From a virus (lineage: Duplodnaviria; Heunggongvirae; Uroviricota; Caudoviricetes): a stretch of DNA of 14,097 nucleotides. The translations under genes were made by a program, and so were the position numbers. Shown here one piece after another: positions 1 to 14,097 of this stretch; positions within the stretch are counted from its first letter, which is position 1, and each line of letters begins with the position of its first letter. The notes beneath the pieces were generated by a model that was given only the letters and a program-made list of their open reading frames with translations, ran no database searches and was not told where the DNA came from. The DNA lies in the IMG/VR virus record IMGVR_UViG_2531839662_000021, positions 1 to 14,097 of that record; one strand, written 5' to 3'.

Positions 1-348
1 TACATCATGGCGACGGATTCGTGGGGGTACTCCCGCGACGTGCGCTGTGAAGTGCTGGCCGGAAAGGTGATCAAACGCCTGCTGTCGTCGGATGCCACCG
101 GAGGCATGGGGGCTGAACGCATGGCTGCTGATGTGCGGGCAGACAACATTTACTCCGCCAGCCTCGACGGGCTGGGTGTCACCATGTGGGCGGTGACGTG
201 GGAGCAGGAATTTCGGCTGGATGAAGAGATTGATCTCGCCGCGCTCCCGGACTTCCTGCGCCTCGGGGCAACGCTGCGTAGCGGTGAACACACTGAAATT
301 AACGACGTGATCCATGTACGGGGTGACGATGGAACAGAAACTGATTAA
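1..348 (+). CDS. 5'-truncated CDS, C-terminal part of a Mu gp37 (K)-like tail completion/terminator protein
   Basis: ORF is in frame from base 1 (no start inside the window) and stops at 346-348. Position immediately upstream of the small gp38-like ORF and the sheath gene matches Mu late-operon synteny. Function inferred from synteny only. Confidence 0.5.
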   Translation, partial: YIMATDSWGYSRDVRCEVLAGKVIKRLLSSDATGGMGAERMAADVRADNIYSASLDGLGVTMWAVTWEQEFRLDEEIDLAALPDFLRLGATLRSGEHTEINDVIHVRGDDGTETD

Positions 349-514
349 GCCAGCGCGGGAAAACGTCCGTGTCCGTAAACCGGATGGCGCGCATTTATCC
401 CCGGAAGGGGAACGTCTCGACGTCTGCGCTTACTGGCTGCGCCGTGAAGCCGAGGGAGATGTGGAAATAACCGCGCTTCCGAAAAATAGCAACAAAAACA
501 GAGGGAAAAAATAA
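329..514 (+). CDS. small conserved tail-region protein, Mu gp38-like
   Basis: 61-aa ORF (MEQKLIKPAREN...). ATG at 329 is preceded by a GGGGTGA Shine-Dalgarno-like motif; the ORF track's start at 314 has no good RBS. Its stop overlaps the sheath ATG (TAATG at 512-516). Small gene between K-like and L-like genes as in Mu. Confidence 0.5.
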   Translation: MEQKLIKPARENVRVRKPDGAHLSPEGERLDVCAYWLRREAEGDVEITALPKNSNKNRGKK

Positions 515-1990
515 TGTCGCTGGGTTCAATTCCTGATGATATCCGCGTCCCGCTTGTCTGGATCGATATCGACAATTCACAGGTGCTGGATGGTGCATCC
601 GCGCAAAGCCGAAAAATTCTGGTCATGGGCCATGCGGTATCGTCCGGCAGCGCAGACGCCCTGTCACTGACCCGCATCACCAGTGACAGCCAGGCAGACC
701 AGCTTTATGGCAAAGGGTCGATGCTGGCTGAAATGCTCAAAATGCTGCGTCGTGCCAACACGTACACGGAAACCTGGGCTATGCCGGTTGCCGCGCCTGA
801 AGGCGCTGCCGCAAAAGCCACGCTGACCGTGCTGGGTACAGCGACTGAAGCCGGAACGGTGGCACTGCTGATTAACGGTGTGTCCGTTCAGGTGAGCGTG
901 AGCGCCGGGGCTACGAAGGAAAACATTGCAAAAGCCATTGCTGATGCGGTGACGAAAAAGCCTGCCACGCAGGTGGCCGCTGCGGTGAAGGATGATGCCA
1001 CGGATACCGTGGAGCTGACCGTGAACTGGCACGGCGTCACCGGCAACGGTGCCGACGTTCGCCTGAACTACTACACCGGTGAAGCCTTCCCGGCTGGTGT
1101 GAAGGTGACCGCTACTGCGTTTACCGGCGGCACCGGGACACCGGAAATGGCGGATGCCGTTGCGGCCATCGGCCCGGAGTGGTTTACCGATATCATCGCC
1201 CCGTTCACCGACACGAAAAGCCTGAACACCCTGCGTGATGAACTGCTGAACCGCTGGGGGCCGCTCAAAATGATGGAGGCGCAGCTGTGGACGGCGTTTC
1301 GTGGCACGCACGGCGAGACAGGCACGTTTGGTGAAACCCGCAATGACTGGCTGATTAGCTGTATTGGCACCAACCTGTCACCGCACCCGGCGTGGATGTG
1401 GGCCGCGTCATACGGCGCAACGGCAGCGTATCACCTTTGCCATTGACCCGGCGCGTCCGCTTCAGACGCTGGTCCTGACCGGCATTCTGCCGCCTGCGCG
1501 TAATGTTCGCTGGGATATGCCGGAACGTAACCTGCTGCTGCATGACGGCATTGCCACACACATGGTGGACGCCGGGGATAACGTCTGCATCGAGCGTGAA
1601 ATCACCATGTACCGGGTTAATCAGTACGGTGATGCGGATGTGTCGTACCTTGATGTGCAGTCACCCGCCACGCTGGGCCGTATCCGTTACATCATCAAAA
1701 ATCGTTTCACGAACCGTTATCCGCGCCATAAGCTGGCGGACGATGACGTGCTGGACTCACTGGATGCCGGTCAGCCGGTGATGACGCCGAAGCTGTGCAC
1801 CGCAGAGCTGCTGGATATCTGCCAGACCGAACTTATTCCTGCGGGCCTTGTGGAGAACTTCAGCGATTACAAGGACACGCTTCAGGTGACACGCGACAGC
1901 AGCGATAAAAACCGTCTGAACTTTATCTGCCACCCGAATCTGGTGAACCAGCTGCGTGTGCTGGCAGGCCTGATTCAGTTCAAACTTTAA
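514..1990 (+). pseudogene. contractile tail sheath protein (Mu gpL-like), reading frame disrupted by an apparent +1 frameshift near 1420-1440
   Basis: ORF 514..1446 (310 aa, starts MSLGSIPDDIRVPLVWIDID, GAGGGA RBS upstream) continues as protein-like sequence in the next frame (ITFAIDPARPLQTLVLTG... to stop at 1988-1990). Combined span is 1477 nt, one base more than a multiple of three; an intact gene would be about 491 aa, the typical sheath size. The frame-2 ORF upstream of about 1425 is Arg-rich junk. Confidence 0.75.
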
Positions 1991-1999
1991 GGGGGCCGC

Positions 2000-2356
2000 A
2001 TGGCAAAAATTCTTGGCATGGCGACCATTCGCGTGAATGGCCGCGAAATTAAAACCGAGGGGAAATCCACGCTGAATCCGGGCGGCTTCAGTCGCACCCA
2101 GCATATGGGCGGCGGCAAGGTCTGGGGCATCTCCAGCAAGATGGCCTCGCCGTCCATCAAGGTGACCATTGCGGCGGCAGCGGATATGGACGTGATTGAA
2201 ATCAGCAGCTGGGAAGACGTCACGGTGATGTTCTACGGCGACAATGGCCTGAACTACATGATGACGGGTTCCGCCACGGATAACCCGGCGGAGCTGGACG
2301 AGGATTCCGGCACCATCAGTGCCAACTTTATCGGTGAAAAATGCGTGAAGGTGTGA
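2000..2356 (+). CDS. tail tube protein (Mu gpM-like)
   Basis: 118-aa ORF directly after the sheath gene with AAGGGGG RBS 6 nt upstream of ATG; size and position typical of myovirus tube proteins. Confidence 0.75.
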   Translation: MAKILGMATIRVNGREIKTEGKSTLNPGGFSRTQHMGGGKVWGISSKMASPSIKVTIAAAADMDVIEISSWEDVTVMFYGDNGLNYMMTGSATDNPAELDEDSGTISANFIGEKCVKV

Positions 2357-2357
2357 C

Positions 2358-2753
2358 ATGGCTGAAATGACATTTGAACTGAAACACGGGCTTCTGACCG
2401 GCAAAGGCACGGCAGATGAAACCCTGCATAAAACCGTGAAACTGCGCGAACTGACCGCCAGCGACGTGATTGATGCACAACTGGCCGCAGAACGCGTCGT
2501 CATGGGCGGGAACGGAAAGGCGGTGGCCTACTGCTCGGAAGTGCTGATGGGGCTGGAGATGATGCGCCGTCAGGTTGCGGCCATCGGCAGCATTCCCGGC
2601 CCGCTGGACATGAAACAGCTGCGAATGCTCCACCCGGCAGACCTTGAGCTTATCAGCACGAAAGCCGCTGCGCTGGATGACATGCTTGAGGAGGTGGCAA
2701 CGCGGGGGCGACCTGATGCCGCTGGCGGCGGCACTGATGAACCTGCTGGTTAA
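2358..2753 (+). CDS. tail assembly chaperone (Mu gp41-like), short in-frame product
   Basis: 131-aa ORF between tube and tape measure genes, the conserved position for tail assembly chaperones; ATG lies 1 nt after the tube stop. Confidence 0.7.
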   Translation: MAEMTFELKHGLLTGKGTADETLHKTVKLRELTASDVIDAQLAAERVVMGGNGKAVAYCSEVLMGLEMMRRQVAAIGSIPGPLDMKQLRMLHPADLELISTKAAALDDMLEEVATRGRPDAAGGGTDEPAG

Positions 2754-2853
2754 CCTGTCCCAGCGATTCAGCATTCAGTACCTGGAACAGCTGCCCCTGC
2801 GGCAGCTGTTCCGCCTGATAAAGCAACTGGAGAAACAGCATGGCAACAGGTAA
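2358..2853 (+). CDS. tail assembly chaperone frameshift fusion product (G-GT-like), putative -2/+1 shift at G-run 2704-2708
   Basis: A second frame is open from 2644 to the stop at 2854-2856 and overlaps the 3' end of the chaperone ORF; CGGGGGCGA at 2703-2711 is the candidate slip site. The extension ends 14 nt inside the tape measure gene start. Fusion would be about 165 aa. Confidence 0.45.
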
Positions 2854-4696
2854 CCGTCTCAGCACGGAAATCATGATCAACCTTGCCGGGAACCTGACCG
2901 CCAAAGCCCGGCAGTACGGCGCAAATATGTCGCAGTTCGCCCGGAACCATCAGAAGGCCATGCGCCTTGTCAAAGCCACAACGGAGGCCGCAGGACGCGG
3001 CCTTGATACGCTGGGCAACCGCTACACGGCAATGATAGCCGGGCTTGGCAGTAGCCTAACCATCAAACAGGTTGCCGATTTTGATGCGCAGATGCGCCGG
3101 ATGGGTACGGATGCCCAGTTAACCACTGAACAGGTAAAGACGCTTCACGACAAAATCAGGGATGTATCGAACCAGAAAGATATTCGTATTGATGCCTCTG
3201 CGCTTGGTCAGGGGGCCAGCGAACTTCTGGGGAAAACCGGTGATTATCAGTATGTGGTGGACAACCTCCGCAACATGGGGTTGATGATGCAGGCGTTCGG
3301 TGTTGACGGACAGGTTGCAGCCGGGCTGATGGCGCAGTTCTGGGAAAAAAACGTCCGGGGCGCTGATGCGGTCAGTAACATGATGGACAGGCTGTATTCG
3401 CAGTTCGCAGTGGGGTCTGTCAGCGTTGCCGATGTTGCCCGCGCAGCTCCGAAACTGTTTTCCATCATTCAGGATCAGGGACCGGAAGCCATTGCCCAGA
3501 TGGGGGCATTTGCTCAGGTGTTCGCCAAAAACAAAGGCAGCATTGATGAGACGGTAACCAGTATTCAGGCCATGTATGCCTCCCTGTCGGACAAAAAGAA
3601 CATCGAGTTCCTGAAAAAAAACGGCGTTGATGTTTTTGTCAAAGGCACAAAAGACATCAAAAAGCCCTATGAACTGATGATGGAAATCCTTAAACGGGCC
3701 AAATACGACCCGCTGAAACTTCAGGATGTGTTTGATCAGACCGGGATGCAGGGGATTAAGGCGCTGCTTAACCCTGAAAACCGGCAACTGATGGAACAAA
3801 TGATTTACGGCACGATTGATCTGGGTTCCACGCAAAAGGCCGCACAGACCAATGCCGAAGGCTTTAATGCTGCAATGCAATCACTGAATAACGAATGGCA
3901 ACGTTTTGCTGAAGGGCAACTGGCAAAGCCCGTTCAGGACCTGGCGGATGCGCTCAACAGCGTGGACCAGGATACCGTCCAGAACTGGTTGCAGGTGGGT
4001 AAATATATAGCGATTGCGCTGGGTGGCATTATCGCCATCAGAAAGACGTATCAGTTCGGTAAAACCATCCACGACATCATGAATCCCAAAGGGAAAGGCA
4101 AAGGGATTCCCGGTGGCATTACGGATGTTTTCGGCTCCGGTGTGATGCCGGTTTATGTGGTTAATATGGGCAGTGGCGGGATGAATGGTAATACCGGCGG
4201 TCTGCCGGATACACCGGATTCATCGCGCAATCCCCGTAACCCACGCAATCCTCGGGGTCCGGGTAACCGTGGAGGAAAGGCAGGTAAAGGCGCTGGCATC
4301 ATTACCGGTGCTCTGGAGTTTTACGATTTTCTGACCACGCAATACGCCCTGCCGGGTGAGGTTGACAGCCTTACAAAATCCGTTGCCGGTGATGCCAGCG
4401 CCAGCCCGTGGGAGCGCGAGTTCGCGCAACAGAGTCAGGACAATCAGAAAGCGCTCGAGTCCGTCTGGCGTAAGGTAACGGACTGGTTCAACTCGCTGGG
4501 TGACAAGAACATTGCCGACCCGCGACCGTGGGCAGGTATGCAACCCACACAGAATTATCCTTTCCTTCCGCAGCAATTGCAGGGGGAGATCCGTGTGGTG
4601 GTGGAAGGTGACGCCCGCGTGAAAAGCGTCAGAGTGGATCAACCCGGCGTCAGACTCAGTGCGCAGGCTGGCGTCACCAGCGTGGAGCAAGGGTAA
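2840..4696 (+). CDS. tail tape measure protein (Mu gpN-like)
   Basis: 618-aa ORF following the chaperone pair, GGAG RBS upstream; hydrophobic segment (WLQVGKYIAIALGGIIAI) and Gly-rich low-complexity C-terminal region typical of tape measure proteins. Confidence 0.8.
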   Translation: MATGNRLSTEIMINLAGNLTAKARQYGANMSQFARNHQKAMRLVKATTEAAGRGLDTLGNRYTAMIAGLGSSLTIKQVADFDAQMRRMGTDAQLTTEQVKTLHDKIRDVSNQKDIRIDASALGQGASELLGKTGDYQYVVDNLRNMGLMMQAFGVDGQVAAGLMAQFWEKNVRGADAVSNMMDRLYSQFAVGSVSVADVARAAPKLFSIIQDQGPEAIAQMGAFAQVFAKNKGSIDETVTSIQAMYASLSDKKNIEFLKKNGVDVFVKGTKDIKKPYELMMEILKRAKYDPLKLQDVFDQTGMQGIKALLNPENRQLMEQMIYGTIDLGSTQKAAQTNAEGFNAAMQSLNNEWQRFAEGQLAKPVQDLADALNSVDQDTVQNWLQVGKYIAIALGGIIAIRKTYQFGKTIHDIMNPKGKGKGIPGGITDVFGSGVMPVYVVNMGSGGMNGNTGGLPDTPDSSRNPRNPRNPRGPGNRGGKAGKGAGIITGALEFYDFLTTQYALPGEVDSLTKSVAGDASASPWEREFAQQSQDNQKALESVWRKVTDWFNSLGDKNIADPRPWAGMQPTQNYPFLPQQLQGEIRVVVEGDARVKSVRVDQPGVRLSAQAGVTSVEQG

Positions 4697-5970
4697 TGAC
4701 AACAGGCAAAGGCAAATGGGACGGACTGCGCGACGCCTCGTTTCGCGGTGTCCCCTTCTTTCTGGTGGATACGGAAGGCACCGGTGGCCGCAGGGCTATT
4801 CCCCGCGCGTATCCCCGGCGTGAAACCGCCTGGACGGATGATAACGGGGCCGTTCCCGGTCAACAGCAGATTAACGCAAAGCTGCCAGGTAAAAACTTCC
4901 AGGATGATTTAAACGCCCTTTTAGACGCGCTCAATACCCCCGGCCCCGGCGAGCTTATCCACCCGTGGTTCGGGATACAGACCGTACAGGTTGGCAAGGT
5001 CACCCATCGCCTCAGCACGGAGGAAGACGGCATTGCGTATGTCACTTTTGAAGTGTTTGAGGCAGGCGAGCGCCTGTTCCCGTCTGCGGCGGATAACACG
5101 CAGCAGGAAGTACTGACGGGTATTGATGCGGTAAAAGCGGCCATTGACGATGGCGACTGGTTCGGCGCACTCGACGGGCTGGGTGAGATGGCCGACAGCT
5201 TTCTGGCTGATATGGAAAACCTTGTGGCTAACCTGCCCACGTTACCGGCAGCACTGAATCAGTGGATGGACAGGCTGAACCATTTTAAGGAGATGGCCGG
5301 AACCATCATTGCCACACCGGGGCGTCTGGTCAGTGAGCTGTCCTCGTTCATCGACGGCGTGGTTGATCTGGTGACGGAACCACCCGAAGCACTGGCGGTT
5401 TACACGACATTACGCAACCAGTGGGCCGGAGAACGCGCCCGACAGGTTGCCACCGGCGCACTGCCGGAAGATATCACCGTGAAGCCAGGCAGCGTGGCAG
5501 ACGGCGAAATTGGCTTTGCTATCGGGCTGTCACCGGATTATCAGCCGGTATCTGTCAGTCTGCAGAAGAACATTGACGACTTCCGCCAGGTGGTTGTGCT
5601 GGAAACCCTGCTGGGACAGGCAAATGCCGTGGCCTCGATGACGTTCGATACCAGTGATGCGGCCTTATCTGCCGGTGACACGCTGGCGGCTGAACTGCAT
5701 GAGCAGGCGGTGGCAGCGGTGGAAAATAACCAGCGGGCATTGTGGCGAACGCTGCGCGATTTACGGCAGGCCGTGATTACGGATGCCCGCGAGCGTGCCG
5801 CCCGTCTGCCGGAAACCCGGCAGGTGACGCTGACCACAACCACATCTGCCGCATTGCTGGCATGGCGCGAGCATGGGGATACAAGCCGACGGGATGAAAT
5901 CGTGCAGCGTAACCGCCTGCGCCATCCGTCATTCATCCTGCCAACGCAACCAGTGGAGATTACCGACTGA
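4696..5970 (+). CDS. Mu gp43 (P)-like 'DNA circulation' baseplate/tail protein
   Basis: 424-aa ORF; N-terminus (KWDGLRDASFRGVPFFLVDTEG) resembles the DNA-circulation N-terminal family found after the tape measure gene in Mu-like phages; start overlaps the upstream stop (TAATG). Confidence 0.7.
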   Translation: MTTGKGKWDGLRDASFRGVPFFLVDTEGTGGRRAIPRAYPRRETAWTDDNGAVPGQQQINAKLPGKNFQDDLNALLDALNTPGPGELIHPWFGIQTVQVGKVTHRLSTEEDGIAYVTFEVFEAGERLFPSAADNTQQEVLTGIDAVKAAIDDGDWFGALDGLGEMADSFLADMENLVANLPTLPAALNQWMDRLNHFKEMAGTIIATPGRLVSELSSFIDGVVDLVTEPPEALAVYTTLRNQWAGERARQVATGALPEDITVKPGSVADGEIGFAIGLSPDYQPVSVSLQKNIDDFRQVVVLETLLGQANAVASMTFDTSDAALSAGDTLAAELHEQAVAAVENNQRALWRTLRDLRQAVITDARERAARLPETRQVTLTTTTSAALLAWREHGDTSRRDEIVQRNRLRHPSFILPTQPVEITD

Positions 5971-7040
5971 TGGAATCCGTGATTCTTACCGTTGACGGCA
6001 AATTGTGGGAAGGCTGGACGGAAATGTCCGTCAGCCGTTCCCTGAAGGCGATTGCCGGTGAGTTTGATCTCAGTGTGACAACCCGCTGGTCAGCGGCGGC
6101 ACCGCGCGTGATACGTGAGGGGCAACCCTGCACGGTCAGGCTGGGTGCGGATACCGTGCTGACAGGGTATATCGATGATTTTATCCCCAGCTATGACGCA
6201 GATAACGTGGAGATTCGCGTCATGGGGCGCGACAAAACCGGCGACCTGGTGGACTGCTCTGTGGTGCATTCATCCGGGAAATGGAAAGGCGTGCGGCTGG
6301 AACAGGTAGCGGCTGATGTCTGCCGCCCGTTCGGGATAGCCGTCATCACGGAAACCCCGACCGGGGAGGCGTTTGCGTCCGTTGTTCTGGAACAGGGTGA
6401 AACGGGCTTTGAACTGCTCGACCGGCTGGCAAAACAGCGCGGCGTTCTGCTGACGTCTGACGGCGCAGGTAACCTGATTATCACCCGCGCCTCTTCCGTT
6501 CGCGCGGGTGTGTCACTGGTGCTGGGGAAAAATATCCTCGCCGCCCGTGGGCGCTTCAGCTGGCGGGAGCGTAACAGCCAGTACATCATCAAGGGCACCA
6601 CCAGTGCCGGTGGCAAACTGTGGGACAGCCAGCCTGCCTCGATGGTGGGTGGTCGCCAGTACATCACCGAAGACCCGGAAATTAACCGTTACCGCCCGCG
6701 CATTCTGGTCAATGAAGACAGCCTGACCGTGGGCGGGGCCAGCATTCGCGGGGAATGGTACAAAGCCCGGATGCTGGGGGAATCCCGCACGACGGAAATC
6801 ACGGTGGCAGGCTGGCGCGAACAGGGCGACAGCGGCCCGCTGTGGCAGACCAATCGCCTTGTCGATATCGACGACAGCATTCAGAACCTGAAAACCACCT
6901 GGCTGATATCCGGGGTGACCTGGACGGATGGCGCACAGGGGCGGATGACGGTTCTGGCGCTGGTTCCGCCTGAATCACTGGATATGCCGGAAATGAAAGC
7001 GAAGACGAAGAAAACAAAGGCGGTGGCCACATGGGATTAA
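5970..7040 (+). CDS. baseplate hub protein (Mu gp44/Q-like, P2 gpD-like)
   Basis: 356-aa ORF in the conserved position; start overlaps the upstream stop (TGATG). Confidence 0.7.
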   Translation: MESVILTVDGKLWEGWTEMSVSRSLKAIAGEFDLSVTTRWSAAAPRVIREGQPCTVRLGADTVLTGYIDDFIPSYDADNVEIRVMGRDKTGDLVDCSVVHSSGKWKGVRLEQVAADVCRPFGIAVITETPTGEAFASVVLEQGETGFELLDRLAKQRGVLLTSDGAGNLIITRASSVRAGVSLVLGKNILAARGRFSWRERNSQYIIKGTTSAGGKLWDSQPASMVGGRQYITEDPEINRYRPRILVNEDSLTVGGASIRGEWYKARMLGESRTTEITVAGWREQGDSGPLWQTNRLVDIDDSIQNLKTTWLISGVTWTDGAQGRMTVLALVPPESLDMPEMKAKTKKTKAVATWD

Positions 7041-7567
7041 ACGCAATTGCCCGCCGTCTGCGGCTGCTGGTTGACCGTGCCGTTGTGCGCATGGTGTCTG
7101 ACAGTCTGGAGCGGCAGAACCTGCAAATCCAGACGCTGGCTGATGCCACCGACGACGACGTGGAACGCTTCCAGAACTACGGGTTTACTTCCGTTCCGCC
7201 GGAAGGTTCTGAAGCCATCGTGCTGGCCGTGGGCGGACGGCGTGACGGGCTGGTTGCCATCGCGGTGGAGGACAAGCGATGTCGCCCGAAAGGCCTGTCC
7301 CCCGGTGATGTCCGGCTGTATCACCAGGACGGTAAATCGCATATCACGTTAAAGAAAGGCGGAATTATTGAAATCACAGGAGAACAATTAAACGTTTCAG
7401 GGAAAACGGTAAATCTCACCGCCGACGAATTGCTGAATATTATCGGTAAACAAATGAAATTCGTCGGTCCCTGTGAATTTACTGCAGATGCCACAATCAA
7501 CGGTAAATCTTTCATCAAACACATTCATAAGGACGGCGACAATGAGAAGACATCACCGCCCATATGA
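7031..7567 (+). CDS. baseplate central spike / assembly protein V (Mu gp45-like)
   Basis: 178-aa ORF overlapping the hub gene by 10 nt; size and position match gpV-like spike proteins. Confidence 0.7.
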   Translation: MGLNAIARRLRLLVDRAVVRMVSDSLERQNLQIQTLADATDDDVERFQNYGFTSVPPEGSEAIVLAVGGRRDGLVAIAVEDKRCRPKGLSPGDVRLYHQDGKSHITLKKGGIIEITGEQLNVSGKTVNLTADELLNIIGKQMKFVGPCEFTADATINGKSFIKHIHKDGDNEKTSPPI

Positions 7568-8016
7568 CGACCGGAATCCGCTGGAATAATACTCTCTCAC
7601 GGGGTGACATCACCGTCACCCATAACGGCCTCTCACTGGATGAGGGGCTGGTCACTCAGGTTCTTATCTGCCTTTTCACTGATGCCCGTGCTGATGACGA
7701 TGATGTCATTCCAGATGGTTCCGGCGACCCGCGCGGCTGGCCGGGCGACACGTACAGCGATTTTTCGTGGGGTTCCCGCCTGTGGCTGCTTGAGCGCGAA
7801 AAACTGACGGAAGATGTCCGCCTGCGCGTGGAGGATTACGCGCGACTGTCCATGCAACCGCTGCTGCGGGCCGGTTACGCCCGTAACGCCACCGTCACGG
7901 CCAGAATCATCGTCCCTGACCGTATTGCCTTTCAGGTGGTGTTAACCCGCCCGGACAAAACCACGCTCACAATCGAAATCACCCGCCGATGGGAGGCCAC
8001 CATTAATGCCGTATGA
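7564..8016 (+). CDS. baseplate wedge protein, Mu gp46 (W)-like / T4 gp25-like
   Basis: 150-aa ORF with ATGA start/stop overlap with the upstream gene; Asp-rich motif (DARADDDDVIPDGSGDPRGW) characteristic of the GP46 family. Confidence 0.7.
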   Translation: MTTGIRWNNTLSRGDITVTHNGLSLDEGLVTQVLICLFTDARADDDDVIPDGSGDPRGWPGDTYSDFSWGSRLWLLEREKLTEDVRLRVEDYARLSMQPLLRAGYARNATVTARIIVPDRIAFQVVLTRPDKTTLTIEITRRWEATINAV

Positions 8017-9082
8017 AATCCCCTCGCTGGGCAAACTGATTGCCGACGGCGAAAAAGATATTGCGTATGAACTCGGTCTGCAAAAGCTGCCGCCTGTCAG
8101 TGTTGAGCAGGCGCTGAACGTGTCGTTCAGCAGTCAGGTCCGGGATTTATACGACCATCAGAGCTGGATTAAGGACCAGATAATCCCGTCCACCGCATCT
8201 GATGATGAAACCATTATCAAAACAGCAACGTATGAAGGGGTTATCCGCAAGCAGGCAACCTTTGCCAGCGGGCCGGTGACCTTCACCAGTCAGTCCCCCA
8301 TTCCGGCAGAAACCCGGATGCAGTCCGACACGAATCAGGTGTATCAGGTACTCACATCCGGCGAGGTACAGGACGGCGAGGTCACCGTCATCGTGCAGGC
8401 TGAAGAAGCCGGTGTGGCGGGCAATCTTGCTGCCGGTGCCGTGCTCACTCTGTTGTCCCCGCTACCCGGAACGGGCAGCACCGGCGCGGTGACTGAAAGT
8501 GGCATCACCGGTGGCGCAGACATCGAATCCATCGCAGAGCTGCTGGACCGTCTGCTGTATGTGCGCCGCAATCCCCCGGTGGGCGGTGCACTGCATGATT
8601 ACGTCATCTGGGCGCGTGAAGTGCCGGGTGTCAGCCGCGCGTGGGCATGGGATGCGTGGCACGGCCCCGGCACGGTCGGGCTGGCATGGCTTTATGATGA
8701 CCGTGAAGACATTATCCCCACACGGGACGACCTGAAGACAATGGAGCAGTATCTGTTCTGCCACAAACACCCTGCCACCGGCGTGATGGTGGGCAAACCG
8801 GGCGGCATCGAGGTCTGGCCGGTGCAGGTCAGGCTGAAGAAGCTCGACCTGTCCATCCGTCTGACACCGGACAGCCAGGCGAACAGGAACGCCGTCCGGG
8901 CAAACCTGACCGCATTGCAGAAAACGCTGGCCCCCGGTCAGATGCTGCCGGTGTCCTCGCTGCGCACGGCCATCGGTATGACGTCCGGTATCACGGATTA
9001 CTTCCTCAACATCGGGGAGGACACCACCAGTGATGTGGATGAGCTTATCACCATCGGGGAGGTGACATGGCTCACAGCGTGA
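8006..9082 (+). CDS. baseplate J-like protein (Mu gp47-like)
   Basis: 358-aa ORF overlapping the upstream gene by 11 nt; size and synteny match baseplate J family proteins. Confidence 0.7.
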   Translation: MPYEIPSLGKLIADGEKDIAYELGLQKLPPVSVEQALNVSFSSQVRDLYDHQSWIKDQIIPSTASDDETIIKTATYEGVIRKQATFASGPVTFTSQSPIPAETRMQSDTNQVYQVLTSGEVQDGEVTVIVQAEEAGVAGNLAAGAVLTLLSPLPGTGSTGAVTESGITGGADIESIAELLDRLLYVRRNPPVGGALHDYVIWAREVPGVSRAWAWDAWHGPGTVGLAWLYDDREDIIPTRDDLKTMEQYLFCHKHPATGVMVGKPGGIEVWPVQVRLKKLDLSIRLTPDSQANRNAVRANLTALQKTLAPGQMLPVSSLRTAIGMTSGITDYFLNIGEDTTSDVDELITIGEVTWLTA

Positions 9083-9651
9083 CGGAATGGCTGACCGCAC
9101 TGCAACAGGTCATGCCACGGGGTAAGGCATGGCCGCGTGATAACGACGCGGATTTAAACCGTTTTTTAAGGGCGCTTGCAGAGCGTTTAACCCGCGTTGA
9201 ATACGACGCCTCGCGTCTGCATGTGGAGATGCGACCGGAAACCACGCTCCAGTTGCTGCCGGAGTGGGAGCAATATCTGGCGCTGCCGGAATGCGGAATT
9301 GCCGCCACCACAACGGAAGCCCGCCGCCGGGCCGTGGTGGAGAAATACCGCCGCAAAGGCGGGCTGGCCACCTGGCAGATTGAAGCCGCTGCGGCGGCGC
9401 TGGGATTCACTATTAAGGTGACGGCCGTTCTGCCGCACCACTGCCTGCGTGACTGCATGTACCCGCTACATCCGGCGCGGTATCGCTGGCTGCTGAAAGT
9501 GGAAGTCCCGGACAAAGATGCCGGGCGGTTTACCTGTATTGATGACGTCATGACGCCATTAATCAGCGAACGGACCCGCGAGCTGGAATGCCTGCTGAAG
9601 CATTACCGGCTGGCGGGCACGGAATATGAATATTATTACACCGGAGAATAA
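9067..9651 (+). CDS. tail/baseplate protein Mu gp48-like (P2 gpI-like)
   Basis: 194-aa ORF overlapping the upstream gene by 16 nt, immediately preceding the tail fibre gene as in Mu. Confidence 0.65.
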   Translation: MAHSVTEWLTALQQVMPRGKAWPRDNDADLNRFLRALAERLTRVEYDASRLHVEMRPETTLQLLPEWEQYLALPECGIAATTTEARRRAVVEKYRRKGGLATWQIEAAAAALGFTIKVTAVLPHHCLRDCMYPLHPARYRWLLKVEVPDKDAGRFTCIDDVMTPLISERTRELECLLKHYRLAGTEYEYYYTGE

Positions 9652-9654
9652 TTT

Positions 9655-10542
9655 ATGTTTCATGTGGATAATCCGACGGGTGTGCCAGTGATGCCACCTG
9701 TCGCGGCTGAATTAAGCAAAACAACGCTTTATTTCACCGAAGGCGGGAACGGTATTCCGCCCACTTATCCGGGGCCGGACTGGTTTAATATTATTCAGTC
9801 TGAATTACTGAAAATTCTCGAAGAAGCCGGAATAACACCGGATAAAGCAGATACCGGTCAGATAATGGCAGCGCTGAAAAAACTGTTTATTACGAACAGT
9901 GGTTCAGCTGGTGCCATTGCCGGATTAACCGGTCAGAATAATACGTTCCCGTACTTTACGGGCGAAGACACAATGGCATTAACGCCGCTCAGTGCTTTTG
10001 TGCGCGGTATTCTCGGGAAAAACACAGCCGGTGAAATTATCGACGCGCTTTTATTACGTGACACGGTAAATAAAGCTAATAGTGCTGTACCGAATACCCG
10101 CAGGGTCAACGGCATGGCTCTGTCTTCGGATATCACCATCAGCAACATCAGCGGCAACGCCGGAACGGCAACCCGACTTCAGACGGCCCGCAGGATTAAC
10201 AATGTGCTGTTTGATGGCAGCCGCGATATCACGATTTCTGCGGGAATGTCACAAACTGAAGGTGACAACCGTTACCAGCAAAAAAACACGGCGTCAAAAG
10301 CCGGTAATGGCTGGTTTAAGGACACGTCCACCGGGGTGATTATTCAGTGGGGGTATCTCGGCAATGCCAGTGCCGGGCTGACGTTTCCGATATCATTTCC
10401 GTCAGCATGTACCAGCATCACTATTACCAACGCATACACCCGTGCTGATTACTCTATTTCCCTGAAATCGTTATCAGCAGCAGGTGCGACATTCAACAGC
10501 GAGAATAACGGCGTTATGTACTGGACAGCGATAGGGTATTAA
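9655..10542 (+). CDS. tail fibre protein (Mu S-like), module 1
   Basis: 295-aa ORF with GGAGAA RBS; directly follows the baseplate genes and is followed by an overlapping tail fibre assembly gene; more AT-rich than the upstream structural genes. Confidence 0.75.
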   Translation: MFHVDNPTGVPVMPPVAAELSKTTLYFTEGGNGIPPTYPGPDWFNIIQSELLKILEEAGITPDKADTGQIMAALKKLFITNSGSAGAIAGLTGQNNTFPYFTGEDTMALTPLSAFVRGILGKNTAGEIIDALLLRDTVNKANSAVPNTRRVNGMALSSDITISNISGNAGTATRLQTARRINNVLFDGSRDITISAGMSQTEGDNRYQQKNTASKAGNGWFKDTSTGVIIQWGYLGNASAGLTFPISFPSACTSITITNAYTRADYSISLKSLSAAGATFNSENNGVMYWTAIGY

Positions 10543-10982
10543 TGATGACTATTTATTTCAGCCCATCAACAAACGGTTTTTATCATTCTGGCCTTCAGGG
10601 TGATTATGAAAATGCGGGAACGTGGCCGAATGATTTACAGGAAATCACGGATGAAGAATATCAGAGACTGTTACAGGGCCAGACTGACGGTTTTATTATT
10701 GTATCTGGCGAAAACGGATATCCGGTATTAAAAGAACCCGTAATTAACTGGCAGCAGAAAGCGGAAACGCAACGCCAGCACCTGCTGGCTGAAGCAAGGG
10801 AAATCACCTCCGACTGGAAAACCGAGCTGGAGCTGGGCACCATCAGCGACGATGATAAAGCCCGTCTTACGCAGTGGATGGCATATATCAAAGCGGTAAA
10901 GGCACTGGATTTAAGCACCGTTACTGACGAAGACTCCTTTTATTCCATCAACTGGCCGGAGCGTCCCGATGCCGCAGCTTAA
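10542..10982 (+). CDS. tail fibre assembly chaperone (Mu U-like / Tfa), module 1
   Basis: 146-aa ORF with TAATG overlap to the fibre gene; size and position typical of Tfa/U chaperones. Confidence 0.7.
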   Translation: MMTIYFSPSTNGFYHSGLQGDYENAGTWPNDLQEITDEEYQRLLQGQTDGFIIVSGENGYPVLKEPVINWQQKAETQRQHLLAEAREITSDWKTELELGTISDDDKARLTQWMAYIKAVKALDLSTVTDEDSFYSINWPERPDAAA

Positions 10983-12576
10983 AGGTGTGATTAAAACGCC
11001 CACGGGAGAACCGCTGGGCGGCGCAACCATTACATTGACCTCCCTGCACAACCGCGCAGGGATTCTGAAAAGTGTTTTCAGCCATGTCACCACACAGAAC
11101 GGGGAATATGACTTCCCCGTTCTGCCGGGTGTGTACAGCGTTCGCCTGACACAAAGCACACAGCGCCTTTCAGAAATCGGTGTCATCCGCGTTTATGAAG
11201 ATTCAGCGGACGGTTCGTTGAATGATTTTCTGGGTGCAACCGATATTGACCTGCGCCCGGAAGCCCTGAAGAAATTCGAAGAGCTGGCGCAACAGGCGCA
11301 GCAAAGCGCAGAAGCCGCAGCGGAAAGCGAGCGACAGGCCGGGCAACATGTCGCTGATGCGCAGAAGATAAAGAAAGACTGTCAGACGCTGGCGGATAAC
11401 GTACAGCAGAACGCAGAAGCCGTAGCGGCCAGCAAACAGCACGTTGAACAGCTGGCCTCAGAAGTTGAGCTGAACGCCGGGCAGGTGCAGCAGGGCGTGC
11501 AGAATGTTACTGATGCGGTAAAAAAGGCGCAGCAGGCAGCAAAGGATTCTGCTGACAGTGCCACAGATTCGAAAAACAGTGCTGACAATGCGGCACTGAG
11601 CGAACAGAACGCACAAAAACACGCGCAGAAAGCTGAACAACACGAGCAGCAGACTAAACAATATGCGCAGGATGCAGCGACCGCCGCAGAATCAGCAGAG
11701 AACGCCAAAGGCGAAATTGACGAAATTCTGGAAGGTGGCTATCTCAAGATAAAAAACAACTTTCAGGAAATTGTTGATGCTGGCCCGTCAGCACTGGCTC
11801 AGGCCCAATGGAATTTACAGATTTCCGGGGTGAAAAATAAACAGGTAATTGCCACCCCTTATACATGGCCATCCAGAACTGAGTATGAACAAAGGGTGCA
11901 TCTGCCACTCGCCGGGGCTTACGGATTTGGCTACACATTTGAAGACCAAAGCCAGGGGCGAATAAATTTTAATGAGGGCTATACGGCGTCGTGGTGGTCA
12001 CAGTGGGCGAAACCTGGTCGTTATTACGTCAGCGCCAGTGATAAAGAATACCTCGCACCTGAAGGAGAAAGGTGGGGGATTGTTGATTTGCTGTGGCTTA
12101 ATGGCAGCGGATATAACGATGCTTCGAAGGTTCTGAAGATACTGGCTTTTTACGACTCAGACGGGCACTTACACATAGGCAAGCGCGTTGGTCAGAGCGA
12201 CTGGTCAATAAGCTGGCGCAAGCTGGCATCGCTCTCTGATGTCAGGGCCATGCTGTATTCATATATTTATAATAATTACAACAGAGAATGGCGAGACCCG
12301 GAACTGGGAGGTTTAATTCTGGCGTCATACCAGGGAACCGCAGACGGCGACACAAATATAAAAGTATCCCGTGGTCAGACTTATCCCGGCTCGCGACTCG
12401 CTCCTGTGGCGATAGAATGCCAGTTCACCCCATCCGGCACGTATGCTGCAACACCGCGATTCTACATTACCGGCTGCAAGAGCAAATCACTCCCCGGAAC
12501 TTATATTTCATTGTCTGGCGCGCCAACAACATACAGCGACCAGGCATTTGTTGCGCTATTCATGAGGATTGTATGA
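10969..12576 (+). CDS. second tail fibre protein with distinct N-terminal domain, long Ala/Gln-rich coiled-coil stalk and C-terminal receptor-binding region
   Basis: 535-aa ORF; N-terminus (MPQLKGVIKTPTGEPLGGATITLTS...) resembles prophage tail-fibre N-terminal domains; residues about 100-250 are strongly Ala/Gln/Glu/Lys-rich; followed by its own Tfa gene. Confidence 0.75.
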   Translation: MPQLKGVIKTPTGEPLGGATITLTSLHNRAGILKSVFSHVTTQNGEYDFPVLPGVYSVRLTQSTQRLSEIGVIRVYEDSADGSLNDFLGATDIDLRPEALKKFEELAQQAQQSAEAAAESERQAGQHVADAQKIKKDCQTLADNVQQNAEAVAASKQHVEQLASEVELNAGQVQQGVQNVTDAVKKAQQAAKDSADSATDSKNSADNAALSEQNAQKHAQKAEQHEQQTKQYAQDAATAAESAENAKGEIDEILEGGYLKIKNNFQEIVDAGPSALAQAQWNLQISGVKNKQVIATPYTWPSRTEYEQRVHLPLAGAYGFGYTFEDQSQGRINFNEGYTASWWSQWAKPGRYYVSASDKEYLAPEGERWGIVDLLWLNGSGYNDASKVLKILAFYDSDGHLHIGKRVGQSDWSISWRKLASLSDVRAMLYSYIYNNYNREWRDPELGGLILASYQGTADGDTNIKVSRGQTYPGSRLAPVAIECQFTPSGTYAATPRFYITGCKSKSLPGTYISLSGAPTTYSDQAFVALFMRIV

Positions 12577-13142
12577 TGCAGATTAAAGAAATCACCAGCC
12601 CCCGTTATACCGAATCCGGTGCGATTGACTGCGACGTTCTGTTTGAGGAAATGGAAGCCCCTGTTCCCTACACTGCCACGCCGGACGATACAGCGAAAAC
12701 CGGTCAGCAAATCTGGCAGGAACTGCAAAGCGGAAAATGGGGTGAAATAACCCCGTTTGCCGTCACGCCGGAACTTATCGCAGCGGCGAAGGATGCCAAA
12801 AAACGGGAGATTGAGGCATGGCGCACAGAACAGGAGGCGCAGCCATTCACGTTCGAATGGAACGGTCGTACCTGGAATGCTGGTCCCGATTCGATGGCTC
12901 GCATTGCGCCCGTGGCAATGGCCGCAAAAGTGGCAGGTGCACGGGCAACGCTGGGGTGGGGGGATGCAGCAAACAGCCTTGTCACCATGACAATGGCGCA
13001 GCTTCAGGAGCTGGCAGCAACAATGGCGCAGGCGCAAACCGAGCGCAATACTGTGATTTATCGTCGTCAGCGTGAGATGAAAGAGCAGCTTTCCCTGTTG
13101 ACCACACTGAACGAAATAAGAGCATTCACACCCGGCGATTAA
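12573..13142 (+). CDS. tail fibre assembly chaperone (Tfa), module 2
   Basis: 189-aa ORF starting at ATGATG with GAGG RBS and ATGA overlap with the fibre stop. The longer ORF from 12288 in the track is a junk-like upstream extension. Confidence 0.7.
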   Translation: MMQIKEITSPRYTESGAIDCDVLFEEMEAPVPYTATPDDTAKTGQQIWQELQSGKWGEITPFAVTPELIAAAKDAKKREIEAWRTEQEAQPFTFEWNGRTWNAGPDSMARIAPVAMAAKVAGARATLGWGDAANSLVTMTMAQLQELAATMAQAQTERNTVIYRRQREMKEQLSLLTTLNEIRAFTPGD

Positions 13143-13265
13143 ATAATCATTTTGTATAGTTTATGACGATCGATAACATCATATCGATCGTCGGTTTGCA
13201 TCATATGTGATTAAATACCCCCAGCCCTCCGGGCGGTCATGTCTGGTTATTACACAGGGGGAATC
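13143..13265 (+). promoter_or_regulatory. mom-operon control region (Pmom-like): perfect 11-bp inverted repeat carrying two GATC Dam sites, G+C-rich element, com RBS
   Basis: GACGATCGATA (13165-13175) and TATCGATCGTC (13182-13192) are exact reverse complements separated by 6 bp; GATC at 13168-13171 and 13186-13189. Downstream ATACCCCCAGCCCTCCGGGCGG and AGGGGG RBS precede the com ATG. In Mu, Pmom is controlled by Dam methylation of upstream GATC sites and by the C activator. Confidence 0.55.
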
Positions 13266-13451
13266 ATGGACTCTGTTCGCTGTAAAAACTGCAATAAATT
13301 ACTGTTTAAAGGAGGTTTTAAGCATATAGAAATTAAATGCCCTCGCTGTAAACGTTACATTGTCATATCGAATGCCAAAGAGCATCCCACGGAGCTGTAT
13401 TGTGGGAAAAGAGAAGAAATCACGCATTCTGACAAAACCCTGCGTTATTGA
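13266..13451 (+). CDS. com: Com, zinc-finger translational activator of mom
   Basis: 61-aa product [33 protein letters not shown]...HSDKTLRY with CxxC...CxxC zinc-finger spacing, closely resembling Mu Com as I remember it; AGGGGG RBS 6 nt upstream of ATG; 3' end overlaps mom. Confidence 0.85.
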
Positions 13452-14097
13452 GTATGAAGGTCGTATTGTCGGCTATGGTTCAAAGGAGCTACGTGTTGAA
13501 ACCATATCCTGCTGGCTGGCCCGCACAATCATTCAGACAAAACACTATTCCCGCCGTTTTGTGAATAACTCCTACCTGCATCTTGGCGTATTCAGCGGAC
13601 GTGATCTGGTTGGCGTTCTTCAGTGGGGATATGCCCTTAACCCCAACTCAGGGCGTCGGGTCGTGCTTGAAACGGATAACCGGGGCTATATGGAACTGAA
13701 CCGCATGTGGCTACACGACGACATGCCCCGCAACTCTGAATCACGGGCTATCAGCTACGCGCTGAAAGTTATCAGGTTACTGTATCCGTCAGTTGAGTGG
13801 GTTCAGTCTTTTGCAGACGAACGCTGCGGACGTGCTGGCGTGGTATATCAGGCGTCGAATTTTGATTTTATTGGTAGCCATGAAAGCACGTTCTACGAGC
13901 TGGACGGCGAGTGGTATCACGAGATAGCGATGAACGCGATTAAGCGCGGAGGGCAACGAGGCGAGTATTTGCGGGCTAATAAGGAGCGGGCCGTGGTACA
14001 CAAATTTAATCAGTATCGCTACATCAGGTTCCTGAACAAGCGCGCAAAAAAGCGCCTAAACACCAAGCTATTCAGGATTCAGCCATACCCGAAGTGA
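13402..14097 (+). CDS. mom: Mom DNA modification protein (adenine modification, anti-restriction)
   Basis: ORF in a different frame overlapping the com 3' end and running to the window end (stop 14095-14097). GTG at 13402 is preceded by GGAG (13391-13394) and gives 231 aa, the length I recall for Mu Mom. An in-frame ATG at 13372 (241 aa) is an alternative start. Confidence 0.8.

Follow-up and report, generated by a model that had tools for sequence, protein, structure and literature searches.

Within the window, the whole 14,097-nt stretch of Mu-like prophage DNA that was analyzed here, the ORF list and the translations place the contractile tail sheath gene in two reading frames of the plus strand, a first frame (frame 1) that runs from 514 to 1446 and encodes 310 aa and a +1 frame that is then open from 1364 to 1990. 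The first ORF is ended by a TGA at 1444-1446 and comprises residues 1 to 308 of the intact protein, followed by an out-of-frame Cys and His; the 3' part of the gene, read in the +1 frame at 1439-1990, supplies residues 309 to 491. The sheath span as a whole, 514-1990, has a length of 1477 nt, which is 3n+1. A DUF2635 gene homologous to Mu gp38 (329-514, plus strand) lies directly upstream, as it does in Mu, and an intact tail tube gene (2000-2356, plus strand) lies directly downstream; the other tail genes in the window are all intact. In the deposited annotation, the sheath is divided into EII48328.1 (310 aa) and EII48334.1, and the 3' coding sequence is given as 1517-1990 only (157 aa).

Analysis with Pfam shows that each of these fragments bears its own share of the two sheath domains. 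The first ORF covers positions 1-111 of the 168 positions of Phage_sheath_1, and the product of 1439-1990 matches positions 116-168 of the same profile (E 1e-10) together with Phage_sheath_1C (E 7e-14), so that chance does not explain the open second frame. The subtilisin-like sheath domain is interrupted internally, at about profile positions 111-116 of 168, and not at a domain boundary. When the two parts are joined, and with the Pfam gathering cutoff as the threshold for domain membership, the repaired protein scores 108.6 bits for PF04984 (cutoff, 31.4) and 49.6 bits for PF17482 (cutoff, 26.9), the same two sheath domains that are found in phage Mu. Residues 1 to 491 of the repaired protein align with Mu gpL (Mup39) at 40.7% identity (E 4e-87), and residues 2 to 490 align with residues 5 to 494 of the 495-aa chain of the solved sheath 9khy (E 7.5e-114), which, with 9ki1 and 9lj8, represents the Mu gpL sheath; the motif IDPARPLQTL, situated directly past the junction, is conserved in 9khy. 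Gene order, from gene calls with Pfam set against the Mu annotation, also follows that of Mu genes 38 to 43, with DUF2635/gp38, sheath L, tube M, the gp41 chaperone, the tape measure, and the gp43 DNA circularization protein in succession, and baseplate genes are likewise among the neighbors that match the Mu arrangement. The description given in the initial annotation, of a Mu-like tail sheath gene whose frame stops at 1444-1446, with protein-like sequence continuing in the next frame to 1990 and a combined length one nucleotide over a multiple of three, is therefore borne out in each of these respects by the ORF coordinates, the domain matches, the alignment to gpL, and the synteny. On its domains, its alignments, and its surroundings, this is an ordinary contractile tail sheath gene, Mu-like and of the gpL family, 491 aa long when intact, that is disrupted in this record: the single uninterrupted ORF of about 490 codons that marks a gpL sheath is broken here, and whereas the gpL of Mu is unbroken, one nucleotide inserted after codon 308 interrupts the window gene.

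The site of this insertion could be located closely. Alignment of the window with three near-identical E. coli prophage copies produced a sole gap column in the region, with CACC-TTT-GCC in the window and CACC-TT-GCC in the relatives, which places the extra T within the TTT run at 1436-1438 (plus strand); all relatives have TT at this point in alignments and motif counts. In codons, Leu308 is read from CTT at 1435-1437 in the window and is followed by TGC-CAT-TGA, whereas intact genes read CTT-GCC-ATT-GAC. Deletion of one T yields a 1476-nt ORF and a 491-aa protein, P0151, and exactly this sequence is encoded, intact, by 35 contigs from other E. coli isolates; the intact allele, carried by L006 to L010, has TT and one 1476-nt ORF, and its protein is identical to that of the window once the T has been removed. 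The change of frame by +1 proposed earlier thus corresponds to one inserted base in the alignment. The position proposed for it, in GCAGCGTATCACC around 1421-1435, was nearby but needs correction: the indel lies outside GCAGCGTATCACC (1423-1435), in the T run immediately 3' of it at 1436-1438. As recorded, the gene differs from intact orthologues by an indel that shortens its product, as a frameshift pseudogene would, but the further signs of decay expected of a genuine one, such as extra stops or substitutions past the lesion, are not present.

The TTT form was seen solely in the source contig, AFAB02000106.1 (99,854 bp), of E. coli 2.3916 (GCA_000194535.2), and an exact-protein look-up found the 310-aa product on record from GCA_000194535.2 alone. 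TTT was missing from all of the 54 places matched in 47 complete genomes of E. coli, where the full-length matches to an 81-nt query (n = 47) all spanned 80 nt and none was 100% identical, and from 8 metagenome and 16 IMG/VR contigs, where a pattern permitting TT or TTN returned the 23-nt TT form in 24 cases out of 24. Among 57 related loci that were fetched, 45 bear the TT motif, and TTT occurs only in copies of the source contig. A pattern scan of a collection that holds one genome per species gave no matches and is uninformative for that reason. Two ENA metagenome scaffolds carry the 157-aa C-terminal product and might be mistaken for an independent occurrence of the same split, a possibility that we rejected: in one of them (L026) the gene is divided by a run of N and has TT at the site, and the other is a contig that merely starts there. 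Exact-protein look-ups with the sheath fragments, the repaired sheath, the tape measure, the DNA circularization protein, and a tail fibre, Logan included, found no independent assembly of strain 2.3916; the nearest intact sheath copies come from other isolates, and a literature search on the strain or its accession gave nothing usable.

Comparison of the complete window with its relatives shows how isolated this difference is. With 11 to 30 related loci available per base, the extra T is the only one of the 14,097 bases that no relative shares, so that the window has one private indel and zero private substitutions; against five full-length relatives that are 99.7% identical to it, the 13,130 aligned bases contain no gap except the T. 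The frame downstream of the T is fully open and identical to that of the intact alleles, with no secondary decay. Positions 1 to 2680 are identical base for base to L006, L008, and L010 save for the T, and from 2538 to about 9683 the window is identical, bar one shared SNP, to L012, L014, and L052. The window accordingly joins two known prophage types exactly, with a switch between 2538 and 2680, and this mosaic arose either by natural recombination or through an assembly that merged two resident copies into a chimera. Position 1 of the window is also position 1 of AFAB02000106.1, and because the contig begins inside a 203-aa prophage gene, the assembly must have broken within the prophage; such a start hints that strain 2.3916 has the Mu-like element as a repeat, in a second copy. 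Two copies of the prophage are present in the related strains UMNF18 and AP027411.

Other copies of this sheath gene are disrupted in other ways. Two Shigella boydii forms are truncated independently of one another: P0123 (337 aa) diverges after ...NVRWDM and was found on 8 contigs, including a 5.1-Mb genome, and P0127 (421 aa) carries a frameshift after ...HMVDAG. A recurrent deletion, with its junction at the equivalent of window position 1329, fuses the end of the gpT major head gene to about codon 272 of the sheath gene and takes out four genes together with two thirds of the sheath; this type is present in L005, L012, L014, L018, L019, L052, and L054 to L056. Many isolates have it, and UMNF18 has it at two separate loci, so that this derivative has multiplied despite its tail defect. 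The complete genome of ETEC1734 (L003) has an extra A in an A5 run at the equivalent of window position 611 and a second frameshifted gene next door, both of which have been flagged as pseudogenes by NCBI, and these frameshifts are probably long-read homopolymer errors. The sheath-region frameshifts of ETEC1734 and UMNF18 resemble the present case in that they affect the same prophage, involve a single base, and are listed by NCBI as "frameshifted" pseudogenes; they differ from it in that they lie at other positions, occur in A4-A5 runs, and are accompanied by hits in several prophage genes, whereas the source contig has only one.

Four accounts of the extra T deserve consideration. That phages of this group naturally encode the sheath in two ORFs, or through a programmed frameshift that is conserved, has nothing in its favor beyond the two open frames themselves and is, in our judgment, negligibly probable. 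The full-length proteins among the best 120 of 1458 homologues (E <= 1e-20) are single proteins of 489 to 494 aa, all of the near-identical prophages have one 1476-nt ORF, and in 176 phage records a single place accounts for at least 80% of the repaired protein, with every match listed, that of Mu gpL included, consisting of one tblastn piece; the only other split copy, L026, owes its division to a run of N and has TT. A natural two-ORF sheath was rejected on the grounds that the homologues are single ORFs. The initial annotation had proposed that homologues split naturally at this point would overturn its interpretation; such homologues were looked for, and single ORFs of about 490 aa were found instead. 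Another account accepts the T as real and supposes that the defect is partly corrected in translation at CUU_U, a P-site motif like that of prfB, so that the allele would be leaky and not null. The peptidyl-tRNA-Leu would slip from CUU (1435-1437) to UUU (1436-1438), GCC would enter the A site, and the product of the slip, ...YHL-AIDP..., would be exactly the wild-type protein. The stretch CAC CUU UGC CAU UGA does offer the CUU-to-UUU re-pairing of the RF2 site, the shifted product equals P0151, and there is precedent for such an effect, as low-level frameshifting that compensates for indels has been described as a category (PMC5009743). Against this, +1 frameshifting is promoted by three features, a hungry or slow A-site codon, a slippery P site, and an upstream Shine-Dalgarno-like stimulator (PMC2377451), of which only the P-site feature is present here. 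The A-site codon is a sense codon, UGC (Cys), with the stop two codons later; the best anti-Shine-Dalgarno duplex within 36 nt upstream has a value of -3.1 kcal/mol versus -10.3 for prfB; and TTT is kept by no relative, so that nothing has been selected. A yield below 1% would, moreover, not rescue tail assembly; a sheath needs many subunits per tail. The comparison with prfB (RF2, CUU_UGA) is thus restricted to a CUU followed by U at both sites and a +1 slip that yields the functional frame; prfB has a stop codon in the A site and an upstream Shine-Dalgarno element, whereas the sheath site has neither and is conserved in no homologue. Measured against the prfB type, the site has the CUU_U P site and lacks the slow A-site codon, the Shine-Dalgarno-like stimulator, and conservation; prfB-like recoding was rejected with three of its four defining features wanting, and the sheath site, which resembles prfB at the P-site codon alone, is not a member of that class. 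We consider a partial translational correction of the defect very improbable, and its fullest form, in which low-level +1 slippage would rebuild wild-type gpL and make the prophage a leaky tail mutant, a natural case in which frameshifting corrects a newly arisen indel in a gene for a phage structural protein, would be a shade less probable still. Transcriptional slippage was also rejected; a T3 run is far too short for it.

Judged from the sequence comparisons, the extra T is instead a private frameshift, either a base-count error or a very recent mutation, derived and not programmed, and the alternatives of the initial annotation, a sequencing or assembly error or a genuine inactivating mutation, hold as a pair for a single private inserted base. 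The reading that we place first, to which we give an even chance, is that the T is a base-count error of the draft consensus and that the real gene of the strain is intact; the T would then be present in the record but not in the DNA, and coassembly of two resident prophage copies would fit the exact patchwork of the contig. Removal of the T restores a 491-aa ORF whose exact protein is intact on 35 E. coli contigs, window positions 1 to 2680 are otherwise identical to the intact-allele loci L006, L008, and L010, and the T is private to one draft assembly without any private substitution beside it; to be private to one assembly, with identical sequence elsewhere, is one mark of an artifact. The site lies 1.4 kb from the contig end inside a prophage, the contig looks as if two known types had been joined exactly, and UMNF18 and similar strains hold two copies. 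The record, which from its accession series we take to be a draft of 2011-12, was also counted toward an error. The immediate context is less suggestive of one, as there is no other indel in 13 to 14 kb versus relatives that are 99.7% identical, and all 11 homopolymers of at least 6 nt (6 to 8 nt), as well as the runs of 4 and 5 nt, are clean, whereas read errors of the homopolymer type favor long runs and the change here is from a 2-mer to a 3-mer; the known error-type frameshifts of UMNF18 and ETEC1734, by contrast, are found in A4-A5 runs. The context is therefore two-sided: a run lengthened from 2 to 3 bases while longer homopolymers are clean, yet at 1.4 kb from a break in a prophage that may be multicopy. 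The same sheath gene also decays in nature, as the S. boydii truncations and the recurrent gpT-to-sheath deletion show. These last observations lend weight to the competing reading, which we rate at somewhat below even, that the T is truly in the DNA and represents a very recent spontaneous +1 insertion that would truncate gpL at residue 308 in a resident prophage under no selection while lysogenic. The indel is in a short run, the long homopolymers are clean, and the rest of the 14 kb is free of indels, which speaks against a consensus that is error-prone in general; natural disruptions of independent origin are known from S. boydii (P0123 and P0127) and from the deletion type in UMNF18, L012, L014, and L052 to L056; and with the break inside a folded domain, function in two pieces is unlikely. 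However, zero private substitutions in 14 kb and no downstream decay mean that such a mutation would have to be extremely recent, and it is seen in one draft assembly only.

As the sequence stands in the record, its 310-aa product lacks the final third of the subtilisin-like domain and all of the C-terminal domain. The C-terminal region links sheath subunits in contractile tails and R-type pyocins, and the subunits need the end of the subtilisin-like domain together with the C-terminal domain to interlock. If the T is real, we would expect that on induction heads and baseplate parts could form but that no functional contractile tail would be assembled, and this copy of an otherwise recently active Mu-like transposable prophage would give the strain no infective particles. 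If, on the other hand, the T arose as an error of the assembly, the annotation should be corrected by joining EII48328.1 and EII48334.1 into a single sheath gene of 491 aa. Beyond annotation, the importance of the finding is small, and knowledge of sheath proteins and of recoding is unchanged either way; a gene of a well-known family has undergone, in this record, an ordinary frameshift of a single base. For those who scan genomes, the practical advice is to regard one private indel, in a gene that otherwise matches its relatives exactly, as an error or as a lesion of very recent date.

The likely candidate for a genuine programmed frameshift in the window, by analogy with Mu, lies two genes past the sheath, where the tail assembly chaperone ORF (2358-2753) overlaps an ORF at 2644-2853 in the +1/-2 frame. 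The motif CGG_GGG_CGA at 2703-2711 recurs, in the same frame, near the end of Mu gp41 (around 5759-5769 of L057), and phage Mu uses -2 frameshifting (PMC5009743). Further along the prophage, the region at 9655-13142 contains two consecutive tail-fibre/accessory cassettes on the same strand, the first with a 295-aa fibre and a 146-aa assembly protein and the second with a 535-aa phage_tail_N protein and a 188-aa DUF4376 protein. Mu has an invertible G segment with gin, whereas the window has no invertase gene between the fibre cassettes and com/mom. At the DNA level, phage Mu is only a distant relative of the prophage, the megablast match between them being limited to com and mom, at 13266-14097, which are 89% identical to the DNA of phages Mu and SfMu; since the remainder of the window had no megablast match to any deposited phage, the right end is mosaic. 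Four relatives compared over window positions 968-14097 (L015, L016, L017, and L020) differ from the window in the same ways throughout 13 kb and are apparently identical to one another, yet they adjoin different chromosomal genes, namely, the ast operon, the yph operon, a BcsC-domain gene, and an RNB-domain gene. Because these copies are alike but next to different genes, they suggest a recently active Mu-like transposable phage that is spreading in E. coli.

What the first reader, a model, noticed from the sequence alone, without database searches (positions are those of the whole stretch)
2644..2856. Overlapping frame at the 3' end of the tail chaperone gene with a G-run slip site (programmed frameshift candidate)
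A second frame is open from 2644 to 2856 and overlaps the last roughly 110 nt of the chaperone gene and the start of the tape measure gene. The frame relationship is +1, equivalent to -2. CGGGGGCGA at 2703-2711 would allow GGG re-pairing after a -2 slip, giving a fusion of about 165 aa. Conserved chaperone frameshifts between tube and tape measure genes are well established for tailed phages, and I recall a -2 type for Mu, but I cannot verify that here.
Basis: partly seen in the sequence, partly recalled or inferred. Interest (0 to 1): 0.5.

Follow-up and report, generated by a model that had tools for sequence, protein, structure and literature searches.

The report
Mu-type -2 frameshift in tail chaperone
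This is the E. coli Mu-like prophage counterpart of phage Mu's known -2 ribosomal frameshift, which makes a short and a long tail-assembly chaperone from one gene; it is real and conserved but of an already known kind.

Summary
The tail chaperone gene (2358-2753, Pfam Gp41_Mu) reads CGG GGG CGA at 2703-2711. The +1/-2 frame is open from 2614 (first start-like codon 2644) to the TAA at 2851-2853, not 2856. It overlaps the tape measure start at 2840.

The nonamer matches phage Mu's site in sequence and codon phase. Mu's GenBank record marks that site as a verified -2 frameshift. The same -2 reconstruction applied to Mu reproduces UniProt P0DJY4 (FS-gp41) exactly.

Of 125 sequences (window plus 124 loci; 40-100% identity; Escherichia to Vibrio and Pasteurellaceae), 119 carry GGGGGCGA (117 in phase; two have upstream indels). 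The -2 frame then runs 45-52 codons in 86 of 88 distinct sequences. Frame 0 ends after 2-14 codons and the -1 frame after 2-36. The extension is under purifying selection (dN/dS 0.19-0.28) and aligns with Mu's (hhalign E 3.6e-5).

A new detail is a Shine-Dalgarno-like element (GAGGAGG, 2688-2694) 9 nt upstream of the G run. It occurs in 48 of 58 distinct contexts through biased synonymous positions, but Mu lacks it. No conserved downstream RNA structure was found.

Databases do not annotate the 165-aa fusion; its tail is listed as a 45-aa hypothetical protein. Verdict: a new member of a known kind, of low to moderate interest.

The parts
2000..2356 (+). Tail tube gene, the upstream neighbour that fixes the gene-order context
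   Evidence: Pfam Tail_tube PF10618, E 4e-38. PGAP annotates 'phage tail tube protein' in a 98% identical E. coli locus.
2358..2753 (+). Tail assembly chaperone, frame-0 product of 131 aa (analogue of Mu gp41 and lambda G)
   Evidence: Pfam Gp41_Mu PF23746, E 4.4e-37, and Phage_TAC_7 PF10109, E 6.9e-8. The exact sequence is WP_000829550.1, 'phage tail assembly protein'.
2688..2694 (+). Shine-Dalgarno-like GAGGAGG. Its GGAGG core ends 9 nt before the G run and 11 nt before the P-site GGG. It is a candidate 5' stimulator (inferred).
   Evidence: An SD-like 4-mer at -17 to -13 occurs in 48 of 58 distinct upstream contexts, against about 3.5% per 5-nt bin elsewhere. Codon -16..-14 varies in amino acid (E, S, K, T, Q) but ends in G in 91% of cases, against a 32% background. 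The next codon is GAG 32 times and GAA twice, against about 1:1 elsewhere. The 9-14 nt spacing is the range reported for minus-direction stimulation (PMC5009743).
2703..2711 (+). Slip site CGG GGG CGA (frame 0). tRNA-Gly on GGG 2706-2708 can re-pair on GGG 2704-2706. CGA is the frame-0 A-site codon.
   Evidence: The site is identical in sequence and phase to Mu (L001 1849-1857). It is in phase in 117 of the 125 sequences. At this site the codons are only CGG or AGG, then GGG, then CGA, whereas other invariant Arg and Gly residues use all synonymous codons.
2707..2853 (+). -2-frame extension of 48 codons plus TAA, the T-like domain of the fusion: GDLMPLAAALMNLLVNLSQRFSIQYLEQLPLRQLFRLIKQLEKQHGNR
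   Evidence: The length is 45-52 codons in 86 of 88 distinct relatives. dN/dS is 0.19-0.28 in this frame, and both other frames contain stops. Profile-profile comparison with Mu-clade extensions gives E 3.6e-5 in register over the LPL(R/S) motif. It matches phrog_38797 at E 2.9e-34.
2840..4696 (+). Tape measure gene, the downstream neighbour. Its start overlaps the end of the extension by 14 nt.
   Evidence: ORF of 618 aa. PGAP annotates 'phage tail tape measure protein' in near-identical E. coli loci. The next gene is DNA_circ_N, as in Mu.

Best explanation
A small fraction of ribosomes translating the chaperone gene shift two bases backwards on the G run (2704-2708). The slip happens when peptidyl-tRNA-Gly sits on GGG 2706-2708 and the slowly decoded CGA codon occupies the A site. 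The tRNA re-pairs perfectly with GGG 2704-2706. Translation then resumes at GGC 2707 and continues for 48 codons to TAA 2851-2853. The gene therefore yields two proteins with the same 117 N-terminal residues. The abundant one is the 131-aa chaperone. The rare one is a 165-aa fusion whose extra C-terminal domain is the counterpart of lambda gpGT's T domain and Mu's FS-gp41. By analogy with lambda, the shared part would coat the tape measure protein and the extension would recruit the tube protein, in a fixed ratio needed for tail assembly.

A Shine-Dalgarno-like GGAGG 9 nt upstream of the G run probably pairs with 16S rRNA and favours the backward slip.

Shown here: the site, its phase, the frames, the conservation and the coding constraint. 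Inferred: the -2 direction (from Mu), the roles of CGA and the SD-like element, the efficiency, and the function of the two products.
For: - The gene lies between tube and tape measure genes and belongs to Gp41_Mu.
- The nonamer and its phase are identical to Mu, where the record states a verified -2 frameshift.
- The -2 reconstruction of Mu equals UniProt P0DJY4 / UIW09302.1 exactly (188 aa). The +1 version (187 aa) is not an exact entry in the collection.
- GGGGGCGA is in phase in 117 of 125 sequences at 40-100% chaperone identity; two more have it but carry upstream indels.
- Protein-neutral positions are frozen. The third base of the Arg codon before GGG is always G. The Arg codon after GGG is always CGA. 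Other invariant Arg and Gly residues use 4-6 different codons.
- After the site the -2 frame runs 45-52 codons. Frame 0 runs 2-14 codons and the -1 frame 2-36.
- dN/dS is 0.19-0.28 in the -2 frame.
- The extension profile matches the Mu-clade extension profile.
- There is no conserved start codon for the extension. The fourth residue is M, V, T, K, Q or L in different clades. In Mu the -2 frame opens only three codons before the site.
- The SD-like element is enriched at -17 to -13 with biased synonymous sites, at the spacing reported for minus-direction shifts (PMC5009743).
- The Mu 10-mer alone gave about 14% shifting into the -2/+1 frame in a cell-free assay (bioRxiv 10.1101/2025.10.02.679949). 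The in vivo estimate for Mu is about 2.2% (PMC3498833).
Against: - No protein data exist for this prophage, and -2 cannot be told from +1 by sequence.
- A -1 slip on the same G run is equally well paired, so the site is not specific for -2 on pairing grounds alone.
- No conserved downstream RNA structure was found.
- Mu itself lacks the SD-like element, so that element is not required for the shift.
- The sheath gene of this copy carries a 1-nt insertion. The prophage may therefore be defective, and the frameshift may no longer serve tail assembly in this particular genome.
- The sample of relatives is phylogenetically uneven, with many Klebsiella-type and Vibrio-type sequences.
Confidence: 0.85

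Rival explanations
1. The same site and the same fusion, but the ribosome slips +1 (GGG to GGC, skipping one base) rather than -2. The product would be 164 aa with one glycine fewer at the junction (…TRGDLMPL…).
For: The +1 and -2 shifts reach the same frame. Four relatives have only four Gs with the extension still in that frame: Xenorhabdus L036 and L038 (GAG GGG CGA TAG), and L043 and L044 (TCG GGG CGA). In these a -2 re-pairing would mismatch at the first position. A slow CGA A-site codon is also a classic +1 context (own knowledge). The cell-free reporter cannot separate -2 from +1.
Against: Mu's identical nonamer is recorded as a verified -2 shift, and the curated product carries the extra Gly. 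The fifth G (2704-2705, the protein-neutral third base of the Arg codon) is invariant in all in-phase loci. It is needed for -2 re-pairing but not for +1. The SD-like element sits 9 nt upstream, which is the minus-direction spacing, not the 3 nt reported for +1.
Confidence: 0.1
2. The extension is a separate small gene translated on its own from ATG 2716 (45 aa), as PGAP annotates it. No frameshift takes place.
For: PGAP calls WP_001127483.1 a 'hypothetical protein' at this place. The exact 45-aa sequence is listed on at least 1000 contigs. PHROGs holds the extension as its own family, phrog_38797.
Against: The start codon is not conserved. The equivalent codon is GTG, ACG, AAG, CAG or CTG in relatives, and Mu has no ATG, GTG or TTG in the first 25 codons after the site. 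GGAGG lies 21 nt upstream of ATG 2716, too far to serve as a ribosome-binding site. The conserved sequence starts exactly at the slip site (G-[DE]-...), upstream of 2716. The synonymous constraints on the slip site would have no explanation.
Confidence: 0.03
3. RNA polymerase, not the ribosome, slips on the G run, deleting one G or adding two. A minority of transcripts then encode the fusion in a single frame.
For: The homopolymer G5 is at the right place. One relative (Erwinia tracheiphila, L042) has one G fewer in the DNA and encodes the fusion in one frame, which shows the fused reading is tolerated.
Against: Reported bacterial transcriptional slippage needs runs of about 9 A or T (PMC5009743); five Gs is short. 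The invariant CGA codon and the SD-like element act at the ribosome and would have no role in transcription.
Confidence: 0.02

Closest known systems
Phage Mu gp41 / FS-gp41 (Mup41; UniProt P0DJY4; Xu, Hendrix and Duda 2004, PMID 15469818)
   Same: Same Pfam family (Gp41_Mu). Same position between tube and tape measure genes. Identical CGG GGG CGA in the same phase. Same target frame. The extension has similar length (48 versus 51 aa) and is homologous by profile comparison, sharing the LPL(R/S)xxF/L motif.
   Different: Chaperone identity to Mu is only about 48% over the aligned part. The N-terminus is 20 residues shorter and the frame-0 tail is longer (14 versus 7 aa). The window has an SD-like element 9 nt upstream that Mu lacks. 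There is no experimental evidence for this copy.
Lambda gpG / gpGT and P2 gpE / gpE+E' tail chaperone frameshifts
   Same: Same logic: two products from one gene between the tube and tape measure genes, with a rare C-terminally extended form (PMC5009743). The chaperone also matches Phage_TAC_7, the family that includes P2 E.
   Different: Those use a -1 tandem slip on heptamers such as G GGA AAG (own knowledge). This site is a single-tRNA slip on a G5 run into the -2/+1 frame.
E. coli dnaX -1 frameshift, for the stimulator only
   Same: An internal Shine-Dalgarno-like sequence lies 9-14 nt upstream of the shift site (PMC5009743). Here GGAGG is 9 nt from the G run.
   Different: dnaX also has a 3' stem-loop and shifts by -1 at about 50% efficiency. 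No conserved 3' structure was found here. The stimulatory role of the SD-like element is untested.

Membership tests
G/GT-type tail assembly chaperone frameshift (Xu et al. 2004) | Gene located between the major tail/tube gene and the tape measure gene | tested here: met
   Tube 2000-2356, chaperone 2358-2753, tape measure 2840-4696.
G/GT-type tail assembly chaperone frameshift (Xu et al. 2004) | A second ORF in another frame overlaps the 3' end, fills the gap to the tape measure gene and has no start of its own | tested here: met
   The -2 frame is open 2614-2853. No start codon is conserved among relatives.
G/GT-type tail assembly chaperone frameshift (Xu et al. 2004) | A slippery sequence in the overlap, conserved among relatives beyond what the proteins require | tested here: met
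   117 of 125 sequences carry the motif in phase. The synonymous positions within it are frozen.
G/GT-type tail assembly chaperone frameshift (Xu et al. 2004) | Both the short product and the fusion product are made, and both are needed for tail assembly | not testable with these tools
   This needs protein expression and genetics. The fusion sequence is absent from the 15-billion-protein collection.
Mu gp41 family (Pfam PF23746) | Score above the Pfam gathering threshold over the full domain | tested here: met
   126.9 bits against a cut-off of 27, covering profile positions 1-107 of 107.
Mu-type -2 shift site | CGG GGG CGA in this codon phase, with the extension in the -2/+1 frame | tested here: met
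   Window 2703-2711 compared with Mu L001 1849-1857.
Mu-type -2 shift site | The shift is -2, so an extra Gly sits at the junction, and not +1 | not testable with these tools
   Inferred from Mu only. The fifth G and the SD spacing point the same way.

The most novel reading that the evidence does not exclude
Most Mu-like myophages outside the Mu/SfMu and Pasteurellaceae clades, including this one, may drive their -2 shift with a dnaX-style internal Shine-Dalgarno stimulator placed 9-12 nt upstream of the G run. That would make this the first natural -2 site with an rRNA-pairing stimulator. It might also give a higher or tunable ratio of fusion to chaperone than Mu's roughly 2%. The same G5 run might in addition yield a -1 product that terminates after two codons here, as at the arterivirus -2/-1 site.
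Probability: 0.4. Interest if true: 0.45.

Novelty: new member of a known kind. Interest (0 to 1): 0.27.

Why it matters
It matters mainly for annotation. In this widespread E. coli, Shigella and Salmonella prophage family the fusion product is not annotated at all. Its C-terminal part is filed as a 45-aa 'hypothetical protein' on more than a thousand contigs and as a PHROG of unknown function. The comparative set also shows that Mu's unusual -2 site is not peculiar to Mu. It is an almost invariant 8-mer across gammaproteobacterial Mu-like phages. Most of them carry an upstream SD-like element that could be tested as a stimulator of -2 shifting.

Tried and rejected
- Megablast of 1900-3300 against the phage collection found nothing. 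Relatives were reached by tblastn and pattern scans instead.
- The primary paper (PMID 15469818) is not held. A full-text search for GGGGGCGA returned only unrelated papers, and a search for Mu-like + Shine-Dalgarno + frameshifting found nothing relevant.
- I looked for a downstream stimulatory RNA. The window fold has z -1.41 (98 nt) and -1.20 (50 nt). RNAalifold on 16 diverse sequences gave -0.06 kcal/mol with no covarying pair. Folds of single relatives had z from -2.3 to +1.1, and 0.0 for Mu. The local hairpin at 2717-2733 has an invariant GCCG/CGGC core in enteric relatives, so it is uninformative and confounded by the peptide sequence. I rejected it as a family-wide feature.
- Counting variable columns per codon position on groups defined by extension length was saturated, because distant clades were mixed. 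I replaced this with within-clade counts and pairwise dN/dS.
- Pfam and NCBIfam have no family for the extension.
- The seven apparent exceptions to the motif were examined one by one. Two are indel-damaged copies that still carry the site, four are 4-G variants, and one is a fused form.
- Chance was considered for the bare observation. Neither the ORF nor the 8-mer is significant alone.

Full report
**What the window is.**
The window is the tail module of a Mu-like prophage of E. coli. The gene order is:
- sheath, 514-1990;
- tube, 2000-2356 (PF10618);
- a 131-aa chaperone, 2358-2753 (Gp41_Mu PF23746, E 4.4e-37; also Phage_TAC_7);
- a 618-aa tape measure gene, 2840-4696;
- DNA_circ_N, then a gpP-like baseplate hub, and further baseplate genes.

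The region 1900-3300 is 96-98% identical to prophages in about 50 complete E. coli genomes. PGAP annotates the same genes there.

**The observation.**
In the chaperone frame the sequence reads ACG CGG GGG CGA CCT ... TAA, with the stop at 2751-2753. CGGGGGCGA is at 2703-2711. The frame offset by +1 (equivalent to -2) is open from 2614 to the TAA at 2851-2853. A -2 slip after GGG 2706-2708 gives a 165-aa product of 117 shared residues plus 48 new ones, GDLMPL...EKQHGNR. The end of the extension overlaps the tape measure start by 14 nt.

Neither the open frame nor the 8-mer is remarkable alone. GGGGGCGA occurs once against 0.91 expected, and the window contains 115 ORFs of at least 40 aa.

**Comparison with Mu.**
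In phage Mu (AF083977) the homologous gene reads GAA CGG GGG CGA GTG. The nonamer and the codon phase are the same, and the extension lies in the same relative frame, ending just before the tape measure gene. The record annotates the joined CDS Mu_56 as 'verified -2 translational frameshift in PMID 15469818'.

I applied the same -2 rule to Mu. The 188-aa product is an exact match to UniProt P0DJY4, 'Probable tail assembly protein FS-gp41', and to UIW09302.1. The 187-aa +1 version is not present as an exact entry.

Reviews list Mu as the natural bacterial case of -2 frameshifting, with about 2.2% efficiency (PMC5009743; PMC3498833). A recent preprint measured about 14% shifting into the -2/+1 frame for the Mu 10-mer alone in a cell-free system.

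**Conservation.**
I collected 124 loci encoding relatives of the chaperone, at 40-100% identity. They come from annotated phages, GTDB genomes and IMG/VR. The hosts include Escherichia, Klebsiella, Raoultella, Pluralibacter, Aeromonas, Vibrio, Photobacterium, Shewanella, Marinomonas, Marinobacter, Plesiomonas and Pasteurellaceae.

- GGGGGCGA is present in the same phase in 117 of the 125 sequences, counting the window.
- One further sequence, L019, is a 271-bp contig that ends before the site.
- Of the seven remaining exceptions:
  - L018 and L020 still carry the motif and the extension but have indels upstream;
  - L036 and L038 (Xenorhabdus) and L043 and L044 (Pantoea persica, Sodalis) have a 4-G version with the extension still in the +1/-2 frame;
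  - L042 (Erwinia tracheiphila) has one G fewer in phase, so chaperone and extension are fused in one frame.

The constraint is on nucleotides, not only on amino acids. At other invariant Arg and Gly residues of the protein, all four to six synonymous codons are used. At the site, only CGG or AGG, then GGG, then CGA occur. The third base of the first Arg codon (2705) is silent in frame 0 and is not translated in the -2 frame, yet it is always G. It is exactly the base needed for GGG re-pairing two positions back.

**The extension is coding.**
- Downstream of the site, among 88 distinct sequences, the -2 frame runs 45-52 codons in 86. The two exceptions are a contig end and an internal indel. 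Frame 0 terminates after 2-14 codons and the -1 frame after 2-36.
- The periodicity of variable positions switches at the site. Upstream, frame-0 third positions are free. The first free position downstream (+8) is a third position of the -2 frame.
- Within clades, second positions of the -2 frame vary least.
- Pairwise dN/dS between the window and relatives at 62-76% identity is 0.19-0.28 in the -2 frame. Both other frames contain stops.
- The extensions share G-[DE] at the junction and an LP[LI]R-x-L motif.
- Profiles of the window-like and Mu-like extensions align in register (hhalign probability 71%, E 3.6e-5).

**Rivals.**
- *Independent initiation at ATG 2716*, as PGAP implies. This is unlikely. 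That codon is GTG, ACG, AAG, CAG or CTG in relatives. Conservation begins at the slip site, upstream of 2716. Mu has no start codon early in its extension.
- *Transcriptional slippage.* This is unlikely for a run of five Gs, and it would not explain the frozen CGA or the upstream element.
- *A +1 slip.* This cannot be excluded by sequence, and the 4-G variants hint that some relatives may use it. The invariant fifth G, the Mu precedent and the position of the upstream element favour -2.

**Stimulators.**
No conserved 3' structure was found.

There is, however, a Shine-Dalgarno-like element upstream. It is GAGGAGG at 2688-2694 in the window, with the GGAGG core ending 9 nt before the G run. An SD-like 4-mer at -17 to -13 occurs in 48 of 58 distinct contexts, against a background of about 3.5% per 5-nt bin. 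This makes it the strongest SD peak in the 450-nt region, above the tape measure ribosome-binding site.

The codon at -16..-14 encodes E, S, K, T or Q but ends in G in 91% of cases, against 32% elsewhere. The next codon is GAG 32 times and GAA twice, against about 1:1 elsewhere. Frame-0 third positions -14 and -11 carry 1.55 and 1.30 bits, against 0.14-0.37 for the neighbouring third positions.

The literature gives 9-14 nt as the spacing for minus-direction stimulation and 3 nt for +1 (PMC5009743). Mu, SfMu and the Pasteurellaceae phages lack the element. It is therefore an accessory, and its role is inferred, not shown.

**Mechanism proposed.**
A single P-site tRNA-Gly slips back two bases on the G5 run while the A site waits for the CGA decoder, helped by pairing between the SD-like element and the anti-SD. 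The result is a minor 165-aa fusion alongside the major 131-aa chaperone. By analogy with lambda gpG/gpGT, the shared domain binds the tape measure protein and the extension recruits the tube protein.

A -1 slip on the same run would pair equally well. In the window it would end after two codons (GCG ACC TGA, 2708-2716).

**Annotation status and verdict.**
The 165-aa fusion is not in the 15-billion-protein collection. Its last 45 residues are listed as a 'hypothetical protein' on at least 1000 contigs and form phrog_38797, 'unknown function'.

The finding is correct and well supported. It is an orthologue of a known, experimentally established recoding event, so it is a new member of a known kind. 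The upstream SD-like element is the only part that may be new.

Noticed in passing
window 1431-1440 (sheath gene 514-1990): The tail sheath gene is broken by a 1-nt insertion: CACCTTTGCC here against CACCTTGCC in the intact 491-aa gene of E. coli RM11911. It splits into ORF 514-1446 and a shifted remainder ending at 1990. This is either a pseudogene (a defective prophage) or a sequencing error in a T run.
   Followed up: partly
L036 1163-1178, L038 1539-1554 (Xenorhabdus); L043 about 1512-1526, L044 about 1542-1556 (Pantoea persica, Sodalis): These variant sites have only four Gs: GAG GGG CGA TAG, with the stop directly after CGA, and TCG GGG CGA. The conserved extension is still in the +1/-2 frame. 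A -2 re-pairing would mismatch here, so these relatives may shift +1 instead.
   Followed up: partly
L042 1530-1545 (Erwinia tracheiphila): The G run has one G fewer in phase (GAA CGG GGC GAG TGG). Chaperone and extension are therefore encoded as one continuous ORF (…ERGEWLQCRNEIEQ…). This is a natural fusion-only form, possibly a decaying prophage.
   Followed up: no
window 2716-2853; L002 2317-2454: PGAP annotates the tail of the extension as a stand-alone 45-aa hypothetical protein (WP_001127483.1). The exact sequence occurs on at least 1000 contigs of Escherichia, Shigella and Salmonella. PHROGs holds it as phrog_38797, 'unknown function'. This is a systematic annotation gap caused by the unrecognised frameshift.
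   Followed up: yes
window 2708-2716: A -1 slip on the same G5 run re-pairs perfectly and then reads GCG ACC TGA. It would give a product truncated by 12 residues. In 42 of 88 distinct relatives the -1 frame also stops after two codons, but elsewhere it runs up to 36 codons, so this is not a conserved feature.
   Followed up: partly
window 2717-2733; L100 1544-1589, L004 1844-1889: The window has a 7-bp GC-rich hairpin starting 5 nt after CGA, which is not significant (z -1.2). The Vibrio/Shewanella clade has a longer hairpin 4 nt after CGA with z about -2.2. No structure is shared across the family, and Mu has z 0.0.
   Followed up: partly
window 2840-4696 versus L002 2441-4234: The tape measure protein is 618 aa here but 597 aa in the 98% identical RM11911 prophage. 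This length polymorphism would predict a different tail length. The indel was not located.
   Followed up: no
L018, L020 (Klebsiella sp. WOUb02), L113: These copies have extra indels inside the chaperone gene or the extension while keeping the slip site. They may be assembly errors or decaying prophage copies. Strain WOUb02 carries at least five copies of this module on different replicons.
   Followed up: no

Follow-up and report, generated by a model that had tools for sequence, protein, structure and literature searches.

A G+C step at the baseplate–fibre border and a mosaic of fibre and com-mom modules in a Mu-like prophage of Escherichia coli

The window analysed here (the whole stretch of 14,097 nucleotides) carries on its + strand a Mu-type tail core, two pairs of tail fibre and chaperone genes, and the com and mom genes, and by sequence comparison it is assigned to a transposable prophage of the Mu type with an E. 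coli host, of which it makes up the right-hand third. The prophage was matched in 200 of 5426 complete E. coli genomes, at varying insertion sites where different host genes were interrupted (potE, a yph-adjacent gene, gspE and others), and at least 37 genomes of this set held at least 80% of the window. In the full prophage, as seen in relatives sharing the window at 95–99.7%, transposase A, B and Mu-like ends were present outside the window, with 92% (A) and 77% (B) amino acid identity and 80% (left end) and 88% (right end) nucleotide identity to Mu. Nucleotide similarity of the extent expected across the genus Muvirus was absent, as only the early arm and the com-mom-attR segment aligned with Mu (86–92%), and the late block gave five short matches of 64–72%, the rest being unalignable. 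Membership of this genus, near Mu, D108 and SfMu, is not supported by these comparisons, since similarity to Mu does not extend over most of the genome and the G segment and gin are absent. UMNF18 was rejected as the source of the window, because both of its prophage copies lack window positions 1–1328, where a deletion extends from the major head gene to within the sheath gene, and because their cores are about 2% different. Full-text searching of the literature found no account of this lineage.

The tail core (329–9651), recognized by Pfam and homology, encodes a gp38-like protein, sheath, tube, chaperone, tape measure and the gp43–gp48 homologues. The gp38–gp48 homologues (sheath, tube, chaperone, tape measure, DNA-circularisation protein and gp44–gp48) are collinear with those of Mu, as in a Mu-type tail module. 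The Baseplate_J and Phage_Mu_Gp48 domains were detected in the window core itself, and Gp41_Mu, Phage_Mu_Gp45, GP46 and DNA_circ_N on copies 99.7% identical to it; alignment revealed that the sheath gene of the window is frameshifted by a single extra T. The core was conserved at 94–100% nucleotide identity in close E. coli relatives. A whole-window megablast against phage records returned no match for the core, and a word-11 search was required. Its closest relatives were the Mu-like Klebsiella phage Kp4866-3 and the prophage of Raoultella sp. BIGb0138, with 55–83% amino acid identity (36–39% for the tape measure) and a late-region G+C of about 0.57–0.60; fibre similarity to them stopped after about 75 amino acids, and the Raoultella locus ended within gp48. 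A gp47 scan of genome contigs yielded two distant loci, from Raoultella and Trabulsiella, cut at or before gp48 and unusable for the fibres. Relative to Mu, the core proteins were 27–50% identical and dS was at least 1.2, mostly above 1.5 and up to infinity, the range over tail and head genes being likewise 1.2 to infinity.

The first fibre gene begins with an N-terminal anchor of about 193 amino acids (9655–10235), assigned by its homology to Mu S and similar to its constant part (Sc). The anchor has a G+C of 0.49 and was conserved at 86–96% nucleotide identity in relatives up to position 10235. Its residues 1–166 matched Mu S at 34% in tblastn, and local alignment gave 43% amino acid identity over 162 residues, the match spanning the constant part of Mu S and about 30 residues past the G-segment boundary. 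The fibre 1 tip and the N-terminal half of chaperone 1 follow (10236–10760; Pfam Gp53-like_C and Caudo_TAP), with a G+C of 0.41–0.49. This region was unaligned in five of the six close relatives, the tip allele occurred in a single one of the 5426 complete E. coli genomes, and the tip and the front half of the chaperone are regarded from these comparisons as a rare, exchanged allele. A conserved linker (10761–11313; G+C 0.54) then joins the C-terminal half of chaperone 1 to the N-terminal domain of fibre 2 (phage_tail_N, 1.8e-27), and it was found in all relatives at 87–100% nucleotide identity.

The next segment is an exchange unit delimited by nucleotide identity (11293–13084; G+C 0.51–0.55), which comprises the coiled-coil shaft and tip of fibre 2 (to 12576) and chaperone 2 (12576–13142, DUF4376). 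It was 87.5% identical over 1793 nt to a Rac-SA53-type prophage of E. coli JNEC-KY178, whose baseplate J was unrelated (35% over 94 amino acids, score 38). Similarly, chaperone 2 shared 78% amino acid identity with both phiP27 and Rac-SA53, whereas the core reached merely 27–34% with phiP27, and it was about 85% identical within a third tail type, that of STEC316. Positions 11314–12575 were unaligned in five of the six close relatives and identical in UMNF18. The hinge at 11314–11460 was found in about 100 E. coli genomes at 83–95%, with up to 8–9 homologous places per genome, so that recombination partners are available for it. Both fibres of the window have the properties of exchangeable cassettes, namely a conserved N-terminal part, a variable tip and a chaperone gene directly 3′. 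Phages of the phiP27/Rac-SA53 type carry the same four genes after the gp48 homologue (fibre, Caudo_TAP chaperone, phage_tail_N fibre and DUF4376 protein), with a fibre 2 N-terminal domain 53–54% identical in amino acids to that of the window. Their records point to integration of the attR/attB type and not to transposition; a matching fibre 1 was lacking, and com and mom were not found in the stretches examined. An origin of fibre 2 as a lambdoid graft was rejected, because phiP27, a phage with a contractile tail of the Mu type, has the same four-gene order after its gp48 homologue.

At the right end of the window, alignment with Mu and three relatives placed the mom promoter region at 13143–13265. 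Two of the three Mu GATC sites are kept there with an identical spacing of 22 nt and the third is lost; the segment between these sites and com, the presumed activator-binding part of the promoter, has diverged from Mu and has an 11-nt deletion. The com gene (13266–13451; Pfam Zn_ribbon_Com, 3e-07) encodes a predicted zinc-ribbon translational activator of mom, has a G+C of 0.39 and is annotated by RefSeq in the relatives; its product is 74% identical to Mu Com, and dS relative to Mu is 1.03. It is overlapped by mom (13372–14097; Pfam Mom, 1.1e-75), encoding a predicted DNA adenine modification enzyme, and a Mom-family enzyme with an overlapping upstream com gene is the gene arrangement of a Com-Mom module. 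The mom gene (G+C 0.50) shared 96% amino acid and 91% nucleotide identity with that of Mu, with a dS of 0.39–0.40 and a dN of 0.02, and com-mom as a whole was about 89% identical to Mu at the nucleotide level. In relatives, the Mu homology runs from com through the Mu-type right end, and the dS values of the Mu-type early arm relative to Mu were 0.19 for A, 0.48 for gam, 0.58 for gp11-like, 0.74 for B and 0.91 for gemA. Judged by this continuity and by a divergence that matches that of the early arm, com-mom travels with a Mu-type right end and early arm.

The initial annotation had proposed, by eye, that the sheath-to-gp48 block was G+C-rich with a strong GC3 bias and that composition shifted at the first fibre gene. 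Both observations were confirmed by sliding-window and codon-position analyses. The core had a G+C of 0.578 and a GC3 of 0.66, and bulk G+C fell from 0.579 (1–9654) to 0.503 (9655–14097). Sliding-window values were 0.51–0.63 over 1–9500, except for 0.49 at 3501–4000, with a second low of 0.51 at 7251–7750, and 0.44–0.57 from 9501 onward. A maximum-likelihood scan placed the best single change point at 9623 (LLR 38.4), 32 nt 5′ of the fibre 1 gene, and the compositional boundary is accordingly given as 9623–9655, where the gp48 stop (9651) and the fibre 1 start (9655) lie. None of 200 shuffles reached this LLR (maximum 10.9 with 30-nt blocks and 30.8 with 300-nt blocks), and recursive segmentation at LLR of at least 12 found no additional breaks. 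GC3 was 0.661 in the core (13 ORF segments, two of them the sheath, with 3204 codons) and 0.527 downstream (6 genes, 1472 codons), a difference supported by Fisher's test (p = 3e-18) and at the gene level by a Mann-Whitney test (p = 0.0014), and GC1 dropped as well, from 0.62 to 0.55, with fibre 1 at 0.47.

The downstream block is uneven. Its G+C is 0.41 at 10542–10760 and 0.54 at 10761–11313; the remainder of fibre 2 has 0.51 and chaperone 2 has 0.55, and the values fall to 0.42 for the mom promoter region and 0.34 for the 5′ portion of com. The two A+T-rich strings quoted as examples were matched exactly at 10553–10576 and 12263–12282. The claim of A+T-richness throughout the downstream sequence held for the bulk value but not for mom, whose G+C of 0.50 and GC3 of 0.57 are not A+T-rich for E. 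coli, and the C-terminal half of fibre 2, singled out in that claim, lay below the N-terminal part by merely about 3 points. In fact, compared with 20 flanking E. coli genes (G+C 0.521, GC3 0.550), it was the core that deviated from the host, and the downstream block was host-like and did not qualify as a host-anomalous acquired island.

The same step was encountered in other phages. In Mu, G+C falls from 0.557 to 0.456 at position 31298, 160 nt 5′ of the S start; in STEC383, VL40 and STEC719 it precedes the gp48 stop by 28 nt, and in NCCP13717, where gp48 is extended, it precedes the corresponding position by 120 nt. The alternative fibre blocks of the relatives all have a G+C of 0.485–0.518 beside cores of 0.573–0.581. 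In Kp4866-3, where com and mom were not detected, the change point is shifted downstream by 1.8 kb, and in phiP27 the step is weak (LLR 4.5). The fibre 2/chaperone 2 cassette keeps a G+C of 0.51–0.53 whatever the tail that carries it, of about 0.58 here, about 0.53 in phiP27 and 0.43–0.52 in the Rac type; in the last of these it is richer in G+C than the adjoining baseplate and first-fibre genes (0.43–0.50), the sign of the step being reversed. Low G+C here does not mark recent acquisition: the step is shared by Mu and extends to the low-G+C fibre 1 anchor, whose divergence goes with that of the core, and it is therefore old and family-wide.

The mosaic structure was revealed by a map against six relatives, in which breakpoints were found inside the fibre genes at about 10235, 10761, 11293–11313, 12563–12617, 13084 and 13150, with a resolution of about 20–100 nt. 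None of the relatives compared showed a breakpoint at the G+C boundary. Therefore, the boundary at 9623–9655 cannot be taken as the graft junction that had been suggested, since the next 580 nt, the anchor, are lineage-conserved and as diverged from Mu (34–43% amino acid identity) as the core, so that their composition is not attributable to a recent graft. When each module was searched separately by BLAST, the best matches differed: the core matched Klebsiella phage Kp4866-3 (about 70% nucleotide identity) rather than Mu, fibre 2 and chaperone 2 matched phiP27, Rac-SA53 and the Rac-type E. coli prophage (80–88%), and com-mom matched Mu, SfMu and D108 (89%). The earlier proposal of horizontally exchanged cassettes around a conserved core is borne out, because both the module matches and dS are discordant (saturated in the tail, 0.39 in mom) and relatives keep the core and swap the fibre tips. 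The direction implied by grafting onto the core did not stand in the same way, as the polarity is reversible, the core is the compositional outlier relative to the host and com-mom is continuous with the Mu-type right end. The G+C-rich late block may equally be the swapped-in piece.

The observed step, discordant similarities and breakpoints are very probably accounted for by a G+C-rich (58%) morphogenesis block meeting a right arm of about 50% G+C composed of separately inherited modules. The first module would consist of the lineage-conserved fibre 1 anchor, comparable to the constant part of Mu S, joined to a rare tip for receptor binding and to the front half of its chaperone; the second, of the fibre 2 shaft and tip with the DUF4376 chaperone, would circulate among unrelated E. 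coli prophages (phiP27, Rac-SA53 types and P2-like); and the third, from the mom promoter through com and mom into the right end, would be Mu-type DNA as old as the Mu-type early transposition arm. The breakpoint pattern suggests that prophages resident in the same cell would exchange DNA by homologous recombination within conserved segments on either side of the variable parts, the candidates being the anchor to 10235, the linker 10761–11313, the hinge 11293–11460 and the chaperone 2 start at 12563–13084. The receptor-binding tip would move with its own chaperone and the baseplate-docking end would stay matched to the core, so that host range could be retargeted, and com-mom is predicted to shield phage DNA from restriction. 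The apparent sharpness of the step stems from a core G+C that is unusually high for an E. coli phage, as in its Klebsiella and Raoultella relatives, next to cassettes whose composition is that of the E. coli phage gene pool. The recombination of temperate phages with resident prophages is documented (De Paepe et al. 2014; PMC3945230).

It is also quite conceivable, if somewhat short of probable, that the late block itself (lysis genes to gp48, about 22 kb) was the incoming DNA, a single replacement from a Klebsiella/Raoultella-type phage into a Mu-type genome that contributed the ends, A, B, gam and neighbouring genes, and the mom promoter with com and mom, in which case com-mom was never grafted and the fibre cassettes were swapped separately later. 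Both prophage arms share 86–92% nucleotide identity with Mu at low dS and every late gene is saturated; the Mu homology is unbroken from com through the right end; and the core G+C of 0.58 fits Kp4866-3 (0.57–0.60) and not E. coli. Moreover, identity to Kp4866-3 is uniform over the whole genome at about 65–79%, mostly 68–71%, where alignable. However, the intermediate dS of B (0.74), gemA (0.91) and com (1.03) indicates that not all of the arm DNA is young, the region of the repressor and ner has no relationship to its Mu counterpart, and the same pattern would be expected had a Kp-type phage acquired Mu-type arms on two separate occasions.

Since Mu shows the same step, a process beyond single acquisitions must contribute, such as amino acid composition, expression level or repeated conversion. 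Mu and this lineage are separated by synonymous saturation, yet both have fibre regions 8–10 G+C points below the adjacent baseplate genes, even in the anchor that is no closer to Mu than the core is, and the step might, though this is rather unlikely, be a maintained property of Mu-type tails beyond a historical scar. A maintained step would imply a continuing process, for which repeated gene conversion from an AT-richer enterobacterial fibre pool into the anchor is one candidate, and selection on the region, e.g., lysogen silencing or slower translation, is another. In this reading, two constitutive, co-oriented fibre cassettes would have taken over from the Gin inversion switch of Mu. That no transfer was needed at all, the fibres having weaker codon bias than sheath, tube and baseplate owing to amino acid composition and low copy number, is more doubtful still and is refuted as a sole explanation. 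The step accompanies Mu and all relatives whichever cassette they carry, the anchor that diverged with the core is low in G+C as well, the GC1 drop points to an amino acid effect, and sheath and tube have the top host-referenced codon index (0.77–0.80). In contrast, the low-copy gp46, gp48 and tape measure genes still have a GC3 of 0.62–0.67, the same cassette is richer in G+C than its neighbours in the Rac type and the step is weak in phiP27, and exchange is demonstrated directly by discordant similarity and dS, composition aside. A chimeric contig joining two unrelated sequences has virtually no probability: the lone oddity is the extra T in the sheath gene, the same gene order and junctions recur in complete genomes and independent assemblies at 94–99.7%, and the junctions at 10235, 10761, 11293 and 13084 are unlikely to be artefacts because four independent assemblies carry 968–14097 at 99.7%.

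The preferred reading of separately inherited modules has parallels in known systems. In the right end of Mu (gp48, S, U, G segment, gin, com, mom, attR), the gp38–gp48 order is the same as here, com and mom overlap in the same way and the G+C step lies at the baseplate/fibre border. Unlike Mu, the window has no invertible G segment, gix or gin, and two co-oriented fibre cassettes, each a fibre and chaperone pair, are found in their place; the full prophage has no annotated invertase, and all fibre genes lie on the + strand. Exchanged fibres with a conserved N-terminal attachment part and a variable C-terminal receptor-binding part travelling with its chaperone are common to unrelated phages, and tail-fibre exchange has reportedly occurred among P2 (H/G), Mu (S/U), P1 (S/U) and lambda (stf/tfa), as attributed to Haggard-Ljungquist et al. 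(1992) and Sandmeier (1994). The present case is the same in principle and adds one more example, from a Mu-like lineage; its mosaic design is ordinary and well known and involves no new biological principle. Its value is for annotation, as the core is separated from exchangeable host-range and anti-restriction modules in a common E. coli prophage, and the breakpoint map is useful for host-range prediction and fibre-swap engineering. Moreover, it cautions that a G+C step taken alone would have misplaced the boundary and possibly inverted the polarity, the host-like segment being here the mobile one and the atypical segment the conserved core.

A cryptic invertible segment was searched for by means of the Mu gix sequence and inverted repeats and was rejected as a probable chance finding. 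The Mu gix sequence was absent from the 21 other loci compared, and the window has a different sequence at the homologous position. One 22-nt inverted pair (10200–10221 and 11425–11446, 19 of 22 positions complementary) has neither an AAACC-NN-GGTTT crossover core nor an accompanying invertase gene; it lies near two breakpoints, is rarer than codon shuffles predict (2 of 100), and its arms occur together solely in this allele combination.

The ORF listing and Pfam scans of the window revealed a Mu-type contractile-tail module on the + strand, in which a DUF2635 (gp38-like) gene is followed by those for sheath, tube, chaperone, tape measure and the gp43–gp48 homologues. Downstream of this core, and on the same strand, lie fibre 1 (9655-10542, Gp53-like_C), chaperone 1 (10542-10982, Caudo_TAP), fibre 2 (10969-12576, phage_tail_N), chaperone 2 (12576-13142, DUF4376), com (13266-13451) and mom (13372-14097). 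By megablast, the window had matches in 200 of 5426 complete E. coli genomes, 37 of which contained at least 80% of it, and positions 968-14097 were found at 99.7% identity in four independent assemblies. Since the full prophage of STEC383 carries Mu-type ends and transposase A and B, along with gam and mor, and since insertion sites in annotated relatives vary along the chromosome and interrupt different host genes, the window makes up the right third of an E. coli prophage of the transposable, Mu-like kind. In this copy, a single additional T at about 1436-1438 (CACCTTTG, against CACCTTG in three relatives) breaks the sheath gene (514-1990) into the ORFs 514-1446 and 1364-1990; copies otherwise 99.7% identical encoded an intact 491-aa sheath, so this copy either belongs to a defective prophage or contains a sequencing error. 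UMNF18 harbored two copies, 99.8% identical, at 3.10 Mb and 1.46 Mb of the chromosome; both had frameshifts in baseplate genes and shared a deletion extending from the major head gene to within the sheath gene, and therefore a tail-defective copy seems to have been duplicated, through transposition or as an assembly duplication.

The fall in G+C and GC3 that the initial annotation had perceived from the first fibre gene onward was confirmed by the sliding profile, bulk GC (0.579 for 1-9654 vs 0.503 for 9655-14097), change-point analysis and GC3. A likelihood scan placed the single best change point at 9623, 32 nt upstream of the fibre-1 start codon, with an LLR of 38.4, compared with shuffle maxima (n = 200) of 10.9 for 30-nt blocks and 30.8 for 300-nt blocks, and no second change point in the window reached an LLR of 12. 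GC3 dropped from 0.661 in the core (329-9651) to 0.527 downstream (Fisher p = 3e-18; gene-level Mann-Whitney p = 0.0014), and the two AT-rich strings quoted in that annotation were located at 10553-10576 and 12263-12282. Its description of the downstream part, com-mom included, as A+T-rich held for the block as a whole but not for mom, whose GC of 0.50 and GC3 of 0.57 are not AT-rich by the E. coli standard; GC was uneven along the block, where the 5′ part of com fell to 0.34 and 10542-10760 to 0.41 while chaperone 2 reached 0.55. Relative to 20 E. coli genes flanking related prophages (GC 0.521, GC3 0.550), the compositional outlier was the core, and the downstream block resembled the host. 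In GC, the core agreed with the elements most closely related to it, a Raoultella prophage and Klebsiella phage Kp4866-3, the late region of which is at 0.57-0.60.

The step in GC does not mark a graft junction, because exchange breakpoints fall within the fibre genes, away from 9655, and the first 580 nt past the step, corresponding to the fibre-1 anchor, are conserved in the lineage and as distant from Mu as the core is. Given an anchor GC of only 0.49, part of the step must come from amino-acid or expression effects or from repeated conversion. The change point was located 28 nt upstream of the gp48 stop in STEC383, VL40 and STEC719, and 120 nt before the corresponding position in NCCP13717 (L008 12069-14125), in which gp48 is extended to 975 nt and an extra 1059-nt gene precedes fibre 1. 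Mu presented the same step, but larger (change point 31298, 160 nt before S; GC 0.557 to 0.456; LLR 72), whereas that of phiP27 was weak (LLR 4.5), and in Rac-type prophages the fibre 2/chaperone 2 cassette (0.52-0.53) was GC-richer than the neighbouring genes for the baseplate and first fibre (0.43-0.50). Therefore, this cassette retains its own composition at any location, and how large the step is, and in which direction, depends on the recipient core.

The module-by-module BLAST comparison, which the initial annotation had proposed as a check, yielded best matches belonging to different phage families. The tail core was closest to Kp4866-3 (about 70% nt), with most proteins 55-83% identical in amino acids to Kp4866-3 and Raoultella homologues and the tape measure 36-39%; Mu was not among its nucleotide-search matches, and the corresponding Mu proteins were 27-50% identical, with dS from 1.2 to infinity. 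The fibre 1 anchor (residues 1-166) was closest to Mu S (34% aa by tblastn), the match taking in the constant part of S and extending about 30 residues past the G-segment boundary. The fibre 1 tip, which carries the Gp53-like_C domain, presented no similarity to Mu and no match in the tblastn search of phages. The fibre 2 N-terminal domain (53-54% aa) and chaperone 2 (78% aa) were related to phiP27 and Rac-SA53, and neither to Mu, although the phiP27 core was only 27-34% identical in amino acids to that of the window. Over 1793 nt, positions 11293-13084 shared 87.5% identity with a prophage of the Rac-SA53 type in E. coli JNEC-KY178, whose baseplate J had no meaningful similarity to gp47 of the window, and the chaperone-2 segment was also about 85% identical within a third tail type, that of a prophage in STEC316. 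Finally, com-mom matched Mu, SfMu and D108 (89% nt; Mom 96% aa to Mu, dS 0.39, dN 0.02). Such gaps in synonymous divergence between modules exceed what selection on proteins could explain. The mosaic interpretation was thus supported by best matches and dS that differ by module, with its boundary, age and polarity corrected.

Beyond the window, the early arm of the full prophage was 86-92% identical to Mu (dS 0.19 for A, 0.48 for gam, 0.58 for the gp11-like gene and 0.74 for B), and Mu homology at 88% nt ran from com-mom to the right end, whereas every gene compared from the large terminase to gp47 had a dS of 1.4-1.9. These values show a chimeric genome, with a non-Mu late block between Mu-type arms, which fits both the grafting of com-mom onto the tail core and the replacement of the late block in a Mu chassis. 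Com activates mom translation, and Mom modifies adenines of phage DNA, protecting it from restriction. The left edge of this cassette was found at about 13150-13155, just beyond the chaperone-2 stop codon (13140-13142). The mom promoter region (13143-13265) kept two of the three Mu GATC sites with identical 22-nt spacing and lost the third, and the segment between these sites and com, presumably the binding place of the C activator as in Mu, had diverged and carried an 11-nt deletion, which would fit an adaptation to the prophage's own, non-Mu late activator.

Recent exchange was observed when the window was compared in 300-nt bins with six relatives. The core was 94-100% identical, the bin at 9601 (fibre 1 start) 78-93%, 10761 to about 11313 87-100% and com-mom 90-97%, and two parts, about 10236-10760 and about 11314-12575, were unaligned in five of the six. 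Chaperone 2 was 73-85% identical in four relatives, identical in UMNF18 and absent from NCCP13717. The fibre-1 tip allele occurred in a single one of the 5426 E. coli genomes, the relatives holding other tips; in STEC719 (L006 13986-16712), a short phage_tail_N protein was followed by an SGNH/GDSL hydrolase gene replacing the fibre-2 tip. The alternative fibre blocks had a GC of 0.485-0.518 in every case, adjoining cores of 0.573-0.581.

Fibres and their chaperones determine host range. Each variable part was flanked by conserved segments: the anchor as far as 10235, a linker at 10761-11313, a hinge at 11293-11460, which matched about 100 E. coli genomes at 83-95% identity, and 12563-13084, for which many prophages showed 80-86%, with up to 8-9 homologous places per genome. 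Co-resident prophages probably recombine homologously at these segments, so that the receptor-binding tip would travel with its own chaperone and the baseplate-docking end would continue to fit the core. That temperate phages recombine with resident prophages is documented (PMC3945230). A 22-nt inverted repeat (10200-10221/11425-11446, 19/22 complementary) adjoins two breakpoints; a comparable pair arose in only 2 of 100 codon shuffles, and the repeat, lacking a Din-type crossover core and an invertase gene, is probably due to chance. The fibre 2 shaft (residues about 100-260) had a very high AT skew of 0.48 (11251-11750), an Ala/Gln/Glu/Lys-rich, coiled-coil-like composition, a 46-nt direct repeat at 105-nt spacing and a 21-nt tandem repeat.

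Unlike Mu, which switches alternative fibres by inversion, the prophage lacks the G segment, gix sites and gin (window 9655-13142; full prophage, L011 2948-37364) and carries two co-oriented fibre-chaperone pairs instead, in a tandem layout also found in phiP27 and Rac-SA53. This arrangement without an inversion system suggests that both fibres are produced simultaneously. Kp4866-3 encodes a fibre-1-type anchor at two places (L010 29405-29629 and 31045-31275; 49% and 42% aa), and seems to have two fibres in tandem with like anchors, a third solution for alternative fibres. Compositional mosaicism is textbook knowledge, as is the exchange of fibre genes among phages of unrelated kinds, and the present prophage is a further case of such ordinary biology; a literature search found no paper on this particular prophage lineage.

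Within the core, a local GC low of 0.508 at 7251-7750 (gp45 3′ end/gp46 5′ end), where the 7201-7500 bin was among the lower ones (91-96% identity in five of six relatives), may be a small recombination patch inside the baseplate genes. The only other low (0.49-0.52 at 3501-4250) was flanked and partly overlapped by variable patches of the tape measure gene at about 3043-3794 and 4260-4482, in which relatives were unaligned or 66-88% identical, and the length of this gene varied among them from 1794 to 1857 nt.

Follow-up and report, generated by a model that had tools for sequence, protein, structure and literature searches.

The window analysed here, a stretch of 14,097 nt, harbours four intact and closely packed genes, all on the + strand, between the baseplate gene gp48 and com-mom, and these genes encode two non-homologous receptor-binding modules which are made together and are probably mounted together at different sites of the virion, with the host range being diversified by recombination and not by inversion. 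The textbook example of a phage that switches its host range by inverting DNA is bacteriophage Mu. A fixed dual-fibre virion, one of the two options offered by the original prediction for this region, is the best-supported reading, as the two fibres have different anchors, belong to one operon and occur in a conserved gene order, from which we infer the co-incorporation itself.

Gene content and genomic context of the fibre region

Judging by its gene content, the window covers the end of the late operon of an E. coli prophage belonging to the transposable Mu family. It contains the Pfam domains Baseplate_J, Phage_Mu_Gp48, Zn_ribbon_Com and Mom, and its com-mom genes, located at the prophage end as in Mu, share 89% DNA identity with those of Mu/SfMu. 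The fibre region is 99.9–100% identical to that of E. coli strain UMNF18 and the upstream part 98.3% identical (BLASTN). UMNF18 carries two copies with the same fibre region, in which mom abuts host DNA, either a yphC fragment or dhaM, and the left end, lying outside the window, encodes a transposase-domain protein and an AAA ATPase. Related prophages are inserted beside yphC, dhaM, ddp, gspE and an SDR gene; Mu-type transposition genes and many unrelated insertion sites are thus found, as in Mu, in UMNF18 and the relatives. The features of the right part of the window are:

9067–9651, + strand: gp48/YmfQ-type baseplate wedge protein (Pfam Phage_Mu_Gp48, 111 bits)
9655–10542, + strand: fibre 1, Mu gpS-type baseplate fibre, 295 aa (Mu S homology, Gp53-like_C)
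10232–10761, + strand: mosaic block, fibre 1 tip and N-terminal half of chaperone 1 (unaligned to the STEC719 relative)
10542–10982, + strand: chaperone 1, Caudo_TAP tail-fibre assembly protein (TAP), 146 aa (Pfam PF02413)
10969–12576, + strand: fibre 2, 535 aa (PF08400, phage_tail_N; phrog_2636)
10969–11250, + strand: fibre 2 N-terminal collar/anchor, aa 1–94, predicted beta-sandwich and short helix (PF08400)
11260–11814, + strand: fibre 2 shaft, aa 98–282, predicted long alpha-helix (AF2 model)
11836–12576, + strand: fibre 2 C-terminal globular tip, aa 290–535 (AF2 alpha/beta domain, pLDDT about 70–90)
12576–13142, + strand: accessory 2, DUF4376 protein, 188 aa (PF14301, phrog_1141)
13164–13193, no strand: perfect palindrome (12-bp stem, two GATC sites), located between accessory 2 and com
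13266–13451, + strand: com, translational activator of mom (Zn_ribbon_Com; phrog_13819, E = 7e-43)
13372–14097, + strand: mom, DNA modification, last prophage gene (Pfam Mom, 254 bits)

The original prediction of two complete fibre modules, arranged in tandem on the same strand (9655–10982 and 10969–13142) and leading into com-mom, agrees with these data, the ORFs being as placed and all four family matches strong. Its description of both modules as fibre-plus-chaperone pairs is right for chaperone 1, which is a Caudo_TAP protein, whereas the partner of fibre 2 is a DUF4376 protein and not a homologue of Caudo_TAP or Mu U.

From gp48 through accessory 2 the genes are separated by a 3-nt gap and then by overlaps of 1, 14 and 1 nt, the 14-nt overlap being that between chaperone 1 and fibre 2, and the start codon of accessory 2 overlaps the stop codon of fibre 2 (the mechanical ORF opens at 12288, but the ATG at 12576, consistent with RefSeq, was used). 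The scan for promoters and terminators gave matches at chance level and none between the two modules. This layout indicates that the two fibres constitute one translationally coupled operon. The 128-nt spacer between accessory 2 and com folds with −39.7 kcal/mol (z −2.8), and its palindrome, the GATC sites of which are at 13168 and 13186, may have a regulatory role; no Rfam family was matched within the window.

The copy itself appears to be defective. Its sheath gene is full length with a 1-nt insertion at 1436 causing a frameshift, so the interpretation of the ORF at 1364–1990 as a deletion-derived sheath fragment was rejected, while the two UMNF18 copies in RefSeq are devoid of window bases 1–1328 and have neither the neck genes nor the 5′ part of the sheath gene. 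Because of these lesions, the window copy and both UMNF18 copies may produce no virions. The prophage of strain STEC719 appears to be complete, from the head genes through mom, and its neck proteins, in PDB sequence searches for XM1-like partners, match only Mu gp36 (gene product J), which does not discriminate between possible attachment sites of fibre 2. Another candidate for an intact relative, Z0117EC0133, was rejected as a large-deletion remnant.

Two unrelated fibres with different anchors

Fibre 1 resembles the tail fibre protein S of Mu (34% identity across 204 aa), with residues 1–81 matching the solved structures (PDB 5yvq/9ki1, E = 3e-20). It is shorter than Mu S (295 vs 504 aa) and ends in a Gp53-like tip (Gp53-like_C at residues 225–295); the match to phrog_1833 has an E-value of 3e-87. 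A conserved N-terminal anchor and shaft are thus followed by a swapped C-terminal tip, which is unlike the tips of the relatives. The window also shares with Mu the baseplate genes gp45–48, with gp48 being 31% identical to its Mu counterpart. According to cryo-EM of Mu, the fibre N-terminus docks on a gp48 loop (PMC11915804), and fibre 1, as a putative gpS orthologue, would be docked in the same way on each of the six baseplate wedges. Chaperone 1, encoded directly 3′ of fibre 1, scores 89 bits for Caudo_TAP (PF02413; cut-off 22); its C-terminal half shares 37% identity with Mu U′ and 29% with Mu U, with a weak match to 5yvq_B, and it would serve to fold the fibre 1 tip.

Fibre 2 is of the lambda Stf type. 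It scores 96.4 bits for PF08400 (gathering cut-off 26.6) and matches phrog_2636 with an E-value of 1e-198, and in phmmer searches its residues 3–90 match StfN of Ur-lambda (9e7m, E = 1e-9) and residues 3–190 match the neck collar spike gp40 of the Vibrio myophage XM1 (7kjk_A3, E = 2e-7). The same two proteins are the only significant fold matches found with Foldseek in the PDB, XM1 gp40 being the best (E = 1.5e-5) and StfN the other (E = 6.7e-5, rmsd 2.4 Å over 87 columns, target-normalised TM 0.76). The AF2 model, computed for a monomer with a moderate mean pLDDT of 64, consists of a beta-structured region (1–75), two helices (98–197 and 217–282) and a globular domain (290–535). The shaft helices, modelled with low pLDDT, are presumed to form a trimeric coiled coil, and the tip is presumed to be the receptor-binding domain, although no receptor class can be inferred for it as Foldseek found no significant PDB fold match.

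This domain order has counterparts in both homologues. In Ur-lambda Stf, too, a linker connects the collar N-domain to a coiled-coil shaft with the receptor-binding part at its distal end, and the gene of the chaperone Tfa comes directly 3′; Stf is non-essential and speeds adsorption. StfN forms a 12-copy collar on the gpV and gpM rings (PMC12617516). The lambda tail, however, is non-contractile, the gpV/gpM junction clamped by StfN would be covered by the sheath in a myovirus, and the Stf chaperone belongs to Caudo_TAP and not to DUF4376. XM1 gp40, in turn, combines the same Ig-like N-domain with a coiled-coil helix and a C-terminal receptor-type domain in a contractile-tailed phage. XM1 has a simple baseplate and six gp40 trimers on the neck, where a helix of about 100 residues forms the coiled coil (PMC10457771). 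The sequence similarity between gp40 and fibre 2 is modest, the gp40 C-terminus is tailspike-like, unlike that of fibre 2, and the attachment to the neck adaptor and terminator has been seen for gp40 of XM1.

Accessory 2, encoded directly 3′ of fibre 2, matches DUF4376 (PF14301) with its C-terminal part (residues 70–176, 61 bits, cut-off 25) and phrog_1141 with an E-value of 7e-83, and does not match the Caudo_TAP family. It is 78% identical to phiP27 L57 and to the Rac-SA53 tail4 region and 69% to the pPE4 protein. In Alteromonas phage V22 (gp27) and in Campylobacter CJIE1 prophages (H-fibre partner), the fibres depend on DUF4376 proteins for their function, and by analogy accessory 2 is presumed to be the chaperone of fibre 2, where it would assist folding of the tip. 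BLASTP detected no similarity between modules 1 and 2, which therefore are, as far as their sequences go, non-paralogous, neither being a duplicate or an inverted copy of the other.

Mosaicism and distribution of the four-gene cassette

When the window was compared with the STEC719 locus (L010) by BLASTN, positions 4342–10232 and 10761–11314 aligned at 94–96% identity, whereas 10233–10760 were unmatched; a protein alignment (A2) agrees with the mosaic block at 10232–10761. In fibre 2, residues 1–100 hardly differ among the Mu-like relatives from E. coli, but shaft and tip have been exchanged within this lineage with fibres of the phiP27/pPE4 type; residues about 105–150 are near-identical to those of phiP27 L56 and pPE4 gp69 despite the different N-domains. 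Homologues of the fibre 2 tip (73–85% identity) bear other N-domain subtypes, and one of them (P0009) is located behind a P2-type baseplate. At these mosaic joints the tips have been swapped and the anchors kept, and host range would be varied by recombinational replacement of tips and of the specificity parts of chaperones and not by Gin-type inversion.

The order of fibre, TAP, PF08400 fibre and DUF4376 protein is also present in E. coli relatives at other chromosomal sites, in phiP27 (L54–L57) and pPE4 (gp67–70), and behind P2-type W-J-I baseplates, and was found on at least four contractile backbones in all. In the Stx2e phage phiP27 (L53–L57) and the Actinobacillus phage vB_Apl-pPE4 (gp66–gp70) it even starts, as in the window, from a gp48-like wedge gene. 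Unlike the window, neither locus shows com-mom, and given the annotated integrase of pPE4 and the annotated attR site of phiP27, these two are not transposable phages of the Mu type. Their PF08400 N-domain is of another subtype, with about 54% identity to that of the window over the first 150 aa, and their fibre 1 and its tip also differ. (The "P27" of PMC12502783, listed as podovirus "Traversvirus P27", is apparently unrelated to phiP27.)

Of 5426 complete E. coli genomes, 43 cover at least 80% of the block joining chaperone 1 to the fibre 2 N-domain. Among the best 80 IMG/VR loci, 40 are in contractile-tail contexts; a TAP gene lies immediately upstream in 32 of these, and Gin is absent from all 40. 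In the same 80 loci, N-domains of the window type and of the phiP27 type occur only behind contractile baseplates, and those of the lambda type only behind lambda J/lom-type genes, which suggests that the fibre 2 anchor co-evolves with the virion backbone. In a large clade of relatives (NCCP 13717/RIVM strains), all that is left of fibre 2 is a truncated piece of its N-terminus, and the DUF4376 gene has been lost; fibre 2 is therefore accessory at most, unless these prophages are in decay.

Inversion machinery and alternative explanations

TBLASTN with Mu Gin, in which Mu was detected as the positive control, gave no match to the window, to the two UMNF18 copies (searched together with flanks of up to 20 kb) or to any other relative that was checked. 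The annotation of the UMNF18 copies and relatives contains no invertase gene. In the window there are no gix-like sites at up to 3 mismatches and no core AAACCNNGGTTT at up to 1 mismatch, and its inverted repeats are short imperfect 14–22-nt pairs within coding sequence, at chance level. No second tip with a chaperone is present on the opposite strand, both modules being on the + strand and fibre 2 having its own N-terminal anchor. The absence of a gin-like gene and of an inverted copy, both noted in the original prediction, is borne out by these searches, which support its view that the host range is not phase-variable.

The other option in the original prediction, a locked and recombined cassette, was considered here as what is left of an invertible G segment of the Mu type after the loss of gin and fixation in one orientation. 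Module 2, about 2.2 kb long, does fill the slot between U and com that holds U′-S′v and gin in Mu, but the slot is occupied by a same-strand lambda-Stf-type fibre and a DUF4376 gene; neither of them has homology to S′/U′ or Gin, no gix-like sequences or flanking inverted repeats are present, fibre 2 has a complete anchor of its own in place of the constant part of S, and the same gene order occurs on non-Mu backbones. Being neither inverted nor duplicated and found lineage-wide, the arrangement is not a one-off rearrangement, and the G-segment explanation is effectively refuted. It would be easier, though still rather unlikely, to see module 2 as passenger DNA from a lambdoid prophage, expressed or decaying and unassembled, in a virion with a single functional fibre type: PF08400 fibres are classically side fibres of siphoviruses, DUF4376 partners are also found in the Rac-SA53, SerU-LTIIb and P-Eib records, GC content falls in this region, and many relatives have the truncated fibre 2 and no DUF4376 gene. 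The N-domain, however, is a distinct subtype, only about 37–40% identical to that of lambda and confined to contractile baseplates, and hardly varies among the Mu-like phages, in contrast to the parts that follow it, which are swapped; the ORFs are intact, with the 14-nt overlap tying fibre 2 to the upstream chaperone, the cassette recurs on the contractile backbones mentioned above, and XM1 is a myovirus bearing such a fibre.

Fibre 2 could also be carried by fibre 1, or by the chaperone retained there, in which case the six baseplate sites would bear branched fibres and no separate ring-anchored fibre would exist. The TAP gene directly preceding fibre 2 in 32 of those 40 contractile-tail loci, the single conserved block (10761–11314) formed by the C-terminal half of chaperone 1 and the fibre 2 N-domain, the occurrence of the phiP27-type N-domain on backbones with different baseplate proteins, and the Tfa of Mu staying bound to the fibre, a point cited in PMC7882524, are in line with this arrangement. 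It is nevertheless distinctly improbable, as the two N-domain homologues with solved structures attach to hexameric tail or neck rings and not to fibres, lambda-type Stf needs no TAP upstream, and the conserved block can equally be two constant regions between two variable ones.

With two fibres mounted at separate sites, the fibres would be additive rather than alternative, as different anchors do not compete for a single site. The beta-sandwich collar of fibre 2 would clamp a hexameric tail ring and be followed by the coiled coil and the globular receptor-binding tip. By analogy, candidate attachment places are the neck, as for XM1 gp40, the sole solved precedent in a myovirus, or, following lambda, a ring close to the baseplate. 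More specifically, but only tentatively, the PF08400 N-domain may be a backbone-specific "plug" by which contractile virions of the Mu/P2 type hold a lambda-Stf-type fibre on one of their rings, the neck being the likeliest place as in XM1. If so, such temperate myoviruses would bear, at a distance from the baseplate, a second and whisker-like fibre for receptor binding. Its evolution would not be tied to that of the baseplate fibre, it would replace Gin-type phase variation as the means of changing host range, and the strict partition of N-domain subtypes by tail type would mark the docking partner.

The dual-fibre arrangement is not new in kind, but the cassette of fibre, TAP, PF08400 fibre and DUF4376 protein appears to be undescribed in the open-access literature searched, in which no description of it was found. 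The practical value of this particular window is limited because its prophage copy looks defective, although the conserved joint just past the anchor domain could serve host-range engineering. The cassette is widespread on contractile-tailed enterobacterial prophages and raises a testable question, namely where a lambda-type side fibre docks on a sheathed tail. This common Mu-like lineage of E. coli would thus carry two different fibres at once, each diversified by tip swapping.

Late operon and its copies in E. coli UMNF18

The window is a + strand late-gene block of a Mu-like prophage, in which the tail genes are followed 3' of gp48 by the four-gene fibre cassette and then by com and mom. 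The original prediction placed both fibre modules correctly, all four cassette genes being ORFs with strong family matches.

Features of the late operon in the window
In order, + strand: neck, sheath, tube, tape measure, gpN-like, gpP-like, gp45, gp46, gp47 (Baseplate_J), gp48 (Phage_Mu_Gp48/YmfQ)
9655-10542, + strand: fibre 1, strong family match
10542-10982, + strand: chaperone 1 (Caudo_TAP, hereafter TAP), strong family match
10969-12576, + strand: fibre 2 (PF08400), strong family match
12576-13142, + strand: accessory 2 (DUF4376), strong family match

The junctions are, in order, a gap of 3 nt and overlaps of 1, 14 and 1 nt, and a promoter and terminator scan of the window gave matches at chance level, so the four cassette genes and the baseplate genes form a single translationally coupled operon. 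The spacer before com (13143-13265) contains a perfect palindrome with a 12-bp stem (13164-13193) and two GATC sites, and may parallel the stretch 5' of mom in Mu that is under Dam/OxyR control. DNA similarity to Mu starts only at ~13276.

From position 9000 onward the window is 99.9-100% identical to the porcine ETEC strain E. coli UMNF18, while upstream of ~3800 the identity to the UMNF18 copies is just 98.3%. This strain carries at least two copies of the prophage at different chromosomal sites (L001, NZ_AGTD01000001.1 3092838-3137936, and L011, 1453000-1496000), in both of which mom is the final phage gene and is followed by host DNA (a yphC fragment or dhaM). In the two RefSeq copies the neck genes are missing, as is the 5' part of the sheath gene, and there are several frameshifts. 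Their internal deletion is identical: it begins at the end of the major head gene and stops within the sheath gene. This suggests transposition of an element that was defective beforehand, or else a collapsed assembly. The window retains the neck and sheath DNA deleted from both copies. Its own sheath gene (514-1990) has a 1-nt insertion at position 1436 compared to the relative in STEC719, a T run being longer by one T (CCTTTGCC in the window, CCTTGCC in STEC719), and is thereby split into ORFs 514-1446 and 1364-1990. This frameshift may be a real inactivating mutation or a homopolymer sequencing error, and the window copy of the prophage may be defective.

Two unrelated fibre modules

Residues 1-81 of fibre 1 match protein S, the tail fibre of Mu (PDB 5yvq/9ki1, E 3e-20). 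In the cryo-EM structure of Mu the corresponding segment is docked on the gp48 fibre-docking loop, and each baseplate carries six fibre trimers (PMC11915804). The tip is a Gp53-like_C/R-pyocin-fibre-like domain, and the similarity of chaperone 1 to U and U' of Mu lies in its C-terminal half.

No Mu counterpart of fibre 2 was found. A PF08400 domain makes up its first ~90 residues, with matches to Ur-lambda Stf (9e7m; the N-terminal collar domain) and to gp40 (7kjk), the collar spike of the Vibrio myophage XM1. In the AF2 model (mean pLDDT 64) residues 1-75 form a beta-sandwich, after which come a short helix, a long one spanning 98-282 and a globular tip (290-535), and the PDB fold search returned significant matches only to the N-domains of the same two proteins; fibre 2 belongs to the PF08400 fibre family by both sequence and fold. 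Twelve copies of StfN, arranged as four trimers, build the collar at the gpV/gpM junction of Ur-lambda (PMC12617516), and six gp40 trimers bind the neck adaptor and terminator of XM1 (PMC10457771).

The product of the last cassette gene had been predicted to be a second chaperone; it is a DUF4376 protein and not a Mu U-type TAP, and modules 1 and 2 are not paralogues. In Alteromonas phage V22 and Campylobacter CJIE1 prophages, DUF4376 proteins are fibre chaperones whose need was shown experimentally, and the protein in the window probably plays the same role.

Conservation and mosaicism of the cassette

The arrangement is a conserved unit rather than a one-off. Out of 5426 complete E. coli genomes, 45 cover at least 80% of the backbone (window 1-9700) and 43 cover at least 80% of the block that takes in the C-terminal half of chaperone 1 together with the N-domain of fibre 2. 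The relatives are inserted at differing chromosomal sites, as expected of a transposable phage, and retain the order gp48, fibre, TAP, PF08400 fibre. The four-gene order is also found 3' of a P2-type W-J-I baseplate, in phage vB_Apl-pPE4 (gp67-70) and in the Stx2e phage phiP27 (L54-L57), where it has been public as AJ298298 and annotated merely as tail fibre genes.

IMG/VR was scanned with an N-domain alignment, and the genes upstream of the best 80 loci were classified: baseplate genes of contractile tails, of at least four types, stand upstream of 40 loci and lambda J/lom-type genes upstream of 38, with two loci unresolved. These counts describe the top matches to the query and not population frequencies. 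Among the 40 contractile-tail loci, TAP is immediately upstream in 32, DUF4376 is downstream in at least 25 and a Gin homologue is present in none. N-domain subtype divides strictly by tail type in these 80 loci, with window-type and phiP27-type domains located in contractile contexts only and lambda-type domains (at least 82% identity) in siphovirus contexts only.

Residues 1-100 of fibre 2 are nearly identical across the E. coli Mu-like lineage and show ~37-54% identity to phiP27, pPE4 and lambda, whereas residues ~105-150 of the window protein are near-identical to those of phiP27 and pPE4, indicating a recombination joint just past the anchor. Close homologues of the entire shaft and tip (73-85% identity) bear other N-domain subtypes, and one of them (P0009) is located behind a P2-type baseplate. 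The fibre 2 C-termini differ among the relatives as well, the proteins being of 535 aa, of 777 aa or represented by a 301-aa stalk, a 100-aa protein and a 456-aa SGNH/GDSL esterase. Fibre 1 follows the same pattern of a kept anchor and an exchanged tip: in the comparison with STEC719, block 10232-10761, covering the fibre 1 tip and the N-terminal half of chaperone 1, is replaced between flanks matching at 94-96%.

Several relatives have a distinctive organization at this position. In STEC719 (L010, 16986-19712) the single fibre and DUF4376 gene are replaced by ORFs for a 301-aa PF08400 N-domain/coiled-coil stalk, the 100-aa protein, the 456-aa esterase and a 50-aa product, which together may build a fibre of several parts whose enzymatic tip modifies O-antigen. 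The STEC719 prophage, like that of STEC383, looks intact, and its adaptor and terminator genes lie at L010 4761-6348. In RM11911 (L003, 3683-6288) the N-terminal fragment of fibre 2 is annotated as a pseudogene, and ~2.2 kb without an annotated gene lies between it and the DUF4376 gene; this stretch could be a long fibre that was disrupted or mis-called. In a large clade of NCCP 13717/RIVM strains fibre 2 is cut after the N-domain, the fragment being annotated as a 339-nt partial gene (L005, 1568-5346), and the DUF4376 gene is lost; gp48 of this clade is longer, at 324 aa, and fibre 1 is preceded by an additional protein of 352 aa (phrog_8291). Z0117EC0133 (NZ_CP098183.1 2302680-2313810) contains a remnant of the same prophage in which ~115 nt separates a truncated transposase gene from the baseplate gene P downstream of it; early, head and tail-tube genes are gone, and the entire dual-fibre cassette with com-mom is retained. 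The 'Actinobacillus' phage vB_Apl-pPE4 is unexpectedly close to the E. coli loci for a Pasteurellaceae phage: its baseplate J protein shows 91-99% identity to the counterparts in 20 of the IMG/VR prophage loci, and across the region of fibre 2 and DUF4376 its DNA is 83.5% identical to the window.

Proposed placement of the two fibres

The best-supported reading is that both fibres are produced from one late operon and would be carried on one particle at separate sites. Fibre 1 would occupy the six gp48 sites, and the collar domain of fibre 2 would hold onto a hexameric ring, perhaps at the neck, which is the sole solved precedent (XM1), as the tube of a myovirus is covered by the sheath; a ring at the tail base may serve instead. 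It is also possible that fibre 2 branches from fibre 1 or chaperone 1, although structural precedent for this is lacking for the PF08400 N-domain. Fibre 2 is accessory at best, like the non-essential lambda Stf (PMC12617516), because in the large NCCP 13717/RIVM clade fibre 2 is truncated and the DUF4376 gene lost. A search of the open-access literature found no particle data for any cassette carrier and no paper discussing fibres of lambda type on contractile tails of the Mu/P2 type.

A locked remnant of the invertible G segment is effectively excluded. The predicted lack of an invertase was borne out: tblastn searches with Mu Gin, positive on Mu itself as a control, were empty for the window, for the relatives checked and for both UMNF18 copies including flanks of up to 20 kb. 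Neither gix-like crossover sites nor a meaningful inverted repeat was found in the window, module 2 has no homology to S'/U'/Gin and the gene order is shared with non-Mu backbones. The locus is a member of the Mu family of transposable phages outside the invertible-segment systems. It is unlikely that module 2 is passenger DNA from a lambdoid prophage, since its N-domain is lineage-specific and tail-type-specific, the ORFs are intact and coupled, and the cassette recurs on four backbones.

On the best-supported reading, host range is diversified via recombination at both fibre loci and not by inversion.

Follow-up and report, generated by a model that had tools for sequence, protein, structure and literature searches.

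A two-GATC palindrome upstream of com-mom in a Mu-type prophage as the probable core of an OxyR/Dam operator

What is a perfect inverted repeat with a GATC site in each arm doing between a tail-fibre gene and com in a Mu-type prophage? The DNA that we analysed, here called the window, is a stretch of 14,097 nucleotides (positions 1 to 14,097 of the IMG/VR virus record IMGVR_UViG_2531839662_000021). An earlier reading of its letters, which we refer to as the original prediction, took the repeat to be an alternative, symmetric methylation-sensitive operator, possibly serving a different dimeric repressor. We describe the anatomy of the element, its conservation and its likeness to two validated operators. 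We consider it likely that the palindrome forms the middle of an OxyR operator that is sensitive to Dam methylation and controls the com-mom genes of a Mu-type prophage.

The palindrome and its genomic setting

The element at 13165-13192 is a perfect 11-bp inverted repeat, in which GACGATCGATA (13165-13175) and TATCGATCGTC (13182-13192) flank the spacer ACATCA (13176-13181). It ends at 11 bp because the next outward pair is T13164/G13193. GATC1 starts at 13168 and GATC2 at 13186, a spacing of 18 bp, and the window contains two copies of CGATCG only, both of them inside the palindrome. The sequence thus confirms what had been reported of the arms, their 6-bp spacer and the GATC and CGATCG that each arm holds. 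The palindrome is real and not a product of chance; when the whole window was shuffled 200 times with its dinucleotides preserved, only 8 shuffles had, at any place, a perfect inverted repeat whose arms reach 11 bp or more around a spacer of 12 nt or less. GATC is depleted across the window (15 observed in 1-14097, about 53 expected from base composition) and absent from a 7.1-kb stretch (6067-13167). With no GATC between 6066 and 13168, the pair 18 bp apart stands out.

The palindrome begins 23 nt past the stop codon of the upstream gene and lies 74 bp upstream of com (Table 1). Its placement upstream of com in the original prediction is correct, since the upstream stop codon (13140-13142) precedes it, the com ATG at 13266 follows it, and both com and mom are confirmed by PHROG matches. 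For com we favour the start at this ATG, which has GGGGG ahead of it, because the RefSeq annotation and an alignment to Mu Com both point to it; a second in-frame ATG, at 13239, lengthens the mechanical com open reading frame by nine codons (13239-13265).

Table 1. Features of the com-mom region, in window coordinates
Feature	Positions	Strand	Sequence or content	Basis
DUF4376 tail-fibre gene	ends 13142			RefSeq annotation of the identical UMNF18 locus
Half-site A, promoter-distal	13156-13170	+	ATAGtttatgaCGAT; 8/10 to consensus; GATC1 (13168-13171) at right end	
Palindrome	13165-13192	no strand	inner ends of half-sites A and B and 16-bp linker; GATC1, GATC2	
Half-site B, promoter-proximal	13187-13201	+	ATCGtcggtttGCAT; 5/10 to consensus; GATC2 at left end	
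Candidate Mu C-type late activator box	13215-13222	+	ATACCCCC	Mu register, motif enrichment
com	13266-13451	+	translational activator of mom	UMNF18 RefSeq; PHROG 13819 'gpCom', E = 4e-43
mom	13372-14097	+	DNA modification gene, proposed regulated target	UMNF18 RefSeq; PHROG 1384, E = 2e-83

An identical copy of the window is present as a prophage in E. coli UMNF18. PHROG scans place a contractile-tail module first, followed by com and mom, both of which are intact and share about 89% nucleotide identity with com-mom of Mu, D108 and SfMu. In UMNF18, sequence 87% identical to the Mu right end (attR) is found within 115 bp after mom; it finishes ...GCCGCTTCA and adjoins the host gene dhaM. Because of this Mu-like right end 3' of mom, we assign the prophage to the Mu-type transposable phages. 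A megablast search with the tail genes (window 1-9000) against a phage collection gave no match. Many E. coli genomes match the window only from about 13140, at the stop codon of the upstream gene, and have other genes upstream. Since the similarity starts there while the upstream genes differ, the intergenic region belongs to the com-mom module; its upstream neighbours are DUF4376, a tail fibre or, in Mu, gin. Judged from these matches, the intergenic region together with com-mom is a mosaic module that has been joined to different tail-fibre genes or, in Mu, to gin.

OxyR-type half-sites and the operators of Mu mom and agn43

The published consensus ATAGnTnnnAnCTAT describes a single OxyR dimer site; of its 10 specified bases, functional half-sites match 7-10 (PMC2909390, PMC4856963). 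Half-site A is the sole 8/10 match to this consensus among 14,083 window positions, and it shares its register with ATAGaaaacgaCGAT of Mu and ATAGAATAAAACGAT of agn43. Half-site B starts 31 bp after A, as in Mu; its score of 5/10 is below the published functional range of 7-10/10 (PMC4856963) and is the weakest among all lineages examined. Together A and B score 13/20, the single best two-half-site score in the window at 31-bp spacing, to be read with the poor discrimination of the consensus alone, as random window positions reach 12/20 several times.

Half-sites A and B are mirrored about 13178.5, which is both their midpoint and the centre of the palindrome. The palindrome therefore consists of their inner ends (CGAT, ATCG) plus the linker. 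GATC1 overlaps the CGAT of A and GATC2 the ATCG of B, a placement common to Mu and agn43; with two GATCs, the window has one fewer than Mu mom and agn43, which have three each. The inner CGATA...TATCG is strongly conserved, though the published OxyR consensus does not require linker bases. A 22-bp register, in which four grooves are contiguous, was tried and rejected; it scores 12/20 in the window and in Mu, and five other window positions are equal or better. We prefer the 31-bp register because agn43 (32 bp) and other lineages support 31 bp, and because the 22-bp scores are matched elsewhere.

In a blastn search of 12900-14097 against phages, Mu, D108 and SfMu align only from 13276 on, the intergenic DNA being too far diverged for this search outside the elements held in common, and homology of the intergenic region to Mu therefore had to be found by register. 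An ungapped match between window and Mu (offset 11786) spans 67 bp, with ATAG at one end and the C box at the other, and is identical at 39 of 67 positions; no other place in the window fits that Mu segment as well (z ~6.4). The aligned rows are ATAGaaaacgaCGATCGAatcaattaaaTCGATCGgtaatacaGATCgattatgccccaATAACCAC for Mu and ATAGtttatgaCGATCGAtaacatcataTCGATCGtcggtttgCATCatatgtgattaaATACCCCC for the window. This comparison with the region upstream of Mu Pmom, which the original prediction had itself suggested, uncovers an ungapped frame common to both, ATAG-N7-CGATCGA-N10-TCGATCG, followed 29 bp after GATC2 by an ATAMCC box, ATACCCCC in the window at exactly the distance of ATAACCAC in Mu. The statement that the three GATCs of Mu are not a palindrome is right in its count and wrong in the rest: Mu carries the dyad aCGATCGA-N10-TCGATCGg, which holds GATC1 and GATC2 at the same 18-bp spacing as in the window and has ATAG-N7 upstream. 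The OxyR (MomR) site of Mu and D108, with three Dam sites upstream of Pmom, stands in the same position upstream of com-mom as the window element. The exact register of the OxyR footprint in Mu is one that we take, as an assumption, from a secondary citation.

Window and Mu differ in several respects. The dyad is perfect over 11 bp in the window and over 7 bp in Mu, the window dyad gaining two base pairs on the inside and one on the outside. Mu has three GATCs and the window two, with CATC at 13199-13202 where Mu has GATC3. Half-site B matches the consensus at 5/10 in the window and 7/10 in Mu, the upstream neighbour is the DUF4376 tail-fibre gene rather than gin, and the C-like box is separated from the com ATG by 51 bp, 11 bp fewer than the 62 bp of Mu. 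Over the operator, 29 of 48 positions are identical. PMC7549136, citing Sun & Hattman 1996, states that OxyR is kept from binding once Dam has methylated the GATCs upstream of Mu mom.

The second operator is that of agn43 (flu) in E. coli K-12, whose regulatory region we read from the genome record. Like the window, it contains a pair of 15-bp half-sites that carry GATCs at their ends, together with a closely similar palindrome, here the inverted repeat AACGATCAATA-N7-TATCGATCGTT, which pairs at 10 of 11 positions and is nearly the window sequence. Unlike the window, it contains three GATCs, at spacings of 19 and 13 bp, and its half-sites, ATAGAATAAAACGAT and ATCGTTTATATCGAT, lie 32 bp apart and match the consensus at 8/10 each. 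Operator identity is 33/49 between window and agn43, and 37/49 between Mu and agn43. The agn43 operator begins at the annotated start of a leader RNA (isrC), whereas the window operator, from its inferred position, would lie upstream of the promoter. The heritable ON/OFF switching of agn43 is not known for mom (PMC2909390).

OxyR binding is abolished by methylated GATCs in agn43 and gtr, and one half-site of gtr is flanked by a pair of GATCs with a spacing of 13 bp (PMC2909390, PMC4856963). The gtr and opvAB switches of Salmonella and P22 resemble the window in having GATCs at the ends of OxyR half-sites, and in gtr and opvAB methylation blocks OxyR. They contain three or four half-sites, four GATCs and alternative OxyR positions that give rise to ON and OFF states, compared with one A+B pair and two GATCs in the window. 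Changing GATC to CATC, which leaves the OxyR consensus intact, has been used experimentally in gtr and opvAB (PMC2909390, PMC4856963).

The regulatory regions of agn43 (L075, 300-376) and Mu (L001, 1364-1439) can be aligned beyond the OxyR operator, up to a common AATAACC, and agn43 sits in the cryptic prophage CP4-44. A common ancestry of the agn43 and Mu mom regulatory regions is possible.

Conservation across related loci

Loci of the window type were picked by a downstream anchor, independently of the palindrome core, which yielded 25 loci in 8 haplotypes. The core CGATCGATA-N6-TATCGATCG is intact in all 25. Operator positions that vary among these loci are 13160, 13165-13166, 13176-13177, 13181, 13193-13194 and 13198, and this variation is confined to positions that the OxyR consensus leaves unspecified or that are already mismatched to it. 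Within half-site A, consensus positions 5, 10 and 11 alone vary, the change at position 10 (G to A) being towards the consensus. Downstream of the operator, 31 of 64 columns vary.

A wider family was gathered by Mom homology from viral contigs and GTDB genomes. At the Enterobacterales com-mom loci, GATC spacings of 18 and 13 bp are found in the Mu type and in L050, L051 and L057, and spacings of 19 and 13 bp in L054 and L065. Spacings of 31 and 13 bp occur in L049 and in Edwardsiella (L060), because there GATC1 stands at the left end of A and not at the right. A spacing of 18 bp alone characterizes the window type, L052 and L058. Most Enterobacterales lineages have a half-site A, placed 31 bp upstream of B, that matches the consensus at 6-9/10, against 2-5/10 in L054, L058 and L065; half-site B scores 5-9/10 across them. 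Each of the other lineages with the 18-bp spacing alone has a better B than the window: L052, with GATCGATA-N6-TATCGATC and without a third GATC, at 8/10, and L058, with two GATCs only, at 9/10 (ATCGTttgtatCTAT). In the same Mom-homology set, no GATC cluster was found at the com-mom loci of Desulfovibrio, Pseudomonas and similar genera. The mom genes of L052 and L054 (1201-1935 in each) look inactivated, by an in-frame stop at codon 10 in the former and a frameshift after about 95 codons in the latter.

We also scanned viral contigs with a 14-base pattern (ATAG-N7-CGATC-N14-GATCG), which gave at least 120 matches; most of these are chance matches, and the count says nothing about frequency. 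Among the pattern matches listed, mom is present in 7 of 120. Very good operators of the same layout are found, among those listed, in viral contigs without mom (L151 at about 2502 on the minus strand, L144 at about 1987 on the minus strand, and L127 at 96 on the plus strand). The operator ATAGATAAAAACGATCGTAAATCAATTATCGATCGTTTTTATCGATC in a viral contig without mom scores 9/10 at A and 8/10 at B, with GATC spacings of 18 and 13 bp, and is about 60 bp upstream of a 255-residue membrane-protein open reading frame. The similar site of L127 precedes a 225-residue open reading frame whose N-terminus resembles an EAL domain, by eye only. Such sites may control other prophage cargo genes that are switched by OxyR and Dam.

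A proposed Dam-sensitive operator and its alternatives

From the resemblance to Mu mom and agn43, we hypothesize that the element corresponds to the regulatory region upstream of Mu Pmom and is built like the agn43 operator, a reading that we hold to be probable. We infer OxyR binding and methylation sensitivity at the com-mom locus, as well as the position of its promoter, from sequence. OxyR would bind as a tetramer to a pair of dimer sites, each 15 bp long, with 31 bp from the start of one to the start of the other. The last bases of site A (13156-13170) are CGAT, with a C just beyond them that completes GATC1, and site B (13187-13201) begins with ATCG, with a G just ahead that completes GATC2; A and B being mirrored, their inner ends and the linker would read as an inverted repeat. 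Full methylation of GATC1 and GATC2 by host Dam would keep OxyR off, and with OxyR kept off a C-type late activator, likely at the 13215 box, would switch on com-mom. On unmethylated DNA (perhaps also on hemimethylated DNA, as in Mu) the OxyR tetramer on A and B would repress com-mom.

The candidate activator box resembles ATAACCCC of the Mu lys, I and P promoter oligonucleotides (PMC4461284). ATAMCCCC occurs five times in the window, against 0.66 expected, at 4934-4941, 12747-12754 and 13215-13222 on the plus strand and at 8237-8244 and 10349-10356 on the minus strand. The copy at 4934 (ATACCCCCggccccggcgagcttatcc) resembles the Mu P late promoter (ATAACCCCggacggcggctt...tatcc), a context like that of Mu P_P. 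This Mu-like context of ATAMCCCC suggests a C-type late activator with Mu-like specificity; the C homologue is encoded outside the window. A Mu C-dependent late promoter has a C box of the ATAACCCC type upstream of a weak -10 element, and no good -35. The com-mom promoter is probably driven by a C-type late activator at the candidate box; a sigma-70 promoter scan of 12900-13500 called no sigma-70-like promoter, and our candidates for the -10 element, 13237-13242 or about 13243-13250, are guesses. Between the C-like box and com there is also a mini-hairpin, GCCC-tcc-GGGC (13224-13234), whose stem is invariant in the relatives and whose loop reads TCC, TCA or TCT; the terminator scan calls it terminator-like on the minus strand.

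Could a regulator other than OxyR act here? The palindrome would then be a symmetric operator for a different dimeric methylation-sensitive regulator, encoded by host or phage, that has replaced OxyR in this lineage. The arms are perfect over 11 bp, which is more symmetry than the OxyR consensus requires, half-site B matches at only 5/10, GATC3 is lost, and CGATA/TATCG is invariant in the 25 loci despite lying in the supposed linker. However, the near-identical palindrome of agn43 and the shorter one of Mu mom both belong to OxyR targets according to the literature. Moreover, the conserved ATAG-N7-CGAT, which reaches just outside the palindrome, is the best OxyR half-site of the window and would be left unexplained by recognition of the palindrome only, and our analysis identified no candidate regulator. 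We regard this explanation as unlikely, and keep a different regulator or a different register alive at a low probability because of the 5/10 score of B, the missing GATC3 and the unexplained invariance of CGATA/TATCG. Just as doubtful is a related proposal, that the operator has been remodelled to a minimal, fully symmetric two-GATC switch, with a weak half-site B and with GATC3 turned by nature into CATC as in the gtr and opvAB experiments, where OxyR in a palindrome-centred register, or another symmetric regulator, could make mom bistable. If this were true, lysogens would express mom in a phase-variable manner like agn43, and not by simple late-gene gating.

Less probable again is that the element is a decaying relic, in which the third GATC and a good half-site B have disappeared along with any regulatory function. 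The weak half-site B, the CATC in place of GATC3 and the broken mom of some relatives (the in-frame stop of L052, the frameshift of L054) agree with decay, but the core is invariant in 25 of 25 loci and 8 haplotypes where about half of the other intergenic columns vary (31 of 64 downstream). In addition, com and mom are intact in the window, and the two GATCs persist where that site is otherwise strongly depleted.

The least probable explanation is that the repeat acts in RNA, as a hairpin at which transcription coming through from the upstream tail-fibre operon ends or is attenuated: the plus strand does fold into a 12-bp stem (-22.6 kcal/mol for a 73-nt stretch, z = -4.3 against shuffles) so soon after the upstream stop codon, but the tail after the stem, GGTTTGCATC, has no T-run, which makes a terminator role unlikely, the terminator scan makes no call at the palindrome, the element stays with com-mom where the upstream gene differs, the homologous Mu dyad straddles the gin stop codon, and left-arm changes of GA to GG or AA are uncompensated in the right arm. 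The case that had been foreseen against an operator, that of a terminator hairpin and nothing else, thus has its stem without the T-run or the terminator call. An Rfam scan matched no family and gave nothing relevant.

The OxyR/Dam reading also bears on the operator that was originally proposed. A methylation-sensitive operator for com-mom is very likely, given the likeness to Mu and agn43; that it is an alternative one, or made for a different dimeric repressor, is not supported, and no new repressor is needed because the region aligns without gaps to that upstream of Mu mom and resembles agn43. The element appears to be a two-GATC, perfectly symmetric version of the OxyR/Dam operator known from Mu mom and agn43, and implies no new mechanism. 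Wherever two OxyR half-sites mirror each other and hold GATCs at their inner ends, as in agn43, a palindrome of this kind would generally result. The value of this assignment is mainly one of annotation, in that the OxyR/Dam control region of Mu mom would be conserved as a movable com-mom module across Mu-like prophages of Enterobacterales. Natural two-GATC variants exist in the window type, L052 and L058, and lend themselves to asking what number of Dam sites is required and whether the promoter-proximal GATC plays a role.

Other perfect inverted repeats, with 12-bp arms, are present elsewhere in the window. The one at 2784-2812 (GGAACAGCTGCC / cctgc / GGCAGCTGTTCC) is inside a short open reading frame (2644-2853), just upstream of the tape-measure open reading frame (2840-4696), and may be linked to tail-chaperone frameshifting or to a terminator. 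The one at 11095-11124 (CAGAACGGGGAA / tatgac / TTCCCCGTTCTG) is inside the tail-fibre open reading frame 10969-12576.

Follow-up and report, generated by a model that had tools for sequence, protein, structure and literature searches.

A putative diverged Mu-type mom control region with a C-type activator box in a Mu-like prophage lineage of E. coli

Introduction

How is mom turned on in a Mu-like phage whose DNA upstream of com gives no BLAST alignment with that of Mu? mom is a toxic anti-restriction gene, and its silencing in Mu, which combines an activator, DNA methylation, and a translational activator, is a textbook case. The DNA considered here, a stretch of 14,097 nucleotides (the window), matches E. 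coli UMNF18 at 100% and forms the right end of a transposable, Mu-like prophage there. Its com-mom DNA is 89% identical to Mu over 13276-14097. Similarity at this level to phages Mu, D108, and SfMu starts only at 13276, inside com, and the region 13143-13265 gives no alignment with Mu by BLAST. An initial annotation had proposed that this region holds an activator-dependent promoter with a G+C-rich element and an imperfect inverted repeat, the arms of which might either pair in the mRNA or mark an activator site.

The com-mom cassette and its surroundings

The UMNF18 prophage is inserted between treA and dhaM and carries genes for a repressor, transposase, Gam, gp16, one Mor-family activator, a GH108 lysin, and Mu-like head and tail proteins, with com and mom at its right end. 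The com-mom control region, 13143-13265, is the 123 nt between com and a DUF4376 tail-fibre-assembly-like ORF that ends at 13142, directly 5' of com; in Mu, it is gin that lies upstream of com. Neither the gin invertase nor the invertible G segment is seen around 12576-13142, and tail-fibre and assembly gene pairs stand in tandem at 9655-10982 and 10969-13142. An inverted repeat within the DUF4376 ORF, GGGGTGAAATAACCCC (12741-12756), contains the motif ATAACCCC and scores 8.2 bits with the C-box matrix described below, probably by chance. The UMNF18 prophage (window positions 1-13142 correspond to 22651-35792 of its sequence, L002) looks defective: frameshifts are present in the baseplate and tail-fibre genes, and the N-terminus is missing from the sheath gene, which comes right after the major head gene. 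Its relative in E. coli VL40 (NZ_CM177011.1, 3661-3696 kb) is intact.

The elements of the locus are as follows.

13156-13192, unstranded: Dam/OxyR-type module, ATAG-N7-CGAT-N7-ATCA-N7-CGTC, with GATC at 13168-71 and 13186-89
13199-13202, unstranded: CATC, the degenerate counterpart of the third GATC of Mu-type mom promoters
13205-13224, plus strand: C-type activator box, ATGT-GATTAA-ATAC (13205-13218, an imperfect dyad) followed by CCCCCAG (13218-13224); assigned by homology, weight matrix, spacing, and low diversity
13224-13234, unstranded: G+C-rich dyad GCCC-TCC-GGGC, specific to the promoter type of the window, where Mu has a poor -35 and a T-rich spacer
13235-13246, unstranded: unconstrained spacer, 10 of 12 columns variable, covering most of the predicted -10 position (13242-13248)
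13248-13253, plus strand: TATTAC, candidate -10, inside TTATTACACA
13257-13261, plus strand: G run GGGGG, the com Shine-Dalgarno sequence, 4 nt before the ATG
13266-13451, plus strand: com, 61-aa zinc-finger translational activator of mom (in the ORF list; annotated Com in RefSeq)
13386-13406, plus strand: mom translation-initiation hairpin, CCCACGG...UUGUGGG
13402-14097, plus strand: mom, DNA adenine modification enzyme, with a GTG start at 13402 as in Mu (the RefSeq start here is ATG 13372)

com and mom overlap. In RefSeq, some genomes have mom starting at ATG 13372; others have the Mu-like GTG as its start. The hairpin at 13386-13406 encloses the GUG start codon, and the two-hairpin fold is that of the Mu sequence (L001 1594-1643); Com-dependent translation of mom has been described (PMC3378877, PMC6483171).

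Copies of the 123-nt intergenic block, 85-98% identical, are present in 49 E. coli genomes. The conserved block begins at about 13140 whatever its upstream neighbour, be it a tail-fibre gene, a truncated pseudogene, IS3, an SGNH hydrolase gene, or plasmid IS elements; consequently, com-mom and its control region move together as one cassette. The promoter-com cassette is also found on plasmids of about 138-148 kb (pPS1T_138kb, L004 2815-3574; NZ_CP182221.1). The copy on pPS1T_138kb, the one plasmid inspected, lies among IS66/IS21 elements with both mom and the DUF4376 ORF truncated, and is thus a remnant in IS-rich DNA.

Constraint in the region upstream of com

Searches of genomes and viral contigs with mom yielded about 40 distinct com-upstream sequences. 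These comprise a Mu type, the type of the window (type W, with 20 distinct variants aligned), and others (L013-L015 and L054-L059). A degenerate pattern search of metagenome contigs for more distant type-W relatives returned only near-identical copies and chance matches, and a search of genome contigs gave four loci, all of other promoter types and none of type W.

All non-W types share one order: a GATC cluster, a box reading (A/G)TAA(A/C)CCC, a TAnnnT hexamer 27-28 nt later (TAAGAT, TATCCT, TAAACT, TAGAAT, or TACTAT), and, before the com ATG, a leader of about 11-32 nt that contains a G-rich ribosome-binding site. Their box-to-(-10) geometry is the same as that in the four Mu late promoters, and it agrees with the 16-bp C dyad centred at -43.5 that has been described (PMC2582627). 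The sequences L055, L013 (Scandinavium), L014, L015 (Apirhabdus), L054, and L056 resemble the window in having the GATC cluster, the box, and the G-rich com ribosome-binding site, and in L013 the box-to-ATG distance is 50 nt, compared with 51 in the window. Unlike the window, all six have a clear TAnnnT 27-28 nt after ATAA and lack GCCC-TCC-GGGC.

Among the 20 type-W cassettes, nucleotide diversity (pi) is 0.04 in the GATC module (13155-92), the lowest value in the intergenic region, 0.058 in the box (13207-13224), 0.047 in the G+C-rich dyad (13225-13234), and 0.065 in TTATTACACA (13247-13256). It rises to 0.17 in 13193-13206 and to 0.26 in 13235-13246, which is about the silent-site level (0.21 at the 4-fold sites of mom). 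Purifying selection therefore acts block by block, diversity in the box, the dyad, and TTATTACACA being lower than at silent sites by a factor of 3-5, and the contrast inside the intergenic region is independent of how the sequences were chosen. Such a pattern, in which free spacers divide three or four constrained blocks, argues for protein-binding or promoter elements rather than one long RNA helix. The lengths of two homopolymers also vary among close relatives, the C run (13218-13222) from 3 to 6 and the G run (13257-13261) from 5 to 7, as expected from replication slippage; this variation could tune expression.

The GATC module

A perfect 11-bp inverted repeat (13165-75 and 13182-92) carries both GATC sites, and its hairpin is strong (-16.5 kcal/mol, z = -4.6). 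In Mu (L001 1382 and 1400), the GATC pair is likewise 18 bp apart, within the motif ATAG-N7-CGAT-N7-ATTA-N7-CGGT. The Mu OxyR/Dam region lies within the 3' end of gin, whereas that of the window is intergenic. Since the control of Mu Pmom by OxyR and Dam has been described (PMC3378877), OxyR would, by analogy, be expected to bind the module of the window as well. The third GATC of Mu, L055, L014, L015, L054, and L056 falls in an ungapped alignment on the CATC at 13199-13202. The sequence TATAGT (13155-60) was considered as an upstream -10 and rejected; it more likely represents the ATAG contact of the OxyR-type motif, as the same distance from GATC is kept in Mu, inside gin.

The C-type box and the G+C-rich dyad

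In a MAFFT alignment, the window runs ungapped with Mu and L055 from the third GATC position through the box to the -10 position. The distance from the GATC module to ATAAC in Mu and to ATACC (13215-13219) in the window is exactly 22 nt. The type-W consensus of the box is TTGT-N6-ATAC; three variants (L041, L050, and L051) read TTAT-GATTAA-ATAC, which equals the Mu-type dyad, the Mu box being TTAT-N6-ATAA. Where the window has GATTAAATACCCCCAG, L055 reads GATTAATAACCCCAG. When a weight matrix was built from 10 C-type boxes, the box of the window scored 10.5 bits and ranked second among about 28,000 window positions. Leave-one-out matrices give 9.9 bits for Mu Plys and 10.0 for PI, and thus the box lies within the range of true C sites of Mu. 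Matrix scans of both prophages for further C-type boxes at late promoters returned, besides the com site, only background-level matches in coding DNA. Judged from its sequence, 13143-13265 is a diverged Mu-type mom control region, homologous to and colinear with Mu Pmom.

The G+C-rich element of the initial annotation, ATACCCCCAGCCCTCCGGGCGG (13215-13236), is thus a composite, in which ATACCCCCAG (13215-13224) is the promoter-proximal half of the C-type box and GCCC-TCC-GGGC a segment specific to type W. Both strings stand where the annotation had placed them, as does the dyad, in which G13224-C13227 pairs with G13231-C13234 around the loop TCC; the G-run arm of the inverted repeat, CAGGGGGAAT, lies at 13255-13264 rather than at 13254-13263. 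The activator site suggested for the repeat arms is supported for the C-run half, which is part of the C-type box; the dyad lies outside the conserved box of the family. The arms of the dyad are invariant in 19 distinct sequences except for a change of GGGC to GGGT in two, and the loop varies (TCC, TCA, or TCT). The dyad is missing from Mu, L013-L015, and L054-L056. Its predicted fold is not above chance (-7.5 kcal/mol, z = -0.73), and it was rejected as an intrinsic terminator: the sole terminator-like match is on the minus strand, and the plus-strand tail is UCAUGUCU.

The -10 region and the start site

As the initial annotation had noted, the region has no good sigma-70 -35. A consensus scan of 12900-13500 found 0 promoter-like sites (shuffled sequences gave 1.2 +/- 1.1, so that the depletion is not significant), and a search for -35/-10 pairs in 13143-13268 found none above 8 of 12 matches and, inside 13193-13265, none above 7 of 12. 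Furthermore, the position at which the Mu geometry would place the -10, 13242-13248, reads TCTGGTT, and no TAnnnT occurs 27-28 nt after the box half-site. Three variants (L006, L046, and L047, of the VL40 type) carry TATCCT at the equivalent of 13240-45. TATTAC (13248-13253) is the only conserved -10-like hexamer. It has 4 of 6 consensus matches, with the A at -11 present and the T at -7 absent. Its variants include TATTAT in L050 and L051, TGnTATTAC with a correctly spaced TG in L006 (VL40 type), and a form with a 2-bp deletion in L041.

TATTAC is accordingly taken as the candidate -10, from which a start site near 13260 is predicted. With that start, 13207-13234 would span about -53 to -26, which matches the region required by Mu Plys (-52 to -34) and the footprint of C (-55 to -30) (PMC2582627), and is the zone in which Mor and C classically leave their footprints. 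The centre of the C-type dyad would lie near -48.5, and the distance between dyad and hexamer would exceed that in Mu by 5 bp, or half a helical turn. Transcription would begin within the G run, and the com leader, only 5-7 nt long, would lack a Shine-Dalgarno sequence. G-rich ribosome-binding sites (GGGGGAG, GGAGGGGGA, and AGGAGG) precede com in the unrelated types L014, L054, L056, L013, and Mu. The sequence GCCCTCCGGG resembles GCCTCCGG and GCCTTCCG, which are found downstream of the Mor sites of the lineage, and is not in register with the dyads.

An activator box without C

The initial annotation had expected a C-like activator elsewhere in the prophage. A gene of the Mor/C family is indeed present outside the window, but it encodes a Mor orthologue: the single Mor-family protein of the UMNF18 prophage (WP_000812147.1) is 63% identical to Mu Mor and 32% identical to Mu C, and its recognition helix is nearly identical to that of Mor. 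No C-type activator was found in the UMNF18 prophage by tblastn, and in the intact VL40 prophage and sub-lineage B (L149), only the Mor orthologue, and no C gene, was found. Among long contigs, the type-W promoter occurs with the Mor orthologue and without C in 8 of 8 cases and the Mu-type promoter with C in 7 of 7, in a search that detects only fairly close relatives of C (down to 54% identity). In Mu, Mor does not activate C-dependent promoters, and the two proteins are mutually specific (PMC4287176).

The Mor-type (Pm-like) sites of the lineage consist of A[A/G]TGAAGCCGGTAAAT, a T run, and then CACCAT or CATACT; the UMNF18 prophage has only two, which precede the genes for the lysin and the protease. 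Upstream of the window, at L002 14306-14330 and 22033-22057 and before the same two genes, stands an exact 25-nt repeat, GAAGCCGGTAAATCCGGCTTTTTTT, which is nearly identical to the region of the Mu middle promoter Pm and early terminator. Late genes in this lineage thus seem to be transcribed straight from Mor-type promoters, the cascade having two tiers and no C. Permanganate data place the Pm start at the second A of AATAA, which yields AGTAAAGCCGGTTAAT as the Mor dyad and TATCCT as the -10 (PMC4287176). This register, in which a Pm-type -10 lies about 30 nt from the dyad centre, was used for all comparisons of Mor-type sites, and it rules out a GCCGG...CCGGC hairpin as the Mor site. A Mor-type site upstream of com was also rejected, as 4-5 of 16 positions match in register, there is no T run, and the right half is of the C type: it reads ATACC rather than the TAAAT of the Mor site in Mu Pm (PMC4287176). 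The Pm-like sites of the same prophage have the T run, which is missing from the box upstream of com, and also a NANNNT hexamer.

Although the box looks like a C site, the Mor orthologue, as the only Mor/C-family protein of the lineage, is the default candidate for the activator. That a lineage devoid of C should conserve a C-type box is the one unexpected feature of the locus. A tentative proposal, which is possible but doubtful, is that the box, held by purifying selection and in register with the Dam/OxyR module, persists in a lineage whose Mor-to-C cascade has collapsed to a single Mor orthologue. If so, the Mor orthologue may have acquired dual site specificity, against the strict separation of Mor and C in Mu; the mom cassette may answer to C supplied in trans by a Mu-type phage, either co-resident or superinfecting; or the box may have been taken over by a host factor.

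A model for com-mom expression and its alternatives

Taken together, these results suggest a model, in which confidence as a whole is about even. In this model, com and mom would be transcribed from a weak sigma-70 promoter that lacks a -35 and remains off before late lytic growth. The two GATC sites in 13156-13192 would form a repressor site of the OxyR type that is sensitive to Dam methylation, as in Mu. A dimer of the activator would bind the box at 13205-13224, with the adjoining conserved G+C-rich segment (13224-13234) occupying the -35 region, and would bring RNA polymerase to a -10 that is poor and most probably TATTAC (13248-13253). The predicted start, near 13259-13261, would give com a very short leader, and Com would then open the hairpin at 13386-13406, allowing mom to be translated. 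Homology to Mu Pmom, the missing -35, and the distribution of constraint make activator dependence plausible; the reading of the region as a diverged Mu-type Pmom that is activator-dependent, gated by Dam and OxyR, and equipped with a poor -10 is judged evenly poised.

Alternatively, com-mom may have no working promoter and be expressed by read-through, as the tail of a late operon transcribed from the Mor-type promoter that precedes the protease gene, the box being a leftover of a Mu-type ancestor or having another role. The arrangement of the locus would allow this, as com follows the DUF4376 ORF by 123 nt, gin and the G segment are absent, and no plus-strand terminator lies between the tail-fibre genes and com. 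The lack of a C gene in the lineage, the restriction of Mor-type sites to the two before the lysin and protease genes, and the evolution of the canonical -10 position, which holds no -10, at the silent-site rate all point in the same direction. However, diversity in the box, the dyad, and the GATC module is 3-5 times below that of silent sites, unlike in the neighbouring 12 nt, and hence the box is not decaying. In addition, the upstream block is retained where the cassette is away from tail genes (next to IS3 and on plasmids), and the 11-bp GATC hairpin would be carried in the RNA with no evident role. Read-through is considered rather unlikely, though a serious rival. A promoter that needs no phage activator is less probable still. 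Here, a weak sigma-70 promoter at TATTAC would be gated only by Dam and OxyR and perhaps by a host protein bound to the conserved TGTGATTAAATA, which contains, for instance, the CRP-like half-site TGTGA. The conservation of TATTAC, its improvement to TATTAT in L050/L051, and the correctly spaced TG of L006-type variants would fit such a promoter, as would the GATC module being the most conserved part of the region. The centre of TGTGA-N6 (13213.5) would, moreover, be at -41.5 if transcription started at 13255. CRP consensus half-sites are TGTGA on the left and TCACA on the right. A class II CRP site was rejected, since the right half of the putative site is poor (ACCCC versus TCACA) and TGTGA is changed to TATGA in three variants. 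Furthermore, the box is clearly homologous to C-type sites, which are activator sites in related phages, and TATTAC with neither a -35 nor an extended -10 in the window would be a very weak core promoter.

It had also been suggested that the C run and the G run pair in the mRNA; in the fullest form of this idea, the C-run side (13207-13222) would pair with the G run and AUG (13257-13267) and mask the initiation of com translation. Minimum free energy folds of both 13143-13300 and 13193-13290 do pair CCCCC with GGGGG, and the latter fold also pairs GUGAUU with AAUCAU. In the alignment, 96% of the cells are still pairable, and one-sided changes are mostly wobble-compatible. Moreover, the inverted repeat is, as described, the only pair of 10-mers with at least 8 of 10 complementary positions in 13193-13265. 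However, complementarity of 8 of 10 was matched in 45% of 2000 dinucleotide shuffles of these 73 nt, a repeat search returned only the GATC palindrome, and the fold of 13193-13290 has a z score of +0.54. There are no compensatory or double-sided changes, two covariation counts equal those of shuffled controls, and in 12 of 14 variants, the accessibility from the Shine-Dalgarno sequence to the AUG, computed for a read-through transcript, is not below that of controls with a shuffled upstream sequence (0.45 versus 0.39 for the window). In addition, the 5' arm would be transcribed only if the start lay upstream of 13207. C-rich boxes and G-rich ribosome-binding sites occur independently in other promoter types; because both are family traits, the two runs look like an inverted repeat. 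Control by such pairing is thus highly improbable: functional pairing is unsupported, and the complementarity is best taken as a by-product of an activator box and a Shine-Dalgarno sequence. A search of 13000-13600 against Rfam gave only SpF39, below threshold (25 bits versus a gathering score of 60), which is irrelevant here.

Relation to Mu and significance

The closest known system to the activator-dependent promoter proposed here is Mu Pmom, a C-dependent late promoter under Dam/OxyR control (PMC2582627, PMC3378877, PMC4461284). Like the region in the window, Pmom lies directly 5' of overlapping com and mom genes, has no usable -35, and has a TT(A/G)T-N6-ATA(A/C) dyad followed by C residues; a Com-dependent mom initiation hairpin is also common to both. 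In contrast to Mu, the window has two GATC sites instead of three, a weaker left half-site (ATGT), a G+C-rich dyad in place of the ACCACA/T6 spacer, and a com leader that is about 13 nt shorter, with no gin upstream and no C gene in the phage.

The control region of com-mom moves as a cassette between Mu-like lineages, and one lineage retains the C-type box and the Dam/OxyR module even though it lacks C and a canonical -10. If the box does not work, this would be an ordinary diverged promoter. If it does, the lineage would provide a natural test of how a mobile cassette for a toxic gene is rewired to another regulatory cascade and of how strict the site specificity of Mor and C is.

Follow-up and report, generated by a model that had tools for sequence, protein, structure and literature searches.

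The 14,097-nucleotide stretch of viral DNA analysed here, referred to throughout as the window, carries a com-mom operon at its downstream end, and the genes around this operon are of Mu type and encode head, tail, baseplate and tail-fibre functions. The element with which this account is mainly concerned (13372–13407) forms part of the com-mom mRNA and is located in the 3′ portion of com, within codons 36–48, where it overlaps the start of mom; it comprises a putative Com-binding hairpin and, sharing one base with it, a proposed translation inhibition structure (TIS). The individual features and the basis on which each was assigned are collected in Table 1.

Table 1 Features of the com-mom junction, in window coordinates.
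Feature	Coordinates	Strand	Basis
com, 61 aa zinc-ribbon translational activator	13266–13451	+	Pfam PF10122 Zn_ribbon_Com; homology to Mu; same coordinates in RefSeq for E. coli UMNF18
Putative Com-binding hairpin, AUGC (13372–13375) / GCAU (13382–13385), 6-nt loop CAAAGA	13372–13385	+	Aligns with the Mu Com target
Upstream in-frame ATG	13372–13374	+	mom start in RefSeq/PGAP, D108 and SfMu records; doubles as 5′ arm of the Com hairpin
TIS (translation inhibition structure), 6-bp stem UCCCAC/GUGGGA with 11-nt loop	13385–13407	+	Folding; identity with Mu; comparative pairing
mom Shine-Dalgarno sequence GGAG	13391–13394	+	5′ end of the TIS loop; homologous Mu GGAG annotated as ribosome_binding_site of Mu_53 (mom) in AF083977
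mom GUG start	13402–13404	+	First three bases of the TIS 3′ arm; start in AF083977 and PMC6483171
mom, 231 aa + stop, DNA adenine hypermodification enzyme	13402–14097	+	Pfam PF25680 Mom; homology to Mu

Against its Pfam family the com product scores 30.5 bits (cut-off 22.9), and in a tblastn comparison it shares 72.6% identity with Mu Com across 61 aa; the mom product scores 254.5 bits, with residues 29–231 covered, and is 97% identical to Mu Mom. A search of NCBIfam returned no model for either Com or Mom. The com reading frame is also open from an ATG further upstream, at 13239, from which a version of 70 aa would result; the start at 13266 is favoured on the basis of the alignment with Mu Com, the presence of GGGGGA 5 nt upstream, and the PGAP annotation.

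At the nucleotide level, the segment 13276–14097 is approximately 89% identical to Mu, D108, SfMu and the Mu-like phages of Yersinia, while E. coli UMNF18 has a Mu-like prophage that matches 13100–13500 with 100% identity. Over its full length the window is not collinear with UMNF18 (L177), there being 6284 position mismatches, which reflect indels upstream, and the gene coordinates of the two match only from about 9 kb onward. The UMNF18 copy contains a truncated tail-sheath gene and three frameshifted genes, and, given that the closest sequenced copy of the com-mom module thus resides in a prophage with several frameshifted genes, it may be that the module is not in active use.

Upstream of the operon the resemblance to Mu is lost. 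The similarity to Mu, D108 and SfMu starts only at 13276, which is inside com, and the leader and promoter region of com (13143–13275) is unrelated to that of Mu. The gene preceding com (12576–13142) is a DUF4376 tail-fibre-associated gene, while in Mu this place is occupied by the gin invertase; as it is the DUF4376 gene rather than gin that precedes com, there is no apparent invertible G segment at this end. No sigma-70 consensus promoter was found in 13100–13500. The intergenic region upstream of com does contain, at 13165–13192, a perfect inverted repeat with arms of 11 bp (GACGATCGATA/TATCGATCGTC) separated by 6 nt, and this repeat holds two GATC sites (at 13168 and 13186) in a window from which GATC is otherwise strongly depleted (15 sites, against 52.5 ± 6.7 expected). 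By analogy, a GATC-containing repeat in this position recalls the control of Mu Pmom, which is sensitive to Dam methylation and depends on an activator, the sequence of the repeat not being homologous to that found in Mu.

Turning to the element itself, the first-pass annotation had proposed that a hairpin within com sequesters the GTG start codon of mom and presents the Shine-Dalgarno (SD) sequence in its loop. The two arms, TCCCAC (13385–13390) and GTGGGA (13402–13407), are indeed 100% complementary at exactly the coordinates given for them, and the loop that separates them is, as claimed, 11 nt long (GGAGCTGTATT). The part of the proposal that concerns the SD requires a minor refinement: GGAG does lie at the 5′ end of the loop, with a spacing of 7 nt to the GTG, but its first two G residues are partly drawn into G·U extensions of the stem (13391:13401, with a pair probability of 0.80, and 13392:13400, with 0.46, both in a 120-nt context). 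Folding of 13350–13420 also yields the hairpin, and for the shorter segment 13380–13412 it is the minimum-free-energy structure, at −9.3 kcal/mol (the energy of the isolated 6-bp hairpin being −7.7 kcal/mol). In the 120-nt context the five core pairs each have a probability of 0.98 and the outer U–A pair 0.86, and the probability that the GUG is unpaired in the predicted fold is 0.00.

Judged on thermodynamics alone, the hairpin is not exceptional, and the support that it gains in this way is weak. The z-score for 13380–13412 (33 nt) is −1.8, with 10 out of 200 shuffled sequences folding equally well, while that for the 71-nt fold of 13350–13420 is −0.67; in addition, perfect 6-bp hairpins with loops of 3–12 nt number 68 on the + strand of the window (39 ± 8.6 in dinucleotide shuffles). 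With z-scores as weak as these, and so many comparable hairpins, the bare structure is unremarkable; one other hairpin (7258–7281) even combines an SD-like loop with an ATG in its 3′ arm, in this case out of frame inside a baseplate gene. Nor is the predicted pairing of a start codon diagnostic, since the predictions show it also for two overlapping, coupled genes of the window (starts at 9655 and 10542). The significance of the hairpin lies rather in its position within a com-mom operon, in its homology to the TIS of Mu and in its comparative conservation. As regards the homology, the first-pass annotation was right to see an equivalent of the Mu structure, inasmuch as the stem, the GGAG and the GTG match the Mu TIS at every base, and it can be said with considerable confidence that the hairpin is the TIS of a com-mom operon of the phage Mu type.

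The 120-nt fold also contains a long-range helix that encloses the TIS, in which GAAUGC (13370–13375) pairs with the perfectly complementary GCAUUC (13424–13429). This helix was considered as a possible part of the element but was left out of the model because it is not conserved (it is kept in the Mu sub-clade and missing in L004, in L116 and in the L059 clade), and it is probably incidental.

The comparative evidence derives from 176 loci with Mom relatives, gathered from genomes, viral contigs and metagenomes. The pattern [U/C]CCCA[C/U]–loop–GUGGG[A/G] is kept in 121 of these, corresponding to 28 distinct junction variants, and in the alignment of the 28 variants every cell of the TIS helix (100%) is paired; shifting the 3′ partners by 1–3 columns leaves 33–61% of cells paired, a figure that refers to all nine pairs of the test structure. 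Of the six stem pairs, four are invariant. The outer pair is U–A in 16 variants, C–G in 11, U–G in one and C–A in none, the closing pair is C–G in 27 and U–G in one, and between the fixed arms the loop varies in sequence and ranges in length from 11 to 20 nt. Such covariation as exists is carried by the outer pair, and the C–G state may have arisen through one or a few events within a single clade. A covariance model (R1), for which 23 relatives were used and window-type sequences left out, gave a single match in the window, at 13363–13419 (67.4 bits, E 3.4e-19), the next best hit scoring 8.4 bits. Rfam has no family for the element, and its sole match within 13100–13600 was a chance hit below threshold.

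Directly 5′ of the TIS, the putative Com-binding hairpin aligns with the 19-mer Com target of Mu (GAAUGCCUGCGAGCAUC) and fits the motif CC(N)2-3GAG with a C–G closing pair that was obtained by SELEX (PMC6483171). The recognition motif reads CC-AAA-GAG (13375–13382), as compared with CC-UGC-GAG in Mu, so that only the N positions have changed, and U13385 is common to the two structures, being at once the last base of the Com hairpin and the first base of the TIS stem. In a purely thermodynamic fold of 120 nt this hairpin has a probability of about 0.01, as it is out-competed by the GAAUGC/GCAUUC helix described above. The replacement of UGC by AAA in the loop, taken together with a diverged Com, might mean that what is seen here is a specificity variant.

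Among relatives, CC(N)2-3GAG is carried by 75 of 89 distinct junction segments, and in 59 of the 75 all three flanking stem pairs are formed, by means of 15 different stem sequences (these include AUGC/GCAU, GUGC/GCAU, ACGC/GCGU, GAGC/GCUC, GGGC/GCCC and GCGC/GCGC). It persists down to about 50% Mom identity, including in a Magnetospira MAG, and it is absent from all of the com-less mom loci (13/13). One com-linked locus, L090, also lacks the motif, and this may be a case of diverged Com specificity. At roughly 10–45 nt upstream of the mom ATG, L090 has an alternative hairpin (GUCUCCGA...UCGGAGAC), the 3′ arm of which contains the SD. In the window there is a further CC(N)3GAG (CCACGGAG, 13387–13394) extending over the TIS arm and the SD, which was evaluated as a possible second Com site and rejected, the sequence being absent from the C–G sub-clade; it is probably a mere result of GGAG following CCCAC.

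The switch that these features would make up can be outlined as follows. On the late com-mom mRNA, the G+C-rich stem UCCCAC/GUGGGA would lock the weak GUG start of mom in a helix, while the G·U extensions would also take up part of the GGAG. With the GUG locked in the stem and the SD partly drawn in, 30S subunits could not initiate, and the toxic Mom protein would not be made. Com, translated from the same mRNA, would recognise the hairpin directly 5′ of the TIS (13372–13385, loop CC-AAA-GA, closed by C–G), and its binding would destabilise the TIS, thereby exposing the SD and the GUG and allowing mom to be translated. The structure, the homology to Mu, the conservation and covariation, and the GUG start are results of the present analysis; Com binding and the part played by the TIS rest on published studies of Mu, and that the same holds for this prophage is inferred.

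This outline depends on where mom actually starts, as two different codons have been annotated. If Mom were to start at ATG 13372, the hairpin would be part of the mom coding sequence and would have no control over initiation. Several observations speak for this: PGAP places the mom start of E. coli UMNF18 at 13372, the GenBank records of D108 and SfMu use the homologous ATG, and the reading frame in the window is open all the way from ATG 13372 to GTG 13402. However, the sequence upstream of ATG 13372 (ACATTGTCATATCGA) contains nothing resembling an SD, whereas the GTG has GGAG at a spacing of 7 nt. The ATG is also not conserved: its position is occupied by GTG in L034, L037, L038, L041 and L048, in three relatives an in-frame stop intervenes before the stem GTG (TAA at codon −5 in L004, TGA at −2 in L048, TAA at −2 in L006), and in L059, L070 and L072 a start codon is entirely missing upstream. 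Once the ATG has been lost, as in L056, PGAP itself picks the stem GTG, which is the only start codon shared by all 28 variants of the near clade. In the curated Mu record AF083977 the homologous GTG is annotated as the start of mom and the homologous GGAG as its ribosome-binding site, and a GUG start is likewise given in PMC6483171. To this may be added that the Mom N-terminus differs among relatives and that the Mom model of Pfam covers the protein only from residue 29 onwards, leaving the N-terminus without family-wide protein constraint. Sequence evidence of this kind supports the stem GTG, as the first-pass annotation had proposed, over ATG 13372, which is probably not the real start; initiation at the ATG, with the hairpin lying inside the gene, appears very unlikely, and the comparisons indicate that annotations which use it over-extend mom by 10 codons.

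Even with the GUG accepted as the start, one might suppose that the inverted repeat is simply a by-product of two overlapping frames (HPT...CGK in com and M-G-K in mom) and has no function at the RNA level. The 3′ arm is certainly dual-coding, in com and in mom, the 5′ arm codes for EHPT, a conserved motif of Com, and, with four of the six pairs invariant, most of the conservation could in principle be driven by protein. The codon usage argues otherwise. The protein sequence places no demand on the third base of the 5′-arm Pro codon, yet the codon is CCC in 42/42 distinct com variants, while an equally invariant Pro in the zinc knuckle (CPRC), which serves as a control, uses all four codons (CCG 25, CCT 12, CCA 3, CCC 2); the 5′ arm is therefore constrained at the nucleotide level, and not by the protein alone. 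The Thr codon that has its third base in the loop is freely variable among com variants. The synonymous third base of the His codon (U or C), moreover, changes together with its partner (A or G), as is apparent from the counts for the outer pair given above (16 U–A and 11 C–G, with a single U–G and no C–A). On the opposite side of the helix, the Mom N-terminus is not conserved in the family, and, since it lies outside any family-wide constraint, Mom function does not explain the conservation of GUGGGR. Distant com-mom operons, with different sequences, still have hairpins over the SD or the start codon, and published probing and binding work on the Mu stem, which is identical to that of the window, supports a function (PMC6483171). 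Taken together, these points make an accidental origin of the repeat exceedingly improbable.

It could also be argued that the hairpin is functional but is opened mainly by the ribosomes that translate com, in other words by translational coupling, with Com binding contributing little or nothing. The TIS lies inside the com ORF, the end of which is downstream at 13451, so every ribosome translating com must unwind it, and coupling of overlapping genes is common elsewhere in the window (the starts at 9655 and 10542 being examples). Against this, Com is reported to act in trans on mom fusions, in studies attributed to Hattman in 1987 and Wulczyn in 1989. The Com-target hairpin and its motif are, furthermore, conserved, covarying and co-occurring with com, which argues for a protein–RNA interaction, and binding of Com to Mu RNA is direct and specific for both sequence and structure (PMC6483171). 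Coupling as the main means of opening is accordingly regarded as unlikely, although it could add to activation by Com.

Beyond the near relatives, com-mom operons with 50–57% Mom identity have hairpins that are unrelated in sequence and yet are found in the same place, over the SD and/or the start codon. Helices that cover the SD in such distant operons include CCUC/GAGG and CUCCUUU/AAAGGAG, while in L157, L165, L175 and L174 a long helix pairing with the start codon has the Com motif itself as its 5′ arm. In an arrangement of this kind Com would be a direct competitor of the inhibitory helix, and would not act by destabilising a helix next to its binding site. Rfam has no family that covers these distant com-mom elements. 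It is possible, though we put it forward tentatively and would not call it probable, that the combination of a Com hairpin with a start-site hairpin is a widespread modular riboregulator of proteobacterial com-mom operons that has been rebuilt several times.

A number of separate observations were made on the distant loci. Two tandem Com-type hairpins with CC(N)2-3GAG loops are found some 30–100 nt upstream of the Mom match in L157, L165, L174/L160, L175, L151 and L153, and the second of the two motifs forms the 5′ arm of a start-codon helix of 9–10 bp (e.g. GGCCACAGAG/CUCUGUGGCC and GGCCAUGGA/UCCAUGGCC). A com-less group (L085, L067, L088 and L062) has a GATC-rich, near-perfect palindrome of about 66 nt, situated immediately before mom, approximately 20–90 nt upstream. 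Among the other mom homologues without com, L143 and L144 have the start of mom about 20 nt after what appears to be the 3′ end of a tRNA gene (GGTTCAAATCC / GGTTCGAATCC ... CCA), and in the Aeromonas lambdoid phage pAEv1818 mom follows the antiterminator Q gene. When the predicted accessibility of the SD and start was crudely compared between com-linked (n = 74) and com-less (n = 14) loci, no difference was found (Mann–Whitney p = 0.61), the start assignment for distant loci in this comparison being heuristic; the com-less Aeromonas lambdoid group likewise pairs its TTG start of mom.

What emerges is an element that is already known, namely the com-mom translational switch of Mu, present here in a Mu-like E. 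coli prophage, and no new biology is involved. There are nonetheless some practical consequences. For the RefSeq/PGAP, D108 and SfMu records there is a case for moving the mom start from the ATG to the stem GUG, with the removal of 10 codons. The Com motif derived by SELEX is confirmed by natural variation, in that the N positions alone change. In engineered guide RNAs, the Com–RNA pair serves as a recruitment tag. Finally, the junction alignment collected here could seed an Rfam family for an element that does not have one.

For Mu itself, the TIS and the Com-binding hairpin are said to have been described by Wulczyn and Kahmann in 1991, by Hattman et al. in the same year, and by Hattman in 1999. 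In the published model the stem of the TIS holds the GUG start of mom and lies just 3′ of the Com-binding hairpin; Com binds a 19-mer hairpin with a six-base loop, the motif 5′-CC(N)2-3GAG-3′ and a C–G closing pair, and this binding is proposed to destabilise the TIS and so expose the translation start signals (PMC6483171). The statement in the first-pass annotation that Com of Mu binds just 5′ of a stem-loop that blocks mom is thus in agreement with that model.

Several known systems show some likeness to the element. One is HIV-1 TAR, the hexaloop of which also contains CC(N)2-3GAG, and in both systems recognition depends on sequence and structure (PMC6483171); TAR–Tat, however, controls transcription rather than translation, and the resemblance is an analogy without evolutionary relationship. 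In FluMu, where the gene concerned is hin1523 (an adenine methyltransferase), and in Pseudomonas phage B3, a DNA-modification gene directly follows one for a Com-like zinc-ribbon protein, and possible Com binding sites have been reported at the 5′ end of hin1523 (PMC3299994), but in both cases the gene downstream of the Com homologue is unrelated to mom. D108, SfMu, the Yersinia vB_YpM phages and the Mu-like prophages of Enterobacteriaceae all share the same element in the form [U/C]CCCA[C/U]...GUGGG[A/G]; their junctions differ in the length of the loop (11–20 nt) and the position of the SD, and one sub-clade has C–G rather than U–A as its outer pair. In Mu, the element has the position that it has in the window, with an identical UCCCAC/GUGGGA stem, GGAG and GUG start and a loop that is likewise 11 nt long, and the Com hairpin has the same AUGC/GCAU stem and CC(N)3GAG motif. 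The differences lie in four bases of the TIS loop (CUGU in the window, AAAC in Mu), in the N bases of the Com-hairpin loop (AAA in the window, UGC in Mu), in Com, which is only 72.6% identical, and in the unrelated region upstream of com, where the com gene of the window is not preceded by gin.

Follow-up and report, generated by a model that had tools for sequence, protein, structure and literature searches.

A Mu-type com-mom operon in an Escherichia coli Mu-like prophage appears to keep two layers of Mu control and to diverge in the third

The stretch of DNA analyzed here, which we call the window, covers 14,097 nt, namely positions 1 to 14,097 of the viral record IMGVR_UViG_2531839662_000021. 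It closes with two overlapping genes, com (13266 to 13451) and mom (13372 to 14097), both of which proved to be real, as a preliminary description of the window had proposed. These genes and the control features described below all lie on the plus strand. The com gene starts with an ATG at 13266, five nt past a GGGGGAA Shine-Dalgarno sequence, and has its stop at 13451. The mom frame overlaps com in a different reading frame and encodes 241 aa from an ATG at 13372 or, in the same frame, 231 aa from the classical GUG at 13402. Its TGA stop codon (14095 to 14097) forms the final three bases of the window, so the window indeed ends exactly on mom. The same gene order and overlapping frames are found in phage Mu (Mup54/Mup55).

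The product of com is a 61-aa zinc-ribbon protein that, by its identity to Mu Com and its Pfam match, would act as the translational activator of mom. Protein alignment showed it to be 73% identical to Com of phage Mu, and it matched Pfam PF10122 (Zn_ribbon_Com) at 30.5 bits, with a cut-off of 22.9. All four zinc cysteines are kept, with Cys6, 9, 25, and 28 aligning to Cys6, 9, 26, and 29 of the Mu protein (PMC3299994). The dN/dS ratio of com relative to Mu was 0.17. A search of NCBIfam gave zero matches among the four proteins tested.

The mom gene encodes a predicted GNAT-type DNA-modifying enzyme, and its Pfam, Mu Mom, and structural matches point to a tRNA(Gly)-dependent N6-adenine carbamoylmethyl (acetamido) modification. 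Mom aligned with its Mu counterpart along 241 aa at 96% identity and with zero gaps, matched Pfam PF25680 at 254.3 bits (cut-off 27.1) across profile positions 1 to 202 of 202, and matched the solved Mom structure, PDB 8BV8, with E = 1.4e-155. In a 2026 study, Mu Mom was found to use Gly-tRNA(Gly) as the donor of a glycine that it attaches to the adenine N6 position of duplex DNA, after which an on-base rearrangement yields carbamoylmethyl (“acetamido”) adenine, which blocks restriction enzymes (PMC13219725). The same study found R111, S124, and R151 to be essential and H58, Y59, W48, Y159, and W181 to be important, along with a helix-turn-helix-like insertion; D149 is needed according to earlier work as that study cites it. 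In the ungapped alignment, W48, H58, Y59, R111, S124, D149, R151, Y159, and W181, among them catalytic and dimer residues, were all identical to Mu in the window protein, and the helix-turn-helix-like insertion (approximately residues 175 to 209) differed by only two substitutions, T186A and V198E. Relative to Mu, mom had a dS of 0.39 and a dN of 0.021, giving a dN/dS of 0.05; judging by these rates, the enzyme is under strong purifying selection. We see no reason in the alignment to expect its chemistry to depart from that of Mu. Going by the literature on the Mu orthologue, the product would be N6-carbamoylmethyl adenine, which would block many restriction enzymes, and because Mom is toxic, its expression would be gated.

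Taken with the PF10122, PF25680, and 8BV8 matches, these alignments point to a com-mom adenine-modification, anti-restriction module of a Mu-like prophage, in agreement with the preliminary description. That description had also judged the products recognizable yet not identical to those of Mu, and at 73% and 96% identity this holds, with low similarity ruled out. RefSeq likewise names the genes “protein mom” and “Com family,” and in one genome “tRNA(Gly)-dependent adenine aminoacyltransferase Mom.”

Upstream of com, tail-fibre and chaperone genes form two tandem pairs, and a DUF4376 gene ends the second pair. Neither gin nor an invertible G segment was found upstream of com in the window, whereas Mu carries the gin/G segment there. 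The late region of the window was 95 to 98% identical to prophages in UMNF18, STEC383, RM11911, and others. At one point we equated the window with the UMNF18 prophage adjoining dhaM, but although the last 1.5 kb were 100% identical, the rest was only 97 to 98% identical and the left part was different. The whole window was absent from every genome of the E. coli collection, and what we conclude on the early region and right end therefore rests on relatives. When the window was compared by megablast with deposited phage genomes, only com-mom found matches (Mu, D108, and SfMu, at ~89%), with the rest of the window unmatched.

The right end of the phage had been predicted to lie just beyond the window, and homology bears this out. 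In three relatives (UMNF18, STEC346, and LR882057; loci L002, L009, and L010), the Mu right end, ...TTTTCGTGCGCCGCTTCA, falls 115 to 116 bp after the mom stop codon, compared with ~115 bp in Mu itself. The terminal sequence at attR in these relatives, ...CGTGCGCCGCTTCA, matches the Mu terminus and is followed by a different host flank in each. Between mom and this end, all of which lies outside the window, the relatives carry a terminator-like hairpin followed by the terminal repeat region of Mu.

The first layer of control appears to act on translation. The Com protein of Mu binds a short hairpin with 5'-CC(N)2-3GAG-3' in its hexaloop; this hairpin sits just 5' of a translation-inhibition stem that holds the mom GUG start (PMC6483171). 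Predicted folding and alignment place the same two elements, a CC-N3-GAG hairpin and a GUG-containing inhibition stem, in the window. The putative Com-binding RNA hairpin, AUGC-CAAAGA-GCAU, spans 13372 to 13385, with CC-N3-GAG at 13375 to 13382. The putative translation-inhibition structure, which follows the model in PMC6483171, spans 13386 to 13406 with the stem CCCACGG / UUGUGGG. In the predicted fold, this stem sequesters the mom GUG (13402 to 13404), with the GGAG Shine-Dalgarno sequence (13391 to 13394) at its base and loop. Hairpin and stem together constitute the predicted minimum-free-energy fold, as they do in Mu and two other genera. On its own, the fold z-score was weak (-1.3), and an Rfam search returned nothing meaningful (best E-value 0.89). 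Across eight aligned lineages, however, the stem and motif of the Com hairpin, CCCAC, GGAG, and GUGGG were all invariant, with variation in the loop N3. This gate would thus be kept from Mu: the mom GUG and Shine-Dalgarno sequence would be held in the stem at 13386 to 13406 until Com, encoded upstream in the overlapping frame, binds the hairpin at 13372 to 13385 and opens it.

Upstream of com, the most prominent feature is TATAG followed by a perfect inverted repeat (13156 to 13192), for which a function as a Dam/OxyR-type control site is suggested by Mu (PMC3378877). The 11-nt arms, GACGATCGATA and TATCGATCGTC, occupy 13165 to 13175 and 13182 to 13192. They contain GATC sites at 13168 to 13171 and 13186 to 13189, which are 18 bp apart. 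By our own estimate, a perfect repeat of this kind would arise by chance in 200 nt about once in a thousand. Mu has CGATCGA-N10-TCGATCG with identical 18-bp GATC spacing and TATAG before it (Mu locus L001, 3381 to 3404). Digestion of the Mu mom promoter (Pmom) with the restriction enzyme PvuI, which recognizes CGATCG, is reported to give an 18-bp piece among its fragments (PMC3378877), and this agrees with the 18-bp spacing of the two CGATCG sites of Mu. The palindrome element also lies upstream of com in the Enterobacteriaceae genome MGYG110, in a Scandinavium metagenome-assembled genome (MAG), and in Apirhabdus. It was present in all 20 distinct variants of the window-type region and in every com-mom locus recovered from IMG/VR, and it is shared by Mu and at least four other lineages.

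The literature on Pmom, namely PMC3378877 and references therein, describes its GATC sites as the place where Dam methylation and OxyR compete. At the palindrome, a putative OxyR site, the window scored 12 of 20 against the OxyR consensus, equal to Mu in that register. In the register spanning the third GATC of Mu, the window scored 9 and Mu 13. Scores of 12 or more are scarce, as only 12 of the ~28,000 strand-positions scanned in the window reached that level, and the consensus peaks fall in the same two registers across nearly all lineages. On alignment, then, the GATC palindrome is the most conserved piece of the control region, a family signature and no departure from Mu. This second, epigenetic gate would be kept with two Dam sites instead of three. 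OxyR would bind the unmethylated palindrome at 13165 to 13192, and Dam methylation would exclude it, by homology with Mu.

Downstream of the palindrome, the resemblance to Mu largely ends, and blastn similarity to Mu, D108, SfMu, and their relatives begins only at 13276. The distance from the second GATC to the com ATG is 80 nt in the window and 91 nt in Mu, a difference of 11 bp. The third Dam site of Mu is lost, being replaced by CATC at 13199 to 13202, 13 nt past the second GATC. At this position, Mu, MGYG110, and Apirhabdus have GATC, whereas 20 of 20 window-type variants have CATC. The site at which Mu has its C-binding dyad, TTAT-N6-ATAA, is occupied by ATGT-GATTAA-ATAC with a C run behind it (13205 to 13222), which may be a degenerate activator box of the Mor/C family. 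Its offset of 29 nt from the second GATC is the same in Mu, MGYG110, and Scandinavium. Within it, the block T.TG.TTAAATA-CCC was invariant in the 20 window-type variants, with the preceding 3 to 4 nt varying, and some variants read TTAT-GATTAA-ATAC. An intermediate form is found in IMG/VR locus L159, which has TTAT-GGATTA-ATAACCCCAG, that is, the canonical TTAT-N6-ATAA followed by CCCCAG.

In Mu, the C dyad is centred ~43.5 bp upstream of the transcription start and is followed by a T6 spacer and a TAAGAT -10 element, and the window has none of these. The T6 run and the -10 are replaced by the GCCCTCCGGGC hairpin and GGTTATTAC. The first of these, a small G+C hairpin or dyad (GCCC-TCC-GGGC, 13224 to 13234), stands in for the spacer; among window-type variants its stem is kept and its loop varies (C, T, or A), and its sole terminator-like call was weak and on the minus strand. 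Beyond it, TGGTTATTAC (13244 to 13253), with GTTATT and TATTAC, is a candidate weak -10 region that would belong to an activator-dependent promoter. Its position fits the box-to-(-10) distance of Pmom (~32 nt), and a start there would leave a leader of only ~8 to 12 nt. Within this region, GGTTATTACAC is largely conserved, with one variant (L187) carrying a 2-nt deletion inside it. A scan for sigma-70 consensus elements found no promoter upstream of com or elsewhere in the window, but it found none at the real Pmom of Mu either and was uninformative. An extended -10, TGaTTAAAT, at 13208 to 13216 with a 43-nt leader starting at the G+C hairpin is also conceivable, although the key A is missing from the second position of TTAAAT and the activator box of Mu falls on the same site. 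Neither candidate -10 is a good one. A CCTCCGG motif common to the lys-type promoter and the mom upstream region was dropped because it occurs at chance level. Within a limited literature search, we found no report of the window-type promoter variant.

Which activator could serve such a promoter depends on the early region. This lies outside the window, and we read it in two complete relatives, UMNF18 and STEC346, whose shared late genes are 95 to 98% identical to those of the window. In both, a single Mor/C-family gene comes right behind the gp16 homologue and is followed by the endolysin gene, with or without a small secreted-protein moron between. The encoded protein is 59 to 63% identical to Mu Mor and 32% identical to C. 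In tblastn searches of these two complete relatives, we found no second Mor/C homologue and no Gin. The lys-type and I-type late promoters of the relatives carry an identical AGCCGGTAAATCCGGCTTTTTTT, which is very like the Mor site of the Mu middle promoter (Pm), and GCCGGTAAATCCGGC in the same promoters likewise resembles the Pm Mor site. Mu, by contrast, encodes C and has a Mor-to-C cascade with a middle operon; the lineage lacks both C and the middle operon. Its own cascade thus appears to have two tiers and no C, and if so, its mom promoter cannot be C-dependent. The third gate, that of the activator, would therefore be the diverged one: the C-dependent core promoter of Mu would have been replaced in a lineage that encodes one Mor-type activator and no C.

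Two routes of transcription would be open to com-mom. One is a late, weak promoter ~10 nt upstream of com, with the Mor-type protein acting at the degenerate box at 13205 to 13222. Mor-type activation of com-mom is speculative, however, because the clear Mor boxes of the lineage are absent there: AGCCGGTAAATCCGGCTTTTT was not found upstream of com with up to three mismatches allowed, and the looser palindrome GCCGG-N5-CCGGC gave intragenic sites only, such as 9919 to 9933. The other route is late read-through from the tail-fibre operon. In a stricter form of this reading, com-mom would have no promoter of its own and would simply close the late tail-fibre transcript as its final two cistrons, with the intergenic region retained only as an OxyR roadblock or a vestige. 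The pair is oriented like the tail genes, and 123 nt separate it from the DUF4376 gene upstream. A consensus scan predicted no plus-strand terminator in the window and none that was convincing between the tail genes and com, with terminator counts at background. The lack of a Mor-type box and of a sigma-70-like promoter upstream of com would also fit.

Still, three observations argue against the stricter form, in which com-mom has no promoter of its own and which we regard as somewhat unlikely. First, the intergenic block stays with com-mom in STEC719, where an SGNH hydrolase gene and a small ORF precede it instead. Second, T.TG.TTAAATA-CCC is invariant beside variable positions, exactly at the position of the C box in Mu. 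Third, within the lineage, intergenic identity (0.95 to 0.97) exceeds that at mom third-codon positions (0.88 to 0.93). Because the block travels with com-mom and is more conserved than mom third-codon positions, an activator-dependent promoter is slightly favored over read-through as the probable route. On the broader reading, we are evenly divided: mom transcription may have been rewired in this common E. coli Mu-like lineage, with the Com gate and the two-GATC Dam/OxyR switch kept and the C-dependent, T-run-distorted core of Pmom exchanged for either a compact promoter or read-through with the sole Mor-type activator, in a two-tier rather than a three-tier cascade.

The preliminary description had gone further and taken the GATC palindrome as the mark of a divergent regulatory architecture. 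Part of this stands, in that core promoter and activator box differ from those of Mu, one GATC, the third, has gone, and gin and C are missing, but the palindrome fails as a marker because Mu has the same one. A stronger version, in which the palindrome belongs to a non-Mu control architecture and mom is regulated here in a fundamentally different way, seems improbable to us. It could draw on the absence of blastn similarity to Mu upstream of 13276, the missing gin, and the replaced core promoter. However, the 18-bp GATC spacing and the flanking TATAG are also those of Mu, in keeping with the PvuI piece, and the Com target and inhibition stem are the same as well. Since the palindrome, the Com target, and the stem are shared, two of the three control layers of Mu would be conserved.

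The divergence of the control region extends into the 5' part of com. Identity to Mu at third-codon positions was 0.79 in the mom-only part and 0.46 in the com-only part, and synonymous sites in the 5' half of com were saturated relative to Mu. The promoter downstream of the palindrome was 0.44 identical to that of Mu, about as distant as those of other genera. On these comparisons, the module is a mosaic, in which mom and the right end are recent and Mu-like while the 5' part of com and the promoter represent an old, separate allele. The contrast at third positions (0.79 vs. 0.46) therefore places a recombination boundary around the com/mom overlap.

The window-type intergenic region is widely carried. 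It was present in 49 of 5,426 complete E. coli genomes, with as many as four copies in a single genome, and three plasmids carried it. An initial IMG/VR scan with the palindrome alone gave mostly chance matches among the matches listed, and it was superseded by a scan for the Com target, which recovered 43 com-mom loci. Of these, 17 were of the window type, 21 were of the Mu type, and five were others. The tail-sheath gene of the window carries a +1 frameshift, and the prophage may thus be defective. That the module itself is a decaying remnant, neither expressed nor useful, is nevertheless highly improbable: beside the sheath frameshift, a UMNF18 copy is deleted from the head gene into the sheath gene and several relatives have annotated frameshifts, but single-base frameshifts may be sequencing errors, both the com and mom ORFs are intact with a mom dN/dS of 0.05, every functional residue and RNA element is kept, and the presence of the module in many genomes, at varied insertion sites and in multiple copies, implies recent transposition.

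Related modules are known from other Mu-like prophages. E. coli examples such as Sp18 of O157 Sakai carry Mom and its regulators, whereas FluMu, Pnm1, and a prophage of H. influenzae aegyptius have com together with the non-specific m6A methyltransferases Hin1523, Nme1821, and Hia5, which are unrelated to Mom (PMC3299994). As in the latter group, the DNA-modification gene stands behind a Com-like zinc-finger gene where the Mu-like prophage has its right end, but the one in the window is a true Mom (PF25680).

Taken together, the alignments and predicted folds make it very probable that an E. coli Mu-like transposable prophage carries, at its right end and at the close of the window, a genuine and apparently functional com-mom operon of the Mu type, a mosaic in which the translational and two-GATC gates are kept and the activator gate has diverged. 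The system is a known one, its regulatory variant is modest, and the genes themselves add nothing new. Mom chemistry, Mom structure, and the Com RNA target have all been published, and automated annotation already names both genes. Calling the module unusual was thus an overstatement, given that the chemistry is solved (PMC13219725), RefSeq annotates the genes, and the promoter variant occurs in dozens of E. coli prophages.

The value of the locus is modest and lies instead in comparison. For annotation, a GATC palindrome upstream of com can be read as a family signature. The two halves of the operon, enzymatic and regulatory, appear to have had separate evolutionary histories. The Com hairpin, the inhibition stem, and the two-GATC palindrome do not change from lineage to lineage, whereas the activator box, the spacer, and the third GATC can be replaced. 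For Mu specialists, this amounts to a natural experiment on which of the mom safety layers are indispensable. If the proposed rewiring is true, it would show which layers of the over-regulated control of mom are essential and which are interchangeable.

Relative to Mu, the invertible G segment and gin are replaced in the window by two tandem tail-fibre/assembly pairs (9655-13142), and a tblastn search for a Gin homologue found none. The first pair comprises a gp53-like fibre (9655-10542) and an assembly protein (10542-10982); in the second, a fibre of 535 aa (10969-12576) that carries a prophage tail-fibre N-terminal domain and a long stretch rich in Ala and Gln precedes a DUF4376 protein (12576-13142). 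Within the first tail-fibre gene lies a palindrome, GCCGGATTAACCGGT (9919-9933), similar to GCCGGTAAATCCGGC, the Mor-type late-promoter box of this prophage lineage. The resemblance may mark an internal late promoter or be fortuitous; the counterpart of this palindrome in the STEC346 prophage falls in an unannotated gap.

The window's tail-sheath gene (514-1990) is present as two overlapping open reading frames (514-1446 and 1364-1990), with a frameshift near 1436 where one extra T splits the gene (TTT in the window vs. TT in two relatives). Either the prophage is defective and the gene a pseudogene, or the extra base is a sequencing error. The UMNF18 genome holds several copies or fragments of this prophage family, with up to eight matching places, and in one copy a deletion has left the major-head gene fused to what remains of the sheath gene, its 3′ part (joint at 4722-4746 of the UMNF18 locus, L002; NZ_AGTD01000001.1, about 1478970-1478994). 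In STEC346, the Mor-type activator gene is separated from the late lys-type promoter by an insertion that encodes a 165-aa protein with a signal-peptide-like N-terminus (11933-12430 of the STEC346 locus, L015). This insertion was found in that one relative and is missing from the UMNF18 copy, and the gene looks like a moron.

Upstream of com, two copies of the 9-mer GATTAAATA lie on either side of the GATC palindrome at a spacing of 72 nt. The first copy (13137-13145) overlaps the DUF4376 stop codon, and the second (13209-13217) coincides with the putative activator box; the duplication could be due to chance. In Apirhabdus apintestini (CP138906.1), the region upstream of mom is Mu-like throughout: it carries three GATC sites, TTAT-N6-GTAA and, as its −10 element, TAGAAT. 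Because the Mom homologue there (4001-4582 of the Apirhabdus locus, L005) matches residues 1-194 only, even though the contig extends beyond, this mom may be truncated.

Divergence of the window's own operon from Mu shifts sharply near the com/mom overlap (13266-13451 against 13452-14097), with third-position identity of 0.46 in the com-only portion vs. 0.79 in the mom-only portion. So abrupt a change indicates a recombination junction near the overlap, and hence different histories for the regulatory and enzymatic halves of com-mom.
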